DNA from: Kiritimatiellia bacterium
GTDB taxonomy: Bacteria > Verrucomicrobiota > Kiritimatiellia > JAAZAB01
Assembly (NCBI GenBank): GCA_040767085.1
Contig: JAXGPF010000005.1
Span: 96,001-160,000 of the forward strand
Length of the DNA: 64,000 nucleotides
Direction: 5' to 3'
Each line of letters opens with the position of its first letter. Within the stretch, counting starts at the first letter, position 1. The translations under genes were made by a program, and so were the position numbers. The notes under the pieces were generated by a model. The model did not search any database and was not told the origin of the DNA. It saw only the letters and a list, made by a program, of their open reading frames with translations. Positions 1-64,000 of the stretch are shown here, piece after piece.

Positions 1-2
1 AA

Positions 3-620
3 CCAGCCCCCCACCATGCCGTCGCCGTATGCGCCGGCGCCGCGTCCGATGGAGCAATTGAACTCGACCGGGCATTCCAAACGCCGGGCTCGCGGATCGA
101 AACCCACCAGGTAGAGATGCGCGCCGCAGGCGCCATGGTCGCCCACAGCCGAATAAAACATCTGGGATCCCGGATCATACAGCGACTGGCAGTAATTACC
201 CCACCAGCCGGTATGGTACTGGTTATGATAGACGCGCGGCCAGCGCGGGGCGGCCGGGACCACGGCAAATGCAATCTCCGGCGCGGTGCGCGCCAGTATA
301 AAATCGCGGCCGGCAGATTCCGCCAGATGCGCCGGAACTGTCAGCAGGTCCGGCGCGCAATCCGCCACCACCCGCCCGGAATACAACAAGCGGTGGACAT
401 CCAGGCTTTCCGCCACCGCCTTGCGGGACAAGGCTTCTACACAAGGCCGCTCCGGCGCCGGCGGCGGCATGCGCCCGGCATAAACCGCGCCGAAAGCGCC
501 CACCCGGCCGCCAGGCTGCAGCCCGGAATCGAGCGGCTCTTCCGTCAGCATCCGGCAGCCGGCGCCGATCAGGCAGGCTGCCGCCAGACCGGCCCAAAGC
601 GGATTTAACCATTGGCGCAT
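3..620 (-). CDS. Secreted lipoprotein of unknown function, partial (runs off left edge)
   Basis: Manual translation from ATG 620: MRQWLNPLWAGLAAACLIGAGC (lipobox-like)...WWGNYCQSLY...FYSAVGDHG...YGDGMVGGW, open to the window edge; not in the ORF track because it has no stop. Confidence 0.7.
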   Translation of the reverse strand, partial: MRQWLNPLWAGLAAACLIGAGCRMLTEEPLDSGLQPGGRVGAFGAVYAGRMPPPAPERPCVEALSRKAVAESLDVHRLLYSGRVVADCAPDLLTVPAHLAESAGRDFILARTAPEIAFAVVPAAPRWPRVYHNQYHTGWWGNYCQSLYDPGSQMFYSAVGDHGACGAHLYLVGFDPRARRLECPVEFNCSIGRGAGAYGDGMVGGW

Positions 621-637
621 CAGCCGCGTCTCTTTCA

Positions 638-1525
638 TTAGTGCCTGGGACGGGCGCGCCGCATGGCGCGGCAGATTTCGTCCTGGATGTCGGACATGCT
701 GTGCAGCAGGTTATCCGGCTCGGGCACCGGCGCTACCGCGCCGCGGTGGCTGTCCCAGTCCACCGCGCCGTAACGCGCGGGCGCCTTGGCAGAGGCCCTG
801 CCGCGCCAATAAACCTCATAAACATCGCCCTGGCTGTAATGCCAGAATTCGAAGGGATAGGCCACAAAACCATGCCGGTCCATGATTTCCGTAATGGCCT
901 GGCGGTTGCGCCGGGCCGCCGCACTGACAAACGGCGAGGCCATCGGCGTCAATTCGGACATTTCCAGATATGGCCCACCGCGGTCCACTTCCGCGCCCGT
1001 AGCTGCTTCCCGCACGGAGATGTCCAGTGCGCTGCCGGACATGTGTGTCCCGATTTTCGGACGGGTGGCGACCAACGCTGTCACCCGGCGGAGCATCAGG
1101 TCGGTATCGGGCGTGCCGCCGCCAAGTTCCCAGACCGTTTTGCGGTAAATGGCGTCGAAAATCGTCGGGATATGCACCAGCGCGCGCTGCATGGCCGTCG
1201 AGCGATACCCATCCTCAATCCGCAATATCCAACCGCGGCGGCTCATTTCCTCCGCGGCGGCCAGCAGGCGCGGCATCAGGCCGGCGCGCAGCCGGAAAAT
1301 CCGCGCCAAACCCGGCGCCAGCGGCGTCTGTGAAAATTCCAGCCGCACCCCGGCGGCGGCCGCCGCCGCGCGCAAATCCTCCAGCGGCTCCAGGCAATCC
1401 TGCACGGGCAGCGTCCGGCAGACTTCCATCATCGCCATGGCCGCTTCCATTTGATCCCGCCAATAAACGCGAGCATCCGGCGCGCATTCGCGCGCCGGCC
1501 CGCCGACATCATGTTGTGTCTGCAT
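638..1525 (-). CDS. D-alanyl-D-alanine dipeptidase-like Zn peptidase (VanX/DdpX, M15)
   Basis: Motifs IEDGYRS..Q, THMSGSALDIS, EFWHY; GAGGAG RBS before ATG 1525. Confidence 0.85.
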   Translation of the reverse strand: MQTQHDVGGPARECAPDARVYWRDQMEAAMAMMEVCRTLPVQDCLEPLEDLRAAAAAAGVRLEFSQTPLAPGLARIFRLRAGLMPRLLAAAEEMSRRGWILRIEDGYRSTAMQRALVHIPTIFDAIYRKTVWELGGGTPDTDLMLRRVTALVATRPKIGTHMSGSALDISVREAATGAEVDRGGPYLEMSELTPMASPFVSAAARRNRQAITEIMDRHGFVAYPFEFWHYSQGDVYEVYWRGRASAKAPARYGAVDWDSHRGAVAPVPEPDNLLHSMSDIQDEICRAMRRARPRH

Positions 1526-1566
1526 AGCTCCTCGTTGATATGCCTGTTTACAAGTCAAATTTCCGA

Positions 1567-1582
1567 TTGTAACATGTTGCAA
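1567..1582. promoter_or_regulatory. Operator-like palindrome in AT-rich divergent promoter region
   Basis: TTGTAACATGTTGCAA, 14/16 dyad symmetry, between divergent genes. Confidence 0.35.
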
Positions 1583-1610
1583 GATGGTATATTTTAAAAA
1601 CTCTTTGTCA

Positions 1611-2657
1611 ATGCAATCCTTGAGTGCCGCCTTGAACAACCTTCAATTATTTCGGCCGCCGATTTGCCGGGGATGGCTTCCCGCTTCTTTACAGCTTGGT
1701 TTGATGATGGTAGTTCTGCTGAACTCCGGCTGCCGCCCGCCGTCCAAAACCTGCGCTCTGCCGCCGCCCTCCGCTCTGGAAGGATCGCGCGCCCTGGACG
1801 AAACAGAACGTTTCGTCGCGCTGGGTCCGCGCGTCTCCGGCACGGCCGGTGCGGAAAAAGCCGCCTTGTACCTGCGGCAGCGCCTGCAAGAAATGGGCAT
1901 TGAGACGGAAGTGGATGCCTTCCGCGATCCGGCCCCCGGCGGCCCGGTCGTCTTCCGCAACGTGCTGGGGCGCCTCCCCGGCGCCAGCACGAACTGGGTG
2001 GTGCTGGTTTCGCATTACGACACCAAGCACGGCATCGGACCGGCCTTCGCCGGCGCCAACGATTCCGGGTCCAGCACCGGCCTGCTCCTGGAACTGGGAC
2101 GCCAACTACAGATGGGATGCCAACCGCCGTTGGGATGCCAACCGCCGTTGGGACGCCAACCGCCGGCCGCGCCGGCGCGGCCGGCCAATATCCTGCTGGC
2201 GTTTCTGGACGGCGAGGAATGCCGGGTGCAATACGGGCCGAACGACGGATTGCACGGCAGCCGGCGCCTGGCGCACACTTTGGTCAAAGACGGCCGGGCC
2301 AAAGCCACCTGCGCGGTGATAGTGATTGACATGATCGGCGATCGCAGCCTGACGCTGACCATCCCGCGCAATATCACGCCGGCCTTGGGCAGCCTGGCCA
2401 TGCGCGCCGCAGCCGCGGAAAACGCGCGCCACCTGTGCCGCCTCTTGCCGACCTCCATCCTGGATGACCACCAGCCATTTCTTGACGTCGGCATCCCGGC
2501 CGTGTTATTAATCGATTTCGAATACGGATCGGCGCCTGGCGCCAACGATTACTGGCATACTCCCGCCGATACGCTCGATAAACTCAGCGCCGCAAGCCTG
2601 CAAACTGTCGGCCGCATTGTGCTGCGCATGCTGCACGGAGTCATGTTATGCGAATGA
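1611..2657 (+). CDS. M28 family peptidase / glutaminyl cyclase-like lipoprotein (start uncertain)
   Basis: SHYDTK, GANDSGSS, DGEE, DMIG, DDH, WHTPADT metal-site motifs; LLNSGC lipobox. Confidence 0.85.
   Translation: MQSLSAALNNLQLFRPPICRGWLPASLQLGLMMVVLLNSGCRPPSKTCALPPPSALEGSRALDETERFVALGPRVSGTAGAEKAALYLRQRLQEMGIETEVDAFRDPAPGGPVVFRNVLGRLPGASTNWVVLVSHYDTKHGIGPAFAGANDSGSSTGLLLELGRQLQMGCQPPLGCQPPLGRQPPAAPARPANILLAFLDGEECRVQYGPNDGLHGSRRLAHTLVKDGRAKATCAVIVIDMIGDRSLTLTIPRNITPALGSLAMRAAAAENARHLCRLLPTSILDDHQPFLDVGIPAVLLIDFEYGSAPGANDYWHTPADTLDKLSAASLQTVGRIVLRMLHGVMLCE
2095..2166 (+). repeat. Intragenic 18-bp tandem repeat x4
   Basis: tgggacgccaactacaga/tgggatgccaaccgccgt/tgggatgccaaccgccgt/tgggacgccaaccgccgg, encoding GRQLQM GCQPPL GCQPPL GRQPPA. 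Confidence 0.9.
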
Positions 2658-3439
2658 ATGAAATTAATGTAAAGTCATCGCTGGATGGCTCAAGTCAGCC
2701 GTCCCTGTTTGAATTTCCCGCCGGGATTGAAAACGCGCCGCTGCTGGTGGGGCTCCACACCTGGAGCTTCGACCGGTTCAACCAGGTGGATAAAATGCTG
2801 CCCTTGTGCCGGGAGCGCGGCTGGGCGCTCCTGCTGCCGGAATTTCGCGGCCCCAACACCGCCGCCAATCCGCGCGCGCGGGAAGCTTGCGCCTCGCGCC
2901 TGGCGCGCCAGGATGTGCTGGACGCCGTGGAACATGTTGCCGCCGCTTACCCGGTTGACCGCAGCCGGATCATGGCGCTGGGCGGGAGCGGCGGCGGGCA
3001 CATGGCGCTGATGATGGCCGCTTGCGCGCCCCGCCTGTGGCGCGCGGTCAGCGCCTGGGTGCCGATTACCGACCTGGCGGCATGGCTGGAAGCCAAAGGC
3101 ACGGAGTCAACCTACGGCAAAGGGATCATGGCCTGCTGCGGCGGCGTGCCCGGCGACAGCCCGGCCATCGCCGCCGAATACCGCGAGCGGTCACCGATCA
3201 CGCATGTCCAGGCGCTCCGCGAGGCAACCCTGTCAGTCCACCACGGCCGGTATGACCGCAGCGTGCCCTATACGCATACATTCAACCTGGCGCTGGCCAT
3301 GGAAAAAGCCGGCGCACCGCATTTTTTCTTCGAAATTTTCGATGGCGCCCATGAATTGCGGTATGATACCGCCTTCCGCTGGCTGGAAAAAACTTTGGCG
3401 GATTCCGCCGGGCAGCCGTCCGGCAAACTTACCGGATAA
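2648..3439 (+). CDS. Alpha/beta hydrolase (S9 prolyl oligopeptidase-like)
   Basis: GGSGGG nucleophile elbow, HGRYDRSV Asp, GAHE His. Confidence 0.85.
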   Translation: MRMNEINVKSSLDGSSQPSLFEFPAGIENAPLLVGLHTWSFDRFNQVDKMLPLCRERGWALLLPEFRGPNTAANPRAREACASRLARQDVLDAVEHVAAAYPVDRSRIMALGGSGGGHMALMMAACAPRLWRAVSAWVPITDLAAWLEAKGTESTYGKGIMACCGGVPGDSPAIAAEYRERSPITHVQALREATLSVHHGRYDRSVPYTHTFNLALAMEKAGAPHFFFEIFDGAHELRYDTAFRWLEKTLADSAGQPSGKLTG

Positions 3440-3550
3440 TTAACGAAAAATATCACAAAAATATCCTTGTCATCCCCGTTTCAATAGTTTACATTGCTGT
3501 TAATGAATTTTTCGCAAAATCGCAAATCGAAAACGCAGGAGATATTGAAC

Positions 3551-4192
3551 ATGAAAAAAACATGGCGGCGGATTTCATTGCGGGCGTTTACATTGGTGGA
3601 ATTGCTGGTGGTGATCGCCATTATCGCCTTGCTGGCCGGGTTGCTGCTGCCGAACCTGGCATCCGTGCGTGAAAAAGCGCGGCGCGTCAACTGCCTCTCC
3701 AACCAGAACGGTTTGTTCAAGGCTATTTCCGCCTGGGGATTGAATCCCGCCGACTCTTTCCGGCCGTCCTTCCCCCGCACTAATATTGCCGCAGCGCTCT
3801 CGATCGAAGGCGGCGGCATCACGCCGGAAATGTTCATTTGCCCCACCGCTGCCGGTGAATACGGCACCAAGCCGGCTGTCACCCTGAGCAATGTGGTGGA
3901 TACCAACAGCAATTATAATTACTGGATGTACCGTACCGACAGGGATGGTGACAAGGTGATCATCTGCGACCAGCACGGTCCTCTGACCAACGGCCTGCCT
4001 GGTCAATGGGGCGGCAACCACCTGTTCGAAGGCGGCAACGTCGTCAAGGTGGGCGGCAATGGTCTGTGGGTGGACTCCACTAACACCGCCGCCGGGCGCG
4101 CTGCTCCAAACTGTATCACCAACACCATCGTTTCCAATGCCTTCTCACTGCCTGAAGGCAAGTTGGAAAAAGATTGTATCACTCTTTTCTAA
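3551..4192 (+). CDS. Prepilin-type N-terminal cleavage/methylation domain protein (PVC type)
   Basis: [43 protein letters not shown] upstream. Confidence 0.9.
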
Positions 4193-4205
4193 AGCGTCGG
4201 CGGAG

Positions 4206-4253
4206 AACAGCTCCCAATACACCCCCGCGGTCTGTTGGGAGCTGTTTTTGTTT
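4206..4253 (+). terminator. Rho-independent terminator
   Basis: AACAGCTCCCAA...TTGGGAGCTGTT stem followed by T-rich tract, just after the pilin-like gene. Confidence 0.75.
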
Positions 4254-4267
4254 GAACCAAATCTTCC

Positions 4268-5305
4268 ATGCGCATTCTGATCACCGGCGGCAGCGGCTTT
4301 CTGGGCATTAATCTGGTCCGGCATCTTCTGGCAAAGCAAGCCGGCGAAATCGTCGTGCTGGATGTAGCGGACTTTGATTATCCTGAACGCGGCCAGGTCA
4401 GTTTTATCCGGGGCGACATCCGCGATGAAGCAACCGTCCGGCGCGCCATGGACGGCTGCGGCTGGGTCGTGCATACCGCCGCCGCCCTGCCCCTGTATCC
4501 GCGCGACGAAATCCTGAGCATTGAAGTGGAAGGTACGCGCTGCCTGCTGCAGGCGGCGCAGGCGGCACAGGTCCAGCGTTTCGTGCATATTTCGTCCACC
4601 GCCGTCTACGGCATTCCCGATCATCACCCGCTGGTGGAAGACGACAAACTGGAGGGCGTCGGCCCCTATGGCGAAGCCAAGATTCTGGCCGAGCAAGCCT
4701 GCCGGGAATCCCGCCGCCAGGGCCTGTGCGTTCCTATCCTCCGCCCGAAATCGTTCATCGGACCGGAACGCCTGGGTGTGTTTGCCATTTTTTACGAATG
4801 GGCGCGCGAAGGCCGCCATTTCCCCATGATCGGCAGCGGTCGCAATCGCTACCAGTTGCTGGATGTCGAGGATTTATGCGATGCCATCTACCTGTGTTTG
4901 ACTCTCGATGCCGCCGCGGTCAACGACACCTTCAACATCGGCGCAGCGGAATTCGCCACCATGCGCGAGGATTACCAAGCCGTGCTGGACGAGGCCGGAT
5001 TCGGCCGGCGCATCATCGGGTTCCCCGCCGCGCCCGCCATCTGGGGACTGCGCCTGCTGGAATGGCTGCGCCTGTCGCCGCTTTACAAATGGGTGTATGA
5101 GACCGCGGGCAAGGATTCGTTCGTCAGCATCGACAAGGCGCGCCAAAAACTGGGATTTCAACCGCGCCATTCCAACCGCGACGCACTGGTGCGCAATTAC
5201 CGCTGGTACCTTGAGCATTACGACAGTTTCCGCAACCAGACCGGTATTTCGCACCGCGTGCCATGGAAACAAAGCGCGTTGAAATTAATCAAACATTTTT
5301 TCTGA
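4268..5305 (+). CDS. NAD-dependent epimerase/dehydratase (extended SDR)
   Basis: [22 protein letters not shown] (YxxxK). Confidence 0.9.
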
Positions 5306-5325
5306 ACAAATGAAAGGAGCAAGTC

Positions 5326-6357
5326 ATGGCCGGTAAATTCCGTTTTTCGTTTGGACCCTGGAACATTCATGAAGGCGCCGACCCGTTCGGCCCGACCGTA
5401 CGCAAATCCCTGCCTTTCGCCAAAAAACTGTCGCTTTACAAGAAACTCGGATTCGATGGCGTCCAATTTCACGACGACGACGCCGTGCCGGACATGAACG
5501 ACCTGACCCCGGCGCAAATCGTCAAGCGCGCCGGCCGGGTGCGGCAACTTCTGCGCCAGGCGGGCCTGAAGGCGGAGTTCGTCGCCCCGCGCCTCTGGGA
5601 AGACCCGCGCACGATTGACGGCGGTTATACCTCCAACGATCCCAAGTGCCGCAAATACTCCCTGGAACGCAGCCGCCGCGCCATTGATATCGCCAAGGCA
5701 TTGGATACCCGGCTGATCGTCCTCTGGCTGGCGCGCGAAGGGACATATATCCGCGAAGCCAAAGACAGCCGCGTGTCCGTTGGCCGGCTCGTGGAAGCCG
5801 TAAACGACATGCTGGCTTACGATCCGGATATCCGCATCGCCATCGAACCCAAGCCGAATGAGCCGATGGACCATACATACATCCCCACCACCGGCCATGC
5901 CATCGCCCTGGCCGCCATGTGCAGTGATCCGTCGCGCGTGGGCGTGAATATCGAAAGCGCGCATGCCATCCTGGCCGGGCTGGACCCCTCGGATGAAATG
6001 GGCTTTGCCCTGGCCGCCGACAAACTCTGGACCGTGCATCTGAACGATCAGAACGGCCTGAAATTTGACCAGGACAAGTCCTTCGGCTCCGCGGATTTGC
6101 GCCGCGCCTTCAACCAGGTGCGCATTTTGGACCGTTACAATTATGGGAAGCAGGGCGAGTACGTCGGCCTGGACGTCAAGGCCATGCGCACCCAGAAATT
6201 CCCGGCCGCCGAACACCTGGTCAACAGCCGGAAAATCTTCCTGAGACTCCTGGAAATCAGCCGCGGTCTGAACGAAAAACGCATCCAAGCCCTGATCGCC
6301 CAACGCGATTACGAAGCGCTGGATTTTTACATCCTGACCCAGCTCACCGGGGGATAA
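5326..6357 (+). CDS. xylA: Xylose isomerase (short class I-like)
   Basis: FSFGPW..GADPFG, FHDDD, IEPKPNEP, HLNDQNGLKFDQD motifs; AAAGGAG RBS. Confidence 0.8.
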   Translation: MAGKFRFSFGPWNIHEGADPFGPTVRKSLPFAKKLSLYKKLGFDGVQFHDDDAVPDMNDLTPAQIVKRAGRVRQLLRQAGLKAEFVAPRLWEDPRTIDGGYTSNDPKCRKYSLERSRRAIDIAKALDTRLIVLWLAREGTYIREAKDSRVSVGRLVEAVNDMLAYDPDIRIAIEPKPNEPMDHTYIPTTGHAIALAAMCSDPSRVGVNIESAHAILAGLDPSDEMGFALAADKLWTVHLNDQNGLKFDQDKSFGSADLRRAFNQVRILDRYNYGKQGEYVGLDVKAMRTQKFPAAEHLVNSRKIFLRLLEISRGLNEKRIQALIAQRDYEALDFYILTQLTGG

Positions 6358-6373
6358 ATTCATCGTCTCCGGC

Positions 6374-6540
6374 TGTAGTAGCCGCACGGTGTGCGGCATG
6401 CCGGCTCCGGCTGTAGTAGCCGCACTGTGTGCGGCATGCCGGAGCGCAACGCAGTTGCGCCACTACAGTCCGGAACGTTCTGCTGTAGCGGTCCGGCTTT
6501 GCCGGACTTCCCGATTCCGCAACGCAGTTGCGCCGCTACA
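6374..6540. repeat. Cluster of five GTAG-type REP-like hairpins
   Basis: TGTAG-YR-7bp stem-3nt loop-7bp stem at 6374-6397(+), 6412-6435(+), 6444-6467(-), 6484-6507(+), 6517-6540(-). Confidence 0.85.
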
Positions 6541-6583
6541 TAATAATTCAGCAAAGCGAAATCCCTTACTATACCCCGGTGAC

Positions 6584-8986
6584 ATGCCGTTAAAGTTGCC
6601 TTGTATTGCGTTATTCCTGGCCGTGCTGACGGCCTGCGCCGCTCGCGGGGAGGCGCCGGCGCTCAGCCTTGAACCCAACCCGGCGGCGGCGGCCCGGTAT
6701 TGGCGGCCGGGCCCGGACACCCCGGTTGCCGCCGCCGCCAGCGATGACGCCAGCCTGTTGCTGCCCTGCCCGTTCCGGCGGGGGATGGATCGTGTTTTCT
6801 GGGACCGTGCCGCTGATTTCAACCTGGCCCATTACCCCGCGTTGGAACTGGAAATCAGTTGTCCGCATCCCGCGGCCCTGCGCCGCATCGGCCTATATTT
6901 AAAAAGCGGCAATGGCTGGTACGTCTGGCTGAAGCCTTTGCCCGGGCCCGGCCGGCAGAAATTATTCCTGGCGCAGCGGGAAGCCGGCACGGAAGGCCGG
7001 CCGGCCGGCTGGCATCGGATTGACGGCATACGTCTCAGCGTTATGCCGGCCTCCGCAGTGGATACTGCCCTGACCCTGCATGCGCTGAATGCCCGACGGC
7101 CGGCGCTGGCCGTGGTGCGCGGCACAAGTTCCTGTCCGAACCAGGCCGAACGCAACGCCGCCCACAGCGCCGCCCGCCGCATCGGCCGCTGGCTGGAAGA
7201 ACTGCATTTATCTTTCTCCCTGCTGGATGATGAAGATGTCATGGCTGGACGCCTGTCCGGCGCGCGCCTGGCGATTTTGCCGTACAATCCGCATCCGCCG
7301 CGCCGGCAAATTCAAGCCCTGCAAAATTTTGCAAACCAGGGCGGAAAATTGATGGTGTTTTACAGCGCGGAACCGCAATTGGCAGAAATACTGGGCTTGC
7401 GCCTGGGCGAATACCAGCGTGCCCGCCAGCCCGGCCAATGGAGCGCCTTCGCTTTTAACCGGGAGGCGCCGCCCGATGTTCCCGCGCTGGTCTTTCAGGA
7501 TTCCAGCAATATCCGCCCCGTTTTCGCGGCTGGCCGGCAGGCCAAGGTTATCGCCTATTGGCGGAATGCCGCTGGGAAAACGGGCGCTGATCCGGCCTGG
7601 GCGCTGACTGACCGGGGTTGCTGGATGTCCCACATTTTGCTGAACGGCGATGATGAAAACAAAAAACTGCTTCTGCTGGCGCTGGCGGGCCGCTATGAAA
7701 AATCGGTTTGGAGAGAAGCAGCCCTGGCCGCCTTTGCCAATGCCGGACGCATCGCCAGCTTTTCCAGCCTGCCCGCCGCCCAGGCGGGCATTGCCAGCCT
7801 GGCGGCCGCCAACCACCGGAGGGAACTGGCCCGGCCGGCGCTCGATCAGGCAAGCAATTATTACCGGCAGCTACGCAGCCGGATGGCCGATCGGGACTAT
7901 CCGGAAGCCTTCCGGGAAAGTCGGCGTTTGCAGCGCGCCCTGCTGCAGGCCTATGCCGCCGCCCACCCGCCCCGCGCCATGGAATTCCGGGGGGTATGGA
8001 ACCATTCCGGCATGGGCCTTTACCCGGGCGATTGGCCGCGCACGGCCCGGCTTCTGAAGAATTCCGGCATCACCGCGGTCTTCCCGAACTTGTTATGGGC
8101 CGGCGTGGCCCATTATCCCAGCCGGATGGTTCCGCCCTCCGAGATCAGCCGCACGGTCGGCGACCAGCTTCGCCAGGCCGGGAATGCCGCCCGCGACGCG
8201 GGCCTGGAAATGCATCTCTGGAAAGTCTGCTGGAACCTCGGCGCCGCCCCCGCGGAACAAGTCGCGCAATGGCGCCGCGCCGGCCGGCTGCAGCGCGCCG
8301 CGGATGGCGAGGTGCTGCCCTGGCTTTGCCCCAGCCACCCTCGGAATACCGCCCAGGAAATCGACGCTATCCGGGAAGCGGCCGCCACCCGACTGCTGGA
8401 CGGCGTCCACCTGGACTACCTGCGTTACCCGGGCCCGCACGCCTGTTACTGCGATGGCTGCCGGCGGAGCTTCGAACAAGCGCTGGGGCGGGCGGCCGCC
8501 GGCTGGCCGGCCGCAGCGCGCAACGGCCTGCTCGCCGGCCAATTCCAGGAATGGCGTTGCGCCCAGCTCACCGAATTTGTCCGCCGCGTCCGCCAGGCCT
8601 TGCAGGAAGTCGATCCGCGCATCAAACTTTCCGCCGCGGTCTATCAGAGTTATCCCGACTGCCGGCGCAGCGTCGGCCAGGACTGGGGCAGATGGCTGAA
8701 AACGGGGCTGCTGGACTTCGTCGTCCCGATGAATTATACGGAAAACACCGCCGAATTCGGCGGCATCCTGCGGCGGCAATGCGCCTTGCCAGGCGCCTCC
8801 CAGCGGGTTCTTCCGGGGTTGGGCGTGACCGCCGCCGAAAGCCAACTGACGCCCGACCGGGTCCTCGAACAGATCATGCAAACACGCGCCTTGGACTGCG
8901 GCGGTTTCGTGTTATTCGACTTGAACGCCACCCTGGCGGAGGAAATCCTGCCGATTTTGCGGCTGGGACCCACGGCCCGGCCATGA
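6584..8986 (+). CDS. Secreted glycoside hydrolase-like protein (GHL10/DUF187 C-terminal TIM barrel, with N-terminal CBM-like and GATase-like domains)
   Basis: Signal peptide; EFRGVW, WLCPSHP, DGVHLDYLRYP, GQDWGRW, DFVVPMNY motifs. Confidence 0.8.
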   Translation: MPLKLPCIALFLAVLTACAARGEAPALSLEPNPAAAARYWRPGPDTPVAAAASDDASLLLPCPFRRGMDRVFWDRAADFNLAHYPALELEISCPHPAALRRIGLYLKSGNGWYVWLKPLPGPGRQKLFLAQREAGTEGRPAGWHRIDGIRLSVMPASAVDTALTLHALNARRPALAVVRGTSSCPNQAERNAAHSAARRIGRWLEELHLSFSLLDDEDVMAGRLSGARLAILPYNPHPPRRQIQALQNFANQGGKLMVFYSAEPQLAEILGLRLGEYQRARQPGQWSAFAFNREAPPDVPALVFQDSSNIRPVFAAGRQAKVIAYWRNAAGKTGADPAWALTDRGCWMSHILLNGDDENKKLLLLALAGRYEKSVWREAALAAFANAGRIASFSSLPAAQAGIASLAAANHRRELARPALDQASNYYRQLRSRMADRDYPEAFRESRRLQRALLQAYAAAHPPRAMEFRGVWNHSGMGLYPGDWPRTARLLKNSGITAVFPNLLWAGVAHYPSRMVPPSEISRTVGDQLRQAGNAARDAGLEMHLWKVCWNLGAAPAEQVAQWRRAGRLQRAADGEVLPWLCPSHPRNTAQEIDAIREAAATRLLDGVHLDYLRYPGPHACYCDGCRRSFEQALGRAAAGWPAAARNGLLAGQFQEWRCAQLTEFVRRVRQALQEVDPRIKLSAAVYQSYPDCRRSVGQDWGRWLKTGLLDFVVPMNYTENTAEFGGILRRQCALPGASQRVLPGLGVTAAESQLTPDRVLEQIMQTRALDCGGFVLFDLNATLAEEILPILRLGPTARP

Positions 8987-9073
8987 TCGGGCGCGACGGC
9001 CACGCGGCCGATTCCGTTGGAATGCGCGCCTGTTGCCTATTGCGCACTTTTTGCACGTCAGACATAAAACAAT

Positions 9074-9102
9074 TTGCCAAACACGCGGCTTTTGTATATT
9101 AT
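9074..9102 (+). promoter_or_regulatory. Sigma70-like promoter for the twin small genes
   Basis: TTGCCA-17 bp-TATTAT, 45 bp upstream of ATG 9147. Confidence 0.55.
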
Positions 9103-9146
9103 TCGGCTCAAGAAAAGGTTGTCTTGAACTTGTGAAAGGATAGTAT

Positions 9147-9434
9147 ATGCGCCGAAAATTCGCGGGGATGGTTTTAGCGGGTATTTTGCTGGCAGGCAGT
9201 GCGCCGTGGGCGGGCGCCGTCAATCCCGATCGCGGCGGGGTGATGGGTTTTATCGCCGGGTGCTGCTTCGGCATCCGCGCTGGCGCGGCTTACAACGACG
9301 GCAAGGAAATCCACTGGCGCGAATGGATTGGCCTGATCATTCCGATCGTGCCCATGCTGTGGAATGGCTTTGAGGGCGCCAACGGCATGACCACCAAGGA
9401 TTACCTCGAAAAATACGGCGCAACTTTTTATTAA
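9147..9434 (+). CDS. Small secreted/membrane hairpin protein, paralog A (unknown function)
   Basis: AAAGGA RBS, Sec-type signal ending AGA, Gly-rich hydrophobic segment with CC, second hydrophobic segment, C-terminal FY; conserved with the next gene. Confidence 0.9.
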   Translation: MRRKFAGMVLAGILLAGSAPWAGAVNPDRGGVMGFIAGCCFGIRAGAAYNDGKEIHWREWIGLIIPIVPMLWNGFEGANGMTTKDYLEKYGATFY

Positions 9435-9475
9435 TCAACCAGCAGTATCGATCGTTTAACCAGAAGGAGGCAGGC

Positions 9476-9769
9476 ATGAAAAAAGTATTAGCGGGTGTGA
9501 TGCTGGCGGCCCTGCTGGCGGGCGGCGCGGTGCAGACGACGCAGGCTATCAATCCCAATCGCGGCGGACTGATGGGCTTTATCGCCGGGTGCTGCTTCGG
9601 CATCCGCGCCGGTGCGGCTTACAATGACGGCAAGGAAATCCACTGGCGCGAATGGGTGCAACTGATTCCGATTGCCAACCTTGTTTTCGCGGTCTGGAAC
9701 GGCATTGACGGCGCCAACGGCATGACCACGGCCGATTACGCCGGTAAATACGGCGCGGCGTTTTATTGA
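9476..9769 (+). CDS. Small secreted/membrane hairpin protein, paralog B (unknown function)
   Basis: AAGGAGG RBS, signal ending TQA, 28 aa identical to paralog A. Confidence 0.9.
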   Translation: MKKVLAGVMLAALLAGGAVQTTQAINPNRGGLMGFIAGCCFGIRAGAAYNDGKEIHWREWVQLIPIANLVFAVWNGIDGANGMTTADYAGKYGAAFY

Positions 9770-9789
9770 TCACGTCCGGCGCGTTTTTC

Positions 9790-9825
9790 AAAGGATTCCG
9801 GGCGCATGCCCGGAATCCTTTTTTA
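9790..9825 (+). terminator. Rho-independent terminator/attenuator after the twin genes
   Basis: AAAGGATTCCGGGC-gcat-GCCCGGAATCCTTT perfect stem followed by T run. Confidence 0.85.
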
Positions 9826-9849
9826 TTGCGCCGCTCCGAATCGCCAGTC

Positions 9850-10602
9850 ATGAAGATCCGGACTTATTTATCCCTGGCGGCCGCCGCGCTGGCGCAGGCC
9901 GCCCTGGCCGGGGAGCCGACCCTGGCGGAACAGGTCTGCCGCAGCTACACCAACATCCAGACCGTCTCCTGCCTGGCGCGCAAGACCACGGCGCTCCGTG
10001 AACAGACGGCGCATATGCTCAGCCGGGTATATTACCAGCGCCCCGACCGCCTGCATGTCGAAAACATCGTGCCGTTGCGGCGGCGCATCATCGCCGATGG
10101 CGCCCGCTTTTACCTGGCGCAGGATGGCTGGCGCAAGGGCTATTCCGTGCCCCTCGCCGAATTGGACGGCGAGTGGAAAATCATGCAGCAGGCCATTCCC
10201 GGCACGGCCATGGAACACCTCCTGCGGCTGCAAGGCGTCGCAGAGGATGTTTTGGACAGGCAGCCGGAGCTGCCCGTGCGCCGCGGTTATCAAAAGGATA
10301 ACCTCTACGTCGTGCTCGCCGCCGACGCGCAGCAACGCCTGGCGCGCATTGAATTTTACACAAATTCCGATCTGGCCGAGCGCACCGCGCTGTACCTGTT
10401 CGACGATTTTCTGCACGTCACGAACGACTGCTGGCTGGCCGCGCGGCAGCGCGCGGAATTGCGCCTCCAGGGCGATGACATCAAGGAAACCCGCCGCTTC
10501 GATAATCTGCAAGTCAATCAACCCCTGGCCGCCGGATTGTTCGACCCGGACGCCTTTTTCAAAGGTCTCGATTTTGTCCCGGATTTTTCCGCCGCCCCCT
10601 GA
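9850..10602 (+). CDS. Periplasmic LolA-fold (lipoprotein-sorting-like) protein
   Basis: Signal peptide; VYYQRPDRLHVE, IIADGARFY, FDNLQVNQPLAAGLF are LolA-superfamily-like segments. Confidence 0.65.
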   Translation: MKIRTYLSLAAAALAQAALAGEPTLAEQVCRSYTNIQTVSCLARKTTALREQTAHMLSRVYYQRPDRLHVENIVPLRRRIIADGARFYLAQDGWRKGYSVPLAELDGEWKIMQQAIPGTAMEHLLRLQGVAEDVLDRQPELPVRRGYQKDNLYVVLAADAQQRLARIEFYTNSDLAERTALYLFDDFLHVTNDCWLAARQRAELRLQGDDIKETRRFDNLQVNQPLAAGLFDPDAFFKGLDFVPDFSAAP

Positions 10603-10660
10603 ATGATGCCGCCGGCCTAAAGCAAGATTTTAGTAAGGGAGCCAGCCAACCGCGAAAACC

Positions 10661-11488
10661 ATGGCCACTTTCCGACCTGTGTTGTTCTGTCTTTTTTTAA
10701 CCGGCGGCGCCGCCGCCGCGGAAATCGCGCTGGTCCGCGATCTGTACGGCGAACGCCAGTGGCTGGCCTGCCAAACCGAGGCCCGGCGCATCCTCGCAGA
10801 GCAGCCGCGCGATTTCGAAGCGCTGCTCTACCGCGCCCGCGCCGATGCCCGGCTCGGCCGGGAAAACGCCCTGCCGGAGTTGGAAGCCCTGGCGGCGAAT
10901 CCCAACGCGCCCGAGGCGGTGCGCGCTCCGGCCCGCTATGAAGCCGCCCTGCAATTATGGCGCCAGGGACAACGCGCCGCCGCCGCCAACAACTTGCGCG
11001 AGGTTTTTCTGCTGACTGCCGATCGCCAGCTTTTCCTGGAGTCCGGCTGCGCCCTGACCCTGGTTTTGCGCGAGCAGCCCATGCCGTGGCGCGACATGGA
11101 AACCATCAATGCCCAATTGCAGACCGCGGCGCCGCAATGGACGCCGGACCTGATTCAATCGGTGCGCCGTGAATGGGCGCCGGCGCCGGATAGCGGCAGG
11201 GCGGGACGTAGCTTGATCGCTTTCTACCGCTCGCAAATCCGGCCGGCCATCGGCGACCGCTGCCTGTTGCAGCCTTCCTGCTCGGAATACTCGCGCCAGG
11301 CCTTTAAAAAACACGGTATGCTAGCCGGCGTCGCGATGACCGCCGACCGGTTTGTCCGGGAGCCGGGCGTGGTCGCCGCGGCCGCCGTACCGGTGGTATG
11401 CCGCGGCCGTGTGTATTACGGCGACCCGCTACGCGATCACGACTGGTGGTTTGACCGGCAGCCGGACGATAACCAGGAAAACCAGTAA
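10661..11488 (+). CDS. Signal peptide + TPR-like helical region + C-terminal YidD (membrane insertion efficiency factor)-like domain
   Basis: FYRSQIRPAIGDRCLLQPSCSEYSRQAFKKHG...ADR matches the YidD pattern (Y..ISP...CRF.PTCS.Y...A...HG). Confidence 0.75.
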   Translation: MATFRPVLFCLFLTGGAAAAEIALVRDLYGERQWLACQTEARRILAEQPRDFEALLYRARADARLGRENALPELEALAANPNAPEAVRAPARYEAALQLWRQGQRAAAANNLREVFLLTADRQLFLESGCALTLVLREQPMPWRDMETINAQLQTAAPQWTPDLIQSVRREWAPAPDSGRAGRSLIAFYRSQIRPAIGDRCLLQPSCSEYSRQAFKKHGMLAGVAMTADRFVREPGVVAAAAVPVVCRGRVYYGDPLRDHDWWFDRQPDDNQENQ

Positions 11489-11490
11489 TT

Positions 11491-12360
11491 ATGCGCTCTT
11501 GGTGTAAAAATCTGTTCGCCTGCCTTGCAGTTATGGGCCTGCCCGCCCTGGCAACAGAGGCGCCGCCGCTCCGCCTGGCTTGCGAGCTGGCGGAGGAAGG
11601 CGACCACGCCGCCGCCGCGCTCGAATTCCGACGGCTGGCACTGGCCGCGGAACGGCCGGCCGACTGCGGCGGATTGGCCTGGGCGGCGGCCTATGAATAC
11701 GGCCGCGCCGACGCCTGGCCGACGGCGGAAAAGATGCTGGACTGCGCTGAAAACGCCGATCCATCCCTGGAATTGCCGGCCCTCCTCCTGCGCGCGGAAA
11801 GCGCCGCTGCCCAGCTTCAGCCGGAAGCGGCGGACTTTTACTTCCAGGCGGCGCGAGGCAACCGCGCTGCTCCCGATGACCTCCGGCGCTACGCCGCGCG
11901 CCGGTCGGCCGCCCTGCTGGCCGGCATGCAGCAGACCGACGCCGCCCAGGCGGCGCTGGCCGGCGCGCCGGGCGAGCACACCGAAGCCCGGCAGGCGCTG
12001 GAGGAATACGCGGCCGGCCGTGACAAAAAGCCGCTGCTGGGCGGCTTCCTGGGCATCATCCCCGGCCTGGGCTATGCCTATGCCGGTGAATATGCCAATG
12101 CCGCCCGCTCGCTGATCCTCAACGGCCTGTTCATCTTCGGCATGGTCAACACCGCCCAGCATGACGAGTGGGGCGCCTTCGCCGTCATCACCTTTTTTGA
12201 ATTCACGTGGTATTCCGGCAGCATTTACGGGGGGTTGGACGCCACCCACCGGTATAACCGCCAGCGCCTCGAAGCCTGCCAGGACCGGATTATCGGCGGC
12301 GCGGGGTTCAAGCCGGACTGGCAACGCCTGCCGCTGGTTATCCTGCAATTCGAGTTCTAA
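11491..12360 (+). CDS. TPR-like protein with TM2/DUF5683-like hydrophobic hairpin
   Basis: Signal peptide, helical repeats, KKPLLGGFLGIIPGLGYAYAG..WYSGSIYGG, C-terminus LVILQFEF. Confidence 0.7.
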   Translation: MRSWCKNLFACLAVMGLPALATEAPPLRLACELAEEGDHAAAALEFRRLALAAERPADCGGLAWAAAYEYGRADAWPTAEKMLDCAENADPSLELPALLLRAESAAAQLQPEAADFYFQAARGNRAAPDDLRRYAARRSAALLAGMQQTDAAQAALAGAPGEHTEARQALEEYAAGRDKKPLLGGFLGIIPGLGYAYAGEYANAARSLILNGLFIFGMVNTAQHDEWGAFAVITFFEFTWYSGSIYGGLDATHRYNRQRLEACQDRIIGGAGFKPDWQRLPLVILQFEF

Positions 12361-12365
12361 GCACC

Positions 12366-13412
12366 ATGCCCCATACTCCCAAAATCCTGATCGGCGCCCT
12401 CGTGGCGATCGTCATCCTGATCGTAGCCGCATTGGCCGGGCGTTATTTTTATCAGGGGCACAGGGCTCTTGCCCGCCGGCCGCTGTCCCTGCCCATCCTG
12501 ATGTACCATGATTTGAGCCCCGCCGGCGATCCCGCGACCGCCGCGGATGTCTGGACCGTGCAAGCCGACAACTTCGAAAAACATCTGCAATCCCTCAAGG
12601 CCCAGGGTTACGCCAGCGTACTGCCGGCCGACCTGGCCGCGGCCGCGCGCGGACGGGCAAATCTGCCTCCCCGGCCGGTTGTGATTACCTTTGACGACGG
12701 CTTCCTCAGCAGCGTGACCCTGGCCGAGCCATTGCTGCGGCAATACGGATTCCAGGCCATGGTTTATCTCATTACCGCCAAAATCGCCGACACGCCGGAA
12801 CAGCGCCAAAAATACCGCGGCGCGCCGTGCCTGGTCTGGCCGGAAGTCCGCGCCGCCATGCGGCGCGGCACCCTGGCTTTCGGCGTCCACTCTCATACGC
12901 ACCCCAAACATCCGGATGCCGTGGCCGCGGAAATCACCGTCAGCCGGGACTGGTTCCGCGCCCGCACCGGCGTCCGCCCCGACTCCTTTTGCTATCCGCA
13001 TGGCCAGGTCAATCCGGATCTGGAGCGCGCCGTGCGGGCCGCCGGCTATACCACGGCCATGATCTGCGAAGATGAAGCAGCTATGCTGGGCCGAGATGCC
13101 AACCTGCTGGCCCTGCCGCGGGTGTCGGTCTTCGGCGGCGCGCAGCATTTTACGGTGGAGGTGTTGCCGCGCGATCAAACCGGGCCGCATTGCGTGGGCG
13201 GCTTGGTGCGCAACCTCGGCCGGCCGGTCCGGGTGGCGCCGCGCCTGCTGGGCACGGGCATGCCGGCAGCGCAGGCATGGCTGCCCGAAACCCGCCTGGG
13301 GCCCGAAGCCCAGGACTGGCGCTGGCCGGTGGTGCCCGGCACGGATTTAAAAACATTACGCCTGGAAATCTGGGATCGTAACCGCATCCTGCTGCTTTAT
13401 GCCGCGCCTTGA
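12366..13412 (+). CDS. Polysaccharide deacetylase (CE4/NodB), membrane anchored
   Basis: PILMYH, VITFDDG, HSHTH, FCYPHG. Confidence 0.9.
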   Translation: MPHTPKILIGALVAIVILIVAALAGRYFYQGHRALARRPLSLPILMYHDLSPAGDPATAADVWTVQADNFEKHLQSLKAQGYASVLPADLAAAARGRANLPPRPVVITFDDGFLSSVTLAEPLLRQYGFQAMVYLITAKIADTPEQRQKYRGAPCLVWPEVRAAMRRGTLAFGVHSHTHPKHPDAVAAEITVSRDWFRARTGVRPDSFCYPHGQVNPDLERAVRAAGYTTAMICEDEAAMLGRDANLLALPRVSVFGGAQHFTVEVLPRDQTGPHCVGGLVRNLGRPVRVAPRLLGTGMPAAQAWLPETRLGPEAQDWRWPVVPGTDLKTLRLEIWDRNRILLLYAAP

Positions 13413-13435
13413 ATTACGCCTGAAACCCATAGACC

Positions 13436-16400
13436 ATGCCAACCCCATCCAACCCCCAATCCGTTGCCGGCAACCGGCGCTATTTGGCCAGGTGGCTGCT
13501 GGCCGGCATCGTGCTGGCAGCCGCTTTCCTGCGCTATGGCGGTTTCGACCGGCCGGCGGAAATGCATCCCGATCAACCGCGCATCCTGAGTTGGATGGAA
13601 CGCACGGAACAAGACGGTTACCTGAAAAACACGGTGTATCCCGGCGGGTTCTTTACATTGTTCAACCAATTCCGCCGGGCGGTTTCACCCGTCCTGAACC
13701 TGCAACAGCATTGGCGTTACCAGTTGAACGAAATTGACCGGGTTACGCCGCCGCGCGACCTGCATTTGTCGCTGGGAAGGCATTTCAACGTCTGGCTGGC
13801 CGCGGCTACCTGTGCCCTGATCTACCTGATGGCAGCCGGCATCGCCAGGTCGTGGTGGGCCGGCCTGTATGCGGCGGCGCTTTTTTGCCTGGCGCCCGAA
13901 CACATTATCCATGCGCATTATGTCCAGACCGATATCGCCATGGTTTTTACACTGACACTGGCTTTGTGGCTGTGGGCTTGTTTTGCCGGACGCCGCGCAT
14001 TATGGCTGTTTGCCGCCGCCGCCCTGGCGTCCGGATTTGCCGCCGGCACCAAGTACACCTTGCTGTGCCTGGCCCCGCTGGGCTGGATTTTCAGCTTCTA
14101 TGCGCCGTCGTCCCGCGCTCCCGGCGCGCCAGCCGCCGGCGCCAAACCTCAAGCATGGCGGCGCATCATCGTCCGCATGATCCTGGCCACGGTTTTGTTC
14201 GCGGCCGGGTTCAGCCTGGCCACGCCGGAAATTTTGGATTGGCATGCCTTCCAGGAAGGCTTGCGCTACCAGAATATGCGGGTATATGGCGAAGGCGCGA
14301 CTATTTTGAACCAGGCGCGCGGCGAGCCGTTGATTGCGCTGCGGAGTCATTGCCGGCAATGGTGCGCCGCCGCCACCGTCCTGGGTTGGGGCAGCCTGCT
14401 CTCCGCCGCCGCGGGTTTATGGTTGGCCGGCACATTTGCTTACCGCCGGTATTGGCCGGTCTTGCTCGGGTTTCCCTTGTGCTACCTGTATTATTACCTG
14501 TTCCGGGCGCCCTGGGTCCGCGGCCAGGAATTCATGAATTTCTTCCCAGCCTGGGCCGTGCTGGCCGGGCTGTTGCCCCTGTATTTGTGGCGGCGGTGGC
14601 AACATCCCGCCGGCCGGCGGCTGGGCCGGGCGGCGGCGCTGATTTTGATTCTGGCGACTTTCCTGCCGCTCTTCCAAAACGGACTGATCGCAGCCTCCGC
14701 GTTCAAATGGAAAGACACCCGCTACCTGGCCAACCGCTGGCTGCAACGCCATTTGCCGGCCAATTACCGCCTGGGCCTGGAACGTTATACCGATCCGGCG
14801 CAAGTGGGCGTGGGACAGGGCGCGGCATTCATTCATAAAATTGAAACCGCGAGCCGGGACTTGCTGGAAAACCGGAAGTATGACGCCATCCTCCGCAATC
14901 CCTCATCCGATGGACGCGGCCTGCGCCACCCGGTGACCGGGCGCCGCTACTCAAAATACCAAACCGCATTCGATGGCTTTACCAACCGCGCCGTCTGCCT
15001 GCGCGCATGGAGCGTCCTCCCGCCGAACCGCTTTGCCTCGCCCTTCACATCGCCGGACCTGGAACTCTGGCTCTATCGGCCTGCTGCCCCGGAACTGGAA
15101 TTGCAGTTGCCGCTGGCCCAACCCGGTTATATCAGCCACGACGGCCGGGAAACTTATTGTCGTGCCGGCCATGAATCCGGCAGCGCGGATTTGCTGTTGA
15201 TTGACCGGTATCCGCGGGAGTGCGCTTTCGCCGGGCCCGCGGAATTGCCGCGCCCGGTTTACGCGCTGGTCAATACGCTGGAACGGCCGGCGGAATTTTA
15301 CCTGCGCGGCTTTGGCCGCCGTTTTAAACAACGATTGCCGCCCTATCAAGCTGCGGCCATCCCGCTCCAGCGTCCCTGGTGGCGGCCGCGCCTGGACGGT
15401 TTTGAAAGGCTGGCCGCCGCCACCCGTCCGGAGCCGCACATTGAATATATTCCTTGCCTGCTGCGCGCCGCTTTTGACGCGCCGGCAGCCGCCGCCCTGC
15501 TCCAGCAAATGGGGCACCCCGGCCAGGCGCTCGCTCTGCTGCAAAGCGATCCTGACCGGGAATCACTCAGCCCGGCCCTGGTCTATCCCCTGGCAGTGGC
15601 TAATGCACAGTGGGACCTGGCCGCCCAGTGGGAGCCGTGCGCGGCGGAACTGCGCGCGCGGCTGCAACAGGCATTAGCCCTGTCCCCGGAGTCCATCAGC
15701 GTCAATGGGATCAACGGCTGGCATTACAATCAATGCGCGCGCATCCGCCTGACACCCGGCAATGGCTGCAGCAAATTGGAACTCGCTCCCGACCGGATTG
15801 GCAGTCCGGAAACTTTGCCCGGCCTTCCGCCCGGCGCCACGCTGGATTTATCCGCGCGCCTGGCGCGCGGGATTTATACCGTTGCCATGAACTTGCGCGC
15901 CATGCCGGAACACGGCGCGGGTAGTTTCGCCGTGTATGACAGCCAGGGGCGCAAACTCGCCGAAGGCCCCTGGCAGGATGTCCCGGACGACTTAATCGCC
16001 GTCGAATTTACCCTGGCGGTCGGACGTGAATCCGACGCCTGGCTGCATTTCACATCCACCATTCCCGCCGTCCTGGAATACCGGGACCTGGAAATCCGCT
16101 GGGATATGCATGACCAAATCCGGGCGGTTTATAATGCCTTGACCGCGGCCCTGGCCCAAAACCAACTGCATGCCGGCCAGGCCGGCCAGGCCCTGGCGTT
16201 GCTGGCGGAAGCCGCGCCGCCATGCTGGAACGATTTGGAATTCAAACGTCTTGAATTGGCGGCGCTGCAGGCGGACGCCGTCGCGCCGGAACGCCTCGCC
16301 CAGGCTGCGCGCCGGATTTTGCAGGCCGCGCCAGATTATTACCCGGCTTTAAACATCATCCAGCCTGAGACCGCCGCGCGGCGGCCGGCCAACCTGCCCC

Positions 16401-16810
16401 ACCCCGTCCTTTTCCCGCCGTTTCTGGCGCTGGTCGGCGTGCGCGCGGGCCAGGCGGAAGGCGGCGCGATTGAATTGATTTTCGAGGCCAGGGACGATGG
16501 CATGCCATCCCTGGCCGCCGCGTCTCATCACCGCCGGGGCCGGCGCGGCTGGCGCAAAGACGCCTGCCGGCCCATCGGGCCGGAATGCCGCCGCCTGACC
16601 CGCGGCGAACGCGTGTCCGTCCGCTTCGATCAGGAAAAACAAATGGCGGATGGCCGGGCCCTTTCGGATATCGGCATTTCAATTCAGGCCAATGTGCGGT
16701 GGTCGCCGGGCACGCTGAAGCCGGCGGGCCGGTCTGGGCCGGTAATTGCCGTCAGCGAATTGGTTCAACTGCTGAATCCTGAAAACATCAACGATAAAGC
16801 CTGCCCATGA
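13436..16810 (+). CDS. GT-C superfamily glycosyltransferase (PMT/ArnT-like) with large C-terminal extracytoplasmic region
   Basis: MHPDQ loop after TM1, YP motif, AHYVQTD, GTKY, multiple TM helices in the first ~420 aa. Confidence 0.75.
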   Translation: MPTPSNPQSVAGNRRYLARWLLAGIVLAAAFLRYGGFDRPAEMHPDQPRILSWMERTEQDGYLKNTVYPGGFFTLFNQFRRAVSPVLNLQQHWRYQLNEIDRVTPPRDLHLSLGRHFNVWLAAATCALIYLMAAGIARSWWAGLYAAALFCLAPEHIIHAHYVQTDIAMVFTLTLALWLWACFAGRRALWLFAAAALASGFAAGTKYTLLCLAPLGWIFSFYAPSSRAPGAPAAGAKPQAWRRIIVRMILATVLFAAGFSLATPEILDWHAFQEGLRYQNMRVYGEGATILNQARGEPLIALRSHCRQWCAAATVLGWGSLLSAAAGLWLAGTFAYRRYWPVLLGFPLCYLYYYLFRAPWVRGQEFMNFFPAWAVLAGLLPLYLWRRWQHPAGRRLGRAAALILILATFLPLFQNGLIAASAFKWKDTRYLANRWLQRHLPANYRLGLERYTDPAQVGVGQGAAFIHKIETASRDLLENRKYDAILRNPSSDGRGLRHPVTGRRYSKYQTAFDGFTNRAVCLRAWSVLPPNRFASPFTSPDLELWLYRPAAPELELQLPLAQPGYISHDGRETYCRAGHESGSADLLLIDRYPRECAFAGPAELPRPVYALVNTLERPAEFYLRGFGRRFKQRLPPYQAAAIPLQRPWWRPRLDGFERLAAATRPEPHIEYIPCLLRAAFDAPAAAALLQQMGHPGQALALLQSDPDRESLSPALVYPLAVANAQWDLAAQWEPCAAELRARLQQALALSPESISVNGINGWHYNQCARIRLTPGNGCSKLELAPDRIGSPETLPGLPPGATLDLSARLARGIYTVAMNLRAMPEHGAGSFAVYDSQGRKLAEGPWQDVPDDLIAVEFTLAVGRESDAWLHFTSTIPAVLEYRDLEIRWDMHDQIRAVYNALTAALAQNQLHAGQAGQALALLAEAAPPCWNDLEFKRLELAALQADAVAPERLAQAARRILQAAPDYYPALNIIQPETAARRPANLPHPVLFPPFLALVGVRAGQAEGGAIELIFEARDDGMPSLAAASHHRRGRRGWRKDACRPIGPECRRLTRGERVSVRFDQEKQMADGRALSDIGISIQANVRWSPGTLKPAGRSGPVIAVSELVQLLNPENINDKACP

Positions 16811-17946
16811 CTTACCGCCTGCCATTCGCCGAACGCAAAACCTCCTGGCGCGGATTGCTGGACCTTGGCGCCGGCTGTTATCCTGCCTTCCTCTTCGGCG
16901 GCCCGATCGGCCGCCAAATGCTGCCGGTGTTTCACTTCCACGACGTCACCCCGGAATACCTTGAGCCTTACCTGCGCTACCTGGCCGAAAATCAATACCG
17001 CACCGTGGTTTCCAGCGATATTCACCGCCTGGCGGCCGCCGGCGTTCATCCCGGCCCGCGCGCGGTGGCGCTTTGTTTCGACGACGCCTGGGCCAGTGTC
17101 TGGACCGTGGTCTGCCCCATGCTGCGCCGGTATAATCTGACCGCCATAACTTACGCCATCCCCGCACGCGTGCCGGATGCCGCCGCGCCGCGTCCGCTGG
17201 CTGCTGAGCCATCGGCGTCCGCCGGCGGTCCCCCGCATGCCACCTGGCCGGAATTACGGGCGTTGCAGGCATCCGGAGTGGTGGATGTGCAGGCCCATAC
17301 CCTGGCGCATGCCATGATTTTCTGCGATGACCGCCCATTGGGATTTGTGACGCCGGAATATGCGCCGCCGCCGCTGGCCGAACCGCTGTTGAACGACAGC
17401 GCGCTGCCCCGGTTTTTATCCGCCGCGGACCTGGGCGCCCCGATTTATCCTTGCCGGTCGCGCTGTTCCGACGCCCTCAGATTCTTTCCCGACCCCGCCG
17501 GCGTGGCGGCGTGCCGGGCGCACGCCGCGGCCAATGGCGGAGCGGATTACTTCCGCCAGCCGGACTGGGGAAAGCCGCTGCAAGCCATTATGCGCCAGGC
17601 CGGCGGGCGTTGGGAAACCGCGGTAGAAGCCCGGCGCGCCATCGCCCGGGAAGTCGGCGCCGCCCGGGAAATCCTGAACGAGCGCCTCCAGACGGATACA
17701 GTCCGCCACCTGTGCTTTCCCTGGGCCGTGGCCGGCCGGACCGCGGAAGCCGCGGCGCGCCAGGCTGGTTACCTGACAGCCTTCGCCGACCGTTTATGCG
17801 GCAAGCGCGCGGTGCGCGCCGGCGACAATCCTTATCGCCTGATGCGGCTCAAACACCAGTATATTTTTGCCCTTCCCGGGCGGCCCCGCCGGCATTTCTT
17901 CCAACTGCGCCGGAATTGCGCTTCCAGAAAATGCAAAAATCATTGA
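16807..17946 (+). CDS. Polysaccharide deacetylase family protein
   Basis: PVFHFH, LCFDDA, QAHTLAH, LCFPW. Confidence 0.8.
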   Translation: MTYRLPFAERKTSWRGLLDLGAGCYPAFLFGGPIGRQMLPVFHFHDVTPEYLEPYLRYLAENQYRTVVSSDIHRLAAAGVHPGPRAVALCFDDAWASVWTVVCPMLRRYNLTAITYAIPARVPDAAAPRPLAAEPSASAGGPPHATWPELRALQASGVVDVQAHTLAHAMIFCDDRPLGFVTPEYAPPPLAEPLLNDSALPRFLSAADLGAPIYPCRSRCSDALRFFPDPAGVAACRAHAAANGGADYFRQPDWGKPLQAIMRQAGGRWETAVEARRAIAREVGAAREILNERLQTDTVRHLCFPWAVAGRTAEAAARQAGYLTAFADRLCGKRAVRAGDNPYRLMRLKHQYIFALPGRPRRHFFQLRRNCASRKCKNH

Positions 17947-19166
17947 TCCCCAACCTGTCTGCTCCCTTTCCCCGCATCTGCCTGCTGACCGGGAACTTTC
18001 ATCCGGTGGTCGGCGGCGGTGAAAAGCACGCGCTTTCATTGGCCCGGGAATTGATCCGCCAGGGCGCGCGGGTGACGGTGTTGACGCGGCGCCGCAGCCG
18101 CGTGTTGCCGGCGCGGGAAACGGTGCTGGGGATTCCGGTGGTCCGCGTCGGTCCGCCCGGTTTTCCACGGCTGGGCAAGTACCTGATGCTGCCGGCCGTC
18201 CTGCGGCATTTGCGCCGGGAACGCGCCAATTACGATATCATCTATGTCTGCGGACTGCGCGTATTGGGTTGGCCGGGCGCGGCCGCGGCCGGACGGTTGG
18301 ACAAAAAATGCGTGCTGCGCGCGGAAGCCCTGGGCGAGTTGTCGGGTGATTTTATCTGGCGGCGCCATCCCGGCGCGCCCGTCAATCCTCTGCGCCGACG
18401 GCTGTTCCAGCCGCTGATCCGCTGGCGCAACCGCCGGCTGCTGGCGGGCGCGTCGGCCTTCGTCAGCATCAGCGCGCCGGTGCGGGAAGAATTCCTGGCC
18501 TGCGGCGTGCCGCCGGCGCGCATCCATGACATTCCCAATGGCATTGACCCGGAAGAATTCGCGCCGGCCGATGCCGCCCGGCGCCGGGAACTGCGGGCGC
18601 AACTGGGCTTGCCGGCCGACCGGGTCATCTGCGCCTACTCCGGTAAACTCAACCGCGGCAAGGGCTTGCAGTTTCTTGTCCAGCTCTGGCGTGAATTTGC
18701 CGCCGAACGCCCGCAACTCCACCTGCTGCTGATCGGCGGCGGCGGCGGCCAGGCCATTTCCTGCGAGACGGAGCTACGCCGCATGATCTGCTCCGACAAC
18801 CTCGGGGATAAAATCACCATCACCGGCTACACGCAAAACGTGCCTGCCTACCTCCGCGCCGCGGATTATTTCCTTTTCCCATCCGAAAGCGAAACCCTGG
18901 GCCTGGCCCTGCTGGAGGCGCTGGCATGCGAATTGCCGGCAGTCGCCTCGCGCATTCCCGGGATTGCCGATTTCATGCGGGATGGCGTCAACGGCCGACT
19001 GGCAGCGCCGAACGACAGGCAGGAATGGCGGGCGGCCATCGGCGGCTTGCTGGCCGATCCGGCCGGCGCCCGCGTCCTGGGCCGCGCCGGACGTCAAACC
19101 GTCCTGGAACGCTACAGCATCGCGCGCGACGCCGCACGGCACCTGGAATTGTTCCGTATTTGCTGA
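17931..19166 (+). CDS. GT4 family glycosyltransferase
   Basis: GGGE, IPNGID, KG, FPSESETLGLALLEA (EX7E). Confidence 0.9.
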   Translation: MQKSLIPNLSAPFPRICLLTGNFHPVVGGGEKHALSLARELIRQGARVTVLTRRRSRVLPARETVLGIPVVRVGPPGFPRLGKYLMLPAVLRHLRRERANYDIIYVCGLRVLGWPGAAAAGRLDKKCVLRAEALGELSGDFIWRRHPGAPVNPLRRRLFQPLIRWRNRRLLAGASAFVSISAPVREEFLACGVPPARIHDIPNGIDPEEFAPADAARRRELRAQLGLPADRVICAYSGKLNRGKGLQFLVQLWREFAAERPQLHLLLIGGGGGQAISCETELRRMICSDNLGDKITITGYTQNVPAYLRAADYFLFPSESETLGLALLEALACELPAVASRIPGIADFMRDGVNGRLAAPNDRQEWRAAIGGLLADPAGARVLGRAGRQTVLERYSIARDAARHLELFRIC

Positions 19167-19241
19167 TCAAGCCGGTCAACTGCCGCGTTCGTGCAAATCC
19201 GCGCTTGACCGTCTTCCCGGCAAAGCCTAAATTTATTATCC

Positions 19242-20909
19242 ATGCACACCAATTCAGACCATGCCGATGCGCGCCGCGCGGATATCTTTTTTTGGTTAAC
19301 CGCCGCTTTTTTAATTTTCTGGAATCTCGGCGTACGCGCTTTGTGGGGCGCCGAGGGCCGCTGGGCGGAGGTGGTCCGGGAAATGATCATGACCGGCGAT
19401 TTTTTCCATCCGACTATCGCCGGCCTGCCGTACTTTGACAAGCCGTTGGGCAGTTACTGGCTGATCGCCCTGGCCGCGCCGTTCACCGGGTTAAACGAAT
19501 GGGCCGTGCGCCTGCCCAGCGCATTCTGCGCCCTGGCTGCCCTATGGGCCGTGCGGCAGTTGGGCGCCCAACTCTGGTCGCCGGCGGCCGGCCGGCTGGC
19601 CGGCTGGATTCTGCTTACCGCGCAGGGATTTTTGTTCTGGGCGCGTGTAGGCGCAGCAGACATGGCCAATCTTGCCTGCAGCATCTTAGCCGTAGCCTGG
19701 TACTGGCGGCGCCGGGAGCGCCCGGATTTCCCAGCCTTCCTGGCTTTCTACCTGCTGCTGTTCATCGGCGCCCAGATGAAAGGGCTCACCGCCGTCATTG
19801 TGCCGGCGCTGGCGCTGGCGCCGGACTTGCTGCACGGACAACGCTGGCGGCGCTTCCTGGGGTGGCAGCATTGGCTGGCGCTGGGTATCGGTTTGCTGGT
19901 TTATATTCTGCCATTCCTGTATGCATCCATTTCCAGCGCCGGCTATTCTTCCAGCGGCATCGCTCTGGTCGTGCGGGAAAACATCCAGCGCTTTTTTGAT
20001 CCATTCGACCATATTGAGCCTTTTTATATTTACCTCAAACATATCCCGGTGCTGCTGCTGCCATGGTCGCCGCTGCTGGTTATCGGCCTGGTTTTGACGG
20101 CGCGCCGGCGCGGCCGGGCATGCTACGCCTGGCCGGACTACTGGCTGGCGTGGGCCATGCTCTTGATATTCCTTTTCTTCTCCGCGTCCGGCTCGCGCCG
20201 CAGTTATTACATCCTCCCGATCGTGCCGTTTTGCGCGCTTTTCTGCGCCAACTGGACGCTGGGGCTGGGGCTGGCCGGGCAACGGTGCCTGGCGCAATTC
20301 CACATGGGGCTGTTAGCGCTGGCGACCAGCGCCGGGCTGGCGGCGGCGGTAGTATTACCACTATACTTACAACGGGCCAAGCCAGCCTGGCCGGACGGAA
20401 TGGGTTGGGTAATCGCCTGCGCCGGCGGGCTGCTGGCGCTGGCCTGGCTGCCCCGGCTGGCGCCTCGGGATTTCTGGCGGAAAGCAGCCGGCTTGCCGCC
20501 GGCCGTCATGGCCTGGACCGCCACGGTCGCCATTGGCCTGGGCGGCTATTTTTGCATCATGCAGCCGTTGCTGGAACGATACCGCACGGAAAAAGACTTC
20601 GCCCTGGCAATCAAAGCCACCGGCAGGAATGCCAGCCAGACGGCCTTCTTCGAGGATTACCTCGAAAACGTCGTGTTTTACATGGATATGACTCCGGCCA
20701 ACCACCGGGTGATTGCAGATCCGGCGGCGGTTTACGGCTATCTGCAAGGCGAACCGGGCCGCATGGTTATTTTACGGCGCAAATATCTGCCGCGCCTCCT
20801 GGAGGGCTTTCCGCCCGACCGCCAGGGCCGCGCCGCATTGGAAGAAAAAACCTGGCCCTGGCAAACCGGACGCAAGGCGGGGAAAAAGATGGTGGCCTGG
20901 TCGCTGTAA
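19242..20909 (+). CDS. ArnT/GT83-like aminosugar transferase (GT-C)
   Basis: EGRWAEVVREM, YFDKP, RLPSA, KG, RRSYYILP motifs, many TM helices. Confidence 0.85.
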   Translation: MHTNSDHADARRADIFFWLTAAFLIFWNLGVRALWGAEGRWAEVVREMIMTGDFFHPTIAGLPYFDKPLGSYWLIALAAPFTGLNEWAVRLPSAFCALAALWAVRQLGAQLWSPAAGRLAGWILLTAQGFLFWARVGAADMANLACSILAVAWYWRRRERPDFPAFLAFYLLLFIGAQMKGLTAVIVPALALAPDLLHGQRWRRFLGWQHWLALGIGLLVYILPFLYASISSAGYSSSGIALVVRENIQRFFDPFDHIEPFYIYLKHIPVLLLPWSPLLVIGLVLTARRRGRACYAWPDYWLAWAMLLIFLFFSASGSRRSYYILPIVPFCALFCANWTLGLGLAGQRCLAQFHMGLLALATSAGLAAAVVLPLYLQRAKPAWPDGMGWVIACAGGLLALAWLPRLAPRDFWRKAAGLPPAVMAWTATVAIGLGGYFCIMQPLLERYRTEKDFALAIKATGRNASQTAFFEDYLENVVFYMDMTPANHRVIADPAAVYGYLQGEPGRMVILRRKYLPRLLEGFPPDRQGRAALEEKTWPWQTGRKAGKKMVAWSL

Positions 20910-20924
20910 CTACGGGGCAAGGAT

Positions 20925-21758
20925 TTAAATACTGACCCGGCCCTCGAAAACATACACGGCCGGCCCGGTCAGAGCAACCATGCTGGCGCCGCGCGCGGTC
21001 AGGCGGTAATTCACCGTCAGCCGGTCGCCGTGCGCGCAAATCACCGCCACTGGCGGTTGGACCAGGCGCAGGCGTCCGGCAAGCAGTGCGCAGGCAACCA
21101 TGCCCGTGCCGCAGGCGCCGGTCTCATCCTCCACGCCCCGCTCGTATGTGCGGACACGGAGCGCTTTAGCGGTTCCCGCGCCGCTGACCGCCATGAAGTC
21201 CACATTCGTGCCTTGCGGCGCAAACCGCGGGTGATGGCGAATGGCCGCGCCCAATTTTCTGACATCCGTACGGGCCAAGTCGCTGACCGGCACCACCGCA
21301 TGCGGCACCCCCGTATTGACGCAATGACAGACCAGCGTCTGCCGTCCCACACGCAGCCGGGATCGCAGGCGCCAGCCTGACGGCGGCGGCAGGCCAATGC
21401 GCACCGTGCCATCCGGCAGGCATTCCGCCCGCACCCGGCCGGCGCCGGTAACCAGCGTCAGGCGTTTTCCGGTCAACCCCAGGTCCGCCGCCAGGCGCGC
21501 GGCGCAGCGCGCGCCATTGCCGCACATGGAAGCTTCCTGGCCGTCCGGATTGAAAAACCGCATGCGCAAGACGCCGTTCGGCTCAGACGGCCCGGCGGCC
21601 TGCAACAGGATCAATCCTTCGCTGCCAATCCCGCCGGGCCGGCGGCATAAATTCCGGATGCCGGCGCCGGCGGAGAAAGGGAATTTTCGTTCCAAGTCCG
21701 GCATGACGATAAAGTCATTGCCGGCGCCGTGCATTTTCCAGAATTTGAACACCGCCAT
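20925..21758 (-). CDS. dapF: Diaminopimelate epimerase
   Basis: KMHGAGNDF, MCGNG, NTGVPH, ERGVEDETGACGTG. Confidence 0.95.
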   Translation of the reverse strand: MAVFKFWKMHGAGNDFIVMPDLERKFPFSAGAGIRNLCRRPGGIGSEGLILLQAAGPSEPNGVLRMRFFNPDGQEASMCGNGARCAARLAADLGLTGKRLTLVTGAGRVRAECLPDGTVRIGLPPPSGWRLRSRLRVGRQTLVCHCVNTGVPHAVVPVSDLARTDVRKLGAAIRHHPRFAPQGTNVDFMAVSGAGTAKALRVRTYERGVEDETGACGTGMVACALLAGRLRLVQPPVAVICAHGDRLTVNYRLTARGASMVALTGPAVYVFEGRVSI

Positions 21759-21760
21759 AA

Positions 21761-22045
21761 TTACATTGAGAGAATAGTTTCTTTGGCGATTTTCGCCACG
21801 CGGAATTTAACCACCTTCTTGGCGGGAATATCAATTATTTCCCCCGTGGCCGGATTGCGCCCCTTGCGTGCAAGCCGTTGCGCCAGGACCAATTTGCCCA
21901 ACCCGGGAATGGTGAAACCATCGCGGGCGCCCTGGTAGGCCATGTTAACCAGCGCATCCAAAGCAGCGGCGGCATCTTTCCTGGCAATTCCAGCCGCTTC
22001 GGCCATACCGGCAATAATCTCACTTTTCGAATGTGATTTTGCCAT
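21761..22045 (-). CDS. hup: HU family DNA-binding protein
   Basis: KSEIIA..AE, GLGK, ARKGRNPATGEIIDIPAKKVVKFR; AAAGGAG upstream. Confidence 0.95.
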   Translation of the reverse strand: MAKSHSKSEIIAGMAEAAGIARKDAAAALDALVNMAYQGARDGFTIPGLGKLVLAQRLARKGRNPATGEIIDIPAKKVVKFRVAKIAKETILSM

Positions 22046-22270
22046 ACCTACCTGCTCCTTTGTTGGGACCGGACCGCCCCTTGGACGGCTTGATCCGATT
22101 TTCCCCGGCGGGACGCATGCCGCGCCGGACTGGTATTTGGCCTGCCGGCCAGTTTCGAAACCGGGGCTTCTTCGAAACCTTTGCGCATACGCTGACAAAA
22201 AAAAGCAACAAAAGCAAGCAAGATTTATGCAAGCCGGACTGGCGGTCACGGCATAGCCCGTGGCAGGCTG

Positions 22271-22681
22271 CTAAGGATCCAGGTTTTCCAGGCGCAGGGT
22301 ATCCAGGTTAATCCGGCGGTAATAACAATTACGCGGCTGGCCGGCGCGGTTGCGCGTGTGGCAGATGCCGCCGCGGCGCGGGCGGACGCGGTAGAGCAGC
22401 GAGTTCTGCTCGCAATTGACGAACGCCTCCACCAGGTCGAAAGTCTCGCCGGAGGTCTTGCCTTTTTCCCACAAGGTATTGCGCGAAGTGCTCCAGAGAA
22501 TCAGGCGGCGTTCCCGCAAGGCCAGGCGGAAGGCCTGTTCATTGGTATAAGCCACCAGGATCACCGCCTGCGTATCGGCATCCTGCACCGCGACCGGCAG
22601 CACATCCGGGCTGCTGGCGGCCGCCTTGGCCAACTTCCGAAAATCCAATTGCAGTTCCGCGCCTTCTTCCAACAGGTTCAT
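22271..22681 (-). CDS. hisI: Phosphoribosyl-AMP cyclohydrolase (variant metal motif)
   Basis: PVAVQD, WSTSR..LWEKGKTSG, CHT..C; DCDxD replaced by NCEQN. Confidence 0.8.
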   Translation of the reverse strand: MNLLEEGAELQLDFRKLAKAAASSPDVLPVAVQDADTQAVILVAYTNEQAFRLALRERRLILWSTSRNTLWEKGKTSGETFDLVEAFVNCEQNSLLYRVRPRRGGICHTRNRAGQPRNCYYRRINLDTLRLENLDP

Positions 22682-22690
22682 GGCTCGCTC

Positions 22691-24955
22691 CTATTCCGCC
22701 AGCCCCGGCATCAGCCGGTCCAGTTCTCCCCGGCGGTCCGGATCGACCTTGAGAATTTCCGTGATCAAGGTTTCCACCGGCTTGAAAGCGCCGCTTTCGT
22801 AGCAAAGCAAGGCCGCGGCCAGCATCAGGTCCGCCCGGTCGGTTGCGGCCAGGCTGGGATTTTTGAGATAGAAAATCACGATGTTCAACATCTGCTGGAC
22901 GGCGACCTGTTCCCATTTGATGTTAATCGCCCCGGCCCGTCCCAGCGAAACCGTCAGGCCGGCGGCATCCGCCCCGACAATATCACGCGCGCCGCCGCTG
23001 GTGGTCCATCCCTGGGGATATGGATTTTGCTTGATGAGCGCAATCAAGCGGGTCATTAACTTGTCCAAATACCGGTAAGTATCAACGACGGACTGGCAAT
23101 ACGCCTGCGTTTCCGGCAGCGTCAAGGAGGCCTGCACCTTCTCCATGGCCTGCGCCGCTTCCTGGAATTGGCGTCTGGCCACCAGGCCGGCATTCTCGCC
23201 GCGGGCGGCTTCCACGGTGTCATATTCCTGCTGCAAAATAATAGGCCGGCGTTTCTCGGCTTCGCGCGCGGCTTCCTCGGCCTGCTTTTTGGCTTCCAAT
23301 TCCGCGCGGCGGCGGGCTTCAGCCTCCGCGGCCCGCTGGCGAGCCTGCCGCTCCGCCGCCTGCAGCCGCCCGTGATATTTCCCCATTTCCTGGGCCTGCT
23401 TCTGCGCCGCCTCGGTGGGAATGTCGATCATCTGGTAAATCAACGCCAGCTTATCGGCGATATTTTCCAGTTCGGCCGCGCAGGCTTCGGCTTGATCCGG
23501 AATGCCGGGTCCGGGTTTGACTTGATCCAGGTCCTTGGTTTCAGGCAAATCCTGCTGCCTGATAAAGCCCGTGGCAAACAGGTCTTCCGCCTCGTTGAAA
23601 TTTTCCTGGTAGCGGTCCATTTCCATCACGGCCAGCGTGGCTGAGGGATGGCGGGCCATGATCTTCGGCGCCTGCTCCCAGATTTTCACTTCCAGTTCCG
23701 CCATCTGATCGGCATTGCGCGCAATATGCTGCATTAACACGCCGATACGGTCCCAGGCGGTTTCGCCCTGTTTCACCGCCGCTTCCAGGCGCTGCCGGCC
23801 GGCCTGCGCCTCCGCCAGCCGGGCCTGTTGCTTCTGATGCGCGATCCAGCCGGCCGCGCCGCCCGCCAGGATGACGAGCGCGGCCGCCGCCGCGCCGGCG
23901 ATTTTCACAAACTTGCGGAAATCACGTCGGCCGGGTACCGGCAGCACGGAAGACATGGTTTTTAAAACACCGGACTTGCTGCCCTTATTTTTCTTGAGCG
24001 GAATGCGGGCGGCCTTATGCGCCGCGCGCATATCCAGCAGCAGCGCGGGATAGGACGGATAGCGCATGGAAGGATCCGGCTCCAGCATGCGCGCGACCAG
24101 CGCCACAGTCTCGGGATGAATATCGTCGCGGAAGTCGCGCAGGCTCGGCGCCGGATGGTTCAGACGCGCCAGCACCACGTCCGTCGGCGTAGCGCCGTCG
24201 AACGGCGGCTGGCCGGCCAAGGCGTGAAACAGCGTGGCGCCCAGGCTGTATATATCCGACCGGAAATCCACTTTCTTGCCCCGCGCCTTTTCAGGGGCAA
24301 TGTAATAGGGCGTGCCCCAGATCTGGCCGCCCTGTTGCTGCTGGCCAATGAAACTCGCCAATCCGAAATCCACCACCTTGGCCTCGCCGCCCTGCCCGAA
24401 GAGAATATTAGCCGGCTTGATATCGCTGTGGATCAACCCCACGTCGCTGGCCGCTTTCAGCCCTTCGGTGATTTCGAGATGAATCTCCAGCGCGCGCTCT
24501 TCGGGCATCTGCTTGCCTTCGGCGATCATCTCGTCCAGCCGGCCGCCGGCCACCAGCTCCATCACGATATAAGGCTGGCCCTTGACCTGGCCGAAGGAAT
24601 AAATCTGGACCACGTTCCGGTGGTTCAATGCCGCCGCCGCCTGGGCCTCGTGCTTGAATGACTGGACGAATTCCGTGTCATCGCCCAGCGATTTCTTCAT
24701 GACCTTCAAGGCTACCTGCCGGCCCAGTTCCTTATCCACCGCATGGTAGATCACCCCCATGCCGCCGGAACCCAGCTTGTTGATCAGCAGGAAACCGCCG
24801 AATTTCGCCGGCACGATCTGCCGCGTTCCGCACTCGGGGCAATTGATCTCCGAAAAGGACGGCAAATGGGAGACATCCAGGGTTTTCTGGCAACCGGCGC
24901 AGCTCAGGCGTTCAACCCGATCCGCTTCAATTCCAACGGAGCCTTCCTTGCTCAC
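22691..24955 (-). CDS. Membrane-anchored Ser/Thr protein kinase with N-terminal Zn-ribbon and coiled-coil C-terminus
   Basis: CAGC..CPEC, LGSGGMG, VALK, HSDIKPAN, DFG, GTPYYIAPE, TM segment. Confidence 0.92.
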   Translation of the reverse strand: MSKEGSVGIEADRVERLSCAGCQKTLDVSHLPSFSEINCPECGTRQIVPAKFGGFLLINKLGSGGMGVIYHAVDKELGRQVALKVMKKSLGDDTEFVQSFKHEAQAAAALNHRNVVQIYSFGQVKGQPYIVMELVAGGRLDEMIAEGKQMPEERALEIHLEITEGLKAASDVGLIHSDIKPANILFGQGGEAKVVDFGLASFIGQQQQGGQIWGTPYYIAPEKARGKKVDFRSDIYSLGATLFHALAGQPPFDGATPTDVVLARLNHPAPSLRDFRDDIHPETVALVARMLEPDPSMRYPSYPALLLDMRAAHKAARIPLKKNKGSKSGVLKTMSSVLPVPGRRDFRKFVKIAGAAAAALVILAGGAAGWIAHQKQQARLAEAQAGRQRLEAAVKQGETAWDRIGVLMQHIARNADQMAELEVKIWEQAPKIMARHPSATLAVMEMDRYQENFNEAEDLFATGFIRQQDLPETKDLDQVKPGPGIPDQAEACAAELENIADKLALIYQMIDIPTEAAQKQAQEMGKYHGRLQAAERQARQRAAEAEARRRAELEAKKQAEEAAREAEKRRPIILQQEYDTVEAARGENAGLVARRQFQEAAQAMEKVQASLTLPETQAYCQSVVDTYRYLDKLMTRLIALIKQNPYPQGWTTSGGARDIVGADAAGLTVSLGRAGAINIKWEQVAVQQMLNIVIFYLKNPSLAATDRADLMLAAALLCYESGAFKPVETLITEILKVDPDRRGELDRLMPGLAE

Positions 24956-25171
24956 GATGCACGCCTCATTTCACCCCGGCACGCCAAAATTGCCGCCCGC
25001 CTTTCCGGCTGGAGCAATTTTTAATTTGCATAATTAATGGGCATGATATACTACCCCCCTGGAAATATCAATGCTTGAATTGTGTGTTTTTTTGGAACGA
25101 TCTAAACTCCGCCGGCGCGCTACCGCCATGATGAGTCCAGTCCCGCCATGGACGATGCCGGGCCAATGCTT

Positions 25172-25930
25172 ATGCATCCAATCTGTTTTCACATAGGCTC
25201 CCGTCCGATTTACTGGTACGGCGTCATGATGGCCGCCGCCTTCCTGGCCGCCATCGCGCATTGGGCCTGGCTGGCCCGCCGCGCCGGCCGGCCGCCGGCA
25301 TACGGCTACGACCTGGCTTTCTGGCTGATGCTCGCGGGCATCGTCGGGGCCCGCATCAATTACATCCTGGCCAACCTGGCCGACTTCCGGGGCGCCCCAT
25401 GGACCATGCTGCGGATTGACCAGGGCGGGCTGATTTACTACGGCGGCTTCGTCGGGGCCGCGCTGGCCGCCGTCATTTTCGCCCGCGTCCGCGGCGAGCG
25501 GTTATGGTGGCTGGCCGACTTCGCCATCACTGCCATTCCGCTGGGCCATGTTTTCGGCCGTATCGGCTGCTTCCTCAACGGCTGCTGCTACGGCGCGCCG
25601 GGCGCCGCGCCGTGGTGTTTTCCCTTGGACGGCACGCCGCGGCATCCGGTGCAATTGTACGAGGCCGGATGGAACCTGGCGGTATACCTGGCGCTGACCT
25701 GCCTGTTCCTGCGCCGCCGGGCCGAGGGCGCGGTGTTTGCGCTTTACCTGATGCTTTATCCCGCCGGGCGATTCCTGCTGGAATTCTGGCGGGGCGACCA
25801 GCGCCAGATGTTGCGGGGCCTGACCATCGCCCAATGGTTCAGCCTGGCGTTGATCGCAACCGGCGCGGCGCTGGGCTGGTTCTGCCTGCGGCGCTGGACC
25901 GGCGGCCGGGCCGGCCACGCCCAACCTTAA
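25172..25930 (+). CDS. lgt: Prolipoprotein diacylglyceryl transferase
   Basis: IYWYG, GAR, GGLIYYGG, GRIGCFLNGCCYG, HPVQLYE, RFLLEFWR. Confidence 0.95.
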   Translation: MHPICFHIGSRPIYWYGVMMAAAFLAAIAHWAWLARRAGRPPAYGYDLAFWLMLAGIVGARINYILANLADFRGAPWTMLRIDQGGLIYYGGFVGAALAAVIFARVRGERLWWLADFAITAIPLGHVFGRIGCFLNGCCYGAPGAAPWCFPLDGTPRHPVQLYEAGWNLAVYLALTCLFLRRRAEGAVFALYLMLYPAGRFLLEFWRGDQRQMLRGLTIAQWFSLALIATGAALGWFCLRRWTGGRAGHAQP

Positions 25931-25936
25931 ACAAGA

Positions 25937-26500
25937 ATGCCAATGAATACAGTCAAATTAACGGCGCGCCAACTCCGACGCTGGCTGGCGGTCATGGCAA
26001 TTTTGATGGTCATTGTCCCGGCCGTCATGGTTCCGGTTTCCATCCTTGGTTTGCGTAGCTTGCTGAACGATAAACTGGCCCAACCCGCCGTAACAAAATT
26101 ACAACTGATGGAAACCCCCTACTTCCAGCACCAGGGCATACGCACGGTGGAACAATACGACAATTACTGGAAGGCGGCTTTCGGACAGCGCCCGGCCCTG
26201 CGGGATCATGCCGCTTTTTACACGCCGCTCCTGCTCCTCGCCGTCCTCATGGCCGGCGCCTGGTTTTACAAACGCTGGGCCCTGCTGGGCGGGATGGCGT
26301 TTGCCGGCTTCCGCATCCTGTGGCATACGGCATTGGCCTTGCTGACCGGCTCCCGCACCGGCCTGCCAGTTGCCAGTATAATAGTGATCGTGCTTTACGG
26401 ATACCTGTTCTGCCTGCTGTTGCAGATGCTGGATGCCATATACCCCTTGCCGTTCCGGCGCAAGCAATTTTGCCCGCTGCCGGAACAGCCGGCCGAGTGA
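25937..26500 (+). CDS. Hypothetical membrane protein (about 4 TM)
   Basis: Hydrophobic segments; fills the gap between lgt and rluD. Confidence 0.65.
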   Translation: MPMNTVKLTARQLRRWLAVMAILMVIVPAVMVPVSILGLRSLLNDKLAQPAVTKLQLMETPYFQHQGIRTVEQYDNYWKAAFGQRPALRDHAAFYTPLLLLAVLMAGAWFYKRWALLGGMAFAGFRILWHTALALLTGSRTGLPVASIIVIVLYGYLFCLLLQMLDAIYPLPFRRKQFCPLPEQPAE

Positions 26501-26619
26501 AACACGCGCGGCCATGGGAGACATCGCGGCGGCCGGCTGAGCCGGGTTTAAGCCCCGGAAAAGGCGGACGCGCTGGATGCGTCCTGTCCATTGACAAATC
26601 ATTCCCGCAGGTCTTGCAT

Positions 26620-27588
26620 ATGTCCGGACCATTGTATGCCCGCCCCGCCGGCTTGGATGGCGGCAAGGAATTGCACTTCACCGCCGGTGAAGAAGCGGTG
26701 GAACGCCTCGATGTCTGGCTGGCGGCGCGGCTGCCCGGCCTGTCGCGCGCGCGCATCCAGGCGCTGATCCGCGCCGGCAATATTACCGTCGAAGGCGGGG
26801 CGGCGCGCGAGCACCGCCGATTGAAAGCCGGCCAATGCGTCCGGGTCGTCATCCCGCCGCCGCAGCCGGCCAAACCCGCCGCACAGAATATCCCGCTGGA
26901 CATCGTTTACCAGGACGCCGATATCATCGTCATCAACAAACCCGCCGGCATGGTGGTGCATCCGGCGCCCGGTCATGCCGCCGGCACCCTGGTCAACGCC
27001 TTGTTGCACCATTGCCCCGACCTCGCCGGCATTGGCGGTGAATTGCGCCCGGGGATTGTCCATCGTCTCGACCGCGATACGAGCGGACTCCTGGTGGCCG
27101 CCAAGCATGAAGCCGCCCTGCGCGGGCTGGCCGATCAATTCAAAAAACGGCAGGTCCGCAAGGAATACCTGGCGTTGGTAAGGGGCGTTCCGCCGCGGGA
27201 AGGTTCCATCAACGCCGCCATCGGCCGGCATCCTGTACAGCGTAAAAAAATGGCTCTGTCCGAACGCGGCCGTACCGCGCTGACCTCCTTCCGTTGCCTG
27301 GCGGTTTACCCCCAGGCCGCGCTGGTCAGGCTGCGCATCCATACCGGCCGCACCCATCAGATTCGCGTGCATATGGCGCACCTGGGCCACCCCGTGCTGG
27401 GCGATGAGGTTTACGGCCGCCAACGGGCCGGCCAGCCGGCCGCGCCGCGCCAGATGCTCCACGCGGCGCGGTTGGAATTCCGGCATCCGGCCGACGGCCG
27501 GCCCCTGGCATTTTCCGCGCCCCTGCCCGCCGACATGCTTGCGGCAATCCAGCGCCTCAAACAAGGAGCCTTGCATGCTGCCAAGTAA
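26620..27588 (+). CDS. rluD: RluA/RluD family pseudouridine synthase (start uncertain)
   Basis: S4 domain RLDVWL..SRARIQ, NKPAGMVVHP, VHRLDRDTSG, TGRTHQIRVH. Confidence 0.92.
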   Translation: MSGPLYARPAGLDGGKELHFTAGEEAVERLDVWLAARLPGLSRARIQALIRAGNITVEGGAAREHRRLKAGQCVRVVIPPPQPAKPAAQNIPLDIVYQDADIIVINKPAGMVVHPAPGHAAGTLVNALLHHCPDLAGIGGELRPGIVHRLDRDTSGLLVAAKHEAALRGLADQFKKRQVRKEYLALVRGVPPREGSINAAIGRHPVQRKKMALSERGRTALTSFRCLAVYPQAALVRLRIHTGRTHQIRVHMAHLGHPVLGDEVYGRQRAGQPAAPRQMLHAARLEFRHPADGRPLAFSAPLPADMLAAIQRLKQGALHAAK

Positions 27589-29041
27589 AATCAAAACCGC
27601 GCTCCTTTCGCACAACCTCTGCCGGACTGGCGCGCACATCCTGGCCGCCGTCTCCGGCGGCGCGGATTCCATCGCCATGCTGCACCTGTTGCATGCACTG
27701 GCGCCGGAGCTGCGCCTGCGCCTGACCGTCGCCCACCTCCACCATGGGCTCCGGGGCGCGGAGGCCGATGCCGACGCCGCTTTTGTCAGCACCGCCGCCC
27801 AGCGCCTGGGGTATCCCTGCGTTTCCGCACGCGCCGATATCCGGCGGCAGGCCCAACGCCGGCGTGTATCCCTGGAAATGGCCGGACGGACCGCCCGCTA
27901 CGATTTTCTCGCGAAAACCGCCCGCCGCCTGCATTGCGACGCCGTGGCCACCGCCCATACCGCCGACGACCATGTGGAAACCATGCTGCTGAAACTGGCC
28001 CGGGGCGCCGGACCGCAAGGCTTGTGCGGGATCAGCCGCCTGGCGGAGCATCGGGGCGTCAGCATCATCCGTCCCCTCCGCGACACCTGGCGGCGCGAGT
28101 TGCTGGCCTACCTCCGCCGCCGGGGCCTGAACTGGCGCGAAGACGCCAGCAATGCCGACCAGGCCTTTTTGCGCAACCGTGTGCGCCACGCGGTGCTGCC
28201 CATGCTGGCCCGGCAGTTAAACCCGCGCTTGCGCCAGGCGCTCTGGCGGACCGGCGCGATCATGGAACAGGAAAACGACTGGCTGAACGAATTGGTCCGG
28301 CCGATTTACAGTCAATGCCACATACCGGGATGCCCGCCCCTCCTGAACTGCGAACTACTGCAAGCCTATCCTCTGGCGGCCCGTCGCCGCGCCCTGCGCT
28401 TGTGGCTCGCTGAGGCGGGGCTGCCGCCCGAAGCCCTCAATTTCGAGGCCGTGCATCGCCTGGAAACGTTGCTGGCGCCCGGCCGCAGCGGCCGCGGGAT
28501 TCACCTGCCCGGCGGCTATGCCGTCCGCCGTGAATACGCCTTGCTCCGCATCAACCAGCCGGCGGTCACGCGCCAGGCCGCGGCCCGCCGGACGGGACGG
28601 GTCACCACCGGTTCGCCCTCCAGGCCGGCCAAGGCCGACAGCGGCTTTGAGGTGGCATTAAAAATTCCCGGCCAGACGGCATCGTCCGATCGAACCTGGC
28701 AGATCGTCTGCACGCTGGAACCCAAACCGGCGGCGCTTGCAGGCGCGCCCGATTACGCCCTGCTATCGGCCGCACACTGGCGGCGCCGGCGGATTACCGC
28801 CCGGAACTGGCGGCCGGGCGACCGCATGCAGCCATTCGGCATGCGCGGCACGCGTAAAATCCAGGACATTTTCAGCGACCTGAAAGTGCCGGCCAGCCGG
28901 CGGCGGCAACTGCCGCTCCTGGAATGCGGCGGTGAAATCATCTGGGTGCCGGGGTACCGCATTGCCAGCGACTGGGCGGTCCGCCCCTCCGACCGGCGGG
29001 TATTGCGGATTCAATTCATGACGGCGGCAAGAGCATTATGA
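27575..29041 (+). CDS. tilS: tRNA(Ile)-lysidine synthetase
   Basis: AVSGGADS, HHGLR, TAHTADD, IRPL, EDASN, RNRVR, TilS_C region. Confidence 0.95.
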   Translation: MLPSKIKTALLSHNLCRTGAHILAAVSGGADSIAMLHLLHALAPELRLRLTVAHLHHGLRGAEADADAAFVSTAAQRLGYPCVSARADIRRQAQRRRVSLEMAGRTARYDFLAKTARRLHCDAVATAHTADDHVETMLLKLARGAGPQGLCGISRLAEHRGVSIIRPLRDTWRRELLAYLRRRGLNWREDASNADQAFLRNRVRHAVLPMLARQLNPRLRQALWRTGAIMEQENDWLNELVRPIYSQCHIPGCPPLLNCELLQAYPLAARRRALRLWLAEAGLPPEALNFEAVHRLETLLAPGRSGRGIHLPGGYAVRREYALLRINQPAVTRQAAARRTGRVTTGSPSRPAKADSGFEVALKIPGQTASSDRTWQIVCTLEPKPAALAGAPDYALLSAAHWRRRRITARNWRPGDRMQPFGMRGTRKIQDIFSDLKVPASRRRQLPLLECGGEIIWVPGYRIASDWAVRPSDRRVLRIQFMTAARAL

Positions 29042-29050
29042 ACAGACCGG

Positions 29051-30868
29051 TCACCGGACAATCATGATGCTTCCGGCCGGCGGCAATGCCCGGAAGCAGC
29101 CGATATCCAGCCCTGCCGCAAACCATGCTTTGCCATCCTGGTCGTGCGATGGCGCGGAAATGCCCGCAAAAACACCAATGCCTCTGCTCCGGCAGGGGGA
29201 GCGGTAGGCAATATGCAAATCGGGGGGAGTGACGCCGAGGAACAGCGGATCGGCGGATATTGAATTCCCGTCCTGCCCCGTGCCGGACTGCCATGCGGCC
29301 AATGTTCCGTAATCAGCGCTGACCTTGGCGGGGCCGCTCAAGTAATAATCATTATAATCCGACTGCAGCGTTGCGGGCGGCTGGTAAAAACAGGCGGTAT
29401 TGGTGGCCGAGATAATATTATTGAATAAAACCATGTTGTTAGCCGTGCCGCTGTTAAACGTGATTTCATAGGCAGCATCGGCAAAAAACGTGTTGTTATA
29501 CAAGCGCATGTTATGCGCATCGCGGAACCAGGCGCCGGCCGACGTATTCCGGAAGATTGCATTATTGTAAATATAGCAGGGGCCGGCGGTTATGGCGCGA
29601 AAATACAATCCACAAACATTACTGCAACACGTATTATTGGCCAACATACTGTCATTGCAAGCGCCGTACAGGTATAAGCCGGCGTTGGAATGTTCGGAAC
29701 ATGTGTTATTGACTATGGCGCAGTTGGTGGAAGCATTGCAGTAAATGCCGGCCTTGCTTGCGCGCAATATATTATTTGAAAGGACGACGCCGGAGCTGTT
29801 GTTGACATAAACATTATATTCGGAATGATCGCGGACCATGTTCCCGGAAATCCGGTGCGCGGCATTATCGCCAAAGTAAGCGTAAATGCCGTGTAATTTA
29901 TTGGAAAACACCGTATTGCCGCCGGCCGCGCAATTGGTGGCATAATGGAACATTATGCCGTAACAGGCGTTGGAATAGATTGTATTGAAGGCGGCGGTGC
30001 CGTTTTGCACATTATTGAAGCGTATGGCCGCCGAGCCCGGGATCGTACTGAATCCGGCATTATAACAAATTGTATTATACGTTATGCAAGCATTGCTTGA
30101 AAACACTCCGATAGGATAAAAATTCGTCAGCGTGCCGGAAATCACATTGCTGATTAGATTCAGGTCGCGCGACCCGGATCCTGCTGTTGCGCCGTTAACC
30201 GCGTATTGGCGTGCAAGCCGTATCCTGAAATTTTGAATGCTGACGTACGGATGCCGGATGTAAAATAAATCGCCGGAAAGCCTGCTGGCGACAAGGTTGA
30301 AATTTGAAGGATGGCTCCCGTTGAAGGTGTGCAGGTAAAGAATTCCTCCGTCGAGATAATAAGAACCGGCGGACGATTCCACACCGGCCACGGAAGCGGC
30401 GGGAGCATAATGCCGCCATTCCTCGGAAGCGGGCGGAGCTTCGTGGACGCCCAGTATACTGCCAGTTTCGGCGATTTGATAGGTGTAAGCCTGGCCGTCC
30501 GCCAGCGTAAAACCGCCGGCAGGATAATTGGTCCCGCTGCTGACAACCGGTAACATGCCCGCGCCATCGCCCGGCACCCCTTGATAGATTAGCCGTGCGG
30601 TGTCGGAGGTTCCGCCCGCCGGCGTGCTAATCGTTTCCATGTATGTGTAATCGCCCTTGATACACAAAGTGTGCGCTCCGTTGCCGGCCAATCCCACCAA
30701 TACGTTGGCCGCGCCGATGGTTTTTTTGGCCTGCTCCCAGGACAAGCCGCTTCCGGCATCGCTGCCCGCGGCGCCATCCACGTACCATGAATCCGCCAGG
30801 GCCGGGCGCCCCATGGCCAGACTGAGCATTCCCGCGAGAATCAAGCTGTAAGGTCTGTTGGTGCGCAT
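29051..30868 (-). CDS. Secreted right-handed parallel beta-helix protein
   Basis: Signal peptide, WYVDG..GSD..G.SW..A.KTI start, repeated NN..(x)..GIY beta-helix rungs, DGNSISADP, LDIG. Confidence 0.85.
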   Translation of the reverse strand: MRTNRPYSLILAGMLSLAMGRPALADSWYVDGAAGSDAGSGLSWEQAKKTIGAANVLVGLAGNGAHTLCIKGDYTYMETISTPAGGTSDTARLIYQGVPGDGAGMLPVVSSGTNYPAGGFTLADGQAYTYQIAETGSILGVHEAPPASEEWRHYAPAASVAGVESSAGSYYLDGGILYLHTFNGSHPSNFNLVASRLSGDLFYIRHPYVSIQNFRIRLARQYAVNGATAGSGSRDLNLISNVISGTLTNFYPIGVFSSNACITYNTICYNAGFSTIPGSAAIRFNNVQNGTAAFNTIYSNACYGIMFHYATNCAAGGNTVFSNKLHGIYAYFGDNAAHRISGNMVRDHSEYNVYVNNSSGVVLSNNILRASKAGIYCNASTNCAIVNNTCSEHSNAGLYLYGACNDSMLANNTCCSNVCGLYFRAITAGPCYIYNNAIFRNTSAGAWFRDAHNMRLYNNTFFADAAYEITFNSGTANNMVLFNNIISATNTACFYQPPATLQSDYNDYYLSGPAKVSADYGTLAAWQSGTGQDGNSISADPLFLGVTPPDLHIAYRSPCRSRGIGVFAGISAPSHDQDGKAWFAAGLDIGCFRALPPAGSIMIVR

Positions 30869-30993
30869 AGATTTACTCCTTGGGGCTATACGATATTTCC
30901 TGCCAGCCGGTTTATGATATTATAAACACGCCTATCCCCGCAACCCGGATACTGGCCCGCCAGTATCAACCACGAACCTCGACCCGCCACCCG

Positions 30994-33900
30994 TCACCTC
31001 TCATATTCCGTGGGAACCGATCCTCTTTCCACCTGCAAGGCATCAGCCCAAACCGTTCCATCGCCATAGGTAAACAACGACAGACTGACCGCCGGCGCCA
31101 GGCAATGATAGCGCTGCCAATGCGTGGAAAGCCGGAAGATCGGCCCGTCCTTCCAGAAGCGGGCGGTCATGTTGGTATTGTCGGCTTTTAAATACAAGGA
31201 CCAGCATACATTAGTCCCTTGCATGTCCGCCGCTCCTTTAAATTTCATTAATAATCCGCTGCGCAACGTTCCAACGCGCAAAGTGCTTTTCATTTTCAGG
31301 CAATATTTGCCTTCATAAGGATTCTGGGTATCCTGCCCCCATTCGCCCGTCGATGAACCGATTGACGGCCAGACCATCAGCGGCAGATAATAATCCGGCC
31401 AGCCCGGCATCGTGGCGTCTTCAAAGCCCGGGTTTGGCGCGCGGTTTTTCCTGTCTTCCCGGCCCGTCACGGGGATGCTGTCATCACGATGGTCCTCCGC
31501 CTTGATGGGGGCGGCATTTACGGTAATCCGCACGGGCTCCGGTAAATTCGCCGCATCCAGCCGGTAAGCGCGGGTGGCCAGCCAATCCAGCCGGTCGGAA
31601 AAAGAGTTCGATTGAACCTGGCAGGCGCTGCCGGCGAATAAATGGCTGACCGCATCGGCCGGGGTTGCGCCCTCGATGCTGAATTTTACATCCACGGGAT
31701 AATAGGCGCTGTTGGCCGCCAGCAGGACGTAGTATCCGCGCGGATCTTTATAAATCGCCGCTTGAATGTCCGGGCATATCCCAAAGGCAATGTTTAAAGG
31801 AGTATCCGGCCAATAAATGATCTTTTGCGGAATTTCCCCCGCGAGCAGCGCCGGCGCAAGCAGGTTGACTTCGCGGGCGAGGGCGCAGAATTCCTGCCAG
31901 TTGGCATCATGCAACACGGGGAATGTAAAATAAGTCAGCCCATGCGCGCCGTGAATCAGCGCCAGATAAGTTTGCGCGCGCTGCTCCCGCGGCAATGTCA
32001 CGCGTTTATGGGTGCCGGAGTATATTTCCGCCATTGGCACAATCCAGATTGGCTTGTTGACGGCTTTGCTTTGGGCCGACATCTGGGCGGTAATTTTTGA
32101 TACGGCATTGGGCGAGGTGTAGATTTGCGGCGGACCCGCCGGCGTCCAGTATGGATCGGCCCCGAAAACGTCGCACCAGGCCGTGCCTTTCTGCAGATCG
32201 GGAATAATGCCGCCGCTGCCATACAGTAGAAATACCGGATGGTATCCGTCATGGCGGTTAATGGTTTCGTAGATCAGGCGGCACCCCTCCATGACCACGT
32301 GAAACACCGGCGGATGCGGTTCATCAATGCTGTAATATCCCAGCAGGTTGGGATAATCCCGGACTTCCTCCACCGCCTTGATCAATGGCGGCAAATTCGA
32401 CTGCACGGCGCCGCGGAACAGGCTCAACCGCCGGGCGGCATCTTCCTCGATGGTGCCGGCTTTGATCCGGCGCTTGAAATTGTCCTTGATGTGAATCAGG
32501 CGATGCGGACCGAACTGCGACGGATTGGCTATCACCGCGAGATTGTATTTCCGCGCCGTTTCCAGAAAAAGCGCCTCTTCATGCACATCCTTGTGGTTGT
32601 AATTCCAGCGAACCAGGCAGTTGAATCCGCCTGCGGCAATTTTTTTGAATTGGGCTTCCTGGTCGGAACGGAGCATTTCGGCCATAAATCCCATCGGGAA
32701 AAACGGCTGGTCGTTTTTCACGATAGCCCGGCGGATCGGATCAATTTTCACCTCGCACCCGGGCTTTGGCACTTTTTTTACCAATGTTATTTCGCCGCGA
32801 TACAACAAAGCGCCGTTCAGGCGGCGTAATTCCACGGGCAGCGAGTTGCTCCCCAGCGGGATATCTGACAACGGCAATTTTAAAAGTGTTTCAGCGCTCA
32901 ATTTTTCCTGTCTGACCAGCGCCTTTTGCGCGCCTGGAAGCCAGACCGTCGCAACGAGTTTATCAAGTTCCGCGGCGGGGATGTTCACGCGGCATAACAC
33001 ATTCGCCGCGGTTTCCGCCGTATAATAATTGCGATCTGGAACCGGCGGCGGCATGACAACCAGATTATCCGTTCCTTCAGGCTTGACCTTTTGCAATATC
33101 TCGCCGGTGGCGGGATCGCGCAACATCACCTGCACTTGCCTGGCCGCGGGGATACCGACCGGAACTGTCATGGTCATGTTCCATCGCGCATGGCCGTTAA
33201 AATAAAGATTTGTCGTAATCAACGCGTTTGCGCCATGCGATGGCTGATCATCAACCGCCAGCGTGACCGCGCCGGCGGCATCGCTGTAGCCGGCCAGGGC
33301 CATGCGGATCGGATAGTTAAACTGGCCGTTGTCAATCTGATAGGGATCGCACCGTGCGGCGGCAATCCACGGCAGCAGCGGGGTTTTAATTGCTCCGAGT
33401 TTTTCAAGATGGATATTTCCGAATTGCCGGAACTCGTTGAAGCTGGCGGCCACCGGCGCCCATGTTAAGGGAATGGATGTCACGCTGATCTTAACTCCGC
33501 CTTCATTGAATTCCGTGATGACCGCGGTCCGGCCGATGTTGCCGCGCAAGCCCGCCAAGCCCTGCCCCCGGTCAATGGCGCAAAGCGGGATCGCCATCTC
33601 CGCGTTCCATCCGCCGGGAGTTGCAAGAGCCGCTGATCGCCAGGGTATGTTCCATCCACGCTGAAGACCGGCGGCGGCATGCTGCATGCCATCGGCTTGA
33701 ATATCCGCGAAGGTCAGCCGGAATTGGAAGATATTAGTTTCGGAACCGCCGGGGTACAGATACAATTCTACCGAATCATCCATGGCCGTCAGGTGGTGAT
33801 CGCGTTCGAAAGCGTGCTGCTCCAGCGACAATGGTTCGGGATGGGCGCAGACAAAGGCCAGATAAAGCCAGGCATCGTCATGGACCATATGCACGTGCGT

Positions 33901-34185
33901 GGCAATTTCCGGCGTTGCCCTTTTGCCGGCAATTGGATGCAGCATGACCGGAGCGGCGGCCGACCAGCAACTATCGGTCAAGACGCCGTCAATCCGCGGC
34001 GGGAAAGCGCAGGCCGGCGCATGATAGTCCGGCGGGGCCGGCGCGTCAACGCCGCCGGCAGAACATGGGAACGCCCACCAGCATGCCGCGACAAACAAAA
34101 ACATGGCAAAGCGGGATCGTTTTTCCGGAATATCCAAGCAGGGATGAATTCCAGCGGATGACACCACGACAATTTTCTTATTCAT
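30994..34185 (-). CDS. Multidomain secreted glycoside hydrolase-like protein (CBM9/DOMON-like, TIM barrel, CBM4/9-like)
   Basis: PRIDGVLTD..W, DDSVE, WNAEMAIP; PFFPMG, GFN, YYSIDEP, DPY; NPGFE..WADALQVE. Confidence 0.75.
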   Translation of the reverse strand: MNKKIVVVSSAGIHPCLDIPEKRSRFAMFLFVAACWWAFPCSAGGVDAPAPPDYHAPACAFPPRIDGVLTDSCWSAAAPVMLHPIAGKRATPEIATHVHMVHDDAWLYLAFVCAHPEPLSLEQHAFERDHHLTAMDDSVELYLYPGGSETNIFQFRLTFADIQADGMQHAAAGLQRGWNIPWRSAALATPGGWNAEMAIPLCAIDRGQGLAGLRGNIGRTAVITEFNEGGVKISVTSIPLTWAPVAASFNEFRQFGNIHLEKLGAIKTPLLPWIAAARCDPYQIDNGQFNYPIRMALAGYSDAAGAVTLAVDDQPSHGANALITTNLYFNGHARWNMTMTVPVGIPAARQVQVMLRDPATGEILQKVKPEGTDNLVVMPPPVPDRNYYTAETAANVLCRVNIPAAELDKLVATVWLPGAQKALVRQEKLSAETLLKLPLSDIPLGSNSLPVELRRLNGALLYRGEITLVKKVPKPGCEVKIDPIRRAIVKNDQPFFPMGFMAEMLRSDQEAQFKKIAAGGFNCLVRWNYNHKDVHEEALFLETARKYNLAVIANPSQFGPHRLIHIKDNFKRRIKAGTIEEDAARRLSLFRGAVQSNLPPLIKAVEEVRDYPNLLGYYSIDEPHPPVFHVVMEGCRLIYETINRHDGYHPVFLLYGSGGIIPDLQKGTAWCDVFGADPYWTPAGPPQIYTSPNAVSKITAQMSAQSKAVNKPIWIVPMAEIYSGTHKRVTLPREQRAQTYLALIHGAHGLTYFTFPVLHDANWQEFCALAREVNLLAPALLAGEIPQKIIYWPDTPLNIAFGICPDIQAAIYKDPRGYYVLLAANSAYYPVDVKFSIEGATPADAVSHLFAGSACQVQSNSFSDRLDWLATRAYRLDAANLPEPVRITVNAAPIKAEDHRDDSIPVTGREDRKNRAPNPGFEDATMPGWPDYYLPLMVWPSIGSSTGEWGQDTQNPYEGKYCLKMKSTLRVGTLRSGLLMKFKGAADMQGTNVCWSLYLKADNTNMTARFWKDGPIFRLSTHWQRYHCLAPAVSLSLFTYGDGTVWADALQVERGSVPTEYER

Positions 34186-34226
34186 AACAAATCCTTTGCC
34201 GCGGAAACATGCCAGGTCGTCCGCCC

Positions 34227-36449
34227 TCAGCGCGCCGGATTCACCGGCAACCGCAGGGTGATGGTCTGACTTGATCCGGCATAGTCATCTTCCGGCAGAT
34301 GCACAATCATGGATAGCATGGCATTGCCGCGCAAGGATATTCTGCGAGTTTGCCCGCGGCGGCCCGTATGCAATTGCGCGGCGGCAAGCTGTTTCCCTTC
34401 CAGGCCCATGCGCGCTGTCGGCTGCGGAGCAGGATCCGCATAAGTGAGTTTGATCATATTGTCTTCCCGGGGGTGATACAGGACAATCAATGGCGCTTCG
34501 GCAGTCAATATCATTCCATCCGGGAAAGTAATTTCCCCGTCTTCGTAAAAAACCGCATGCCCACGTTTTTCACCGGCGTGCCATACGGATTGCAGCCCGG
34601 GCGTATTTGAAAGAATCTGAATATTAGTCAACGGATAATCAAAGCAATTTTCGGCGGTGCTGTCGGACAGGATCGCATATGCATATGTATCGCCGGCTGG
34701 TTTGACGCCGTGCATTATCTCAAGTATGAAAAGGGGCACGGCGATTTTATCCTTGCTGCCCACGCCGCAATTCGACCATGCCCCTTCCCGGGTGACGGCT
34801 TGCATATAAGCATTTCCCTGGAGCAGGAGATAGCCGAAACCATCATGCCAGACCCGCTCTCCCGCCGGAATTTTGCGCTTTAACTCCTCCTGGTATTCCC
34901 CATCGCCCAGGCGAAGCTTGCCGCGCCGCCGGCATTGATTGATGGTGGTTGACACCGAGGCAGGTCCCGTGGATGAGATATCACTGCCAAGGGCGAGCAT
35001 GATGTCTTCGAAGAAAAACCAGCTTTTCTTGGCTTTCACGACATTGCGTGAAAAATCGGTTGCGGCGCATCCCGCCATGCCGTCGCTTGCCCCGCCGGCA
35101 AACGCCTTCTCGCCGAACGAGCGGAGCTCCGCTTTGGCGTAATCGGTCGCCGTTCCGCCAATTGTCGCGCCGGGAATATTGCGCCAGCCCCAGGCGGGGA
35201 AAACATCACGGTACTCCTCGCCGTCACGCATCATGAAAGTCGCGCCATCGGCCATATGATGGCAAACCCGGCCTTCACCCCCGCAACAGGCGTCGTCATT
35301 ATTGAGCAGGCGGCTGCTGTGCATGCGCGCGGACAGAAAATAACCCGGGCGTTGATGGATCATCAAATCCGAGCACCAGAAATACTTGTTGCCGGAAATC
35401 AGGCATTGCGGCGGCGAATCCATGCTCCCGGTGTTTTGAAATATATCCTGGCGCGGCACATCCAGGCGGGACATGTATTGACACGCGCGGTAAAAACGGT
35501 TCGCATCATGGCCGGCCCGCGATATTTCACGGCCCACGGCGCCGTAATAAAATGTCCGCCCGCGCACCATCCAGCGCGATCCGTCCAGAATCAAATTTTC
35601 CAGCAATTGCATTTTATGCTGCGGCAGGGCGAAGTGCGTGCCGTGCGCGACCCATGCCAGGCAGGCGACATCGTTGACAAAACCCTGGCCATAGCCGCCG
35701 GAGTAAAGCAGTTTGCCGTGCTGATGGAATGACATGTCCGGCTGAATGCCTTCTTCATCCGGGGCAACATATATTTCCCGCGCTATTTGCCGGCAACCCT
35801 CGCTGATATATCTGGGCCTGTACGCCAGGAGGCCATGCTTGACGCGAATGCCTGAAACCCATATTAAATTTTCGCCGGTATAACGCACGGCCGGCTGGTG
35901 CGACTCCAAGGCAGGAAAGGCCTGTTCGACCAAGGTCCAGGGAGCATCCGGGGCGGCATACAACAGCACATCGGCCAGGAAATCAGGCGCGCCGATTTTC
36001 ATCCACCACCAATTCGGATTTACCGGGTTGCGCTGGTACCAGTATGCAAGCCCGCGGTGAATTGCGGTTCGAAGCGCGGCATTGCCTTTCCACGTTGCAT
36101 TGCCTTTGTAATATGCGCGCGCAAAAACAAGAAGCCGGAAAAGATGCCGGCCCGCATCCCAGTCCTTCAACTGCTGGTCGCCGTAATTTATGTCCGGCCA
36201 GGCGCCATCCGCCTGCTGCGTTTTCAGGCAGGCGGCGAGATCAGGAACGCTTTCCTCGGCAACCTGCTCGTTGAAAGTCAGCATGGAATCACTGCAAATG
36301 CGTGTCCGCATCAGTTCCATGGCGTCACGGTCCCGCTGGGGAAGAGAAATTTTCTGGCCATACGCTTGCCAGGATTCGGCCCTGGCTTCAAAACCGGAAA
36401 AGAGCAACATAACAGGCACCATCGCCGGAAAAATCATCAAGTATTTCAT
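34227..36449 (-). CDS. Polysaccharide lyase family 8 (chondroitin AC/hyaluronate lyase-like)
   Basis: WPDINY, NWWW..IG, TGEN, GIQPDMSFHQHG, YSGGYG, GREISR, AKKSWFFF, TTINQ. Confidence 0.92.
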   Translation of the reverse strand: MKYLMIFPAMVPVMLLFSGFEARAESWQAYGQKISLPQRDRDAMELMRTRICSDSMLTFNEQVAEESVPDLAACLKTQQADGAWPDINYGDQQLKDWDAGRHLFRLLVFARAYYKGNATWKGNAALRTAIHRGLAYWYQRNPVNPNWWWMKIGAPDFLADVLLYAAPDAPWTLVEQAFPALESHQPAVRYTGENLIWVSGIRVKHGLLAYRPRYISEGCRQIAREIYVAPDEEGIQPDMSFHQHGKLLYSGGYGQGFVNDVACLAWVAHGTHFALPQHKMQLLENLILDGSRWMVRGRTFYYGAVGREISRAGHDANRFYRACQYMSRLDVPRQDIFQNTGSMDSPPQCLISGNKYFWCSDLMIHQRPGYFLSARMHSSRLLNNDDACCGGEGRVCHHMADGATFMMRDGEEYRDVFPAWGWRNIPGATIGGTATDYAKAELRSFGEKAFAGGASDGMAGCAATDFSRNVVKAKKSWFFFEDIMLALGSDISSTGPASVSTTINQCRRRGKLRLGDGEYQEELKRKIPAGERVWHDGFGYLLLQGNAYMQAVTREGAWSNCGVGSKDKIAVPLFILEIMHGVKPAGDTYAYAILSDSTAENCFDYPLTNIQILSNTPGLQSVWHAGEKRGHAVFYEDGEITFPDGMILTAEAPLIVLYHPREDNMIKLTYADPAPQPTARMGLEGKQLAAAQLHTGRRGQTRRISLRGNAMLSMIVHLPEDDYAGSSQTITLRLPVNPAR

Positions 36450-36657
36450 AATGTTACACAGGGATATTTTGAAATTGGCCCATCTGATCATAAACGCCAT
36501 ACAGCCGCCGGCCCGCATTCCAATAAGTTAATCATCAAATGTTTATCAATCATCCACGCCGTATTTCCTGCAAACGACATCATGCTTTTGTAATAAAATA
36601 GCACTGCCGCCAAAAAAAGCAATGGACGTTTTGGCGGCATTTGGTATATTTTGCCGG

Positions 36658-37533
36658 ATGAAAATTGCGCCTGTGACCTTTACCCAGCTTTCCATCACGC
36701 CGCAGGGTTATTTCCGGCGATTTTACTACATGTACCAGCGTTTTTTGCCGCAATTTCTGCCGGTGCATCACATCTATTATTACCCCCGCAAGGATACTGC
36801 CTTAAACTGGCCCCGGGGCGCCGCCGGTTGTTTTACCGTTTGCCTGATTCTAAGCGGCCAAGGAGAATTCTGCTTTGCCGGAAAGTCATGGCGGATGGAA
36901 GCACCTTTTGCCGCAACCCTCTGGCCGGGTGTACCCTTGCGTTTTATCCCCGACAAAACATGGGAAGAATTTTCGATTTCCTACGCCGCGGGCGATTTGC
37001 CAAAGTTGCAGCAATGGAAAATCGCTTCAAGGCAACGGCCTTGCTGGCAGATCGGCGGCCAGCTTGAGCTTCAGTATCATCTTAACCATATCGGCAAATT
37101 ACTCGCCCGCCCCGATGCGTTTGGGCAAACCGACCGCCTGGATATATCCTGCCTGCAGTTGATTACGGAAACCGTTCTCAGCCGCGAATCTCCGAAGATG
37201 CCGGCCGCCAACACAAAAATCGTCCGGGAAATTGAACATCAAATCGCCGCCATGCTGCCCGCGAAACCGGACTGGCCCGGACTGGCGGCCAAACACGGCT
37301 TGTCTCATTCAATTTTCCGCCGACTATGGAACCAGGTTTATTCCGAGCCGCCGGCGCGATATGCGCTCCGCCTGAAAATTGAGGAAGCGTGCCGCCTGTT
37401 GCGCGAAACGGACCTGCTGATCAAAGAGATTGCCGAGCGCCTGGAATTTTCGGATCAGTATTATTTTTCGAAGCAATTCCGCCGCTATGTAGGCCTTAGC
37501 GCCAAAGCCTATCGTCAATCTCAAATGACATGA
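36658..37533 (+). CDS. AraC family transcriptional regulator
   Basis: C-terminal IEEACRLL..IKEIAERLEFSDQYYFSKQFRR..G; N-terminal cupin-like region; divergent from the PL8 operon. Confidence 0.92.
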   Translation: MKIAPVTFTQLSITPQGYFRRFYYMYQRFLPQFLPVHHIYYYPRKDTALNWPRGAAGCFTVCLILSGQGEFCFAGKSWRMEAPFAATLWPGVPLRFIPDKTWEEFSISYAAGDLPKLQQWKIASRQRPCWQIGGQLELQYHLNHIGKLLARPDAFGQTDRLDISCLQLITETVLSRESPKMPAANTKIVREIEHQIAAMLPAKPDWPGLAAKHGLSHSIFRRLWNQVYSEPPARYALRLKIEEACRLLRETDLLIKEIAERLEFSDQYYFSKQFRRYVGLSAKAYRQSQMT

Positions 37534-37618
37534 AAGATTCATGGCAACATCAAAACAGTGCGGGAGGGCCAAGCCATCGTATCTCAATACCACCCCGTCC
37601 TGACCGCCGAGCAACGCA

Positions 37619-38893
37619 ATGACCGCCACCGATTCTCAACCGCCTCCGTCCCGATGTTTTTTTAAAATTCCCGCCACCTTCCGGGCGCTCACCTTCCCAA
37701 ACTACCGTTACATGTGGCTGGGCCAGTTGGGACACTCAGCGGCCATCTGGATGGAACAGGTCGTGCGGCCCCTGCTCATGCTCGAATTGACCGGCGCGCC
37801 GATCCAGGTCGGACTGGTGGTGGCGGTGCGGATGGCGCCCCAGTTGCTTTTCGGGCTGCTGGCCGGGGCGGCGGCCGATCGTTATGACAAGCGCCGGATT
37901 CTGCTGGCCACGCAGTGGATCACCCTCTCCATGCACCTGGTCCTGGCCGTCCTGATCCTGGCCGGCAAGCTGGCCATCTGGCATGTTTTCGTCACCGCAT
38001 TTGTCGCCGGCGCCTCAATGGCCTTCAACCAGCCGGCCCGGCAATCCATGATCCCGCGCCTGGTGCCGGCCGACGCCCTGTTAAACGCCATCGCCCTGAA
38101 CACCATGGCCATTAACATCATGCGCGTCTTGGGCGCCAGCCTGGCGGGGATTTTGCTGGTCTTTCTGGACTATGGCCAGGTTTACCTGATGAACGCCATA
38201 ATCTTCATATATGTCATCTGGGCCACGGCCAGAATCACGCTTAAGGAAACGCCCAGGACCAACCGCCTGGCGCCGGCCGGCATGGCGCCCAACCTGCTGC
38301 ATGACCTGCTGGCGGGATTCCGCTACATGCTGGCTAATCCCACGGTCTTGCACCTGGTGGGACTGGCGCTTGTGATTTTCGTCATCGGACAACCCTACCA
38401 GCAGGTATTCGTGCCGCTGCTGGCCCTGGATGTCCTGAAAATCGGGCGGTCCGGCGCCGGCGGCCTGCTGGCCTGCGTGGGCGTGGGCGCCCTGATCGGC
38501 TCGCTGGCGATCGCCTCCCTCCAGAAACTGCCCCGCCGCGGCCTGATTTTAATGGCTGCCATCGTGGCCTACGGGATGGCGTTGCTGTTGCTGGCATACA
38601 GCCGGTCGGTCTGGCTTTCATCCGCGGCCCTCATCGCCGCCGGCATCCTGACCACCGCCTACAACTCGCTGAACGTCTCGCTGCTCGTGGAAAAATCCGC
38701 GGCGGATTATCACGGCCGGGTATTGAGCCTCTTGAGCCTGGACCGGGGCCTGGTATCGGTCGGCGCCGTGATAGCCGGCGTGCTGGCGCAATTTTTCGGA
38801 CCCCGGATCGGTTTGGGCATCGTCGCCCTGGCCTGCATCGCCATGACCCTGCTGATCTACTATCTTGCGCCGCCGCTCCGGAAAATCAAATAA
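37619..38893 (+). CDS. MFS transporter (MFS_3/DHA3-like)
   Basis: GAAADRYDKRR motif A, PARQSMIP, about 12 TM. Confidence 0.9.
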   Translation: MTATDSQPPPSRCFFKIPATFRALTFPNYRYMWLGQLGHSAAIWMEQVVRPLLMLELTGAPIQVGLVVAVRMAPQLLFGLLAGAAADRYDKRRILLATQWITLSMHLVLAVLILAGKLAIWHVFVTAFVAGASMAFNQPARQSMIPRLVPADALLNAIALNTMAINIMRVLGASLAGILLVFLDYGQVYLMNAIIFIYVIWATARITLKETPRTNRLAPAGMAPNLLHDLLAGFRYMLANPTVLHLVGLALVIFVIGQPYQQVFVPLLALDVLKIGRSGAGGLLACVGVGALIGSLAIASLQKLPRRGLILMAAIVAYGMALLLLAYSRSVWLSSAALIAAGILTTAYNSLNVSLLVEKSAADYHGRVLSLLSLDRGLVSVGAVIAGVLAQFFGPRIGLGIVALACIAMTLLIYYLAPPLRKIK

Positions 38894-39701
38894 TGCCGGC
38901 GCCGGTTGACAATTCGCCGGAATGCACGGTCATCCGCCCGCATCGCGCGCAATCGAAGGCCAGCGTGCCGTCGCGGTTGAGGTCGGCAATCCGCCCGATA
39001 TGTTCACCATCGGCGGCCTGCAGCCGGAAGGTTTGATCCAGCCCGGCAAGCAAGTCCCGCACCGCACTGTAAATCCCGGCGAAACCCTGCCGCCCGAAAA
39101 CCGCCAATACCTCCCGCAGTTCATCGAGGAAATGTTCCAGAACCGCCTGCGGTTCATATGCGCGGCCGACCGCCTGCGCCATGGAAGCCGCGGGCCGATC
39201 AATTCCCGCCAAATCCGCCGCGCCGCTGTTCAGATTCAGCCCTACCCCGGCCACCACCGCATCCGCCGGGGGGCGCCGGACAACTTCGCACAAAATCCCG
39301 CAGACTTTACATCCGCCCAACAACACGTCATTCGGCCACTTGAGGGATGGCGCCAGGTCCTGTTTTTGAAGCAGGCGGCACACCGCCAGGGCGGTTGCCT
39401 GCGGAAAATTAGGCAAACTCATCCGGCGCAAATCGGCGCGCATGTCCTGCAATGGCAGGAGGATGGAAAAACTCAAGTCCCGGCCCGGCGCGGCCAGCCA
39501 GGCGCGGCCGAAGCGGCCGCGTCCCGCCGTCTGCGCCCGGGCCCAGACGACGCTGTAATCCGGGAAGGCGGCGTGGTGCTGCATCAGAAAAGTGTTGGTG
39601 GATTCCAGTGTTTCGTAAATATATACGCGAAATGGACCGCGCTGGAAGTCCGGCGCGCGCGGTCCGGCGGCAGGCGAATCGTCTGGTATCCCATTTGTCA
39701 T
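38886..39701 (-). CDS. birA: Biotin-protein ligase lacking N-terminal HTH (start uncertain)
   Basis: STN, QTAGRGRFGRAW, KWPND, KVCGIL, GVGLN. Confidence 0.9.
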   Translation of the reverse strand: MTNGIPDDSPAAGPRAPDFQRGPFRVYIYETLESTNTFLMQHHAAFPDYSVVWARAQTAGRGRFGRAWLAAPGRDLSFSILLPLQDMRADLRRMSLPNFPQATALAVCRLLQKQDLAPSLKWPNDVLLGGCKVCGILCEVVRRPPADAVVAGVGLNLNSGAADLAGIDRPAASMAQAVGRAYEPQAVLEHFLDELREVLAVFGRQGFAGIYSAVRDLLAGLDQTFRLQAADGEHIGRIADLNRDGTLAFDCARCGRMTVHSGELSTGAGII

Positions 39702-39819
39702 CCACTGGCAAAATAACAGCTTTGCCGCGCGGCGCAAGCGGGAAATGCGATAGAGCTTGCGCCGCATATTGCTGTTCAGCTAGACTTTGTGTTTTTACGA
39801 CGCTCAGTCCGGTTCAAAC

Positions 39820-41184
39820 ATGATCTTCAAACCTAAACCCGGCCATGCCAACTTGACGGAAGTCGGCATTCTGACCGGCATCCGCCGCCTGGCGATGCCC
39901 ATGCTGATCGGCGCCCTGCTGCAAAATCTCCAAAGCCTGATAGACCTGTTCTGGGTCGGGCGGCTGGGCCACACGGCCATTGCCGGGGTGGCGCTCGGGG
40001 GCGCGGTAATCATGCTGCTGTTTCCGGGCCTGATGGGCCTGTCCACCGGCACCGTGGCGATGGTGGCGCGGGCGACAGGCGCCCGCCAGCCGGAAGCCGC
40101 CGGCACGGCGGCGGCGCAGTCGTTGATCATGGCCGGCATCCTGGGCGTGCTGGTGGGCGTCGGGGGATGGTGGCCGGCTGACGCGCTGCTGCGCCTGCTG
40201 GGCGCCGGCCCGGACGTCCTGGCGCCGGGCGGCATTTATTTAAAAATATCACTCCTGGGCAGCGTCACCGTCTTCATTTTATTCATCGGCAACGCCGCGC
40301 TCCAGGGCGCCGGCGACACCCTGACCCCCATGTATATCATGGCCGCGAGCAATGTGCTGAACATCGTCCTGGATCCGCTATTCATCTTCGGCCTCGGCCC
40401 GCTCCCGCCGCTGGGCGTGGCCGGAGCGGCCATCGCCACGATCATTTCCCAGGCCCTGGCGGCGGTCATGCTGCTGCTGGTGCTGTTGAACGGCCATGGC
40501 CCGCTCCATCTCCGACGCCGTTATTGGAAGCTGCGTCCGGACCTGGCCTGGCGGATTGTCCGGATCGGCATCCCGGGCTCGGGTCAGATGTTGAGCCGCA
40601 GCTTGATGGGAGCGGTGATTATGCGGATCGTCGCCCGCTGCGGCACCACCGCGGTGGCCGCCTATGGCACCGGCCTGCGGTTTCACATGATTATCCTGAT
40701 GCCAGCCTTCGCCTTGGGCGCCGCGGCCGCTACGCTGACCGGCCAGTACCTGGGCGCCGGCCGGCCGGAGCGGGCGCGCCGGGCAGCCTGGGCCGCCACG
40801 GCCATTGACATGGTTTTCATGCTCCTGGCCGCCGTACTCATGATCCTCTTCGCTCCTGCCTTGATCCGCCTGTTCAATGACCATCCCGACGTCGTTGCCA
40901 TCGGCGCGGAATATCTGCGGGTAGTATCGCCATTTTATGTTTTCGCGGCGCTGGGCATCGTGCTCAGCCGCGCGCTCCAGGGCGCCGGCGACACCCTGAT
41001 GCCCATGGTGATCACCATCCTGACGCTCTGGGGCTTGCAGGTGCCCGCGGCTGTCTGGCTCGCGCGCACCTGGCAGCCGCCCACCCAGGGCATCTGGATC
41101 GCCATGGCCGCCACGTTTGTGCTGCAGGGATTGTTGACGGCCGCCTGGTTCGAAACCGGCCGGTGGAAGAAAACCCGGGTATAA
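39820..41184 (+). CDS. MATE family efflux transporter
   Basis: DLFWVGRLG, GAGDT x2, NIVLDPLFIFG, GVAGAAIAT. Confidence 0.92.
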   Translation: MIFKPKPGHANLTEVGILTGIRRLAMPMLIGALLQNLQSLIDLFWVGRLGHTAIAGVALGGAVIMLLFPGLMGLSTGTVAMVARATGARQPEAAGTAAAQSLIMAGILGVLVGVGGWWPADALLRLLGAGPDVLAPGGIYLKISLLGSVTVFILFIGNAALQGAGDTLTPMYIMAASNVLNIVLDPLFIFGLGPLPPLGVAGAAIATIISQALAAVMLLLVLLNGHGPLHLRRRYWKLRPDLAWRIVRIGIPGSGQMLSRSLMGAVIMRIVARCGTTAVAAYGTGLRFHMIILMPAFALGAAAATLTGQYLGAGRPERARRAAWAATAIDMVFMLLAAVLMILFAPALIRLFNDHPDVVAIGAEYLRVVSPFYVFAALGIVLSRALQGAGDTLMPMVITILTLWGLQVPAAVWLARTWQPPTQGIWIAMAATFVLQGLLTAAWFETGRWKKTRV

Positions 41185-41190
41185 TTGCCG

Positions 41191-42324
41191 CTAAAAAACG
41201 ATCAGCAGGACGGCTAACGCCAACATGGCCGCGGCCATCAGCAACTTCGCCCGCACTACGTTTTGCCGGCCCCAGTCCGCGAGCCGGCCGCCGGACGCCT
41301 GCCAGCGGGCCGCCAGCGCAAAAACCAGCGCGGGCGGCAAGACGAACATCAGGTTGTACAGCAGCAGCAAGCCCCATACCCGCGCGCCGGCCGGCTGGCG
41401 GCTGAGGTAAAACAATACCGGCCCGTAAATCTGGCCGGTGCAGGGCGCCTCCAGCAACGTCACCAGCGCGCCCGCGGCAAACAGGCCGAGCCCCGTCCGC
41501 GCATCGGCCGCCATCCCCCAGCGCGCCAGGCGGCGCGCGCGCTCGCGCAGGCGGACCGGCAATTGCAGCCGCAATAACTCCGGCCGACCAGTGGTTTGAA
41601 ATACCCAGGCATCGCGCAGCGATAACGCGGCCAGCAGGACCAGGGCAGCCGCCCAGCCCCAGCGCAAGGATTCCCCCAGCCAGCGCCAGGCCGCCAACCT
41701 GGTGAATATGCGCAGGATGCCCAAGCCCAGCAGGAGATACGCCGCAAATACCCCCGCGCAGAAACAAAATCCGCTGAACCACCAGGCCGCTGAACGCCGC
41801 CCGCGCAATGCCAGCAGGCTGGCAAGAAAAATTATGGTCGTGAAGGCGCAGGGATTGATGCCATCCGCCAGCCCCGCCGCCAGCACGGCTCCCGCGCCCA
41901 TGCCGCGCGCGAAGCGCAGGGCGGCATCCTCGCGGCCGGCCGGCAGCGCCGGCGGCGCGGCCGCATCCGCCGCCAAACCGTCCAATTCCGCCAGGCAGGC
42001 CAGCAGCCGGCTTTCGATTGCCTGCCGCCCGCCCAGATAAACACGCTGATTCAAAACCGCCGCGACCGGGTGGGTATCGGTTACGCCCAACACCTGCTGC
42101 CATTCCAGCAACCGCCGCAACCCGGCGTCTTCCCGCAAGTCATATTCCCGCACCGCGACCTCCGGAAACGCCAGGCGCGCATCAGCCAGCGTGACATGCC
42201 GCACCGCCTGGCAATCCGGGCAATCCCCGTCGTAAAAAAATTCCAGCGATGCCGGGCCGGCGGCCGCCAGGCCGGCCGCCGCCGCCCAGAACAAAATTGA
42301 TATTAGCGGTATAAATATTTTCAT
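41191..42324 (-). CDS. Thioredoxin-like CxxC domain fused to CcdA/DsbD-like membrane domain
   Basis: CPDC; GLADGINPCAF; EAPCTGQIY; LLYNLMFVLP. Confidence 0.8.
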   Translation of the reverse strand: MKIFIPLISILFWAAAAGLAAAGPASLEFFYDGDCPDCQAVRHVTLADARLAFPEVAVREYDLREDAGLRRLLEWQQVLGVTDTHPVAAVLNQRVYLGGRQAIESRLLACLAELDGLAADAAAPPALPAGREDAALRFARGMGAGAVLAAGLADGINPCAFTTIIFLASLLALRGRRSAAWWFSGFCFCAGVFAAYLLLGLGILRIFTRLAAWRWLGESLRWGWAAALVLLAALSLRDAWVFQTTGRPELLRLQLPVRLRERARRLARWGMAADARTGLGLFAAGALVTLLEAPCTGQIYGPVLFYLSRQPAGARVWGLLLLYNLMFVLPPALVFALAARWQASGGRLADWGRQNVVRAKLLMAAAMLALAVLLIVF

Positions 42325-42403
42325 TGCGCCGCGGTTGACTGGTGGTAGAATTTTTTCAAGCAACGCTGGTGGAGTTTATCAGAATATTCCCGGAAATCAA
42401 ATC

Positions 42404-43708
42404 ATGCGAAAAAATACCGCTGTATCCCTGCTGCTGGCCCTCCTGTTTTGCATTGCCGCGCGCGCCCGCGCCGCGGATTACGACTACTACCGGGTTAACC
42501 TGGATTGGGGCGCGCAGGCCGCCCGGCCTTTGACCGGCGATTTCGACGGCGACGGCAAAGCCGACCCGGCCTGCTATGTTGAAAGCACCGGCCTCTGGGC
42601 CGTCTTGATGTCCGGCAGCCACTACGCCGAAATCCGCGCCACACTGGGCGGCCCCGGCGCGCTCCCGGCGCCCGCCGATTACGACGGCGACGGCAAAACC
42701 GACCCGGCGGTTTTCCGCCAGGCCGACGGGCGGCTGACGGTCATGCTGTCCGGCAGCAATTACGCCATGGCCGGCCTGGACTTCCCCGCCGGCAGTTTCT
42801 GCGCGGCCGCGGATTATGACGGCGACGGCAAAGCCGACCCGGCGAGTTACAATCCGGCCGCCGGCCAGTGGCAATTTTTGATGCGCCAGGCGCGGGAAGT
42901 CGCCGACACCAACATTCTCGCCGGCATGTATTCCAACGCCATGGTCAATGCGTCTCAACCCACGGCGGCCAAAATCTGCACGGACTTGACCGCCATCACC
43001 ACCCCGGCGGACCATCCCTGGCAAATCTGGCGCACCAACGAGCTGGGCGGGCTTGAAATCAAGATGGTGTCCTTCATGCGTTATGCCACCGCCACCAATT
43101 ATTACCATCCCGGCCAGATCACCGAGTTGAAATACGCGTTTGCCTGGGTCACCGTGGCGCCGGAACTGAAAAATTTCTGCCGCAACTATACCGGCACAAA
43201 CCTTAACCTGCGCCTGCGCCAACTGATCGGCCTGCCGGCCGTCAGCGCCAACGACACCATTGTGGAATTCTGGGTTGACCCGCAATACCTGCTGCGGCCC
43301 AGCAAGGACCCGGAAATCGTAGATTATTCCGCCCAGTTGGAATTCCACACCAACACGCTCTTCTTAACCATGCAGACCGACACCAACTACGTCGGCTGGT
43401 TCAACCAGAATCTGATTGACGCCAATTACGGCATGACCAACGGCGTCTGGAACTCGCTCCCCTGGACGCAACTGGGCTACACCTACGACTGGGCCGGCAT
43501 GGACGCCGACATTGTGGGGTTGAGCGAATTCATCATCCCCGGCAGCCTGCTCTGGGAACGCTATGGCACAGTGGTGGGGGTGGAAGTTGACTCCGTCACC
43601 CCCGCCGTGGATTATGCCAATACCCCCGACCGCCGCGCGCGCGATCCGCGCGCACCCGACCCGCGATCGCTGCCGCGCCTGGTGGCGCCACCCGGCGACG
43701 GGCGGTGA
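42404..43708 (+). CDS. Secreted FG-GAP/VCBS repeat protein with unknown C-terminal domain
   Basis: Signal peptide; three (G/A)D(F/Y)DGDGK(A/T)DPA repeats; C-terminal RLRQLIGLP..LLRP..PWTQLGYTYDW..GLSEF. Confidence 0.85.
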   Translation: MRKNTAVSLLLALLFCIAARARAADYDYYRVNLDWGAQAARPLTGDFDGDGKADPACYVESTGLWAVLMSGSHYAEIRATLGGPGALPAPADYDGDGKTDPAVFRQADGRLTVMLSGSNYAMAGLDFPAGSFCAAADYDGDGKADPASYNPAAGQWQFLMRQAREVADTNILAGMYSNAMVNASQPTAAKICTDLTAITTPADHPWQIWRTNELGGLEIKMVSFMRYATATNYYHPGQITELKYAFAWVTVAPELKNFCRNYTGTNLNLRLRQLIGLPAVSANDTIVEFWVDPQYLLRPSKDPEIVDYSAQLEFHTNTLFLTMQTDTNYVGWFNQNLIDANYGMTNGVWNSLPWTQLGYTYDWAGMDADIVGLSEFIIPGSLLWERYGTVVGVEVDSVTPAVDYANTPDRRARDPRAPDPRSLPRLVAPPGDGR

Positions 43709-43731
43709 GCGCCAATCCCGCCACGACGCCG

Positions 43732-43875
43732 TTAAGCACCATACCCTCGCCACTGGCCGAGCATAACGCGCCACTCGCTGCCGTCGGTCTTGCGGACCGC
43801 CGGGCCAGCCAAGCCATCGCCGCCGTAATCGCCAGGCACGGTGTTCCAACAGCGCGGCATCCCATTCAATTCCAT
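43732..43875 (-). pseudogene. Degenerate FG-GAP repeat remnant
   Basis: Manual translation ...TVPGDYGGDGLAGPAVRKTDGSEWRVML..., a decayed copy of the PGDYDGDG.ADPAV....W.VML repeat. Confidence 0.6.
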
Positions 43876-43999
43876 TACATCTATGCTCTTTTCTGCGCCT
43901 GTGCTTGCCCACCGTAGCTTGACGAAGGCGGGGGTCTACTGCACTCCTTCCACTCATCCGGCTCTGTGGTGAAAAATTCCGTATCTTCTTTGCGGACGA

Positions 44000-44026
44000 A
44001 AATCTGCGTAATCTGCGGATAAAAAA
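44000..44026 (+). repeat. Dispersed 9-nt-period repeat, exact inverted copy at 62391-62417
   Basis: aaatctgcgtaatctgcggataaaaaa. Confidence 0.85.
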
Positions 44027-44122
44027 GGTTACGTGGTAAATTATCCGAATCTTCTTTGTGACTTTGCGTCGTTGTGAGAGAATCAAGCGGTTTTTTATAG
44101 GATGCTGCTGAAATGAACAACA

Positions 44123-44194
44123 TGAAACGTATTTGAAACGCAATGAAACGTATTTGAAACGTAAATGAAACGAATATGAAACGTATTTGGAACG
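44123..44194 (+). repeat. Phased heptamer array TGAAACG x7
   Basis: Starts at 44123, 44134, 44144, 44155, 44166, 44177, 44188 (last is TGGAACG). Confidence 0.9.
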
Positions 44195-44475
44195 AATGCG
44201 GATCAAGCGCCGGATGTTAGCGTGTCCGGCAGGGCATATTCATGCCGCCTGATTCCGATCAGCCTATAACTTGGTTCCCGGCGGTTTCTGCTGGCGTTGC
44301 GGGACACCGCCTGTTATAGTCAAAACTGCGTGTTTACCACTGATTGTATCGCCGGCCTGCCGCGCGGCAAAGGCGGACGTGCCGCGTCTTGGCCTCGCCA
44401 TGCGAGGTGAAGACGGAAGCAGGTCGAGCAAGAGCAGGACGATAGCTGCTCCAGGTATCGCATAGGACGGACGTA

Positions 44476-44586
44476 ATGCCCCAGATATTCGACAACATCG
44501 AAAAGCAACTCCTGAAAGCCCTTGACGAAGCGCTGGGGCTCTCGGATAGCCGATCTACAAGCCAAGATCACTATGCTTGTGCGTGA
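44476..44586 (+). pseudogene. N-terminal stub of a PLD-nuclease/SNF2 helicase-type gene
   Basis: MPQIFDNIEKQLLKALDEALGLSD..., resembling from memory the MPRIFDNI..LL.AL...L..SDRADFCVGYF start of these helicases; AGGA RBS upstream. Confidence 0.6.
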
Positions 44587-44776
44587 ACAGAAACAGACCG
44601 GCCGGACAGAGACCCAGAGTTTCAAAACACAGCTCTCCAAGCCCATCATCGACGAGATTGACAAGGTTCTCGCCAAGCACTATGGCTTCACTGACGAGGA
44701 ACTGGATTTCCTCATCAACTACGACATCAAATACCGCATGGGCCGCAACGGCGGGGAGGAGGATGCGGAAGGATGA
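44549..44776 (+). pseudogene. C-terminal stub of an Eco57I/type IIG-like DNA methyltransferase
   Basis: QKQTGRTETQSFK.QLSKPIIDEIDKVLAKHYGFTDEELDFLINYDIKYRMG; no catalytic motifs and no good start. Confidence 0.7.
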
Positions 44777-45897
44777 AGGCGGAAGCGCATGCCTACGATC
44801 CGGCGCTTCATCACCGGCATTCGATCCGGATGCGCGGACATGATTATGCCGGTGGCGGGATGTATTTTATTACGCTGTGCGTCGCCGCCTACCGCCCGTT
44901 GTTTGGCACAGTAGTGCATGGACGCATGGTTTTAAACGAGGCCGGGCGCAAGGCAGCGGCGTGCTGGCGTGATATTCCGGCGCATTTCCCCGGGGCCACC
45001 CTGGACGAATGGATCGTTATGCCGGATCATGTGCACGGGATTTTGCGGGTGGGCACGACATGTCGTGCTCATCTGATTCCGGCATTCGGCCGCCCGATTT
45101 CCGGCGCTCTGGGGACAATCATCGGCGCCTATAAAGGCGCCGCCACGCGCGCCATTCGAGGCACGGCATGCTGTGCCCCTTACCCGACACGCACGGGTTT
45201 GGCATGCCAAACCCCGCCGATTTGGCAACGCAATTATTACGATATTATCATCCAGGATTCGCGCGCATTGAACAACATCCGCCGCTATATCCGCGACAAT
45301 CCTGCCCATTGGGATGCCCTGCGTTACGGTGCGCCGCGCTTCTTTGCGGGCAATCGGGCGCTGCTGGATTTGCCCCTGACCGCCTTTCTGGCATCCCGCC
45401 GTACGGGTTTGGCATGCCAAACCCCTGCCCAATCCCCTGCGACATGCCATACGGGTTTGGCATGCCAAACCCCTGCCCAATCCCCTGCCGCGGCATGTGG
45501 CCCTGCGACATGGCCCGAACGCCCCGCCTGTGTGATTGGCGGATTTCTCTCCCCCATGGAACGGGCCGTTTTCGATGCCTGCCTTGCCGACTACATACCC
45601 ATGGTGTGGATTCTGGCGCGGGGGTTGGGGCTTGGCATGCCAAGCCCCTGCGGACGGATGCGGCGGGCTCTTGATGCCGGTCGGCTTCTGATCATGACGC
45701 CCTTCGATGACACCGTGCGCGGCTTCAGCGCCGCCCGTGCCGGCTGGTGCAATGAATACGCCCTGCATCTGGCCTCCAGCGCAGTCGTCGGCTATCTTGC
45801 GCCTGATGGTATGCTGGCATGTTTACTGGCGGACTTACGCCGTGACATCTCGATTAGCTATCTTGAAAGTCAACCCGCCAGTGAGGCTCACCCATGA
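44773..45897 (+). mobile_element. REP-associated tyrosine transposase (RAYT, Y1 HUH) fused to a C-terminal DprA/Smf-like SLOG domain
   Basis: HHRHSIRMRGHDY..YFITLC, MPDHVHGIL (HUH), IWQRNYYD, YIRDNP; then AGNRALLD..AFLASR..VIGGFLSPME..LARG..GRLLIMTPF..A...N. Confidence 0.85.
45051..45648. repeat. Six CATG-centred intragenic palindromes (REP-like)
   Basis: 45051-70, 45160-77, GGGTTTGGCATGCCAAACCC at 45195, 45405 and 45453, GGGGCTTGGCATGCCAAGCCCC at 45627. Confidence 0.9.
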
Positions 45898-46025
45898 TCG
45901 AGAACAACCCCGGGAACATGGGAGACCACGGACGCCGGAAAGACTCGACTCAAGGAGAACAAGCGAGAATGCGAGACGCCTCTGGGAAGGGGGAAGCCCC
46001 CATCCAAGCGCAAGAGGGGGAAGTC

Positions 46026-46595
46026 ATGACTTCAATCGAGAAGACGAGACGGCCCAGTATTCAAACACTCGGCGATACCGCCATCCTTGACCGCCGCATG
46101 ATCGCGCTGTTTTGTTCGTCCAAGTGCCCCGGAAAACTGATCCTCGACACCTATGACCTCGCCAAGCAGTTCCGGGAGCAAGGCGTCACTGTCATCAGCG
46201 GCTTCCATTCACCGATGGAAGAGGAATGCTTGCGCATTCTGCTCCGCTCCCCCCATCCGGTCGTCTGGTGTCTTGCCCGTGGTATGTTCAAGCGCATCCC
46301 CTCGAAGCCGGTGGACTGCCGCGCCGCTATCGCCGATGGTCGGCTCCTGATTGTCTCCCCGTTCAAGGAGAATGTCTGCCGCGTCACCGCCAAAACCGCC
46401 ATGGCCCGCAATCGTATCGTCGCTGATCTGGCCGAGGCCGTGGTCATCGCCCACGCCGCCCCCGGCAGCAAGATCGAGGCCCTAACTCTCGAACTCCTCG
46501 TGGAGGAAAAACCGATTTACACTTTCGACCATCCCGCAAATGCGGCCATTCTCGACCGCGGCGCAAGAGACGTTGGCCGTCTTGCGTGGCATTGA
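46026..46595 (+). CDS. Stand-alone DprA/Smf-like SLOG domain protein (start 46026 or 45894)
   Basis: LGDTAILD..ALFCSSKCP..VISGFHSPMEEE..LARG..LIVSPF..AMARNRIVADLAEAVVIAHA. Confidence 0.8.
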   Translation: MTSIEKTRRPSIQTLGDTAILDRRMIALFCSSKCPGKLILDTYDLAKQFREQGVTVISGFHSPMEEECLRILLRSPHPVVWCLARGMFKRIPSKPVDCRAAIADGRLLIVSPFKENVCRVTAKTAMARNRIVADLAEAVVIAHAAPGSKIEALTLELLVEEKPIYTFDHPANAAILDRGARDVGRLAWH

Positions 46596-47216
46596 GGCAT
46601 TGGGATTCTTGCGAATTGACAATTGCGGCTGATGCCCGGCCTGATGCTCCTGGTGGAGCGTGGCCAGGTAACTGCTGGTGAAAACCACCCAGACCAGCAG
46701 CAGCGGCAGCAATACCGCGCGGCCGGCCCGCAACCATCCCAGCCGCATCAAGGCCAACGCCAGCCAGATTCCCAGGAATGCCCCGGCGGCAATTTGCAGA
46801 CGCCGGTACACGGACAGTTTGAAATGCCAGGCGCAGACAAACCGATACCAGGGCCATTCGGCGTTTTCCCGGCCATCCCGCCGCGCCAGGGCGATTGACA
46901 GGTTGCGTGCGATATCCGGCTGCCCGCCCAGGTAACTTTCAGCGCGCTGGAGGGCGGCCGCGGCCGCCGCATATTCGCCGGCCTGCAGCCACGCCGTCCC
47001 CAGGTTGTAAAACAGTGGGCCATTGCGCACACCGGCATCCGCCAGTTGCTGATAGGTCAGGGCGGCGCGCTGCCAGTCATTCGAAGTGGCGGCCGCCGCG
47101 GCCTGGGCATTGGCCTGCTGCCAGATGAATTCCAGCTCCGGCAAAGCCGCGCGCGCCGCGCCGGCGGCCAGGAGCAACAGCAGCAGGCCGATTTTACGAT
47201 ATTGCCATGTTTTCAT
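46482..47216 (-). CDS. BatE-like TPR protein, C-terminus probably altered
   Basis: Signal peptide, LFYNLGTAW TPR, two TM helices; last gene of the bat operon; overlaps the convergent SLOG gene by 114 bp. Confidence 0.7.
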   Translation of the reverse strand: MKTWQYRKIGLLLLLLAAGAARAALPELEFIWQQANAQAAAAATSNDWQRAALTYQQLADAGVRNGPLFYNLGTAWLQAGEYAAAAAALQRAESYLGGQPDIARNLSIALARRDGRENAEWPWYRFVCAWHFKLSVYRRLQIAAGAFLGIWLALALMRLGWLRAGRAVLLPLLLVWVVFTSSYLATLHQEHQAGHQPQLSIRKNPNASMPRKTANVSCAAVENGRICGMVESVNRFFLHEEFES

Positions 47217-47323
47217 AAATTCTCCACGGCGGGCTTTGGCGGGCATAGCCAAACAGCCGCTGAACCGCGTCGAAAACTTGCCAAGCTTCGCTTGATGCAG
47301 ATTGACACGACACAAATCCATAA

Positions 47324-49270
47324 TCAGCTTACCCGTCCGGCTAAAATCCGCTCCAATTCGCGGCAATCCCGGCGTAAATCAGCATCCGCGATCCCGCCGG
47401 ACGCGGCGGCTGCGCCGCCGTATGCCGCGTCAAAATGGCGCTGATAGATGGAGGCCAGCATCTTGACGTCAGGCGCCGGCAACTTGATCCGCGGCAGCAT
47501 TTCCCCTAATTCTTTCGGCGTCAAAGCGGCGGTGTTGACCTCAAAACGCGCGGCCAGCACGGCGCGGATCATGTCGCAAATCGCGCCGGGCTCCCCAGCC
47601 GCGGCGCCGCTGCGTTGCAGGCGGCGCAGGCGCCGGCGGGCCGCCGTCAATACCCGGCGCCGCCGGCGGACGGATGCTGTCCGCCGGCGCCAGGCAAAAT
47701 ATTGCTGCACGGCCAACACCAAAATGTAACCAGCCGGCCCCGCCAGGACAACGATCCAGAGCCGCGGCCGGCCGAACAAATTTACCGACCCGGCGCCGGA
47801 CGCCGTCAGCCAGGGCGGCGCCGGTGTCAGTTCCGTATCCGGCACTTCCGGTTGGATCCCATTCACCGCCGTTGTAGCGCTGATGATCTGCTCCGCGGTC
47901 ACTTCCGCGCCCGGCCGCACATCCAGCGGCACCGGCGCGGTCCGGCGTACCGCGTACGCGCGGGCGGCGGTGTCATAGTAAGCCAATTCCAGGGGGGGCA
48001 CTTCCAACATGCCGGCGCGGCGGGGGCGGATGGTGTACACGAAGCGGCGCTGTGTTGGCGAATCGGCAAAAGTCTGGACGGTCTGGTCGTAAACCGAAAA
48101 ATTTTCCAGAAGATTGGTCTGCGTTTCCAGCCTGGGCGGCAGCATGCGGTCAAACCGCAAATGCCCGGTGACCGTCAAGGTCAGCCGCACCGGATCGCCG
48201 GCATTGCAGGTCAGGCAATCCAGGGATGCCGCGGCTTGCAGGTTCGTGCCCAGGGTCCCGGTGAAGGAAGCCGGCCGGCCGGCTTCCGGTGGCGGCACCA
48301 CCCGCACCGTAACCGCGCGGCCTACCGCGAAAATATCGCGCCCTGAGGCATTCCCGGCATCATCCACAGACACGGGAATGCTGCCTTTGAAAGTCGCCGG
48401 CCCGAACACATAATCGCCCTCCTCCTCGGGGGTATATTGCAATTCCAACTGGTACTCGAAATACGGCTGACCGTCCACCTCCACCATGCGCCGGGGCAGA
48501 ACGAAGCGGGCCCGGCGCGGCTGGCCGAAGGCTTCGAAAAATCCGCGGAAACTGAAAGGATCGTCCGCCAGGGTATATTCATTGATGTTTACGCCGGGCT
48601 GGTTGTCATGCCGGGCCAGGAGCCGCCGCAGCACATCCTGCATGGATGGCCCGCGCAAGCCGGCAATGGGATTATTATCCAGGAAGGGGGCCTGCAGCCG
48701 CGGGGGATTATCCGGAAACAGCGGGTCAACTTCGGCGAAACGGCCGGTGAGCGCGCGGATGCGCAGGCGCAGCCGCACCGTAAACGGCTCATCCGCCAGC
48801 ACCGTCTCGCGCGAAGCTTCCACGGCGAGCTGCACCTCGTCCTGCGGGGTGATATCCGTCACCGTCACTTCCGGGCCCGCCGCTTCCAGGCGCCGGCCGT
48901 CCGCCTCCAGCGCCACCGGCCCGGCCCGGAACACTCCCGCGCGGCGCGGGGTGACTTCGTAACTGACCACCCGGCCGGAAAAGCCCTCGCGCACCATGCG
49001 GCCGTTGATAATAGTAAAGGAGAAATTGCTGTACTCGCGGCTGTCCAGCAGCCGCACTGCGGCATCGGCAATGCCGGAGACATCCGGCTCCACCGGCTGG
49101 TCGGCGCCGGAAATTTTCACCTGCAGGATGAAAGACTCCCCGATGTAAATCCGCTGGCGGTTGGCCGTCGCTTCCAGGGCGACTTCCGCCCGGACCGCGG
49201 CGGCGCCCAGCAGCGCCGCCAACATGCCCACCGTCAATTTCCGGATGATATGCATGCGGCATTTCACCAA
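47324..49270 (-). CDS. batD: BatD family protein
   Basis: IYIGESF, TIINGRM, PASFTG..G, YYDTAARAY, C-terminal TM; operon position. Confidence 0.8.
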   Translation of the reverse strand: MVKCRMHIIRKLTVGMLAALLGAAAVRAEVALEATANRQRIYIGESFILQVKISGADQPVEPDVSGIADAAVRLLDSREYSNFSFTIINGRMVREGFSGRVVSYEVTPRRAGVFRAGPVALEADGRRLEAAGPEVTVTDITPQDEVQLAVEASRETVLADEPFTVRLRLRIRALTGRFAEVDPLFPDNPPRLQAPFLDNNPIAGLRGPSMQDVLRRLLARHDNQPGVNINEYTLADDPFSFRGFFEAFGQPRRARFVLPRRMVEVDGQPYFEYQLELQYTPEEEGDYVFGPATFKGSIPVSVDDAGNASGRDIFAVGRAVTVRVVPPPEAGRPASFTGTLGTNLQAAASLDCLTCNAGDPVRLTLTVTGHLRFDRMLPPRLETQTNLLENFSVYDQTVQTFADSPTQRRFVYTIRPRRAGMLEVPPLELAYYDTAARAYAVRRTAPVPLDVRPGAEVTAEQIISATTAVNGIQPEVPDTELTPAPPWLTASGAGSVNLFGRPRLWIVVLAGPAGYILVLAVQQYFAWRRRTASVRRRRRVLTAARRRLRRLQRSGAAAGEPGAICDMIRAVLAARFEVNTAALTPKELGEMLPRIKLPAPDVKMLASIYQRHFDAAYGGAAAASGGIADADLRRDCRELERILAGRVS

Positions 49271-52074
49271 TCGCGATCCGTCGGCGACAGCGGCGCGTAC
49301 TGGCGCTGTTGTCGCTGGCGGTATTCTTTTTCACGTTCAGCCGCCCTTTGCAGCAGCCGGAGCGCCTGTTCCGGAGTCATCTCTTGCTGGTCGTCTTCCT
49401 CAGCCGTCTCCGCGGCCGCTTGCTCGTTCGTCTCGGCCGACTGCGGCTGTTCCGGCTGTTCCTGTTCCGGTTGCTCCTGTTTTTCCTCCGGCTTCTGCTC
49501 TTCTTCCGGCTTCTGCTCTTCTTCCTGACCATCAGATTGCGGCTGGTCCTGCTTTTCCTGATCCTGTTGCTGCTGGTCCTGTTTCTGCTGCTGGTCCTGT
49601 TGCTGCTTATCCTGTTTCTGCTGGTCCTGTTTCTGCTGGTCCTGGCCCTGCTGCTGGTCCTGCTGCGGCGGGGGCGGCGGGGGCGGCGGCAGAAGTTTTT
49701 GGATGGCTTGGAGCAGATCGCGGCTGTTTTGCTGGGCGCTGCGCGCCGCCGGCCAATCGGGTTTGTTCAAGGCTGATAGCGCCTTCTGCTGGCGGTCAAC
49801 GGCTTCCCGGGCGAGTTTGACGATATTGGCGCGCTTTTCGGCGCTGATGCCCTGCTCCGGGTCGACCGGCTGGCCATCCGGCGCGGGCGGCGGCGGCGCG
49901 CCGGTTTCCGGCACGGCATTCGTAAACCGATCCAGAAACAATTCCGTCAGGACCTGGGTCTCCGCCTGATCGTCGCGGATGGCATCCGCCTGGGACGACG
50001 GATCCTCTTCGGAAAGAGCTTGCGCCAGGGCGTTAGTCTGGCGCAGCAGTCCTTCCTGCAAGAGAGCGGGATACGGCGCCAAGGCTTTCCAGAAGTTGTA
50101 CACCCCGCCGGCGGCCGTGCCGGCCGCTTCCGGCGCGCGCGGATCCAGATCGCGCAGCCGCGTCCGCGTTTGCAGCATGGCATCCTGCAAGGCCTGAAAA
50201 TACAAATCCAATTGCGGCGGCGCATTGGTGGCGCTGCCGGTTTCCAGCGCCAGCCGCAACGGTCCCAGCAGATCGGCGGCGTCGCGCTGGCGCTCCGCCA
50301 AGGCCTCCAGGCGTTCAATGCGGGCTGGCGGCGCCGCGGTCAAGGCCGCCACGCTTTCCGCGGCAATGGCGCGCTGGCGGCGCAGGATTTCATCCGTCAG
50401 TTCGGCCGGGGGCTTTTCGCCGTATTGCTTAAACACTTTTTGCAGGCGGGCCTGCTCGCGCTCCCGGGGCAACACCTCGGCCACGGCCTCCAGGGCAGCG
50501 CTCGCATCGCCGCCATTGCCGTTGACGTGGGCAGCCTGCTGGAATGCCTGGGCGGCGTTTTCCAGCCTGGCAATCCGGTCGGCCGGCTGGATATCCGGCG
50601 CGTTGGTGGCCGCGGCAGCGGCCGCGCCGGCGGCCGCCTGCCACCAGGCGCCGCCCTGGTTATACAACGCATCGGCATCCGCCGGTCCGGCCTGGCGGGC
50701 GGCCGTTGCGAACAGATCCGCTGCCTCCTGGTAAGCGCAGGCGCGATAGAGGGCGCAGGCGGCATTGTACAGCAAGGTATTGCGCAATTGCCGTTCCGCC
50801 GTATCGGAGCGCGGGGACGTCCCGGGCGCATCGCCGGCGGCCTGCCGCCAGGCCTCGGCCGCGGCCTGGTAATTGCCGGATTGATATAAGCGCCAGGCGC
50901 GCGCAGCTTCCGCGCGCCGATCGGGCGCCGTGACCGGCGCGGGCGGGGCGGATTCGGCGGCCGGCGGCGCCGGGGGATTGGTTTCCGCGCCGGCGGATAG
51001 CGCCGTCCCCGCCAGCAAGACCAGGAATGCCGCGGCTGGTCCGCCCCGGCGGCGTGTCCCTGCGGCGGACGGCGGCCTGGGCGCGGCCGGCCGGCCGCGG
51101 CTCAACCCCGCCGCCAGCAGGAAAGCCATGAGCGCCGGCGCCAGGAACCACTGGAATCGCTCCACCATGCCGCGCCGGGAAGTCTCTTCCAGGTCGCGGG
51201 CGGAAATCGCGCGCAGGTGATCGTGGTAAAGCGCGTCCAACCGGACGTTGGAAAGTCCCACCGGCACGTATGCCCCGCCGGTGGCTTCCGCGATGTTTTT
51301 CAAGGTGGCATGGTCGAGGCGGGTAGCCACCTGCCCGCCCTTATACAAGACCTGCCCGCCCGGCGCGCGGTCATCCGGAATGGGCGCGCCGGCGGCATCG
51401 CCCAAGCCCACCGTAAAAATGACGATGCCCGCCCGCGCCGCTTCCGCGGCGGATTCCGACGCCCGGCCGGCGAGGTCCTCGCCGTCGGAGATCAGGATAA
51501 TCGCCCGATGCGAGCCGGCTTCCTCGCCGAACGCTTCGGCCGCCTTGCGGATGGCATCGGCCAGATCCGTCTCGCCGGGCGGCGCGGAATCAACCGTCAT
51601 CTCGGCCAACGCCGTCTCCATGAAGCTGTAATCGGTGGTGAGCGGGCAGAGCAGCACCGCGCGCCCGCGGAAAGCCACCAACGCCACGCGGTCGCCCTGC
51701 AGGGCGCGCAGCAAATCCATGACATCGGCGCGCGCGCGTTCCAGCCGGCTGGGTTGAACATCGCGCGCCAGCATGGACCGGGAAACGTCCAGGGCAATCA
51801 CCAGGTCGCGGCCGCGCTGCAGTACGCGCTCATCGCGGTACCCCCAGCGCGGCGCGGCGGCGGCCAGCAGCGTCAGCAGCAACCCGGTCAGCACGGCCGC
51901 GAACTGCGCGCGGCGCCGCCAGCGCGCCGGCGCCGGCAGGATTTTTGCGCGCAAGGATGCGTCCACCAACCCGGCCAGCCGCCGGTCGCCGCGCCGGTGC
52001 AGCGCCCAGAGCAAGGCGGCGAACAACGGCGCACCCCACAGCAGAAACAAAACCCATGGTTCGCCAAAATGCAT
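49264..52074 (-). CDS. BatB/BatC-like fusion (vWA + TPR + Gln-rich linker)
   Basis: DVSRSM MIDAS, PLTTDY, ISDGED, YN TPR motifs, QDQQQ repeats, C-terminal DRDW. Confidence 0.85.
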   Translation of the reverse strand: MHFGEPWVLFLLWGAPLFAALLWALHRRGDRRLAGLVDASLRAKILPAPARWRRRAQFAAVLTGLLLTLLAAAAPRWGYRDERVLQRGRDLVIALDVSRSMLARDVQPSRLERARADVMDLLRALQGDRVALVAFRGRAVLLCPLTTDYSFMETALAEMTVDSAPPGETDLADAIRKAAEAFGEEAGSHRAIILISDGEDLAGRASESAAEAARAGIVIFTVGLGDAAGAPIPDDRAPGGQVLYKGGQVATRLDHATLKNIAEATGGAYVPVGLSNVRLDALYHDHLRAISARDLEETSRRGMVERFQWFLAPALMAFLLAAGLSRGRPAAPRPPSAAGTRRRGGPAAAFLVLLAGTALSAGAETNPPAPPAAESAPPAPVTAPDRRAEAARAWRLYQSGNYQAAAEAWRQAAGDAPGTSPRSDTAERQLRNTLLYNAACALYRACAYQEAADLFATAARQAGPADADALYNQGGAWWQAAAGAAAAAATNAPDIQPADRIARLENAAQAFQQAAHVNGNGGDASAALEAVAEVLPREREQARLQKVFKQYGEKPPAELTDEILRRQRAIAAESVAALTAAPPARIERLEALAERQRDAADLLGPLRLALETGSATNAPPQLDLYFQALQDAMLQTRTRLRDLDPRAPEAAGTAAGGVYNFWKALAPYPALLQEGLLRQTNALAQALSEEDPSSQADAIRDDQAETQVLTELFLDRFTNAVPETGAPPPPAPDGQPVDPEQGISAEKRANIVKLAREAVDRQQKALSALNKPDWPAARSAQQNSRDLLQAIQKLLPPPPPPPPQQDQQQGQDQQKQDQQKQDKQQQDQQQKQDQQQQDQEKQDQPQSDGQEEEQKPEEEQKPEEKQEQPEQEQPEQPQSAETNEQAAAETAEEDDQQEMTPEQALRLLQRAAEREKEYRQRQQRQYAPLSPTDRDW
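49440..49690 (-). repeat. Low-complexity coding repeats (polyP, QDQQK, EEQKP)
   Basis: ctgctggtcctg and ttctgctcttcttcc tandem units on the + strand. Confidence 0.8.
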
Positions 52075-52083
52075 GGTCAGTCC

Positions 52084-53118
52084 TTAAATCAAATGCCGCC
52101 CCAGGATCACATTCCCCAGCATGGCCAGGCACAGCATGACCAGCCCCGGCCACAGGCACCAATGATATAATTCATCATGCCGGCTGAAAATTTCGCTTTG
52201 CACCGGCGTACGCTCCAGCCGGTCAATGGACAGGAACGCCTCCTCCAGGGCGCGCGGATTGCGCACGTTGTAATACACCCCGCCGGTGTTTTCCGACAGC
52301 CGCCGCAGCAAAGCCTCATCCATGCTGACCTGCGCCTGCCGGATCACCTCCCGGCCGAAGATATCCCGCGCGCGGAATGGCGCCAGGCCGGTGGAGCCGA
52401 CGCCGATGGTGTAAATTTTAATTCCGAGCGCCTTGGCCGCCTGCATGGCGGTTTCCGGTTGGACGGCGCCGGTGTTAGACTCGCCGTCGCTGAGCAGCAC
52501 CACCACCCGGCTCTTGACCTGCGCCTGTTCCAGCCGCGCGCTGGCCACGGCCAGGGCATCCCCGATGGCGGTCAGCATTTCCTCCTGATTGATGACCCCG
52601 CCCTGGCGGTCGAATTGCGGCCGGGGCACCTGCACGCCCTGCAAGACATGAGTCAAAGCGTCATGGTCGAGGGTCAGCGGCACGCGGCCGACGGCAAACC
52701 CGCCGAATGTGACCAAACCGATCAGATCGGATGGGCGGCGGGCGACAAAATCCGCCATGGTGGACTTGACGACTTCCAACCGGCTGCGGAGCTGGTTGCC
52801 GGACGAAAAATCCAGCGCCTCCATCGAGCCGGAGATATCCATGACCAACTGGATGGCCACGGCATCGCTGGTGCGCGTCACACGGGCAAACACCATCTGC
52901 GGCCGCGCCAGCGCCACGATCAGCAGCATGGCCCCGCCCAGAAACACCCCCGGCAGGAGCGCGCGCAGCATGCGGCGCCAGGACCGCGCGGACGATGGCA
53001 AGGCGCCCGGCGGAGCGAAGAGCAACCCGGCGCGCATGCGGCGGGCATACACGGCCCAGGCGGCCGCGGCCCAGGGCAGCAGCAATAAAAACCATGCTGG
53101 ATGGAGGAATTTCAGCAT
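52084..53118 (-). CDS. batA: BatA vWA domain protein
   Basis: ALARPQ, DISGSM, TAIGDAL, LSDGESNTG, IYTIGVG. Confidence 0.9.
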   Translation of the reverse strand: MLKFLHPAWFLLLLPWAAAAWAVYARRMRAGLLFAPPGALPSSARSWRRMLRALLPGVFLGGAMLLIVALARPQMVFARVTRTSDAVAIQLVMDISGSMEALDFSSGNQLRSRLEVVKSTMADFVARRPSDLIGLVTFGGFAVGRVPLTLDHDALTHVLQGVQVPRPQFDRQGGVINQEEMLTAIGDALAVASARLEQAQVKSRVVVLLSDGESNTGAVQPETAMQAAKALGIKIYTIGVGSTGLAPFRARDIFGREVIRQAQVSMDEALLRRLSENTGGVYYNVRNPRALEEAFLSIDRLERTPVQSEIFSRHDELYHWCLWPGLVMLCLAMLGNVILGRHLI

Positions 53119-54098
53119 ACCGTCTTGCTTGCATTAGGCGCGGCCGGCAGCGCCGCGCCATCCGTTTCAATATATTCCCGCGCCGTCTGCACCGCGCGGG
53201 CGGCCACCGGATCGTCCGGCTGCCAGGCGGCGAATTTCACCAGGTCGGCGTTCCGCAAAAATTCGGACAGTTTAGCCAGCACCGCCGGGTCGAACCGGGC
53301 GTCAGCCGCAACCGCCGTCAAAAATTCCTCCGTGGTCTGTTCCGGCGCCCGGATGGCGTGGGCGCGTTCAATGTAACGCCGCACAATCAGGGACAAGGCG
53401 GCGAAAAACTCCTTCTGCCGGCCCGCCGCCCGGAGCCTGGATGACAGCAGTTGCTCCAGTTCGTACAAGGCGCGCTGGCGCGGCGACATCTGGCGCAGAC
53501 GCCAGAACCGGCGCAGACGCCGTATCAGCCGCCAGGCCAGCCAGGCGCCGGCGGCCAGCAAGGCCCAGCCGGCCGCCCGCCGGAGCAGCATCCGCCACGA
53601 CGGCATCACCCGGCGCGGCCCGCGGATATCGGCCACCTTGGGCGCGGCGATGACCGGCGGGAGCAAAGTCAGGGGCCGGGTGACCAGCCATTCGCCCGCC
53701 GCAGGATCGCCGCCAGCGGGGACGCAGGCCACGGCCAGCGGCCCCAGCCGGTATTCATCGTTGACCAGGGGCGTCAGACGGTAACAATGCTCCTGCACGC
53801 GCAGGCCGCCCGCAACCGACGCCGGGCGGGAAAACTCTCCGGCCAGCACAAACCCGGTCAGCCGCGGCACGATATCCGGCAGGCGCACGGCAATGTGTTC
53901 CGGCGCCCGCACCCGGAACGTCAACAGGATGTCGCGATCCAGACGGACTTGCGCCGGCTCGGCCACGATGACCAATTCCACCGCACCCTGCGCATTAGTC
54001 GCCGCCAGCCGCGCGGGCGCCTCTGCCGCAGCCGAATGGCCGAGCGCCAGCGCCGCCACGGCCGCGCCGAGGATTAAAATTTTCTTTTTGACATGCAT
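53112..54098 (-). CDS. DUF4381-like Bat-associated membrane protein
   Basis: Signal peptide, DIRGP, TM, LS.IVRRYIE, EQTTEEFL, ADLVKFA. Confidence 0.75.
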   Translation of the reverse strand: MHVKKKILILGAAVAALALGHSAAAEAPARLAATNAQGAVELVIVAEPAQVRLDRDILLTFRVRAPEHIAVRLPDIVPRLTGFVLAGEFSRPASVAGGLRVQEHCYRLTPLVNDEYRLGPLAVACVPAGGDPAAGEWLVTRPLTLLPPVIAAPKVADIRGPRRVMPSWRMLLRRAAGWALLAAGAWLAWRLIRRLRRFWRLRQMSPRQRALYELEQLLSSRLRAAGRQKEFFAALSLIVRRYIERAHAIRAPEQTTEEFLTAVAADARFDPAVLAKLSEFLRNADLVKFAAWQPDDPVAARAVQTAREYIETDGAALPAAPNASKTVC

Positions 54099-54197
54099 AT
54101 TTTGTCGGTTAAACGTTCGCGGCGGCGCGGACGCAGACGGCTCCGCCGGAGGCGTCGCCCTACCGTTTATGCCCGCGCGCACACCGGCCCTGCCCGG

Positions 54198-55088
<891 letters not shown>

Positions 55089-55185
55089 GCCAAGATTCGC
55101 TTTCCGCCGGGGTGGAATGCCCGGCTGCCGGCCGCCCGACGCGGGGACGGCCGAAAGGCGGCCGGCGCCGCGCGCCGCACAACAG

Positions 55186-56175
55186 TTACGGCACGGGAAT
55201 GTCGCTCAGGAGCCGCGTAATCAGCGCATCGCTGTCCACTTCTTCGGCTTCCGCCTCGTAAGTCAGGATTACCCGGTGGCGCAGGATATCGTGGGCCACT
55301 TCCTTGACATCCTGGGGCGTGGCGTAGCCCCGGCCGTGCAGCATCGCATTGGCGCGGGCAGCCATGTTCAAACAAAGCGTCGCGCGCGGCGAGGCGCCGT
55401 ACTCGATCTGGTGATCCAGCGGGATGTTATGCGCGGACGGCCGGCGCGTGGCGCCGACCAGGTCGAGGATGTAATCGCCAACCTTGTCGTCGCAGTACAC
55501 CTGGTCCAGCAACTCGCGCATGGATTCGATCTGTTCCGGCTGCAACACCGTCTGCACGGCAATGGTTCCCCGGCGCGTGAAGCGCTGCATGATGCGCCGT
55601 TCGTCGTCGCGCGAGGGATAATCCACCCGGCACTTCAGCATGAACCGGTCAATCTGCGCCTCCGGCAGCGGATAAGTGCCTTCCTGTTCGATCGGGTTCT
55701 GCGTGGCCATCACCAGGAACGGCTGCGGCAGGGGATAGGTTTTGTCGCCGATGGTCACCTGGCGTTCCTGCATGGCTTCCAGCAGGGCCGATTGCACCTT
55801 GGCCGGGGCGCGGTTGATTTCATCAGCCAGCAGCAGGTTGGTGAAAATCGGCCCCTGCCTGACATTGAAGCCGCCGTTGCGCGGATCGTATATCAGCGTA
55901 CCGATCAAATCCGCGGGCAGGAGGTCCGGCGTGAAACTGATGCGCTGGAACCGCAAGCCCAGCGTCTGCGCCATGGTTTTCACCACCGTGGTCTTCGCCA
56001 GGCCGGGCACGCCTTCCAGGAGAATGTGCCCGTCCGTGATCAAGGCCATCAGCATCCGGTCCACCAGCCGTTCCTGGCCCACAATGACCTTCATGACTTC
56101 CTGGCGCAGCCGGTCCAGCAACTCGGACTGGCCGCGGATGCGATCGGTGATCTGGGTGATTGCGTCGTGATCCAT
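55186..56175 (-). CDS. moxR: MoxR family AAA+ ATPase
   Basis: LLEGVPGLAKT, FTPDLLPAD, LADEINRAPAK, ATQNPIEQEGTYPLPEAQIDRF. Confidence 0.97.
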   Translation of the reverse strand: MDHDAITQITDRIRGQSELLDRLRQEVMKVIVGQERLVDRMLMALITDGHILLEGVPGLAKTTVVKTMAQTLGLRFQRISFTPDLLPADLIGTLIYDPRNGGFNVRQGPIFTNLLLADEINRAPAKVQSALLEAMQERQVTIGDKTYPLPQPFLVMATQNPIEQEGTYPLPEAQIDRFMLKCRVDYPSRDDERRIMQRFTRRGTIAVQTVLQPEQIESMRELLDQVYCDDKVGDYILDLVGATRRPSAHNIPLDHQIEYGASPRATLCLNMAARANAMLHGRGYATPQDVKEVAHDILRHRVILTYEAEAEEVDSDALITRLLSDIPVP

Positions 56176-56327
56176 ATGCTTATCCTCCGGGTGTCACATC
56201 TTACAATTCCCCGCGGCCGGCGGCGCACCGGCATGCCAACGCGCCCCGCCCGCGGCTATTTAAGTTTACGGCAGCGGCCGCCGCCCCTTGGCGGGATCAG
56301 CGGTGTGGCGCATGCCGCGTTCAGAAT

Positions 56328-56385
56328 GCCGAACGCAGTTCGGCCACTACAACCAGAACCCTGTAGCGGCGTCACTGCGTGACGC
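56328..56385. repeat. Pair of GTAG-type REP-like hairpins
   Basis: 56328-56351(-) TGTAGTG GCCGAAC TGC GTTCGGC; 56362-56385(+) TGTAGCG GCGTCAC TGC GTGACGC. Confidence 0.85.
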
Positions 56386-56440
56386 AACCATCTCACCGGG
56401 CGGCAGCAGCGTCAGCCGGAGTTCCGGCCATGCCGGAAGT

Positions 56441-57826
56441 TTACGGTGCCGCGGACTTGGCGGCCGGTTTTTCCGCGGGCTTGGCCGCCGGTTTGACAGC
56501 CGCCTTGGCCGGTTCGGCCGGTTTTTCCGTCTGTTTTACCGCCGGCTTGGATTCCGGCTGATCTGCCGGCACATCGGGCTGGACGTCCGCGGCCGGCGCC
56601 GCGGCTGCTTCAGCCGGCGCGGCGGCCGGCTGCTCATCCTTTTCCTCGGGCTTGGGCGGCGGCGTGATCAGCTTGTCGCGTTCCAGCAACATATTGTCCA
56701 GGCGGTAGGAGCGCAGGATGTAAATCCACGGAGAAATTTTTTCAGCCAGAACGCGGGCTTCCTCCTTGGGGTCGGCCTTGTCTTTCGGGCTGTCTTCGGC
56801 CGCGGGCTCAGGCATGCCGGCCGGCGTGTTGGTGGCCGCGGCGTCAGATTCCGGCTTTTTTTCGGGCGCCGGCGGCGCAACATATTCCACCCGGGCGGTC
56901 ACGTAGCGGTCGGTGCTGTTGGACGACACCGGGTTGCCGATGTGCAGGGTGTACACGCGTCCGTCATTCGCGCGCGCAGTGAAAACCACCGGCTTATCCA
57001 ATCCCGTCGCGGCGGGCGGGAGGGCCGGGTCGGCGACATCGTCGAACGACAGGTAACTCAGCGCGCCGGCCAGTTGACTGAGTTTGCCGGAATCCGCCGT
57101 GCCTTCTTCCGGCTGCAGATCGTCGAGCGACAGGGTCTTGCTGACCGGGTCGCGCCGCACCTTGATCGGGGCGCGATCCGGCCCGGTGATTTCCACCTCA
57201 TCCAGGTCGGAGGCATTGACGTTGATGAACTCGTCAGCCAGCCAGGATTTGGCCGGCTCGATCATGTTGTCCAGCGTGCGGCCGACCACGGCCACCATGC
57301 CGTCCGTCAACCGGACATAATGGCCGGAAGGATATCCGCCGCCGCCGAACATCATCTGCTGCTGGCTGCCGCCCCGCGGCTGGGTATTGAAATGCTTGCC
57401 GATCAGCAGTTCGGCCAGCAGTTGATTGTCCGTGCCGCGCAATTCCAGGCGGGTAGCGGCGGAGACGGCATTCGATCCCGGCAGTTGCAGGTTGAAGGCC
57501 TCGGCCCGTTCGCTGCCGCCGGGTATCACCTGGCCGATTTTCAACTCGCGCAAGGCGACCAGGGTATCCGCCACCTTGTCGAACTTGGCCGGATAATTGT
57601 AGCGGGCGGGGACCGTCCAGCGCTGCTCCGCGCGCTGGATGGCGAAGTTCGTCTCCGGCGTGGTGATGACGATCCCGGCCACGTCGTTCACCGGCAAATC
57701 CTCGAACACGGCCTGGCCCACCCGGGCCGGCCGGCGCGCCTGGCGGCCGGTATCCACGATCCGGTAGGCCCAGAACCCCAGCAAAACCGCCGCCGCCAGC
57801 AATACCGCAAGATTACGCATTTTCAT
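56441..57826 (-). CDS. DUF4340 domain protein with Ala/Pro/Lys-rich tail
   Basis: N-terminal TM, W....YNYPA, LLIGK, YVR, GLDKP; follows the GldG-like gene. Confidence 0.8.
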   Translation of the reverse strand: MKMRNLAVLLAAAVLLGFWAYRIVDTGRQARRPARVGQAVFEDLPVNDVAGIVITTPETNFAIQRAEQRWTVPARYNYPAKFDKVADTLVALRELKIGQVIPGGSERAEAFNLQLPGSNAVSAATRLELRGTDNQLLAELLIGKHFNTQPRGGSQQQMMFGGGGYPSGHYVRLTDGMVAVVGRTLDNMIEPAKSWLADEFINVNASDLDEVEITGPDRAPIKVRRDPVSKTLSLDDLQPEEGTADSGKLSQLAGALSYLSFDDVADPALPPAATGLDKPVVFTARANDGRVYTLHIGNPVSSNSTDRYVTARVEYVAPPAPEKKPESDAAATNTPAGMPEPAAEDSPKDKADPKEEARVLAEKISPWIYILRSYRLDNMLLERDKLITPPPKPEEKDEQPAAAPAEAAAAPAADVQPDVPADQPESKPAVKQTEKPAEPAKAAVKPAAKPAEKPAAKSAAP

Positions 57827-57851
57827 GATATTTGCATTGCCTCCGTATTAA

Positions 57852-59807
57852 TTAATCGTTTCCGCCGGCAGCCAGGGAGGCGCGCCGCTGGCGCCGCCAG
57901 GCAAAGAGGATGCCGGCCGATCCCACCAGGATGGGAATCAACAGGATGTTGACCGCCTTCACCTTGACGCCCAGGCGTTCAATGCCTTCGCGCAGGTTTT
58001 TGCGCACCTGCTTGAGCTCGCCCTGGGTCCGCAGTTGTTCGGCCTTGAAGCGCTGGACTTCCTGTTCCTGCTCGGGCGACAGAATGTAGCGCTGGTTTTG
58101 ATCCTTGCGCGACTGCAGGGCGTTCAAGCGTTCGCGGGTGGCTTCCAGTTTTTCCTGCAGCGCCTTTTCCTGGAGCATCCAGCGCTGCTGGGCTTCCTGC
58201 TGCAGCGCCAGCACCTTGTCGAACGGCCGCTCGATCCGGCCGCGGGTGCGGATTTCCGCCAGTTCCACGGCGCCGGACAATTGTTCCAGGGCATTGGCGA
58301 ACAGGTTCAAATTGTCATTGATCGGCTGGTAGCCGCGGTAGCCGAAAAGATTGATCTCCTGCACGCAGAAGCTGTCGTACAGCATATCCACGTCGCCCAC
58401 GAGGATGACGGTGGTGGGCTGGACGCTGGCCTGCAGGCTCTCCTCCGCCGCTGCCGGGGGCGCATTGGTGCCGGCATCCGCCTTGACCGGCTTGCCCTCC
58501 GGGAAGGCGGTTTTAAAGTTGCCGTGCAGGCGCAGGGCGAGCGGCAGGCGTTCCAGTCCCGGCTGAAAATCGCGCCGGACCATGTCGCCGCCCATCTGCG
58601 CCATCATGCTGGGCAAAGTTTTGGACTGTTCGGAAGAAACAATCAAAGGCGTGAGCTTCAGCCCTTCCGCAGCCTCGCCGCGGAACACGCCGGCCATGGG
58701 CATGATCAGCGAATCGAGACGCGTCATCAACAGGTCGTCCCGGCGGAAATTGCCCGGGCGCAGGCTGAGAAACAATGGGCTATCCTCCACCCCGCTTTCG
58801 CCCTGGCGCACACGGGTGCTGGCATTGATGTCTGCCAGCACCTGGCCGGCGTCCCAGTCCAGGCCCCAAGCCTTCGGCAGACGGCCCAGATCGGAAGAAG
58901 TCTGCGGGGGCATGCCCATCATCATCTGCGGCTGTTCCTGGCTGCGGGCATCGGCCAGGCAGAGCGGATCGACGAAAGCCAGCACGCGGCCGCCGCGCAG
59001 CACAAACTGGTCAATGGCGTACTGCGCCTGGTCGGAAAGGTTTTTGGGATGCACCAGCAGCAGCGCGTCGATGTCGGCGGGTATTTCCTCGACTTCCGCC
59101 GTCAGCTCGCGGATTTCGTAATCATCCGCCAGGCCGCTGAAAGCCGCCCAGGGCGGCTGGTTGCGCGGCGGCGTCTGGCCGCCCATGGCGAAGGGCATGG
59201 CTTGCACGCCCATGACCGGCAGGCTGCTGATCAGGCCCAGGACCGGTTTGGCGGGATTGGTGACGCGGGCGATCATGCGGGTGATATTGTATTCCAGCAT
59301 GGCTTCATCGCGCGGATCAATGAACGGGATGACCGTGTGGGTATCCCCGCACACCGCCGCGAGGCCGAGATACAACGGGGGGCCGAGCATGCCCAGGTTC
59401 TGCGCCGCCACGCCGTAACGTTCCGCCCACTCCTCGGCGTCGGAATCCGGCTCCGGGTTGTAATTTTCCAGCAGAATCCGGCCGCCGCCGGCCAACTGGT
59501 ATTCGCGCAGAAGGTCTTCCACCTGCTGCGCGAAGTATTTCAAGGGCATGGGAATTTCCGGGGCGCCGGCATTGAAGAAGAACTTCAGGGTTACCGGCTG
59601 TTCCAACTGCCGGACAATCCGTCGGGTATTATCCGAGAGCGTGTACAACTGGTCTTGCGTCAAGTCCTTGCGCAGGCGGGAGGCGCCGACGATCAGGTTG
59701 GCGGCGATCAACAACACCAGCAGCGCCAGCAGTCCCGCCAGACTGCCGCCGATTTTCCAGAAACGCATCCAGTGTTTGTTCGAGTGAGTCTTAGTCATTG
59801 TGGTCAT
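57852..59807 (-). CDS. GldG-like ABC-associated auxiliary protein
   Basis: DLTQDQLYTLS, LLREY, EYNIT, IDQFVLRGG..FVDP, VGDVDM, C-terminal TM. Confidence 0.88.
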   Translation of the reverse strand: MTTMTKTHSNKHWMRFWKIGGSLAGLLALLVLLIAANLIVGASRLRKDLTQDQLYTLSDNTRRIVRQLEQPVTLKFFFNAGAPEIPMPLKYFAQQVEDLLREYQLAGGGRILLENYNPEPDSDAEEWAERYGVAAQNLGMLGPPLYLGLAAVCGDTHTVIPFIDPRDEAMLEYNITRMIARVTNPAKPVLGLISSLPVMGVQAMPFAMGGQTPPRNQPPWAAFSGLADDYEIRELTAEVEEIPADIDALLLVHPKNLSDQAQYAIDQFVLRGGRVLAFVDPLCLADARSQEQPQMMMGMPPQTSSDLGRLPKAWGLDWDAGQVLADINASTRVRQGESGVEDSPLFLSLRPGNFRRDDLLMTRLDSLIMPMAGVFRGEAAEGLKLTPLIVSSEQSKTLPSMMAQMGGDMVRRDFQPGLERLPLALRLHGNFKTAFPEGKPVKADAGTNAPPAAAEESLQASVQPTTVILVGDVDMLYDSFCVQEINLFGYRGYQPINDNLNLFANALEQLSGAVELAEIRTRGRIERPFDKVLALQQEAQQRWMLQEKALQEKLEATRERLNALQSRKDQNQRYILSPEQEQEVQRFKAEQLRTQGELKQVRKNLREGIERLGVKVKAVNILLIPILVGSAGILFAWRRQRRASLAAGGND

Positions 59808-59823
59808 ATGCTCCCGTCTGATT

Positions 59824-60561
59824 TTACTTGCGATTTTCCAGCGCGAGATTGGCCGCGCATAACATGAACGCCATCACGCTGATGTAGTAGGCAAAATCCC
59901 GGACATCCAGCACGCCCTTCTGGAAGGCCTCGTAATGCGGCATGAAGCCGAACGCCGCCACCACCCGCACCAGCCAATCCGGGGCCCAGCGCACGAGCAT
60001 GTTGGTCACCGGCGGCCAGCCGGCCATCAGCAAAAACAGGCAGATGACCAGGGCCAGCACGAAACTGATCACCTGGTTGCGCGTGAGGGCGGAGGTCAAG
60101 ACGCCCACCGCCAGGTAAGCGCCGGCCAGCATGAAACTGCCGACATAGCCGCCGAAAATCACGCCGTAATCCGGCCGGCCCAGCCAGGCCGTGGTCAGGA
60201 CGATCGGGAAGGTCAGCACGATTGCCAGGCCAAGGAACAACCAGGCGGCCAGGAACTTGCCCAGCATGGCCTGGGGCATGGTGATCGGCAGGGTCAACAG
60301 CGTTTCCATGGTGCCGGCGCGGCGTTCCTCCGACCAGAGCCGCATGGCGGCCGCCGGCGCCAGGATCAGGAACATCCAGGGATGCCAGAAGAAAAAGGCC
60401 CGCAAGTCAGCCTGGCCGGCTTCATAAAAATTCGAGACGAAAAACGTCAGGAAACTGATCAGCATCAGGAACACGATGGTGAAAACGTAAGCCACCGGCG
60501 ATTCGAAATAAGAAACCAGTTCCCGGCGGGTAATGGCCTTGGTGTTGCGTATAAAATCCAC
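59824..60561 (-). CDS. GldF-like ABC-2 permease
   Basis: RELVSYFESPVAY, MRLWSEERRAGT.E.LLTLP, GKFLA, TRNQ. Confidence 0.92.
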   Translation of the reverse strand: MDFIRNTKAITRRELVSYFESPVAYVFTIVFLMLISFLTFFVSNFYEAGQADLRAFFFWHPWMFLILAPAAAMRLWSEERRAGTMETLLTLPITMPQAMLGKFLAAWLFLGLAIVLTFPIVLTTAWLGRPDYGVIFGGYVGSFMLAGAYLAVGVLTSALTRNQVISFVLALVICLFLLMAGWPPVTNMLVRWAPDWLVRVVAAFGFMPHYEAFQKGVLDVRDFAYYISVMAFMLCAANLALENRK

Positions 60562-60637
60562 TTTCTGCCTCCTTTAAACATTGATCGTTGAAACACATCC
60601 GCGCGCCGGCTTATAACCAGCCGGCAGGCCGCCCCAT

Positions 60638-61570
60638 TCAGGAAGCTTTGCGCTGCGGCATGGTCAATTCCCGGAACACGTCGTCTAACCGCCCTTCCAA
60701 AACCTTCACGCCCGCCACCCGGCAGGCGGGCTTGGCGCGGATCAGCCCCAGAACTTCCGCCATCAAGCCGTCGGCGGAACGCGGATAAACCAGCAGGGTG
60801 TTGCGCCGGGCTTCCACGCGCATGGCGGCGGCCAGGCCTTCCAGGCCGGCGCGCAACTCATCGGCCCCGGCTTCCACCGTCAACTCCACCGCTCCGTGCT
60901 GCGGGCTGCGGGCTTTTAATGCGCCGGGCGCGCCATCGAACACCACGGCGCCCTGACAGATGATGATCACGCGCCCGCAGACCGCCTCCACTTCCTCCAG
61001 GATGTGGGTGGAGAGCACGATCACCTTGTCTGCCGCCATGTCGCGGATCATGGCCCGCACCACCTGTTTCTGGTTGGGGTCCAGTCCGTCCGTCGGCTCA
61101 TCCATGATCAGCACCGGCGGATTGTGCAGGACCGCCTGGGCGAAGCCGACGCGTTGCCGGTAGCCCTTGGAGAGCGTGCCGATGCTTTGAAAGCGCACCG
61201 GCTCGAGGAAGCAGCGCTCCACCGCCGCGCCCACCTTCTGCTGGCGTTCCCGGCTGGAGAAACCGCGCACTTCCGCGATGAAATCCAGGTAACGCCAAAC
61301 CGTCATGTCGGCGTAAACCGGGGAATTCTCCGGCAAATACCCGATCTGGCGCTTGGCCGCCACGGGCTGCTGAAGGATGTCATACCCCTCGATTTCCGCC
61401 GTACCGGCCGTCGGCGGCAGGAACCCGGTGATCATCCGCATCGTGGTGGTTTTACCAGCGCCGTTGGGGCCGAGAAACCCCAGCACCGTGCCCTTGGCCA
61501 CTTCAAATGACACGCCGCGCACCGCATGAATTGCACCGAAACGTTTTTCCAACTTCCTGACTTTTAGCAT
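60638..61570 (-). CDS. GldA-like ABC ATP-binding protein
   Basis: GPNGAGKTT, LSKGYRQR, DEPTDGLDP, STHIL; AGGAGG RBS. Confidence 0.95.
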   Translation of the reverse strand: MLKVRKLEKRFGAIHAVRGVSFEVAKGTVLGFLGPNGAGKTTTMRMITGFLPPTAGTAEIEGYDILQQPVAAKRQIGYLPENSPVYADMTVWRYLDFIAEVRGFSSRERQQKVGAAVERCFLEPVRFQSIGTLSKGYRQRVGFAQAVLHNPPVLIMDEPTDGLDPNQKQVVRAMIRDMAADKVIVLSTHILEEVEAVCGRVIIICQGAVVFDGAPGALKARSPQHGAVELTVEAGADELRAGLEGLAAAMRVEARRNTLLVYPRSADGLMAEVLGLIRAKPACRVAGVKVLEGRLDDVFRELTMPQRKAS

Positions 61571-61637
61571 ATCTCCTCCTCGCCAAAAACGGGATCCCTG
61601 CCCGTAATTTTTGAAATCCAAAAACAATCCGGGTAAA

Positions 61638-62360
61638 CTATATTATTTGCCGCGGAGTGGCAAGCGTTTCCTGCTCCCGGGCCTTGGGCACCCGCACCCG
61701 CAAAACATTCTCGTCATACTGCGCCTGGATGTTTTCCCGGTCCACCGCTTCCGGCAGGCGCAAACGCGTGTGGTAATTGTTGCGCATGCCGCGCGCCATG
61801 ATGGAAAGAATGTCGCCCTGCAATTGCACGTCAATCCCCAGCCGGTCCACATCTGTCAGGGCCACGGTGATCTCGTAGGCCTGGTCGTCCTCCGTCATCT
61901 GCAAGGCCGGCGAGACAGACGCCCGCTCCCACCGCCAATCCAGCGGATGGCGCGTATGCCGCCAGAGCCCGTCATTAAAGGCATGGGCGAAAATCCGGTC
62001 AATTTCCCGCTGCAGCCGGCCAAAATGCTCGACCGCCGCATTCCCGGGGCCGGGCGTCGACGCCGGGGCGAAAGACGAAGGCGTGGCGCCGGCAGTCAAT
62101 TCGGCGAACAGGCGTTCAATCCGGGCGTGAATCTCCTGGATTTCGTCCGCGCTTTCACGGGCGACCACCGGCGCCGGCTCGGTCACGGCCTCTGGCGCGG
62201 CTTCCCGGCCGAAAAGCCGCTGCGCCAGTTCCGTCATGCGCTCCCGTCCAAGCAACCGGCCAACGCGCTGCCAGCTCCAGGCCGCCAGCACTGCTGTCTC
62301 CACCGCCACGACCAGCGATAGAATGATGACCGCCCGGCGCAATTTGCGATTAGTTTGCAT
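61638..62360 (-). CDS. Hsp20/alpha-crystallin domain protein with N-terminal TM anchor
   Basis: EDDQAYEI, LPEAVD..IQAQYDENVLRVRVPK; hydrophobic N-terminus. Confidence 0.8.
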   Translation of the reverse strand: MQTNRKLRRAVIILSLVVAVETAVLAAWSWQRVGRLLGRERMTELAQRLFGREAAPEAVTEPAPVVARESADEIQEIHARIERLFAELTAGATPSSFAPASTPGPGNAAVEHFGRLQREIDRIFAHAFNDGLWRHTRHPLDWRWERASVSPALQMTEDDQAYEITVALTDVDRLGIDVQLQGDILSIMARGMRNNYHTRLRLPEAVDRENIQAQYDENVLRVRVPKAREQETLATPRQII

Positions 62361-62390
62361 TTTCTGTGTGTTTGTGTCATCCGCGGATTA

Positions 62391-62427
62391 TTTTTTATCC
62401 GCAGATTACGCAGATTTGCGCAGATTT
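62391..62427 (-). repeat. 9-nt-period dispersed repeat (cgcagatt x3), inverted copy of 44000-44026
   Basis: ttttttatccgcagattacgcagatttgcgcagattt. Confidence 0.85.
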
Positions 62428-62574
62428 TGACGGAATTCTCGGTGATATTATTACCTGCCCCGCTAAAATCTTAAACTTCCAAAACGACAGGCTGAATGAA
62501 ATTAAAGCAGGATGCGTGCCAACCGGAAATGCCTGCGGAAAATACCAACATGGGCCGGGGGATGGGGAACGCGG

Positions 62575-62613
62575 CCGGACAAAATGTCCGAACGGCCCGG
62601 ACATTTTGGCCGG
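62575..62613. terminator. Long hairpin just downstream of ispF
   Basis: ccggacaaaatgtccg / cggacattttggccgg, 15/16 paired; no clear U-tract. Confidence 0.45.
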
Positions 62614-62617
62614 GGAA

Positions 62618-63097
62618 TTATCCGGCTTGCTCGACAGTGGCGATGGCCATGGCGGCGATTCCTTCGCCGCGGCCGATGCTGCCGAGTTTTTCCATGGTGG
62701 TCGCCTTGATGGAGACGCAGTCAACCGGCAGTTGCAGCGCCGCCGCCAAACGTTCGCGCATTCTGGCGCGATGCGGCGCCAGCCGCGGATATTCGGCCAG
62801 CACAGTGGCATCCACGTTGACGATCCGGGCGCCGCGCGCCGCCACCCGCCGGGCGCAATGCGCCAGCAATTGCAGGCTGTCGGCCCCCTTCCACCGCGGG
62901 TCGGTATCCGGAAAGTGCTCGCCGATGTCGCCATCCGCCACGGCGCCCAGGAGGGCGTCCGCCAGCGCATGGCACAAGACATCCGCATCCGAATGCCCGG
63001 CCAGGCCGCGGGGACTGTCAATCTCCACCCCGCCCAGCACCAGCCGGCGGCCGTCAGCGAAGGGATGCACGTCAAAGCCTATGCCGGTTCTGATCAT
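62618..63097 (-). CDS. ispF: 2-C-methyl-D-erythritol 2,4-cyclodiphosphate synthase
   Basis: GIGFDVH, GHSDADVLCHALADALLGA, DIGEHFPD, KATTMEKLG..GRGEGIAA. Confidence 0.97.
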   Translation of the reverse strand: MIRTGIGFDVHPFADGRRLVLGGVEIDSPRGLAGHSDADVLCHALADALLGAVADGDIGEHFPDTDPRWKGADSLQLLAHCARRVAARGARIVNVDATVLAEYPRLAPHRARMRERLAAALQLPVDCVSIKATTMEKLGSIGRGEGIAAMAIATVEQAG

Positions 63098-63099
63098 GC

Positions 63100-63999
63100 T
63101 TACTCCCCGATGATTTCGTAAGCGCCGGGCGCGGAACCGGAAAACATTACACTGCCGGCGGCAATGTCCGCCGGCGCGGCGGCCAGAGCGCCATGGCAAA
63201 CCACCAGGGGCCGCGCCTTGAATGGCGGCGTCAGCGCCACCGTATCGCCGGGCGCCGCATGGCCGGCCAGCCGGCGCTCCGCGCGCCGGTTGGAACGGGA
63301 GTCGTACACAAACGCGCCCAGGATGGACACGGGCGCTTCGAGCGCCTCCAGGCGCAGCCGGTGGGCGCCGAACGGCAAGCCGCGGATACCGCGGCGGTTT
63401 TCGAGGAAAATCTTTGCCCCGTCCGAGTTTTCAAACGGCTGGTTGGCCGGCTGGCGCAGCTGCTCGACGCCATCCACCGCCGCCAGCAAAACACCGGCAT
63501 CCGGCTGATCCACATACGCAATCGAAATCTCCGTGCCCACCGCCTCCAGTTCCAAAGCGGCGCCGGGCGGCAAAACAATCCGCATGGCGCCGTAAGGCGC
63601 GCCCCAGGCGGATGCGAACGGGACGGGGCTCAATCCGCCGCGCTCCCACAAGGCGGACTCCGCGCCGATAAACCGGCGGTCGGGGCAGATTTTGCAATCG
63701 GCGGCGATGATCACGGGATTCGTGCCGACGGCCTCCACGATATGCCGGTCGCCCAGCGCGAGACTGCCGTGGACAAAGGTGGAATTGCGGAGATCGCGCT
63801 GCTTCATCGAGCGGCCGCGGCTGCCGGAACGCCAGACCCCGTCCACCTTGAACCGCAACTTGTCCTCCGACTGGCACCAGAGATTGAAAACCGTATCCTC
63901 GATGATCAGGCGCGGGCCTTGGATGCGGGGATGCGGCGCGGTAAAGGTGACATGGCCGCCTTCCCAGCCGTAGGTGTTGGGATGCAGGCGTTCGGGCAA
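63100..63999 (-). CDS. Hypothetical protein, C-terminal part (start lies beyond the right edge)
   Basis: Open frame to the window edge, stop abutting the ispF start; beta-rich, no motif recognised. Confidence 0.7.
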   Translation of the reverse strand: MPERLHPNTYGWEGGHVTFTAPHPRIQGPRLIIEDTVFNLWCQSEDKLRFKVDGVWRSGSRGRSMKQRDLRNSTFVHGSLALGDRHIVEAVGTNPVIIAADCKICPDRRFIGAESALWERGGLSPVPFASAWGAPYGAMRIVLPPGAALELEAVGTEISIAYVDQPDAGVLLAAVDGVEQLRQPANQPFENSDGAKIFLENRRGIRGLPFGAHRLRLEALEAPVSILGAFVYDSRSNRRAERRLAGHAAPGDTVALTPPFKARPLVVCHGALAAAPADIAAGSVMFSGSAPGAYEIIGE

Positions 64000-64000
64000 C

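Follow-up and report, generated by a model that had tools for sequence, protein, structure and literature searches.

A REP-associated transposase-like protein joined to a DprA-type domain and carrying in-frame palindromes in a Kiritimatiellia bacterium

The genes considered here lie in a window of 64,000 nucleotides, the whole stretch of Kiritimatiellia bacterium DNA that was analysed. They comprise the remnant of a type IIG restriction enzyme-methyltransferase gene, a gene joining an intact Y1/HUH domain of the RAYT (TnpA_REP) type to a DprA-type Rossmann (SLOG) domain, and a stand-alone DprA-like SLOG gene (Table 1). The preliminary description had read the second of these as a single ORF uniting the two domains. 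This is confirmed: the frame is open over its 374 residues and contains the quoted motifs HVH, WQRNYYD, and YIRDNP, and the overlap of its start with the stop of the remnant (ATGA, 44773-44776) is real. The product is a predicted hairpin-cutting ssDNA enzyme (a REP-associated transposase) supplemented by a DprA-type domain. A 20-nt perfect palindrome, missed in that description, occurs in four in-frame copies within the same ORF. The island has a G+C content of 0.573, vs. about 0.63 in its surroundings. Scans around the locus with Rfam (6 kb, E≤1) and for tRNAs, promoters, and terminators returned nothing meaningful, and PADLOC found nothing at E≤10 in the ORFs at 44253-44465 (70 aa) and 44476-44586 (36 aa).

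Table 1. Genes, domains, motifs, and palindromes at the locus (window positions; a dot marks a feature without strand).
Feature	Position	Strand	Basis or remark
Type IIG restriction enzyme-methyltransferase remnant, C-terminal 84 aa	44522..44776	+	PADLOC REase_MTase_IIG
RAYT-SLOG fusion gene	44773..45897	+	374 aa, uninterrupted ORF
Y1/HUH domain (RAYT, TnpA_REP-type), residues 1-186	44773..45330	+	NCBIfam REP_Tyr_transpos E 1.3e-13; fold 4er8, 2xm3, 2vju
HUH motif H86/H88	45028-45036	+	within PDHVHG
REP-like perfect palindrome, copy 1, 20 nt	45195..45214	.	residues 141-148, loop before the W/Y motifs
W motif W151		+	within WQRNYYD
Catalytic Tyr172	45286-45288	+	within YIRDNP (45286-45303)
DprA-type Rossmann (SLOG) domain, residues 187-368	45331..45876	+	hhalign, profile vs. 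3uqz, Foldseek
REP-like palindrome, copy 2	45405..45424	.	SLOG strand1-strand2 loop; in 48-nt tandem unit
REP-like palindrome, copy 3	45453..45472	.	second unit of the 48-nt tandem
REP-like palindrome, copy 4, 22-nt variant with two compensated changes	45627..45648	.	in frame, SLOG loop, residues 285-292
Stand-alone DprA-like SLOG gene, paralogue of the fused domain	45894..46595	+	233 aa from ATG 45894; Pfam

The AlphaFold model of the fusion (pLDDT 81.5, pTM 0.72) is confident over both domains. According to Foldseek, its RAYT half resembles the TnpA of IS200/IS605 elements (2xm3, E 5.9e-7) and TnpA_REP (4er8, E 3.5e-6, TMt 0.62). Among 116 fusion homologues, H86, H88, W151, Y172, and N176 are invariant and P177 is nearly so. 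The profile matches, with NCBIfam NF047646 (REP_Tyr_transpos, 51.1 bits for a cut-off of 80) and Pfam PF01797 (Y1_Tnp, E 1e-3, 19.7 bits for a cut-off of 23), remain below the curated cut-offs because the in-frame inserts interrupt the match to the model. Of the two Pfam families expected from the preliminary description, Y1_Tnp is therefore detected in the fusion below its threshold and DNA_processg_A is not detected there; the latter does match the stand-alone SLOG gene (E 1.3e-12, 47.8 bits, above the cut-off of 29.6).

The C-terminal half of the window fusion protein has no match in Pfam, and PF02481 (DNA_processg_A) recognises only 8 of the 116 family members at E≤0.01. The SLOG fold that had been proposed for it is upheld by several comparisons. 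BLASTP aligns the fused domain with the next ORF (34% identity over 126 aa, E 3e-16), which also bears out the claim that the two are paralogues. Profile-profile alignment by hhalign relates residues 186-368 to the stand-alone SLOG family (probability 99.5%, E 2.3e-22), and the fusion-family profile matches Streptococcus pneumoniae DprA (3uqz, E 4.3e-5) with the strand-1 and SG motifs aligned. Structurally, Foldseek ranks ShosA (8zva, E 6.2e-7) first for the tail, with further matches to DprA (3uqz, 4.6e-4; 4ljl; and others) and YpsA 2nx2. The tail retains the N-terminal strand signature of DprA, ending in Ser-Arg, and S208, R209, S260, E263, and N327 are invariant in the 116 homologues; the first helix of the domain is absent, with a variable loop in its place. 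The full-length DprA equivalogs TIGR00732 and PRK10736 do not match the fusion, and the PADLOC PsyrA model does so weakly (2e-3).

The fusion is not confined to one assembly, a point on which the preliminary description depended. Homologue searches returned 670 matches at E≤1e-3, and among the 120 clusters listed, drawn from several sources, 115 span at least 93% of the query without indels except in four loops. At least 11 genome loci encode it: the 80 related loci listed comprise 11 full-length fusions, from Verrucomicrobiota, Kiritimatiellota, and Lentisphaerota, and 69 stand-alone RAYTs. These listed loci include neither the genome of the window nor its nearest relatives, and the best fusion locus among them is 37-44% identical to the window protein. 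At the 11 fusion loci, 132-151 residues follow the Y motif, vs. a median of 8 and a maximum of 54 in the stand-alone ORFs. In a tree of the RAYT domains, all but one of the 12 fusions group in a single clade (SH-aLRT 98), and a constraint grouping all 12 is not rejected (p-AU 0.984, lnL +42.5); the sequences are thus compatible with a single origin of a fusion clade nested within stand-alone RAYTs. A look-up in the ESM Atlas gave PVC-type clusters of 54-133 members, to be taken as leads only. No description of a RAYT-DprA fusion was found in the literature, and the words "DprA", "Smf", and "Rossmann" do not occur in the available text of the subclass survey of Quentin, Siguier, Chandler, and Fichant (2018, PMC6006769). 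As that text mentions discarding a few unexpectedly long proteins, RAYT-SLOG fusions may have been noticed and set aside there.

Within the window, four matches to the palindrome are observed where 0.05 are expected, and all of them fall inside the fusion ORF; none occurs in the other 63 kb even with 3 mismatches allowed, the 64 kb being a small sample of the genome. Copy 1 folds as a DNA hairpin at -9.4 kcal/mol and encodes a loop of low pLDDT. Copies 2 and 3 can form a 20-bp REPIN-like stem (-23.6 kcal/mol, z -5.1). All four sites correspond to surface loops of low model confidence, where the length of homologues varies with a standard deviation of 12.3, 6.1, 10.8, and 1.8 aa, respectively, vs. 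at most 1.1 aa elsewhere.

The same organisation is found in related genes. Counting stems of at least 9 bp, the 12 fusion genes (the window gene and those of the 11 listed loci) hold 20 palindromes in 12.7 kb, vs. 30 in 222 kb outside them (1.57 vs. 0.135 per kb, Poisson P 4e-15). At least one is present in 11 of the 12, the exception (L013) having only an 8-bp stem, and related copies lie just beyond the gene at four loci (L001, L005, L007, and L065). The palindromes of the relatives differ from those of the window and occupy the same sites. They also differ between two fusions of one MAG (L002 and L004), and the repeated peptide is another one in a presumed paralogue of the window fusion (P0027, 54% identical). 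Furthermore, in 53 of the 69 listed stand-alone relatives a palindrome lies within the gene, at a constant spot after HUH, and is often identical to flanking copies. The guide sequence of Quentin et al. (2018, PMC6006769) is GT[AG]G, and E. coli TnpA_REP is reported to cleave at a GTAG motif (Di Nocera et al. 2013, PMC3733652). This foot is present at the 5' side of 40 of 60 palindromes of the stand-alone relatives, 33 of the 60 having both feet, vs. none of the 20 palindromes of the fusion genes.

The "REP-propagating element" branch of the preliminary description is thereby strongly supported, with four in-frame palindromes in the window gene and others inside or beside its relatives. The conserved RAYT-SLOG fusion and the adjacent paralogue of that description also stand, its ssDNA capture-and-cleave function is a prediction, and neither its restriction-like operon nor a regular partnership with the free SLOG is supported. 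The element is probably a "REPtron", i.e., a Y1/HUH REP-associated transposase of the subclass 2.4 clade that gained a DprA-type domain in a lineage of the PVC group. The enzyme would recognise its own palindrome as a hairpin on ssDNA, for instance at a replication fork, and would cut and rejoin the strand beside it, by analogy with E. coli TnpA_REP. The DprA-like domain would grip the flanking single strand, and may also confer dimerisation or recruit RecA; the DprA-like Rossmann domain of ShosA has been reported to bind ssDNA in EMSA, as does DprA (PMC11961720). Such strand holding could offset the missing GT[AG]G guide. The palindromes within the gene would have arisen by insertion or duplication of the cognate REP and would persist in permissive loops alone, and the type IIG tail would be debris of a restriction-modification (RM) gene formerly upstream. 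Several observations weigh against the REPtron reading: the palindromes of the fusion clade have no GT[AG]G foot, the window shows no copy outside the gene, the RAYT scores are below the curated cut-offs, and the window protein reads DHVH where subclass 2.4 is described with NH[IFV]H.

The gene neighbourhood bears on another reading, that of an accessory to defence or RM systems. As last gene of an operon, the fusion would act on foreign ssDNA (rolling-circle, conjugative, or phage), with the SLOG domain as sensor, the HUH domain as effector, and the palindromes as a secondary feature. The remnant upstream matches the very end of the PADLOC REase_MTase_IIG model (E 3.8e-23, positions 1031-1097 of 1100, its last 67), with nothing found for its 84 residues in Pfam or NCBIfam. 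The start of the fusion overlaps the upstream stop in 6 of 12 loci (the window and the 11 listed). Besides the type IIG tail, the upstream partners are an HTH-SNF2 helicase-NOV_C protein (L001, L005, and L007), a type I specificity subunit (L013), and a 580-aa ORF without a family (L012). At L001, the helicase is HmaA-like (PADLOC, 4e-148) and a Ppl-like AAA_21/SMC_N ATPase lies downstream (7.5e-27), beyond a 450-aa ORF, while nSTAND and HsdM genes are found downstream at L002. RM or defence-type genes thus adjoin 5 of the 11 listed fusion loci, and the free SLOG matches the antitoxin models PsyrA and ShosA, the former matching the fusion weakly. These neighbours and overlaps suit an accessory gene of an operon no less than a selfish one. 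Against the accessory reading, the remaining 6 of the 11 loci have housekeeping surroundings (DNA polymerase III alpha/IlvD, an aminoacyl-tRNA synthetase, Lon, a hydrogenase, glycoside hydrolases). The "restriction-like operon" of the preliminary description likewise reduces to the 84-aa tail, with no intact RM or defence gene in the window and housekeeping genes around it. Selfish and mobile genes pile up in defence islands regardless, no PADLOC system model takes in the fusion, and gene-specific palindromes, divergent paralogues, and nesting among REP-associated RAYTs are hallmarks of REPtrons. Taken together, an accessory role in defence is unlikely.

A bolder proposal, and a rather doubtful one, is that the fusion works as a "cut and hand over" machine that cleaves the palindrome and passes the strand to RecA, or that, as a coupled last gene of RM or helicase operons, it converts foreign ssDNA into a substrate for recombination or degradation. 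In the first case, REP processing would be coupled to recombination; in the second, the loss of GT[AG]G would reflect a recognition dependent on the fused domain.

The stand-alone SLOG gene is central to a further alternative. Its 2583 homologues are mostly 185-210 aa long and include a 189-aa form that is 100% identical, so its true start may be ATG 46026 (189 aa) rather than ATG 45894. It matches PsyrA (6e-19, model positions 122-290 of 398) and ShosA (5.2e-7) in PADLOC, and scores below the DprA equivalog cut-offs (TIGR00732, 38.2 vs. 191; PRK10736, 17.5 vs. 495). A tblastn search against plasmids gave no match. We infer that this is a gene in its own right, DprA-like (PsyrA/ShosA-like) and from the sub-family of the fused domain, and it may be the source of that domain or an occasional partner of the fusion. 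The alternative would make the two genes a pair of the toxin/antitoxin kind, with a harmful HUH nuclease gated by DprA-like domains in cis and in trans, in the manner of ShosA/ShosT. The tail's closest fold match, the PADLOC matches, and the adjoining fused and free copies in the window agree with such gating, and both genes apparently occur together again on only three contigs among the matches listed (lengths 5539, 16216, and 11841), as inferred from equal lengths. As to a regular partnership, within flanks of up to 10 kb a free SLOG accompanies none of the 11 listed fusion loci and none of the 69 stand-alone RAYT loci. Modelling of a complex between the fused SLOG (residues 186-374) and the stand-alone one did not support an interaction (score 0.19, mark 0.32), a result that counts neither for nor against pairing. 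PsyrT is a RecQ-like helicase. ShosT, for its part, is described as a PRTase (PMC11961720). In the window, the free SLOG has the RAYT fusion on its upstream side and a convergent ORF without a Pfam family downstream; neither type of toxin gene is among these neighbours. RAYTs are not known as toxins, which adds to making a toxin/antitoxin-like pair improbable.

Finally, a read-through or assembly chimera, in which repeat DNA would bridge a RAYT and a truncated DprA-like gene, deserves next to no credence: the 48-nt tandem repeat in the junction region, the lower G+C, and the gene remnant in the island might hint at it, but it is refuted by the homologue coverage with indels confined to four loops, by the hhalign match, and by conserved residues spanning a junction at which the DprA-like domain starts directly after the RAYT core; a confident model through both domains also speaks against it.

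Domesticated transposases of the RAYT type are widespread, and what they do in the cell is still under debate. Since DprA is a RecA loader that binds single strands as they come in, a conserved fusion of a RAYT to a DprA-like domain is a concrete, testable hint of a link between REP processing and ssDNA handling or recombination. With its two natural domains, the protein also lends itself to studying how a monomeric RAYT finds its substrate. In addition, it extends in-frame REP insertions past the HuH-Y interval, to four fixed loops, some of them in an acquired domain.

Among known systems, the closest is TnpA_Y1 subclass 2.4 (Quentin et al. 2018, PMC6006769), which corresponds to RAYT group 4 (Bertels et al. 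2017, PMC5581495). According to the former, its members have no tail domain, a median length of 194 aa, and the motifs NH[IFV]H, WQ, and YIxNNP, and in-frame REPs inside their genes are already on record. The fusion shares the HUH, WQ, and Y..NP motifs in their general form. Set against the narrower versions, the window protein has WQ and YIRDNP but DHVH in place of NH[IFV]H, and the 10 more distant fusion loci (L065 aside) have NH.H or DHFH, WH/WQ, and YIR.NP. Also in common are a variable insertion after the HUH strand, with an in-frame REP between HuH and Y, REPs both in frame within the gene and beside it, and a low copy number with divergent paralogues each having its own REP; in the tree, the fusion clade nests among stand-alone genes of this type. 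Unlike subclass 2.4, the fusion possesses ~150 extra C-terminal residues forming the DprA-like domain, further insertions ahead of the W motif and within the tail, and palindromes devoid of GT[AG]G / C[TC]AC feet (0/20), and its hosts belong to the three phyla named above. E. coli TnpA_REP (4er8), a hairpin-specific, REP-associated ssDNA nuclease, displays the fold of the RAYT half, whose profile matches its HUH and Y regions. In contrast to the fusion, it is 165 aa long without an extra domain, and its REPs are extragenic, imperfect, and GTAG-tagged. Short in-frame palindromes tolerated in loops of functional proteins have been described as REP/RPE insertions in Rickettsia, in the verrucomicrobium Opitutus terrae, and elsewhere (Di Nocera et al. 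2013, PMC3733652). In the fusion, by contrast, the presumed mobilising enzyme is itself encoded by the host gene, and the same four sites serve throughout the family.

The fused domain has the Rossmann-type SLOG fold of DprA/Smf (3uqz; Helicobacter pylori 4ljl) and ShosA (8zva, 9vzo), with which the Ser-Arg end of strand 1 and the following SG...(I/M)(D/E) segment align. It differs from these proteins by the absence of SAM and winged-helix domains and by a variable loop in place of the first helix. Where the stand-alone paralogue has an Arg-Asn-Arg segment, the fusion has Cys-Asn-Gln/Glu, and while ShosA is paired with a PRTase toxin, the SLOG is here fused to a nuclease. The tails of described RAYT subclasses are absent, of HTH type, or unknown (Quentin et al. 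2018, Table 1). The most conspicuous trait of the sequence, the REP-in-gene phenomenon, has been published before, and the element is not a new kind of system; what is apparently new is the DprA-like tail, the insertions into it, and a GT[AG]G foot lost from the palindromes.

The RAYT-SLOG gene of the window joins, in one ORF, a REP-associated transposase (RAYT) of the Y1/HUH type to a DprA-type domain, and is followed by a paralogous stand-alone SLOG ORF. The preliminary description of this arrangement is confirmed, and all the motifs that it quoted for both ORFs were found. The NCBIfam model REP_Tyr_transpos matches fusion residues 24-178 (E 1.3e-13) with 51.1 bits, below its 80-bit cut-off. 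As 155 fusion residues are aligned to 128 model positions, the RAYT domain holds insertions. The Pfam model Y1_Tnp matches weakly (E 1e-3). His86, His88, Trp151, Tyr172, and Asn176 do not vary among 116 aligned full-length homologues.

The Pfam model DNA_processg_A does not match the window fusion, and only 8 of the 116 fusion-family members match it at E<=0.01. The fused domain shares 34% identity over 126 residues (E 3e-16) with the next ORF, which itself passes DNA_processg_A (47.8 bits vs. a gathering score of 29.6). Profile-profile comparison of the fusion and stand-alone SLOG families yields 99.5% probability (E 2.3e-22), the alignment spanning fusion residues 186-368, i.e., the entire domain including its first strand. 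Against the PDB, the fusion-family profile matches S. pneumoniae DprA (3uqz, E 4.3e-5), pairing the entry strand of DprA, which closes with Ser-Arg, and the SG...(I/M)(D/E) segment after it, as well as TnpA_REP (4er8, E 7.6e-4). An AlphaFold2 model of the fusion, based on the 116-sequence alignment, displays a mean pLDDT of 81.5 and a pTM of 0.72. Foldseek searches of the PDB return IS200/IS605 transposases and TnpA_REP for its first half and, for its second half, ShosA (8zva, E 6.2e-7), DprA (3uqz, 4ljl, 4ljk, 5mll, 3maj), and the SLOG protein YpsA (2nx2). As had been proposed, the second half of the fusion forms a DprA-type SLOG domain: the SLOG fold is found, since four independent lines (paralogue identity, profile-profile comparison, PDB profile, and Foldseek) agree.

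Features of the fusion gene and its surroundings in the window
Feature	Position	Strand	Remarks
11-nt tandem repeat	44122-44194		6.7 copies, 77% matches; alternatively 22 nt x 3
Short ORF	44476-44586		36 codons, ATG start
Type IIG restriction-methyltransferase C-terminal end	44522-44776	+	84-aa ORF upstream of fusion; PADLOC 1031-1097 of 1100, E 3.8e-23
RAYT-SLOG fusion ORF	44773-45897	+	374 codons
20-nt perfect palindrome, copies 1-3	start 45195, 45405, 45453		in frame
22-nt palindrome variant, doubly compensated	start 45627		in frame
Variable segment 1	after HUH strand		10-75 aa
Variable segment 2	before W motif		2-36 aa
Variable segment 3	SLOG strand 1-strand 2 loop		14-64 aa
Variable segment 4	later SLOG loop		6-19 aa
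Stand-alone SLOG ORF	45894-46595	+	233 codons
Long downstream ORF	49264-52074	-	low-complexity tail

The four palindrome copies all fall within the four segments of variable length in homologues, and no further match with up to 3 mismatches occurs in the 64-kb window (4 found vs. 0.05 expected). These segments are predicted as low-confidence coils in the AlphaFold2 model, and the blocks between them hardly vary in length (sd <=1.1). Copies 2 and 3 belong to a 48-nt tandem and, as ssDNA, can pair into a 20-bp stem resembling a REPIN (-23.6 kcal/mol, z -5.1). Homologues carry at the same sites other repeated peptides, which are what different palindromes would encode; the variable sites are 3.3x richer in hexapeptides compatible with codon-symmetric palindromes, at least one of which is present in 79 of the 116 sequences. 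A second RAYT-SLOG paralogue, P0027 (399 aa, 54% identical to the window protein P0001), is encoded outside the window; its repeated peptide at these insertion sites is another one, presumably reflecting a palindrome family of its own. Both proteins come from contigs of equal size (375,777), hence probably from the same one.

Palindromes with a stem of at least 9 bp, 20 in total, are present in 11 of 12 fusion genes, the remaining one (L013) having only an 8-bp stem. Their density reaches 1.57/kb inside the 12 genes vs. 0.135/kb in the flanks (222 kb; Poisson P ~4e-15). At four loci (L001, L005, L007, L065), related palindromes lie immediately outside the gene, and paralogues within a genome differ in palindrome (L002 vs. 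L004; P0001 vs. P0027). Stand-alone relatives show an internal palindrome in 53 of 69 cases, nearly always 260-300 nt into the match, right after HUH, and often identical to gene-flanking copies; density is 1.63/kb inside these genes, 1.07/kb within 300 bp, and 0.135/kb further off.

The fusion is probably, though by no means certainly, a REPtron-type ssDNA nuclease/transposase. E. coli TnpA_REP is described as recognising hairpins and cutting and rejoining beside REPs (PMC3733652). By analogy, the RAYT-SLOG protein would recognise its own palindrome in hairpin form, and Tyr172 would cut and rejoin the DNA beside it. The DprA-type domain would supply ssDNA binding, because DprA and ShosA are ssDNA binders (PMC11961720) and the entry-strand Ser-Arg is invariant here; it may also serve in dimerisation or RecA contact. 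The intragenic palindromes would be cognate REP copies surviving only in permissive loops.

A role as a defence or restriction-modification (RM) accessory is rather unlikely. The RM-remnant stop does overlap the RAYT start (ATGA), as previously noted, and the earlier interpretation is partly supported; "embedded in a restriction-like operon" overstates the case, because the window keeps only the type IIG C-terminal end, with no further RM-system parts around the fusion, among other flanking genes. These encode an FG-GAP protein, MATE and MFS transporters, BirA-like and TilS proteins, and a polysaccharide lyase; downstream come BatD and a von Willebrand-type ORF (the latter label and BirA-like assigned by eye). 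The fusion lies in a ~2.9-kb islet of lower G+C (0.573). In the 0.8 kb before the remnant are found an 11-nt tandem repeat and short unassignable ORFs. The repeat lies between the FG-GAP gene and the remnant, in a stretch of low G+C that is apparently non-coding, matches no Rfam family above threshold, and could be iteron-like or the leftover of a lost element. The 36-codon ORF overlaps the beginning of the type IIG tail in another frame, has no PADLOC match at E<=10, and resembles the 5' remnant of a deleted gene. The long downstream ORF terminates in a tail of very low complexity, rich in Gln/Asp/Lys/Glu/Pro, and the antisense strand of this region yields long spurious ORFs.

Around 11 related fusion loci, 48 of 71 ORFs (>=80 aa, within 4 kb) were scanned, the rest being the 11 fusion ORFs (at L009, its antisense shadow), 9 short ones (<=141 aa), and 3 at the outer limit. 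RM or defence-type neighbours occur at five of the 11 loci, the other six adjoining housekeeping genes. L001, L005, and L007 possess an HTH-SNF2 helicase-NOV_C protein upstream (PADLOC HmaA, 4e-148, in L001); the L013 fusion comes after a type I HsdR and two HsdS genes, and that of L002 before an nSTAND ATPase and HsdM. At 6 of the 12 loci, there is an overlap between the fusion start and the stop codon before it. A conserved ~450-aa ORF lies 3' of the fusion in L001 (10792-12141, besides a downstream AAA_21 ATPase), L005 (10816-12192), and L007 (4647-5999), with no family in Pfam or PADLOC. It is flanked on both sides by palindromes of the fusion-gene family (e.g., L007 4796, 6033).

It is less probable still that the fusion and the free SLOG form a toxin-antitoxin-like pair. 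Two PADLOC antitoxin models, PsyrA (6e-19) and ShosA (5e-7), match the free SLOG; no toxin partner adjoins it in the window, and none of the best 80 loci has a free SLOG gene in its flanks. In close relatives, three clusters of fusions and three of SLOGs agree in contig size (5539, 16216, 11841), which suggests recurrent linkage of both genes. The free SLOG family is large (2583 matches, mostly 185-210 aa).

The fusion is real, and an artefact is effectively excluded: homology search returns 670 proteins (E<=1e-3), and among the 120 listed, 115, the window's own included, reach at least 93% query coverage, being 321-399 aa long and 42-100% identical. Only a few carry a name, which is "transposase", "RayT", or "hypothetical"; the taxa named are Kiritimatiellae and Lentisphaerae. 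Full-length fusions represent 11 of the best 80 loci returned from reference genomes other than the window's own (Verrucomicrobiota, Victivallales, an Akkermansia-labelled MAG, Pontiellaceae, Tichowtungia, Kiritimatiellae); the remaining 69 loci encode stand-alone RAYTs with ~175 matched residues. A tree based on only the RAYT domain (72 rows; 9 of 81 candidates showed no Y motif ahead of a stop and were dropped) groups 11 of the 12 fusions in a single clade (SH-aLRT 98), which is nested within stand-alone genes; L065, the remaining fusion, sits on a very long branch. With all 12 constrained to group together, the likelihood improves (+42.5), and this topology is not rejected (p-AU 0.984); a single origin is therefore compatible with these sequences. 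Several stand-alone loci (L027, L033, L036, L038, L046), left out of the tree, have an early stop in the tblastn-match frame, suggesting frameshifted or decaying copies.

Palindromes in frame within a RAYT gene are already published. Quentin et al. 2018 (PMC6006769) describe TnpA_Y1 subclass 2.4, equivalent to Bertels group 4, with "double foot" REPs (GT[AG]G and its complement) found in frame inside the tnpA_REP gene, in the HuH-Y interval. Di Nocera et al. 2013 (PMC3733652) report in-frame REPs in other genes, including those of the verrucomicrobium Opitutus terrae. Subclass 2.4 is tabulated without a tail (median 194 aa), a few proteins of unexpected length being set aside; the main text of Quentin et al. 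(PMC6006769) does not contain the words DprA, Smf, or Rossmann, and a literature search found no description of a RAYT-DprA-type fusion. The fusion combines a RAYT of the subclass-2.4 type with a so far undescribed DprA-like domain. Its stand-alone relatives resemble subclass 2.4 in their internal palindrome between HUH and Y, and their palindromes bear a 5' foot in 40 of 60 cases and both feet in 33 of 60. In contrast, the palindromes of the fusion clade are devoid of the GT[AG]G foot (0/20), and insertions extend into the acquired domain.
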